This document shows positions 1-64,000 of a DNA stretch of 64,000 nucleotides, piece by piece. The position numbers and the translations under genes were made by a program. How positions within the stretch are numbered: position 1 is the stretch's first letter; the number at the start of each line of letters is the position of its first letter. Under the pieces are notes generated by a model. It did not search any database. It worked only from the letters and a program-made list of their open reading frames with translations, and had not been told where the DNA came from. The stretch lies in the NCBI RefSeq assembly GCF_055900595.2, contig NZ_CM148325.1; one strand, given 5' to 3'.

Positions 1-39681: not shown

Positions 39682-40746
39682 ATGAAAAACGCCACATGCT
39701 TAACTGACGATCAACGCTGGCAATCTGTCTTAGCCCGCGACCCGAACGCCGACGGCGAATTCGTTTTCGCCGTGCGCACCACGGGTATTTTTTGCCGTCC
39801 GTCTTGCCGAGCCAGACATGCCTTGCGGGAAAATGTCTCCTTCTACGCAAATGCCAGCGAGGCACTCGCCGCCGGATTTCGCCCCTGCAAACGTTGTCAG
39901 CCAGACAAAGCCAATCCCCGGCAACATCGCCTTGATAAAATTACCCACGCCTGCCGACTGCTGGAACAGGAAACGCCTGTAACGCTGGAAGCCTTAGCCG
40001 ACCAGGTGGCGATGAGTCCGTTCCATCTGCATCGGTTGTTTAAAGCGACTACCGGAATGACGCCTAAAGCCTGGCAACAGGCCTGGCGCGCTCGCCGTTT
40101 GCGTGAATCGCTGGCGAAAGGGGAGAGCGTGACGACGTCTATTCTTAACGCCGGATTCCCCGACAGCAGCAGTTACTACCGCAAAGCTGACGAAACGCTG
40201 GGCATGACGGCTAAACAATTCCGTCATGGTGGCGAAAATCTGGCGGTGCGTTACGCGCTGGCTGATTGTGAGCTGGGCCGTTGCCTGGTGGCAGAAAGCG
40301 AGCGGGGGATTTGCGCGATATTGCTGGGCGATGATGACGCGACGCTAATCAGCGAGTTGCAGCAGATGTTTCCCGCTGCCGACAACGCGCCTGCCGATCT
40401 GACGTTTCAGCAACATGTGCGTGAAGTGATCGCCAGTCTCAATCAACGCGATACGCCGCTGACGTTACCGCTGGACATTCGCGGCACTGCTTTTCAGCAA
40501 CAAGTCTGGCAGGCACTGCGCACGATACCTTGTGGTGAAACCGTCAGTTATCAGCAACTGGCGAACGCCATCGGCAAACCGAAAGCGGTACGGGCCGTTG
40601 CCAGCGCCTGTGCAGCCAACAAGCTCGCTATCGTAATACCCTGTCATCGGGTAGTCCATGGTGATGGCACACTTTCCGGTTACCGCTGGGGCGTGTCGCG
40701 CAAAGCGCAACTGCTGCGCCGTGAAGCTGAAAATGAGGAGAGGTAA
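39682..40746 (+). CDS. ada: Ada bifunctional transcriptional regulator / O6-methylguanine-DNA methyltransferase
   Basis: 354-aa ORF; N-terminal Cys4 zinc methyl-acceptor domain (CRPSCRA...CKRC), AraC-type HTH, C-terminal PCHRV active site. Confidence 0.95.
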   Translation: MKNATCLTDDQRWQSVLARDPNADGEFVFAVRTTGIFCRPSCRARHALRENVSFYANASEALAAGFRPCKRCQPDKANPRQHRLDKITHACRLLEQETPVTLEALADQVAMSPFHLHRLFKATTGMTPKAWQQAWRARRLRESLAKGESVTTSILNAGFPDSSSYYRKADETLGMTAKQFRHGGENLAVRYALADCELGRCLVAESERGICAILLGDDDATLISELQQMFPAADNAPADLTFQQHVREVIASLNQRDTPLTLPLDIRGTAFQQQVWQALRTIPCGETVSYQQLANAIGKPKAVRAVASACAANKLAIVIPCHRVVHGDGTLSGYRWGVSRKAQLLRREAENEER

Positions 40747-41396
40747 TGTTGGATCTGTTTGCCGATGCTGAACCGTGGCAAGAGCCACTGGCGGCTGGTG
40801 CGGTGATTTTGCACCGTTTTGCTTTTAACGCTGCGGAGCAACTGATCCGCGATATTAATGACGTTGCCAGCCAGTCGCCGTTTCGCCAGATGGTCACTCC
40901 AGGCGGATATACCATGTCGGTGGCGATGACCAACTGTGGGCATCTGGGCTGGACGACCAATCGGCAAGGTTATCTCTATTCGCCCATTGATCCGCAAACA
41001 AATAAACCGTGGCCCGCCATGCCGCAGAGTTTTCATAATTTATGTCAACGTGCGGCTACGGCGGCGGGCTATCCAGATTTCCAACCTGATGCTTGCCTCA
41101 TCAACCGCTACGCTCCTGGCGCGAAACTGTCGCTGCATCAGGATAAAGACGAACAGGATCTGCGTGCGCCAATAGTTTCTGTTTCTCTGGGCTTACCCGC
41201 GATTTTTCAATTTGGTGGCCTGAAACGAAATGATCCGCTCAAACGTTTATTGCTGGAACATGGCGATGTGGTGGTATGGGGCGGTGAATCGCGGCTGTTT
41301 TATCACGGCATTCAACCGTTGAAAGCGGGCTTTCATCCACTCACCGCCGACTGCCGCTACAACCTGACATTCCGTCAGGCAGGTAAAAAAGAATAA
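40746..41396 (+). CDS. alkB: AlkB Fe(II)/2-oxoglutarate-dependent DNA/RNA demethylase
   Basis: 216-aa ORF MLDLFADAEPWQEPLAAGAVILHRFA...; HxD...H motif (LHQDKDE); start overlaps the ada stop (TAATG). Confidence 0.95.
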   Translation: MLDLFADAEPWQEPLAAGAVILHRFAFNAAEQLIRDINDVASQSPFRQMVTPGGYTMSVAMTNCGHLGWTTNRQGYLYSPIDPQTNKPWPAMPQSFHNLCQRAATAAGYPDFQPDACLINRYAPGAKLSLHQDKDEQDLRAPIVSVSLGLPAIFQFGGLKRNDPLKRLLLEHGDVVVWGGESRLFYHGIQPLKAGFHPLTADCRYNLTFRQAGKKE

Positions 41397-41471
41397 AAAT
41401 AAGAATTATTATTGCTGTGCGCGCGGAGATGTTTAAACTGCGGGCTGTAATTCATTGTCCGGGTTTTTTGC

Positions 41472-43115
41472 ATGGAACTTCTTGTACTTGTCTGGCGGCA
41501 GTATCGCTGGCCATTTATCAGTGTGATGGCGCTAAGCCTCGCCAGTGCGGCATTAGGCATTGGCTTAATTGCTTTTATCAATCAGCGCCTTATCGAAACG
41601 GCGGATACCAGTCTGCTGGTGTTGCCGGAGTTTCTCGGTTTATTGCTGCTGCTAATGGCGGTGACGCTAGGTTCGCAACTGGCGCTCACCACTCTGGGGC
41701 ATCATTTCGTTTACCGACTGCGTAGCGAATTTATCAAGCGGATACTGGATACTCACGTCGAGCGTATCGAACAACTTGGTAGCGCCTCGTTGCTGGCGGG
41801 GTTAACCAGCGATGTGCGCAATATCACTATTGCGTTTGTTCGTCTGCCAGAACTGGTGCAGGGGATCATTCTCACTATCGGTTCGGCGGCGTATCTGTGG
41901 ATGCTGTCGGGCAAGATGTTGCTGGTAACGGCTATCTGGATGGCGGTCACCATCTGGGGCGGTTTTGTACTGGTGGCGCGGGTTTACAAACATATGGCGA
42001 CCCTGCGTGAAACCGAAGACAAGCTGTACACGGACTTTCAAACCGTGTTGGAAGGGCGCAAAGAACTGACTCTGAACCGTGAACGCGCCGAGTATGTGTT
42101 TAACAACCTCTACATTCCTGATGCGCAAGAGTATCGCCATCATATCATCCGCGCAGACACCTTCCATCTTAGTGCTGTGAACTGGTCAAACATCATGATG
42201 CTGGGCGCAATCGGCCTGGTGTTCTGGATGGCGAACAGTCTCGGTTGGGCTGATACCAACGTTGCCGCGACCTATTCGCTAACGCTGTTATTTCTGCGTA
42301 CGCCGCTGCTTTCGGCGGTTGGTGCGTTGCCGACGCTGCTGACGGCGCAGGTAGCGTTTAACAAGCTGAATAAATTCGCGCTCGCACCTTTCAAAGCTGA
42401 GTTTCCGCGTCCGCAGACGTTTCTCAACTGGCAAACGCTGGAGCTGCGCAATGTTACGTTTGCTTATCAGGATAACGCGTTTTCCGTTGGGCCGATTAAC
42501 CTCACCATTAAACGTGGCGAACTGCTGTTTCTGATTGGCGGCAACGGTAGCGGAAAATCGACACTGGCGATGTTGCTGACGGGCTTGTATCAACCACAAA
42601 GCGGCGAAATTTTGCTGGATGGCAAACCTGTCAGCGGCGAACAACCGGAAGATTATCGCAAACTGTTTTCGGCAGTGTTTACCGATGTCTGGTTGTTTGA
42701 TCAACTGCTGGGGCCGGAGGGGAAACCTGCTAACCCGCAACTGGTTGAGAAGTGGCTGGCGCAGCTGAAAATGGCTCATAAGCTTGAGTTAAGCAACGGG
42801 CGTATTGTTAACCTGAAGTTATCAAAAGGGCAGAAAAAACGCGTCGCGCTGTTGCTGGCGCTGGCAGAAGAACGCGATATTATCCTGTTGGATGAATGGG
42901 CGGCGGATCAGGACCCACACTTCCGTCGTGAGTTTTATCAGGTGCTGCTGCCGCTGATGCAGGAGATGGGTAAAACGATTTTCGCCATCAGTCATGATGA
43001 TCATTACTTTATCCACGCTGACCGCCTGCTGGAAATGCGCAACGGGCTACTTAGCGAGCTGACAGGTGAAGAGCGCGATGCTGCTTCGCGTGATGCCGTT
43101 GCCCGGACGGCGTAA
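41472..43115 (+). CDS. yojI: ABC transporter ATP-binding/permease protein YojI (microcin J25 efflux)
   Basis: 547-aa ORF with N-terminal TM domain and C-terminal NBD (Walker [10 protein letters not shown]; signature [11 protein letters not shown]; Walker B ILLLDEWAA). Confidence 0.9.
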
Positions 43116-43320
43116 TATTTCGACGCTGACCTGGCGGACTGCTGCCGCCAGGTCAATATTCTAAATAACCCTTCGTTTCTAATAACCCTATAATTAATCA
43201 ACGAAATTATAATGTTTCTAAAATTGGAATATAATTTATAAACATTATTTAAATGTTGTTACTTAAGTGTTACCGTTGATGCCGCGCAAATCTCACCTGC
43301 AATAAAGCGACTAAAAGTAA

Positions 43321-44979
<1,659 letters not shown>

Positions 44980-44994
44980 TGATGTGCCACATCC

Positions 44995-45460
44995 GGCATG
45001 GTATGCCGGATGTGGCGTATGCTGATAAGACGCGCCAGCGTCGCATCAGTCAACCGGCTCGGGCGTTAGATCGGATGCGGCGTAACCGCCTTATCCGACC
45101 TACGGGGTGGAGCACTTCACAGCGGTGTAGGCCTGATAAGACGCGCCAGCGTCGCATCAGGCTACCGGCTTGGGCGTTAGATGTCGGATGCGGCGTGACC
45201 GCCTTATCCGACCTACGGGGTGGAGCACTTCACAGCGGTGTAGGCCTGATAAGACGCGCCAGCGTCGCATCAGGCAACCGGCTCGGGCGTTAGATGTCGG
45301 ATGCGGCGTGACCGCCTTATCCGACCTACGGGGTGGAGCACTTCACAGCGGTGTAGGCCTGATAAGATGCGTCAGCGTCGCATCAGTCAACCGGCTTGGG
45401 CGTTAGATGTCGGATGCGGCGTGACCGCCTTATCCGACCTACGGGGTGCCACACTTCACG
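44995..45460. repeat. Tandem BIME/REP array (about four copies of an approximately 110-bp unit)
   Basis: gcgccagcgtcgcatcag recurs at about 45040, 45150, 45260 and 45370, each paired with gatgcggcgt(a/g)accgccttatccgacctacggggtggagcacttcacagcggtgtaggcctgataagacgcgcc; these generate the overlapping Arg-rich artefact ORFs at 44979-45774. Confidence 0.7.
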
Positions 45461-45465
45461 GCAGT

Positions 45466-45954
45466 TTAGCGGACTACCGCGTTGTCAATTTTCTCTTCCG
45501 CCTTCCAGATGCGGTATTTCACATCTACATTGTCTGGCGTATACACCACGATCGGCAGCTTGCTGTTGTAACGCAGCATTCCAGCATCGCCCAGATACGC
45601 GGTGACAAATTTCTTCTCTTTCTTGCCATCCGGGCAGGCCATCATCGTGGAAACCGGCGAGCTAACTTTATCAAAGACGTAATAATCATAGCCCCAGCCT
45701 TCCAGCGTTTTGCTTTCCAGCTTCCCGCCGAGACGATGCAAATTGCAATCGACTTCCAGCGTCTGACCGATTAACAGTTCTACTTTCAGGGTAGATTCAT
45801 CTTCTTGCGGGGTTAACTGAATCACCTGACGCTTCATGCCTTTTTCAGCTTGCGGATAAGGCGCGATTTTTTCCAGTGGCTGGACGCTCTCTGCCGCCCA
45901 GGCGGAAGTGGTAGCGAAAGCGGCAAACAATACTGCAGGTAGAATGGTCTTCAT
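45466..45954 (-). CDS. eco: Ecotin, periplasmic serine-protease inhibitor
   Basis: 162-aa ORF with signal peptide [20 protein letters not shown]; recognised ecotin. Confidence 0.93.
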
Positions 45955-46231
45955 TGTTGTATTCCCTTCGTCATTTATAGGTTTTCACCGATGATGTCGC
46001 TGAAGGTTAACATATTCATCAGATTTATTAATTTGCTTTATGAATAACTAAAAGAACATTCAGACAATTTTACCTTCTCTTTTAGTGTTAAATTCTGAGG
46101 AGTGGTAAAGCCTTGAGAAATATCTCTGGCGAATTAATCGCTATATAAATATGTTTATAACCATTTGAAATGTGAGCAAAAGCCCGTTTTTGCCACTCTT
46201 CCCACCACTCTTTTGATCCTGCTACAGGTTT

Positions 46232-46247
46232 TACCCCGATCGGGGTA
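46232..46247. promoter_or_regulatory. NarP/NarL 7-2-7 binding site in the napF promoter
   Basis: TACCCCGATCGGGGTA, a perfect inverted repeat of the NarL/NarP heptamer (TACYYMT-like) about 115 nt upstream of napF; a weak FNR-like half-site (ttgat) lies just upstream at about 46213. Confidence 0.55.
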
Positions 46248-46360
46248 TGCATCTTTGACACAACCTTTAATATCTTAGCGGCTATAAAAATAGCTTATTA
46301 GTTGTGTGGTTTATTTGGTCGCTCTCAATTTTCAGAGCGCGTTAATGATGGAAGGTCAAT

Positions 46361-46855
46361 GTGAAGATTGATGCATCCCGTCGGGGCATACTCACTGGTC
46401 GCTGGCGCAAAGCCAGTAACGGTATCCGTCCGCCCTGGTCCGGTGATGAATCTCATTTTCTGACCCATTGCACCCGCTGTGACGCCTGTATTAATGCTTG
46501 TGAAAACAACATTCTGCAACGCGGCGCGGGGGGCTATCCGAGCGTTAATTTCAAAAATAACGAGTGCAGCTTCTGTTATGCCTGCGCGCAAGCTTGCCCC
46601 GAATCGCTATTTTCTCCGCGCCACACCAGGGCCTGGGATTTGCAGTTCACCATTGGGGACGCGTGCCTGGCGTATCAGTCAGTTGAATGCCGCCGCTGTC
46701 AGGATAGCTGTGAGCCAATGGCAATTATCTTTCGCCCGACGCTCTCCGGGATCTACCAGCCGCAACTTAATAGCCAACTTTGCAACGGATGTGGAGCATG
46801 TGCAGCCAGCTGTCCGGTATCAGCCATAACTGCGGAGTATCTCCATGCACACTAA
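46361..46855 (+). CDS. napF: NapF, ferredoxin-type iron-sulfur protein of periplasmic nitrate reductase
   Basis: 164-aa ORF (GTG start) with multiple CxxCxxCxxxCP 4Fe-4S motifs. Confidence 0.93.
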   Translation: MKIDASRRGILTGRWRKASNGIRPPWSGDESHFLTHCTRCDACINACENNILQRGAGGYPSVNFKNNECSFCYACAQACPESLFSPRHTRAWDLQFTIGDACLAYQSVECRRCQDSCEPMAIIFRPTLSGIYQPQLNSQLCNGCGACAASCPVSAITAEYLHAH

Positions 46856-47108
46856 CTGGCAAGTTTGCAGCCTGGTCGTGCAGGCCAAAAGCGAACGAAT
46901 TTCAGACATCAGCACCCAACTGAACGCCTTTCCCGGCTGTGAAGTCGCTGTCAGCGACGCGCCGAGCGGTCAGTTGATTGTGGTGGTGGAAGCAGAAGAC
47001 AGCGAAACGCTGATCCAAACCATTGAGTCAGTACGCAACGTAGAGGGCGTGCTGGCGGTGTCGCTGGTTTATCACCAGCAGGAAGAGCAAGGTGAGGAAA
47101 CACCATGA
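46845..47108 (+). CDS. napD: NapD, NapA signal-peptide-binding chaperone
   Basis: 87-aa ORF overlapping napF by 11 nt and napA by ATGA. Confidence 0.9.
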
Positions 47109-49591
47109 AACTCAGTCGTCGTAGCTTTATGAAAGCTAACGCCGTTGCGGCCGCTGCGGCGGCTGCCGGTCTCAGCGTGCCGGGCGTTGCCCGCGCCGTT
47201 GTTGGTCAGCAGGAAGCCATTAAATGGGATAAAGCACCATGCCGTTTCTGCGGTACTGGTTGTGGCGTTCTGGTCGGAACGCAGCAGGGGCGTGTGGTGG
47301 CCTGTCAGGGCGACCCGGACGCACCGGTTAACCGTGGTCTGAACTGCATTAAGGGCTATTTCCTGCCCAAAATCATGTACGGTAAAGACCGTTTGACGCA
47401 GCCGCTTCTGCGTATGAAAAACGGTAAATATGACAAAGAAGGCGAGTTCACCCCAATCACCTGGGATCAAGCCTTCGATGTGATGGAAGAAAAATTCAAA
47501 ACTGCCCTGAAAGAAAAAGGGCCGGAATCGATCGGTATGTTCGGTTCTGGTCAGTGGACTATCTGGGAAGGTTATGCCGCGTCCAAGCTGTTCAAAGCGG
47601 GCTTCCGTTCGAACAACATCGACCCGAACGCGCGTCACTGTATGGCGTCGGCGGTAGTTGGCTTTATGCGTACCTTTGGTATGGATGAGCCGATGGGCTG
47701 CTATGACGACATCGAACAGGCTGACGCGTTTGTGCTGTGGGGCGCTAACATGGCGGAGATGCACCCGATTCTCTGGTCGCGCATCACCAACCGTCGTCTC
47801 TCTAACCAGAACGTCACCGTGGCGGTGCTTTCTACCTACCAGCATCGTAGCTTCGAGCTGGCGGATAACGGCATCATCTTTACGCCACAGTCTGACCTGG
47901 TGATCCTGAACTACATCGCCAACTATATCATTCAAAACAACGCGATAAATCAGGACTTCTTTAGCAAACACGTTAACCTGCGCAAAGGGGCGACGGACAT
48001 CGGCTACGGTTTACGTCCGACCCATCCGCTGGAAAAAGCAGCAAAGAATCCAGGTTCTGACGCTTCCGAGCCGATGAACTTTGAAGATTACAAAGCCTTC
48101 GTTGCCGAGTATACGCTGGAAAAAACCGCTGAAATGACCGGCGTGCCGAAAGACCAGCTAGAACAACTGGCGCAGCTGTATGCCGATCCGAACAAGAAAG
48201 TCATCTCCTACTGGACGATGGGCTTTAACCAGCATACCCGTGGCGTGTGGGCCAACAACCTGGTCTACAACCTGCACCTGCTGACTGGCAAAATTTCTCA
48301 GCCGGGTTGCGGTCCGTTCTCCCTGACCGGGCAGCCTTCTGCGTGCGGTACTGCGCGTGAAGTCGGCACCTTTGCTCACCGTCTGCCTGCGGACATGGTG
48401 GTGACTAACGAGAAACACCGTGATATCTGCGAGAAGAAGTGGAATATCCCGAGCGGCACCATTCCGGCGAAAATCGGCCTGCACGCGGTGGCACAGGACC
48501 GTGCGCTGAAAGACGGCAAACTGAATGTTTACTGGACCATGTGTACCAACAACATGCAAGCCGGGCCGAACATTAATGAAGAGCGTATGCCGGGCTGGCG
48601 CGATCCGCGCAACTTTATCATCGTTTCCGATCCGTATCCGACAGTCAGTGCGCTGGCAGCCGACTTGATCCTGCCGACCGCAATGTGGGTAGAAAAAGAG
48701 GGTGCTTACGGTAACGCCGAACGCCGTACTCAATTCTGGCGTCAGCAGGTACAGGCACCGGGCGAAGCGAAATCGGATCTCTGGCAGTTAGTTCAGTTCT
48801 CCCGCCGCTTCAAAACTGAAGAAGTGTGGCCGGAAGAGTTGCTGGCGAAGAAACCGGAACTGCGTGGCAAAACGCTGTATGAGGTTCTGTATGCCACCCC
48901 GGAAGTGAGCAAATTCCCGGTATCCGAACTGGCAGAAGATCAGTTGAACGATGAATCCCGCGAGCTGGGCTTCTATCTGCAAAAAGGGCTGTTCGAAGAG
49001 TATGCATGGTTTGGTCGCGGTCACGGTCACGATCTCGCGCCGTTCGATGACTACCACAAAGCACGCGGTCTGCGCTGGCCGGTGGTGAACGGTAAAGAAA
49101 CGCAGTGGCGTTATAGCGAAGGTAACGACCCATACGTGAAAGCGGGCGAAGGCTACAAGTTCTACGGTAAACCGGATGGCAAAGCGGTGATCTTCGCACT
49201 GCCGTTCGAACCAGCGGCGGAAGCACCGGATGAAGAGTACGATCTGTGGCTCTCTACCGGGCGTGTCCTGGAGCACTGGCACACCGGCAGTATGACTCGC
49301 CGTGTACCGGAACTGCACCGTGCCTTCCCGGAAGCGGTCCTGTTTATTCATCCGCTGGATGCGAAAGCGCGCGATCTGCGTCGTGGCGACAAAGTGAAAG
49401 TGGTTTCTCGCCGTGGCGAAGTCATCTCGATTGTTGAAACGCGCGGTCGTAACCGTCCGCCGCAGGGCCTGGTGTATATGCCGTTCTTCGACGCCGCACA
49501 GCTGGTTAACAAACTGACGCTGGATGCGACCGATCCGCTCTCGAAAGAGACGGACTTCAAGAAGTGTGCGGTCAAACTGGAGAAGGTGTAA
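47105..49591 (+). CDS. napA: Periplasmic nitrate reductase catalytic subunit NapA (molybdopterin, Tat-exported)
   Basis: 828-aa ORF with twin-arginine signal [31 protein letters not shown] and 4Fe-4S motif CRFCGTGC. Confidence 0.97.
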
Positions 49592-49597
49592 GCCATT

Positions 49598-50293
49598 ATG
49601 TCCCGGTCAGCGAAACCTCAAAATGGTCGCCGCCGCTTTCTGCGCGATGTCGTTCGCACAGCTGGCGGGCTGGCTGCCGTGGGTGTGGCGCTGGGGTTAC
49701 AACAGCAAACCGCACGCGCATCTGGTGTGCGGTTGCGCCCGCCCGGAGCCATAAACGAGAACGCCTTTGCCAGTGCCTGTGTACGTTGCGGTCAGTGTGT
49801 TCAGGCTTGCCCTTACGACACCTTAAAACTGGCGACACTGGCCTCTGGCCTGTCGGCGGGCACGCCATATTTTGTTGCACGGGATATTCCTTGCGAAATG
49901 TGTGAGGACATTCCGTGCGCCAAAGTGTGCCCGAGCGGTGCGCTGGATCGAGAGATCGAATCGATCGACGACGCGCGGATGGGGCTGGCGGTGCTGGTGG
50001 ATCAGGAGAACTGCCTCAACTTTCAGGGGCTGCGCTGCGATGTTTGCTATCGCGAATGCCCGAAAATTGATGAGGCAATCACCCTGGAGCTGGAGCGTAA
50101 CACGCGTACCGGTAAGCACGCCCGTTTTCTGCCGACGGTTCACAGCGACGCCTGTACCGGCTGCGGTAAGTGCGAAAAAGTGTGCGTGCTGGAACAACCC
50201 GCAATCAAGGTGTTACCGCTGTCACTGGCGAAAGGGGAGTTAGGTCACCATTACCGCTTCGGCTGGCTGGAGGGGAACAATGGCAAATCGTAA
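49598..50293 (+). CDS. napG: NapG, periplasmic ferredoxin-type protein (quinol dehydrogenase component)
   Basis: 231-aa ORF with Tat motif RRRFLRD and four Cys clusters. Confidence 0.93.
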
Positions 50294-51143
50294 ACGTGAC
50301 GCCGGGCGCGAGGCGCTGGAGAAAAAAGGCTGGTGGCGCAGTCACCGTTGGTTAGTGTTACGTCGCCTTTGTCAGTTCTTCGTGCTGGGGATGTTTTTGA
50401 GCGGCCCGTGGTTTGGTGTGTGGATCTTGCACGGCAACTACAGCAGTAGCTTGTTATTCGACACCGTTCCACTGACCGATCCGCTGATGACGTTGCAAAG
50501 TCTTGCCAGCGGTCATCTGCCTGCCACGGTGGCGCTGACCGGTGCGGTGATTATCACCGTGCTCTACGCCCTGGCAGGAAAGCGATTATTTTGCAGCTGG
50601 GTCTGCCCGCTGAACCCGATTACCGATTTAGCAAACTGGTTACGCAGACGATTTGACCTCAATCAGTCTGCGACGATCCCTCGCCACATTCGCTACGTGC
50701 TGTTGGTGATCATTCTGGTGGGATCGGCCTTAACTGGCACGCTCATCTGGGAATGGATCAACCCCGTTTCCCTGATGGGGCGTAGCCTGGTAATGGGCTT
50801 CGGCAGCGGCGTGCTGCTTATTCTCGCGCTGTTTTTATTTGATCTACTGGTCGTTGAACACGGCTGGTGCGGGCACATTTGTCCGGTTGGTGCACTGTAT
50901 GGCGTGCTGGGTAGTAAAGGTGTGATTACCGTTGCGGCCACCGATCGGCAGAAATGTAACCGCTGTATGGATTGTTTTCATGTTTGCCCGGAACCGCATG
51001 TTCTACGTGCCCCGGTGCTGGATGAACAAAGCCCGGTGCAGGTCACCAGCCGCGATTGCATGACGTGCGGTCGCTGCGTGGATGTCTGTTCTGAGGATGT
51101 ATTTACAATAACTACACGATGGAGTTCGGGAGCGAAATCATGA
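50280..51143 (+). CDS. napH: NapH, membrane-bound ferredoxin-type protein
   Basis: 287-aa ORF with TM helices and C-terminal CxxCxxC motifs. Confidence 0.93.
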
Positions 51144-51589
51144 AAAGCCATGACCTGAAGAAAGCGCTGTGTCAATGGACGGCGATGCTGGCCCTGGTGG
51201 TAAGCGGCGCGGTTTGGGCGGCTAATGGCGTCGATTTTAGCCAGTCGCCGGAAGTATCCGGGACGCAGGAAGGGGCCATTCGGATGCCAAAAGAGCAGGA
51301 TCGGATGCCGCTGAACTATGTGAATCAGCCGCCAATGATCCCGCATAGCGTTGAAGGTTATCAGGTAACGACCAATACCAACCGCTGCTTGCAGTGCCAC
51401 GGTGTCGAAAGCTATCGCACCACTGGCGCGCCGCGCATTAGTCCTACTCACTTTATGGACAGCGACGGCAAAGTGGGCGCAGAAGTGGCTCCGCGTCGTT
51501 ATTTCTGTCTGCAATGTCACGTACCGCAGGCTGATACCGCGCCAATCGTGGGGAATACCTTTACCCCATCAAAAGGTTACGGGAAATAA
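51140..51589 (+). CDS. napB: NapB, diheme cytochrome c subunit of periplasmic nitrate reductase
   Basis: Start trimmed to [13 protein letters not shown] (149 aa); two CxxCH heme motifs (CLQCH). Confidence 0.93.
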   Translation: MKSHDLKKALCQWTAMLALVVSGAVWAANGVDFSQSPEVSGTQEGAIRMPKEQDRMPLNYVNQPPMIPHSVEGYQVTTNTNRCLQCHGVESYRTTGAPRISPTHFMDSDGKVGAEVAPRRYFCLQCHVPQADTAPIVGNTFTPSKGYGK

Positions 51590-51598
51590 GAGGTTATT

Positions 51599-52201
51599 AT
51601 GGGAAATTCTGACCGTAAGCCTGGTCTGATTAAGCGCCTGTGGAAATGGTGGCGTACCCCCAGCCGTCTGGCGCTAGGGACGCTGCTGTTGATCGGTTTT
51701 GTCGGCGGCATCGTTTTCTGGGGCGGCTTTAACACCGGGATGGAAAAAGCCAATACCGAAGAGTTCTGCATTAGCTGCCACGAAATGCGTAACACGGTGT
51801 ATCAGGAATACATGGATTCCGTGCACTACAACAACCGTAGCGGCGTCCGTGCGACCTGTCCGGATTGTCACGTTCCGCACGAGTTTGTGCCGAAGATGAT
51901 ACGCAAGCTCAAAGCAAGTAAAGAGCTGTATGGTAAAATTTTTGGCGTTATTGACACGCCGCAGAAATTTGAAGCTCATCGCCTGACGATGGCACAGAAT
52001 GAGTGGCGGCGCATGAAGGACAATAACTCGCAGGAGTGTCGTAACTGTCACAACTTCGAGTATATGGATACAACCGCCCAGAAATCAGTTGCCGCTAAGA
52101 TGCACGACCAGGCGGTGAAAGATGGGCAAACCTGTATTGATTGCCATAAAGGGATAGCGCACAAGCTGCCCGATATGCGCGAAGTCGAGCCAGGTTTTTA
52201 A
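51599..52201 (+). CDS. napC: NapC, membrane-anchored tetraheme cytochrome c (NapC/NirT family)
   Basis: 200-aa ORF with four CxxCH motifs (CISCH, CPDCH, CRNCH, CIDCH). Confidence 0.95.
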   Translation: MGNSDRKPGLIKRLWKWWRTPSRLALGTLLLIGFVGGIVFWGGFNTGMEKANTEEFCISCHEMRNTVYQEYMDSVHYNNRSGVRATCPDCHVPHEFVPKMIRKLKASKELYGKIFGVIDTPQKFEAHRLTMAQNEWRRMKDNNSQECRNCHNFEYMDTTAQKSVAAKMHDQAVKDGQTCIDCHKGIAHKLPDMREVEPGF

Positions 52202-52213
52202 CAGGGTTATTGC

Positions 52214-52837
52214 GTGGGTATGCTTGAAGCCAGAGAGTTACTTTGCGAGCGGGATGAACGAACCTTATTTAGTGGCTTGTCATTTACGCTGAACGCAGGC
52301 GAGTGGGTACAAATCACCGGTAGCAACGGCGCGGGGAAGACAACGCTTCTCCGTTTGCTGACGGGGTTGTCTCGCCCTGACGCAGGCGAGGTTCTCTGGC
52401 AAGGGCAGCCCTTGCATCAGGTACGCGACAGCTACCATCAAAACCTGTTATGGATAGGCCATCAGCCGGGGATCAAAACCCGGCTGACGGCGTTAGAAAA
52501 TCTGCACTTTTATCATCGCGATGGCGATACCGCACAATGTCTGGAAGCCCTGGCGCAGGCCGGGCTTGCCGGATTCGAAGATATTCCTGTAAATCAACTT
52601 TCTGCCGGGCAACAACGCCGCGTCGCTTTAGCGCGTCTGTGGCTGACCCGTGCCACGTTATGGATACTCGACGAGCCTTTTACCGCGATTGACGTTAACG
52701 GCGTCGATCGTCTGACCCAGCGTATGGCGCAGCATACGGAGCAGGGGGGGATTGTGATTCTGACTACCCACCAGCCGCTCAACGTTGCTAAAAGTAAAAT
52801 TCGCCGCATTTCACTGACGCAAACGGGGGCCGCATGA
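52214..52837 (+). CDS. ccmA: CcmA, heme-exporter ATP-binding protein (cytochrome c maturation)
   Basis: 207-aa ORF with Walker [10 protein letters not shown] and signature LSAGQQRRV. Confidence 0.93.

Positions 52838-64000: not shown

What the first reader, a model, noticed from the sequence alone, without database searches (positions are those of the whole stretch)
44995..45460. Tandem four-copy BIME/REP array between mqo and eco
About four head-to-tail copies of a unit of roughly 110 bp, each containing two REP palindromes in opposite orientation, fill the convergent mqo/eco gap. They create three overlapping Arg-rich phantom ORFs in the six-frame track. Arrays like this are copy-number-variable, are targets for DNA gyrase, IHF and Pol I binding, and affect mRNA 3'-end stability. 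This is noteworthy structure but not a gene.
Basis: seen in the sequence. Interest (0 to 1): 0.3.

Follow-up and report, generated by a model that had tools for sequence, protein, structure and literature searches.

The report
Known BIME-2 repeat array, four units

Summary
Window 45016-45465 holds four head-to-tail units (111, 113, 113 and 113 bp; TRF period 113, 3.9 copies, 95% match). Each unit contains a z2 REP and an inverted y REP. The array fills the 486-bp gap between mqo (+, ends 44979) and eco (-, ends 45466).

By the published definition this is a BIME-2 array. K-12 has six units at the same locus. There it is a documented in vivo DNA gyrase target: 6 cuts in Espeli & Boccard 1997, and 11 ciprofloxacin Topo-Seq sites.

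Unit number varies between genomes, always by whole units in register. In a 58-genome sample 38 had 1 unit, 2 had 3, 1 had 4, 4 had 5, 12 had 6 and 1 had 7. All eight complete genomes with identical flanks have the same 486-bp gap, so this is not an assembly artefact.

The Arg-rich ORFs are by-products of the repeat: 113 mod 3 = 2, none matches Pfam, and none is annotated.

IHF binding belongs to BIME-1, and no IHF site is present here.

Already known; low interest.

The parts
43333..44979 (+). mqo (malate:quinone oxidoreductase) CDS, the left flank. Its transcript reads into the gap.
   Evidence: ORF of 548 aa. Annotated as mqo in matching RefSeq genomes.
44982..45020 (.). mqo-proximal hairpin: an 18-bp stem (14 perfect pairs at 44986-44999 / 45003-45016, plus 2 G.U and 2 Watson-Crick pairs) with a 3-nt loop. 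The extended stem starts 2 nt after the mqo stop and the perfect core 6 nt after it. It is locus-specific and not part of the 113-bp unit.
   Evidence: Inverted repeat I1 and folds. One copy per genome in 4083 genomes. The K-12 counterpart (MG1655 2305063-2305108, dG -33.4) is listed among bidirectional terminators, genes eco:mqo, REP161. Comparison of species suggests it derives from a z2 3' arm remnant paired with a y 5' arm.
45016..45126 (.). BIME-2 unit 1 (111 bp). The z2 REP has a degenerate foot (GTATGC instead of GTAGGCC; stem 45022-45049). The y REP is 45071-45103 and has lost 2 bp at its 5' foot.
   Evidence: Rfam naRNA4 60.9 bits on the - strand
45127..45239 (.). BIME-2 unit 2 (113 bp): z2 REP 45127-45162 (GTAG on +), head-to-head linker 45163-45182, y REP 45183-45216 (CTAC on +), tail-to-tail linker 45217-45239.
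   Evidence: Rfam naRNA4 71.8 bits on the - strand
45240..45352 (.). BIME-2 unit 3 (113 bp): z2 REP 45240-45275 and y REP 45296-45329.
   Evidence: Rfam naRNA4 75.2 bits on the - strand
45353..45465 (.). BIME-2 unit 4 (113 bp), the terminal unit: z2 REP 45353-45388 and y REP 45409-45442. Its last linker is the terminal type (GCCACAC...GGCAGT) and abuts the eco stop. The y REP ends 23 nt from the eco stop.
   Evidence: Rfam naRNA4 59.3 bits on the - strand, just under the gathering score of 59.5
45466..45954 (-). eco (ecotin) CDS, the right flank. Its transcript reads into the array on the - strand.
   Evidence: ORF of 162 aa. Annotated as eco in RefSeq genomes.

Best explanation
This is a four-unit allele of the BIME-2 (y + z2 REP) array that occupies the mqo-eco intergenic gap throughout the genus Escherichia. 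In K-12 it is called REP161. It is non-coding.

Shown here:
- The anatomy: GTAG-footed imperfect palindromes of z2 and y type in alternating orientation, joined by a linker of about 20 nt head-to-head and about 23 nt tail-to-tail.
- Unit number changes by whole 113-bp units, in register, between fixed boundaries.
- The same four-unit architecture occurs in eight independent complete genomes.

Taken from the literature for the six-unit K-12 allele:
- DNA gyrase cleaves the array in vivo, about once per unit and mainly in y REPs.
- The separate mqo-proximal hairpin is a mapped bidirectional terminator.

Inferred for this window:
- At the DNA level, the four y REPs give about four strong, transcription-independent gyrase sites. 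They lie where positive supercoils from two convergent genes meet.
- At the RNA level, mqo transcripts end at the hairpin right after the stop codon. eco transcripts must cross the whole array to reach that hairpin, so the array is in effect a variable-length, hairpin-rich eco 3'UTR of about 150 to 830 nt, depending on strain. It may partly terminate transcription and block 3' exonucleases, as was shown for REP325.
- Unit gain and loss most likely arise from misaligned pairing of the 95-100% identical 113-bp repeats (replication slippage or unequal sister exchange), with occasional conversion between units.
For: Anatomy and periodicity.

Definition of BIME-2 (z2 + y, tandem copies, short variable linkers, unit number variable between strains): Ton-Hoang 2012, PMC3333891.

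This locus in the literature: 'BIMEs2 ... [quoted passage not shown] Gyrase prefers y over z2 REPs, and the signal rises with rifampicin.

The hairpin: listed as a bidirectional terminator, eco:mqo, REP161. No sigma-70-like promoter and no canonical hairpin-plus-T-run terminator lies in the gap.

REP325, another y + z2 array, acts as a partly Rho-dependent terminator and an mRNA stabiliser. REPs between convergent genes go with higher expression of both genes.

Population data:
- Gap lengths fall in classes of 149, 262, 375, 486, 601, 714 and 829 bp.
- Unit 'barcodes' show clean unit-level differences. MG1655 is u05-u06-u07-u06-u08-u09 and DH1 is u05-u06-u07-u06-u09. BL21 is EC0026B plus two units.
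- A clustered 3-nt difference in the last linker between the window and its closest relatives suggests conversion.

Other species: the array is at the same locus in E. albertii, E. whittamii and Escherichia sp. E1V33.
Against: - No expression, 3'-end or gyrase data exist for this strain or for a four-unit allele. All functional evidence is transferred from the six-unit K-12 allele or from REP325.
- Covariation within the locus is not significant: 71 of 500 shuffles reach the observed score. The hairpins are supported by sequence and by family-level knowledge only.
- Harris et al. report that REPs do not uniformly change mRNA half-lives and that effects depend on context.
- About two thirds of the sampled genomes carry a single unit, and one (UPEC-774U) has a damaged z2. 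A long array is therefore clearly dispensable.
Confidence: 0.9

Rival explanations
1. Assembly artefact: the four copies result from a mis-assembled (duplicated or collapsed) repeat rather than the true genome.
For: Tandem repeats of 113 bp at 95-100% identity are hard to resolve with short reads. No read data could be examined.
Against: - The four units all differ from one another by SNPs or an indel.
- All eight complete RefSeq genomes with 100%-identical flanks, from dog and human hosts and from at least Korea and Japan, have exactly the same 486-bp gap.
- The two that were fetched share units u01-u02-u03 in the same order.
- Other genomes show a regular ladder of whole-unit alleles.
Confidence: 0.03
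2. The Arg-rich ORFs in the array encode real small proteins.
For: ORFs of 104, 78 and 157 aa are open on the + strand, and shorter ones on the - strand.
Against: - The period of 113 is not a multiple of 3, so the same unit is read in all three frames in turn. That alone creates the overlapping ORFs.
- Arg is 13-31% because of the CGN/GCG-rich palindromes, against 3-5% in the flanking genes.
- No ORF reaches a Pfam threshold.
- PGAP annotates no CDS in the gap in any of the 14 genomes inspected.
- Unit number varies from 1 to 7, which would rewrite or delete any such protein.
- One ORF runs antisense through eco.
Confidence: 0.01
3. The units are naRNA4-type genes for nucleoid-associated small RNAs. 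Processed from the - strand transcript, they would bind HU and bridge DNA cruciforms to condense the chromosome.
For: The Rfam naRNA4 model (RF02564) matches all four units on the - strand at 75.2, 71.8, 60.9 and 59.3 bits against a gathering score of 59.5. The - strand is the eco sense strand, so such RNAs could come from eco read-through. Qian 2015 proposed HU-naRNA4 condensation for REP325.
Against: - The Rfam model is in effect a model of any y-linker-z2 BIME-2 unit. It also hits the rcsB-rcsC BIME at 81.6 bits.
- The head-to-head linker here is 7 nt longer than, and unrelated in sequence to, the constant REP325 linker (alignment).
- No promoter lies in the gap.
- The 2026 preprint from a group that includes the original senior author reports that REP325/naRNA4 does not measurably compact the nucleoid and that REP-REP contacts are not seen in Hi-C.
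Confidence: 0.08
4. Unit number changes are driven by the REP-associated tyrosine transposase (TnpA_REP/RAYT), which cleaves and rejoins at REPs, rather than by homology-driven slippage or recombination.
For: Both REP types keep the GTAG tetranucleotide and the internal stem mismatch that TnpA_REP needs for binding and cleavage. Ton-Hoang 2012 showed strand transfer in vitro that assembles multiple REPs, and proposed it as an explanation of BIME-2 copy variation.
Against: - Every difference seen is an exact 113-bp unit, in register, between near-identical repeats. Simple misalignment predicts exactly this.
- One unit was lost within the K-12 laboratory lineage (DH1 versus MG1655) between two units that differ at only two positions.
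- No junction at the CT cleavage dinucleotides that departs from the register was seen.
- The data cannot separate the two mechanisms.
Confidence: 0.15

Closest known systems
BIME-2 at eco-mqo in E. coli K-12 (EcoCyc REP161; the BIMEs2 interval 'eco>-<mqo' in Sutormin et al. 2019; studied by Espeli & Boccard 1997)
   Same: Same locus, same flanking genes, same unit (113 bp, z2 + y, same linkers), and the same left hairpin and right boundary.
   Different: Four units here against six in MG1655/W3110. Unit 1 has a 2-bp deletion at the foot of its y REP. The unit sequences are a different set (u01-u04 against u05-u09). In the window two of the 18 pairs of the hairpin stem are G.U rather than Watson-Crick.
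REP325 / naRNA4 array between yjdM and yjdN (Rfam RF02564)
   Same: A tandem array of y + z2 REP pairs; in K-12 both arrays have six units. The Rfam model scores the units here above or at its threshold. By analogy it probably works as a 3'UTR terminator and stabiliser.
   Different: It lies between tandem genes, not convergent ones. Its core is 77 nt with a constant 13-nt linker, whereas the linker here is 20 nt and unrelated in sequence. The claimed HU and nucleoid role is disputed.
BIME-1 (z1 + y with an L linker; RIB/RIP elements that bind IHF)
   Same: Also made of two inverted REPs in an intergenic region.
   Different: BIME-1 is single-copy, uses z1 rather than z2, and has a conserved long linker with an IHF site. 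Here there are tandem copies, z2 REPs and no IHF consensus.
rcsB-rcsC BIME in the same window (33033-33226)
   Same: Also lies between convergent genes, also has a 113-bp spacing between its two units, and also matches naRNA4.
   Different: Only two units. It has a different, 13-nt head-to-head linker (ATTCAGTGCAAAT), and its first y REP is degenerate.

Membership tests
BIME-2 | Built of one y and one z2 REP in inverse orientation | tested here: met
   The z2 REP is GTAGGCCTGATAAGACGCGCCAGCGTCGCATCAGGC on the + strand. The y REP is GTCGGATGCGGCGTGACCGCCTTATCCGACCTAC, whose GTAG is on the - strand. The Rfam alignment to the y-linker-z2 consensus agrees.
BIME-2 | Each REP is an imperfect palindrome of 30-40 nt, with a conserved GTAG 5' to its foot and an internal mismatch | tested here: met
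   GTAG/CTAC is present in units 2-4 for both REPs. In unit 1 the z2 foot is degenerate (GTATGC). The z2 REP has an A.C/A.G bulge and the y REP a C.T mismatch. Overall 96% of cells are paired.
BIME-2 | Occurs as multiple tandem copies, with unit number variable between strains | tested here: met
   3.9 copies at period 113. One to seven units in other E. coli genomes.
BIME-2 | Short S linker between the REPs and a flanking motif of type s, l or r | tested here: inconclusive
   The linkers are about 20 nt (head-to-head) and about 23 nt (tail-to-tail). The reference sequences of the S, s, l and r motifs were not available to me. Ton-Hoang 2012 states that BIME-2 linkers vary in length and sequence.
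BIME-2 | Cleaved by DNA gyrase in vivo | not testable with these tools
   Documented for the six-unit K-12 allele of this locus: 6 cuts, and 11/7/2/5 Topo-Seq sites. Not measured for this allele.
BIME-1 | z1 + y, single copy, long L linker with an IHF site | tested here: not met
   The REPs are z2, not z1. There are four tandem units. WATCAANNNNTTR has no match in 44980-45465; the only three matches in the window lie elsewhere.
naRNA4 (Rfam RF02564) | Score at or above the Rfam gathering threshold of 59.5 bits | tested here: met
   75.2, 71.8 and 60.9 bits for three units on the - strand. The fourth scores 59.3, just below the threshold.
naRNA4 (Rfam RF02564) | A discrete, processed, HU-bound RNA with a role in nucleoid condensation | not testable with these tools
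   No expression data. The role itself is disputed. The linker differs by a 7-nt insertion.
Substrate of TnpA_REP (RAYT) / REPIN | A REP hairpin with 5' GTAG and a stem mismatch, next to an inverted REP | tested here: met
   Sequence features are present and match the requirements. Cleavage and mobilisation were not tested, and I did not look for a tnpA_REP gene in the window.
Intrinsic (hairpin + U-tract) terminator, for the hairpin at 44982-45020 | A G+C-rich stem followed by a run of U | tested here: not met
   The stem is strong: 18 bp, and -33.4 kcal/mol in the K-12 listing. No T-run follows on either strand (sequence). It is nevertheless listed as a bidirectional terminator in K-12.

The most novel reading that the evidence does not exclude
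The number of units could be a selected, heritable 'dial' rather than neutral slippage noise. In the sample the distribution is bimodal: 38 of 58 genomes have 1 unit, 17 of 58 have 5-7, and only 3 of 58 have 3-4. The number also changes among genomes with near-identical flanks (1, 2, 4 and 6 units) and even within the K-12 laboratory lineage. Because the only catalogued terminator lies at the mqo end, unit number sets both the length of the eco 3'UTR (about 150 to 830 nt) and the number of strong gyrase sites between two convergent genes. It could therefore tune ecotin or Mqo expression, or the strength of a local supercoiling barrier.
Probability: 0.1. Interest if true: 0.35.

Novelty: already known. 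Interest (0 to 1): 0.1.

Why it matters
It matters little beyond correct annotation.

- The region should be labelled as a BIME-2/REP array (REP161), not as genes. The Rfam naRNA4 hits here should be read as 'BIME-2 unit', not as evidence of a specific sRNA gene.
- The locus is a convenient natural allelic series: 1 to 7 identical-register units between the same two genes, with K-12 gyrase and terminator data already available. It could be used to test whether BIME-2 dosage affects gyrase recruitment, supercoil insulation or 3'UTR-mediated expression.
- It is also a small length marker for strain typing, and a caution for short-read assemblies.

Tried and rejected
- IHF site scan: no match in the gap. 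The IHF claim was dropped for this array.
- Promoter and terminator consensus scan: no promoter, and no hairpin-plus-T-run terminator, in the gap.
- Pfam scan of five ORFs: nothing reaches a threshold.
- Covariation on 20 distinct units from 10 alleles: the hairpins are formed, but covariation is not significant, with 71 of 500 shuffles reaching it. It is not used as evidence.
- yojO, which appeared under the BLAST match, lies between eco and napF and not in the array.
- RRS 'replication risk sequences' (222-bp GC-rich repeats) were considered because 222 is about 2 x 111. They are at dusC and lysO, not here.
- CRISPR-like array: rejected, because the whole 113-bp unit repeats and there are no unique spacers.
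- The genome-contig scan with the tail-to-tail linker returned only three non-coli Escherichia species and not the E. coli representative. Its allele may deviate from the exact pattern, as in UPEC-774U, but I did not verify this.
- The Liang, Rudd & Deutscher 2015 paper on REPs within 15 nt of stop codons could not be fetched. I cite it only as described in PMC12306157.
- The search for papers on mqo plus ecotin plus REP found nothing relevant.

Full report
**1. The observation**

The sequence between 44980 and 45465 is strongly periodic. Tandem Repeats Finder reports one array at 45022-45459, with period 113, 3.9 copies, 95% matches and score 785. An independent seed-and-extend search gives the same 111/113/113 spacing.

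Read in register, the units are:
- 45016-45126 (111 bp, with a 2-bp deletion)
- 45127-45239
- 45240-45352
- 45353-45465

The flanks are mqo (43333-44979, + strand) and eco (45466-45954, - strand). Both are named from RefSeq annotation of matching E. coli genomes. The genes are convergent and the gap is 486 bp.

The signal is far above chance:
- The y-REP core motif occurs 10 times in the window against 0.70 expected.
- Both strands of the gap fold with z about -6.5 relative to dinucleotide shuffles, and every REP forms its own hairpin.
- The array is 61.7% G+C, against 51.7% for the window.

**2. Anatomy**

Each unit has four parts:
- a z2-type REP: GTAG GCCTGATAAGACGCG-CCAG-CGTCGCATCAGGC, with its GTAG foot on the + strand;
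- a head-to-head linker of about 20 nt: AACCGGCTYGGGCGTTAGAT;
- a y-type REP in the opposite orientation: GTCGGATGCGGCG-TGAC-CGCCTTATCCGAC CTAC;
- a tail-to-tail linker of about 23 nt: GGGGTGGAGCACTTCACAGCGGT.

Both palindromes carry the internal mismatches typical of REPs. Across 20 distinct units from 10 alleles, 96% of cells are paired, against 27-45% when the 3' partners are slid. Covariation within this narrow sample is not significant (71 of 500 shuffles), so I do not lean on it.

To the left of the array is a separate palindrome, 44982-45020. It has 14 perfect pairs at 44986-44999 / 45003-45016, extended to 18 pairs by two G.U and two Watson-Crick pairs, with a 3-nt loop (sequence). The extended stem starts 2 nt after the mqo stop codon and the perfect core starts 6 nt after it. 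It occurs once per genome, so it is not a dispersed REP.

**3. The ORFs**

They are artefacts of the repeat:
- 113 mod 3 = 2, so consecutive units are read in all three frames.
- Arg is 13-31% because of the CG-rich palindromes, against 3-5% in mqo and eco.
- None reaches a Pfam threshold.
- PGAP annotates no CDS in the gap in any of the 14 genomes inspected.
- yojO, which appeared under the BLAST hit, lies between eco and napF.

**4. Comparison with other genomes**

A query made only of the two flanks finds the locus in 5,421 of 5,426 complete E. coli genomes. The two flanks are joined in 5,373 of them.

In an even-step sample of 58 genomes the gap lengths fall into discrete classes that correspond to 1, 3, 4, 5, 6 and 7 units:

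| Units | Genomes |
|---|---|
| 1 | 38 |
| 3 | 2 |
| 4 | 1 |
| 5 | 4 |
| 6 | 12 |
| 7 | 1 |

A two-unit allele also exists. All eight genomes whose flanks are 100% identical to the window have the same 486-bp gap. The two I fetched (Z0117 and AST85) carry the same first three units in the same order. They differ from the window only in the last unit: one SNP plus a clustered 3-nt patch in the last linker, which looks like conversion between units. This rules out an assembly duplication for practical purposes.

Genomes whose flanks are 99.5-99.8% identical carry 1, 2 or 6 units. Unit 'barcodes' show clean unit-level changes:
- MG1655: u05-u06-u07-u06-u08-u09
- DH1, another K-12 derivative: u05-u06-u07-u06-u09
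- BL21: the five units of EC0026B plus two more

One B2 strain (UPEC-774U) has a 139-bp gap in which the 5' arm of the z2 REP is deleted.

**5. Other species**

An exact-pattern scan of species-representative genomes with the tail-to-tail linker of this unit found it only at the mqo-eco locus of three species:
- E. albertii: 772-bp gap, 7 y and 6 z2 REPs
- E. whittamii: 307-bp gap, 3 y and 2 z2 REPs
- Escherichia sp. E1V33: 376-bp gap, 3 units

The array is therefore old and tied to this locus within the genus.

The left boundaries suggest where the E. coli palindrome came from. In E. whittamii the gap begins with a remnant of a z2 3' arm (GCGCCGCATCCTGCA), then a short linker, then a full y REP. 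In E. coli and E1V33 the y REP appears truncated after GGCGTA, a sequence that recurs before the next z2 REP. The remaining y 5' arm pairs with the z2 remnant. Between E. whittamii and E. coli one pair changed on both sides (GCCGCATCC/GGATGCGGC to GCCACATCC/GGATGTGGC). This is a single event, and the reconstruction is an inference.

**6. What is known about this locus**

Ton-Hoang et al. 2012 define the classes as follows:
- BIME-2 is z2 + y in tandem copies, with short variable linkers and strain-variable unit number.
- BIME-1 is z1 + y, single-copy, with a long L linker carrying the IHF site.

The array fits BIME-2 and fails BIME-1. It has z2 REPs, it is tandem, and no IHF consensus occurs in the gap.

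Table DS3 of Sutormin et al. [quoted passage not shown] It records 11 ciprofloxacin, 7 rifampicin + ciprofloxacin, 2 microcin B17 and 5 oxolinic acid gyrase cleavage sites. The main text states that gyrase prefers y over z2 REPs and that BIME-2 sites behave as transcription-independent strong sites.

The supplement of Harris et al. 2026 lists the K-12 counterpart of the mqo-proximal hairpin among bidirectional terminators that overlap REPs. The entry gives MG1655 2305063-2305108, an 18-bp stem, -33.4 kcal/mol, genes eco:mqo and element REP161.

The same paper shows that REP325, another six-unit y + z2 array, is a partly Rho-dependent terminator and an mRNA stabiliser rather than a nucleoid organiser. 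It also reports that REPs between convergent genes go with higher expression of both genes.

The Rfam naRNA4 model was built from REP325. It matches all four units on the - strand at 59-75 bits against a threshold of 59.5. It equally matches the rcsB-rcsC BIME in this window. I read these hits as 'BIME-2 unit', not as evidence of a specific sRNA.

**7. How it most likely works**

Shown: the anatomy, the in-register variation and the reproducibility of the four-unit allele.

From the literature on K-12: gyrase cleavage of the array, and terminator status for the hairpin.

Inferred for this window:
- There should be about four y-REP gyrase sites, at the point where positive supercoils from the two convergent genes meet.
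- mqo transcripts should end at the stop-proximal hairpin. A stable REP-like hairpin within 15 nt of a stop codon is reported to reduce translation (ref. 17 as cited in PMC12306157). The core of this hairpin starts 6 nt from the mqo stop, while the nearest y REP is 23 nt from the eco stop.
- eco transcripts must cross the whole array to reach the only catalogued terminator. The array is therefore in effect a hairpin-rich eco 3'UTR whose length depends on unit number.
- Unit gain and loss are most simply explained by misalignment of near-identical 113-bp repeats. A contribution from the REP-associated transposase cannot be excluded, because both REPs keep the GTAG and the mismatch it requires.

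**8. Verdict**

The element is a known kind at a known, already studied locus, and the four-unit allele is just one rung of a natural ladder.

Interest is low (0.1). The only mildly open question is whether unit number has any phenotypic consequence.

Noticed in passing
window 44982-45020: A locus-specific 18-bp hairpin sits just after the mqo stop: the stem starts 2 nt after it and the perfect core 6 nt after it. It is not part of the repeat unit. It is listed as a bidirectional terminator in K-12. It appears to be a chimera of a z2 3' arm remnant and a y 5' arm, with one compensatory G-C to A-T change relative to E. whittamii. It lies within the 15-nt stop-proximal range reported to affect translation.
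   Followed up: partly
window 33033-33226: A second BIME lies between the convergent genes rcsB and rcsC. It has two units, again spaced 113 bp apart, but with a different 13-nt head-to-head linker (ATTCAGTGCAAAT). Its Rfam naRNA4 scores are 81.6 bits (+) and 62.7 bits (-), higher than any unit of the mqo-eco array.
   Followed up: partly
L009 (E. coli SCU-316, NZ_CP054371.1) 2460-3930: An IS3-family element is inserted exactly in the loop of a z2 REP (GACGCGTCA|IS|GTCAGCGTCGC). On its other side is a BIME from the gatY region, so mqo and eco are no longer adjacent. This looks like an IS-mediated rearrangement between two REP-targeted IS copies. It resembles IS1397-type REP targeting, but I did not identify the IS. 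eco and yojO are frameshifted pseudogenes in that record.
   Followed up: partly
L001 vs L015 (MG1655 vs DH1Ec169): Two K-12 derivatives differ by exactly one 113-bp unit (6 against 5). Unit u08 is missing in DH1. This suggests a change on a laboratory timescale, or a collapse in one of the assemblies.
   Followed up: no
L001, L005, L015 vs other loci (eco CDS): RefSeq annotates eco as 510 nt (WP_000712249.1) in the K-12 and BL21 records but as 489 nt in most other genomes. The start-codon choice for the same gene is inconsistent.
   Followed up: no
window 36887-36980 (-) and 62379-62452 (-): MicF sRNA (116.8 bits) and a tRNA gene were found by the Rfam gathering scan. This fits the K-12-like gene order rcsB/rcsC ... 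micF ... mqo-eco-napF.
   Followed up: no
Genome-contig scan: The E. coli species representative was not returned by the exact linker pattern, although most E. coli alleles examined contain it. Its allele may carry a variant linker like the 139-bp UPEC-774U allele, but this was not verified.
   Followed up: no
alignment A1 (units from 10 alleles), columns 16, 80, 82, 83 vs 84: Four of the five single-sided stem changes keep a G.U wobble when read on the + (mqo-sense) strand and would be A.C mismatches on the - strand. The numbers are too small to interpret.
   Followed up: no

What the first reader, a model, noticed from the sequence alone, without database searches (positions are those of the whole stretch)
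46200..46260. Perfect 7-2-7 NarP/NarL palindrome in the napF control region
TACCCCGATCGGGGTA (46232-46247) is an exact inverted repeat of NarL/NarP heptamers positioned upstream of napF, with narP encoded about 12 kb downstream on the opposite strand. The adjacent FNR-like site is only a partial match (ttgat-N4-ctaca), so anaerobic activation may rely on a weak FNR box; I could not confidently place it.
Basis: partly seen in the sequence, partly recalled or inferred. Interest (0 to 1): 0.25.

Follow-up and report, generated by a model that had tools for sequence, protein, structure and literature searches.

The report
Known NarP/NarL site of napF promoter
The 16-base palindrome is the already well-studied docking site where the nitrate-sensing regulators NarP and NarL control the E. 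coli periplasmic nitrate reductase operon, so it is real, correctly interpreted and ordinary.

Summary
Confirmed and already known. TACCCCGATCGGGGTA sits exactly at 46232-46247, 114 bp upstream of napF, and occurs once in the window. The block from the FNR-like box through the -10 region (46205-46262) is identical to E. coli K-12 and to 4,961 of 5,421 complete E. coli genomes that match. Published work names napF as one of the original NarL/NarP '7-2-7' sites, with heptamers at -49 and -40. That puts the site centre at -44.5 and +1 at window 46284. A ModE-like repeat is centred at -133.5. An alignment of nine sequences from Escherichia, Citrobacter and Leclercia shows the 7-2-7, the TTGAT half-site and the -10 region as conserved islands. 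The overlapping yojO reading frame is broken in seven of the nine, so coding constraint does not explain this. narP lies at 58713-59360 on the minus strand, as claimed. Nuances: each heptamer departs from TACYYMT at position 7, perfect symmetry is not universal (O157:H7 has TACCTCG), and the FNR box cannot be placed by score alone (7/10). Interest is low.

The parts
46232..46247 (.). NarL/NarP 7-2-7 site TACCCCG-AT-CGGGGTA. Heptamer centres are 46235 (-49) and 46244 (-40); the site centre is 46239.5 (-44.5).
   Evidence: sequence, uniqueness, chance. (identical to K-12). (13 of 16 columns invariant across 3 genera). PMC4549865 and PMC2718512.
46213..46226 (.). FNR site TTGAT-cctg-CTACA, centre 46219.5 (-64.5). 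The left half is consensus; the right half matches 2 of 5.
   Evidence: 7/10; centre 20 bp from the NarP site centre. (TTGAT 5/5 invariant; right half conserved as C[A/T]AC[A/T]). FNR ChIP-seq peak assigned to napF in K-12 (PMC3688515). The -64.5 label comes from my own knowledge of Stewart et al. 2003 (PMID 13129959), which I could not read here.
46139..46162 (.). ModE-like inverted repeat CGCTATATA-aatatg-TTTATAACC, centre 46150.5 (-133.5).
   Evidence: 14 of 16 to an approximate ModE operator consensus that I wrote from memory. Conserved in Escherichia and Citrobacter but not Leclercia. ModE activation of napF is stated in PMC8139620. The -133.5 position is from my own knowledge of McNicholas & Gunsalus 2002.
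46171..46186 (.). CRP-like half-match TGTGA-gcaaaa-GCCCG, centre -105.5. A candidate only.
   Evidence: 7/10. The block AAATGTGAGCAAAAGC is conserved in 8 of 9 sequences (mean column identity 0.87). A Crp site upstream of the Fnr/NarP sites was reported by Stewart et al. 2009 (own knowledge; paper not readable; position not recalled).
46268..46277 (+). -10 region with two overlapping hexamers, TAATAT (46268-46273) and TATCTT (46271-46276), offset by 3 nt.
   Evidence: Sequence. 9 of 10 columns invariant across three genera. The 3-nt offset fits the published dual promoters P2/P1 (own knowledge of Stewart et al. 2003). TATCTT is a proven functional -10 at the ogt promoter (PMC7419079).
46284..46284 (+). 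Inferred transcription start of the main promoter P1.
   Evidence: Derived from heptamer positions -49/-40 (PMC4549865) applied to 46235/46244. Not measured here.
46361..46855 (+). napF, first gene of napFDAGHBC; GTG start preceded by GGAAGG.
   Evidence: TIGR00402, 248 bits. Annotation of homologous E. coli loci.
58713..59360 (-). narP, the response regulator that binds the site.
   Evidence: NF007708 equivalog, 457 bits; profile 1-215 aligns to residues 10-224 of the ORF.
46088..46252 (-). yojO, an annotated 54-codon ORF. Its first 14 codons are the reverse complement of the NarP and FNR sites. It overlaps them but is probably not part of the mechanism.
   Evidence: annotated in K-12 as b4604. 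(frame broken by stops at codons 16-21 in 7 of 9 sequences). (no NCBIfam family).

Best explanation
The palindrome is the shared NarP/NarL operator of the napF (periplasmic nitrate reductase) operon promoter. A phosphorylated NarP dimer binds the two inverted heptamers centred at -44.5. Together with FNR, bound to a weak site two helical turns upstream at -64.5, it activates the main promoter P1 under anaerobiosis with nitrite or low nitrate. Phospho-NarL, which predominates at high nitrate, binds the same 16 bp. It activates poorly and so displaces NarP, lowering expression. Upstream ModE (-133.5) and probably CRP sites add molybdate and carbon-source inputs. Shown here: sequence, position, identity to K-12, conservation, and presence of narP. 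Taken from the literature: binding, competition and synergy. Inferred: +1 at 46284, and the same behaviour in this strain.
For: Sequence and uniqueness. The 58-bp core 46205-46262 is identical to K-12 and to 4,961 of 5,421 E. coli genomes, while the whole intergenic region is only about 94.5% identical to most E. coli. Cross-genus footprint: 7-2-7 mean column identity 0.94, TTGAT 1.00, -10 region 0.96, against 0.74 overall, with no indels between the FNR site, the NarP site and the -10 region in any of nine sequences. The substitutions seen in the heptamers are those the consensus tolerates: position 5 C/T, position 7 free. Frame consistency: one +1 (46284) puts the three sites at -44.5, -64.5 and -133.5. 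Literature: napF heptamers at -40/-49 (PMC4549865); napF among the original 7-2-7 sites and NarP binding only 7-2-7 (PMC2718512); induction by FNR and NarP-P, with NarL-P blocking NarP-P binding (PMC9262595); an FNR ChIP-seq peak at napF and the need for NarP co-activation (PMC3688515). narP is present in the window.
Against: Nothing contradicts it. Caveats: no binding or transcription data exist for this particular strain. The primary footprinting papers could not be opened, so the -64.5, -133.5 and P1/P2 details rest partly on my memory of them. The sigma-70 scan found no promoter, as expected for an activator-dependent promoter with no -35 match, but this means +1 is not independently supported by a consensus promoter. 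The window differs from nearly all E. coli at -21 (A for T) and at four 5'-UTR positions, with unknown effect.
Confidence: 0.95

Rival explanations
1. The block is conserved because it encodes the N-terminus of the small protein YojO on the opposite strand, not because proteins bind the DNA.
For: yojO is annotated in K-12 and in many E. coli genomes across this exact stretch. Its codons 2-7 are the palindrome.
Against: The reading frame is interrupted by stop codons at codons 16-21 in E. albertii, a divergent 'E. coli', four Citrobacter genomes and Leclercia. C. werkmanii also lacks a start codon (GAG). The DNA block stays conserved in all of them. Conservation continues downstream of the yojO start into the -10 region, outside the ORF. 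No protein family matches.
Confidence: 0.02
2. The palindrome acts as an RNA or DNA hairpin (terminator or attenuator), or is a chance G+C-rich inverted repeat with no regulatory role.
For: It can fold into a 6-bp stem with a GATC loop: -10.7 kcal/mol on the + strand and -13.3 on the - strand for the 44-nt context. A perfect 8+8 palindrome is expected about once per 64 kb by chance (my arithmetic: 64000 x 4^-8).
Against: No terminator-like site is found in 45955-46400. The fold z-scores are modest: -1.6 and -2.25. The site lies upstream of the inferred start, so it is not in the napF transcript. eco is transcribed away from it. In Citrobacter and Leclercia the central bases change, while the arms that match the NarL heptamer are kept.
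Confidence: 0.01
3. The functional motif is the central CGATCG/GATC (a Dam methylation or restriction target) rather than the heptamers.
For: GATC lies exactly at the dyad centre (46238-46241). A second GATC lies inside the FNR half-site (46215-46218).
Against: The central GATC is replaced by AATT, GATT or CATT in 4 of 9 sequences, while the outer TACC[C/T]C...GGGGTA arms are kept. Two GATC in 406 bp is the chance expectation of 1.99.
Confidence: 0.02

Closest known systems
E. coli K-12 napF (aeg-46.5) operon control region: NarL/NarP 7-2-7 site at -44.5 and Fnr site at -64.5 (Darwin & Stewart 1995; Darwin et al. 1998; Stewart et al. 2003)
   Same: Base-for-base identical from 46205 to 46262, covering the FNR box, the 7-2-7 and the start of the core promoter. 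Same flanking genes: eco, yojO, napFDA. Same spacing to the napF start codon.
   Different: The window has A instead of T at -21 (46263) and four changes at +8 to +23. There is also a variable patch upstream at 46097-46115. None of these touches a mapped site.
Engineered narG -89/-89 high-affinity 7-2-7 site TACCCCTAAAGGGGTA, co-crystallised with the NarL C-terminal domain (PMC4549865)
   Same: Identical six-base arms TACCCC...GGGGTA in a perfect palindrome with the same 16-bp geometry.
   Different: The four central bases are TAAA rather than GATC, so position 7 of each heptamer follows the consensus there and does not here. That site is synthetic, not natural.
Other natural 7-2-7 sites: fdnG, nirB, nrfA (PMC2718512), yeaR at -38/-47 (PMC4549865), ogt at -44.5 and -77.5 (PMC7419079)
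   Same: Inverted TACYYMT heptamers with a 2-bp spacer, bound by NarL dimers and, at least at some of them, by NarP. yeaR and ogt NarL II share the near -44.5 position abutting the -35 region.
   Different: At napF the response regulator sits between FNR and RNA polymerase. FNR is at -64.5 rather than at what I recall as its more usual class II position near -41.5. NarL acts mainly as an antagonist of NarP rather than as the activator.

Membership tests
NarL/NarP 7-2-7 operator | Two heptamers in inverted orientation separated by exactly 2 bp | tested here: met
   TACCCCG-AT-CGGGGTA, a perfect dyad.
NarL/NarP 7-2-7 operator | Each heptamer matches TACYYMT | tested here: met
   6 of 7 in each half. 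Positions 1-6 (TACCCC) fit and position 7 is G instead of T. Natural variants change only position 5 (C/T, allowed) and position 7.
NarL/NarP 7-2-7 operator | Lies in the control region of a nitrate/nitrite-regulated operon at a position from which activation is possible | tested here: met
   114 bp upstream of napF. Centre at -44.5 using the published heptamer positions -40/-49 (PMC4549865).
NarL/NarP 7-2-7 operator | Same sequence as the experimentally mapped K-12 site | tested here: met
   Identical to K-12 C600 over 46205-46262 and to 4,961 E. coli genomes.
NarL/NarP 7-2-7 operator | Protected by phospho-NarP and phospho-NarL in vitro; mutations abolish nitrate/nitrite control | not testable with these tools
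   Published for the identical K-12 sequence (Darwin & Stewart 1995; Darwin et al. 1998). These are cited in PMC9262595, but the papers themselves could not be opened.
NarL/NarP 7-2-7 operator | Cognate regulator encoded in the genome | tested here: met
   narP at 58713-59360 (-), NF007708, 457 bits. narL is not in this window (not examined).
FNR (CRP/FNR-family) binding site | Match to TTGAT-N4-ATCAA | tested here: inconclusive
   7 of 10: left half 5/5, right half 2/5. 333 positions in the window score at least 7, and a non-conserved 8/10 match lies at +37.5.
FNR (CRP/FNR-family) binding site | Fixed, helically phased position relative to promoter and co-activator, conserved across species | tested here: met
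   Centre 20 bp upstream of the NarP site centre with no indels in nine sequences. TTGAT is invariant.
FNR (CRP/FNR-family) binding site | Occupied by FNR in vivo or in vitro | not testable with these tools
   A ChIP-seq peak is assigned to napF in K-12 (peak centre 2301675 in the older genome version; PMC3688515). With napF starting at 2303497 in NC_000913.3 and a version offset of about 1,977 bp (my knowledge), the peak is about 13 bp from the predicted site centre.
ModE operator | A+T-rich inverted repeat of the CGnTATATA...TATATAnCG type upstream of a molybdoenzyme operon | tested here: met
   CGCTATATAaatatgTTTATAACC matches 14 of 16 of an approximate consensus written from memory. It is conserved in Escherichia and Citrobacter. 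Binding is not testable here.

The most novel reading that the evidence does not exclude
In Escherichia, both activator sites carry a Dam target: TTGATC in the FNR half-site (46215-46218, kept in all nine sequences) and GATC at the exact dyad centre of the NarP/NarL site (46238-46241, kept in Escherichia and one Citrobacter). Methylation state, for example hemimethylation after replication, could then modulate FNR or NarP/NarL occupancy and add an epigenetic input to napF control. In Haemophilus influenzae, GATC motifs overlapping the predicted FNR site upstream of nap are methylated (PMC12345214). I found no paper addressing this for E. coli napF.
Probability: 0.06. Interest if true: 0.3.

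Novelty: already known. Interest (0 to 1): 0.06.

Why it matters
It matters little as a discovery, because this is a textbook operator that was mapped in the 1990s. It is useful in two ways. It shows that the scan can recover a real regulatory site from raw sequence. The cross-genus footprint also gives a clean picture of what is constrained: heptamer positions 1-6, the 2-bp spacer length, the 20-bp FNR-NarP spacing and a deliberately poor FNR right half-site. Perfect symmetry, heptamer position 7 and the central GATC are not constrained.

Tried and rejected
1. I tried to open the primary papers by PubMed or PMC id: Stewart 2003, Darwin 1998, McNicholas 2002, Stewart & Bledsoe 2005, Stewart 2009. 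None is held. A search for '44.5/64.5' found nothing relevant.

2. I looked for primer sequences for the -85..+19 napF fusion of Brosse et al. to anchor +1 independently. No supplements are held.

3. The sigma-70 consensus scan found no promoter in 45955-46400. This is uninformative for an activator-dependent promoter.

4. The best FNR consensus match in the region is TTGGTcgctCTCAA at 46315-46328 (8/10, centre +37.5). I rejected it because neither half is kept in Citrobacter or Leclercia.

5. I first concluded that the A at 46263 was private to the window, since the exact 39-mer is absent from 5,426 genomes and the control with T is present in 5,414. I had to correct this. The divergent strain MFDS1006657 has the same A, plus a neighbouring change that blocked the seed.

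6. I searched E. coli genomes with the CAACA variant of the FNR right half, taken from locus L003. No complete genome carries that 58-mer exactly, so this did not explain the 459 variant genomes. Sampling them directly did.

7. The terminator/hairpin reading was rejected.

8. Literature on YojO: nothing relevant found.

Full report
**What is in the sequence**

The window reads ...ctcTTTTGATCCTGCTACAGGTTTTACCCCGATCGGGGTATGCATC....
- TACCCCGATCGGGGTA occupies 46232-46247 exactly as reported. It is a perfect 16-nt palindrome with its dyad centre between 46239 and 46240.
- It is the only match in the 64-kb window even with three mismatches allowed.
- The partial FNR match TTGAT-cctg-CTACA is at 46213-46226.

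The flanking genes are as follows.

| Gene | Coordinates | Strand | Evidence |
|---|---|---|---|
| mqo | 43333-44979 | + | named by comparison with E. coli annotation |
| eco (ecotin) | 45466-45954 | - | NF002987, 261 bits |
| napF | 46361-46855, GTG start | + | TIGR00402, 248 bits against a cut-off of 102 |
| napD and napA | following napF | + | |
| narP | 58713-59360 | - | NF007708, 457 bits against a cut-off of 343; profile begins at residue 10 of the ORF |

**Is it more than chance?**

By score alone, only moderately.
- Against the full consensus TACYYMT-NN-AKRRGTA the site has two mismatches, a G for T at position 7 of each half. At that stringency the window gives 2 matches against 2.56 expected.
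- The six-base arms TACYYM...KRRGTA give 1 match against 0.10 expected. That scales to about 6e-4 for the 406-bp napF upstream region (my arithmetic).
- The FNR box scores 7/10, as do 333 other positions in the window. A better 8/10 match lies at +37.5.

Consensus scoring therefore cannot place the FNR site. Position and conservation have to do that.

**Identity with the mapped K-12 site**

- The intergenic region matches 5,421 of 5,426 complete E. coli genomes, always once per genome apart from a single extra match, and always on the chromosome. Gene order is eco-yojO-napF.
- Across the whole intergenic region the window is only about 94.5% identical to K-12 and most E. coli. The best is 98.3%.
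- The stretch 46205-46262 is base-for-base identical to K-12 and to 4,961 genomes.
- Open papers state that the napF 7-2-7 site lies at '-40 to -49', that is, heptamer centres (PMC4549865).
- They also state that napF is one of the four genes for which the 7-2-7 arrangement was first reported, and that NarP binds only that arrangement (PMC2718512).

Applying -49/-40 to heptamer centres 46235/46244 gives +1 = 46284. On that frame:

| Element | Position relative to +1 |
|---|---|
| 7-2-7 site | centre -44.5 |
| FNR box | centre -64.5 |
| A+T-rich ModE-like inverted repeat CGCTATATAaatatgTTTATAACC (46139-46162) | centre -133.5 |

These are the positions I recall from Stewart et al. 2003 and McNicholas & Gunsalus 2002. 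I could not open those papers.

Two overlapping -10-like hexamers, TAATAT (46268-46273) and TATCTT (46271-46276), are offset by 3 nt. That fits the published 'dual overlapping promoters' (own knowledge).

An FNR ChIP-seq peak is assigned to napF in K-12 (PMC3688515). After coordinate conversion it falls about 13 bp from the predicted site. The conversion uses plus a version offset that I supplied from memory.

**Phylogenetic footprint**

A scan of species-representative genomes with NapF returned usable loci from a divergent 'E. coli', E. albertii, four Citrobacter genomes and Leclercia. I aligned their upstream regions with the window and K-12.

| Block | Mean column identity |
|---|---|
| 7-2-7 site | 0.94 (13 of 16 columns invariant) |
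| TTGAT half-site | 1.00 |
| -16..-7 region | 0.96 |
| Ribosome-binding region | 0.91 |
| Whole alignment | 0.74 |
| Poorly conserved stretches | 0.50-0.63 |

- No sequence has an indel between the FNR box, the 7-2-7 and the -10 region.
- Changes inside the heptamers are exactly those the consensus allows: position 5 C to T (E. albertii, Leclercia), with position 7 free.
- Two Citrobacter genomes have TACCCCAATTGGGGTA. This is a symmetric double change that keeps a perfect palindrome.
- The FNR right half is conserved but never consensus (CTACA, CAACA or CTACT). This suggests a site kept weak rather than one decaying. That reading is an inference.
- A TGTGA block at -105.5 is kept in eight of nine sequences and is a candidate for the Crp site reported by Stewart et al. 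2009. The position was not verified.

**Rival: the overlapping yojO ORF**

yojO (46088-46252, minus strand) starts two bases from the palindrome, and its codons 2-7 are the palindrome. If YojO were a real conserved protein, it could explain the conservation.
- The frame is intact only in the window and K-12.
- It is cut by stop codons at codons 16-21 in the other seven sequences.
- In C. werkmanii the start codon is also missing.
- The protein has no NCBIfam family.

The apparent conservation of its N-terminus is most simply a by-product of the binding sites.

**Other rivals**

- No terminator-like feature is present, and the hairpin is unremarkable (z = -1.6 and -2.25).
- The central GATC is lost in four of nine sequences.

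**Variation within E. coli**

- 459 genomes differ from the 58-bp core. The five listed in a spread sample each differ by one base.
- The three I fetched, including O157:H7 strain 86-24, all carry TACCTCGATCGGGGTA. This is within consensus but no longer a perfect palindrome.
- One genome (ST361) has an extra C in the first heptamer, inside a C-run. yojO is flagged as frameshifted there. A sequencing error is as likely as a real 7-3-7 variant.

**Mechanism, with status of each step**

| Step | Status |
|---|---|
| The site, its geometry, its identity to K-12, its conservation, and the presence of narP | Shown here |
| Phospho-NarP dimer binding at -44.5 and synergy with FNR at -64.5 to activate P1 | From the literature |
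| Phospho-NarL competing for the same site and antagonising NarP, so that nap is expressed at low but not high nitrate | From the literature |
| ModE and IscR inputs | From the literature (PMC8139620) |
| +1 at 46284, and the window's strain behaving like K-12 despite its variants at -21 and +8..+23 | Inferred |

**Verdict**

The feature is already known, so interest is low.

Noticed in passing
window 46088-46252 (-): yojO (b4604 in K-12) is annotated across the napF control region, and its first 14 codons are the reverse complement of the NarP and FNR sites. The frame is intact only in the window and K-12 and is broken by early stops in 7 of 9 related sequences. It has no family match, and no relevant literature was found. 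It is probably a spurious or very young ORF whose N-terminal 'conservation' reflects the binding sites.
   Followed up: yes
window 46263-46307: The eco-napF intergenic region looks mosaic. Up to 46262 the window matches E. coli Z0117EC0005 at every variable position. At 46263 (A, -21), 46292, 46301, 46304 and 46307 it carries the alleles of the divergent strain MFDS1006657 instead. The exact 39-mer around 46263 is absent from all 5,426 complete E. coli genomes, while the T version is in 5,414. The T at -21 is otherwise invariant across Escherichia, Citrobacter and Leclercia.
   Followed up: partly
window 46215-46218 and 46238-46241: There are two Dam (GATC) sites: one inside the FNR half-site (TTGATC, kept in all nine aligned sequences) and one at the exact centre of the 7-2-7 (kept only in Escherichia and C. 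werkmanii). The count is at chance level for the region. A possible methylation input is untested.
   Followed up: partly
L027-L029 (O157:H7 86-24, F9792, 6EVA), position equivalent to window 46236: About 8% of complete E. coli genomes (459) differ from the 58-bp core, and the five listed in a spread sample each differ by one base. The three I fetched, including O157:H7 strain 86-24, all carry TACCTCGATCGGGGTA, an asymmetric but consensus-compatible variant of the NarP/NarL site. The same C-to-T change is seen in E. albertii and Leclercia.
   Followed up: yes
L026 (E. coli ST361), equivalent to window 46234-46237: One extra C in the C-run of the first heptamer (TACCCCCGATCGGGGTA) would change the 7-2-7 geometry. 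yojO is flagged as frameshifted there. It could be a homopolymer sequencing error.
   Followed up: no
window 46315-46328: TTGGTcgctCTCAA matches the FNR consensus 8/10, better than the real site, and is centred at +37.5 in the napF 5' UTR. It is not conserved outside Escherichia. The neighbouring +21..+40 block is fairly conserved (0.84-0.90) for unknown reasons. An ArcZ-napF mRNA interaction has been reported by RIL-seq (PMC8139620).
   Followed up: partly
window 44979-45460: The region between mqo and eco contains several near-identical tandem ORF-like translations (repeats of '...[24 protein letters not shown]...'). These are typical of clustered REP/BIME-type repeats. Not examined further.
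   Followed up: no
window 37035-37050: TACTTAAGAATAAGTT is the only other match in the window to the 7-2-7 consensus at 2 mismatches or fewer. That is within chance expectation (2.56 per window), and it was not examined.
   Followed up: no
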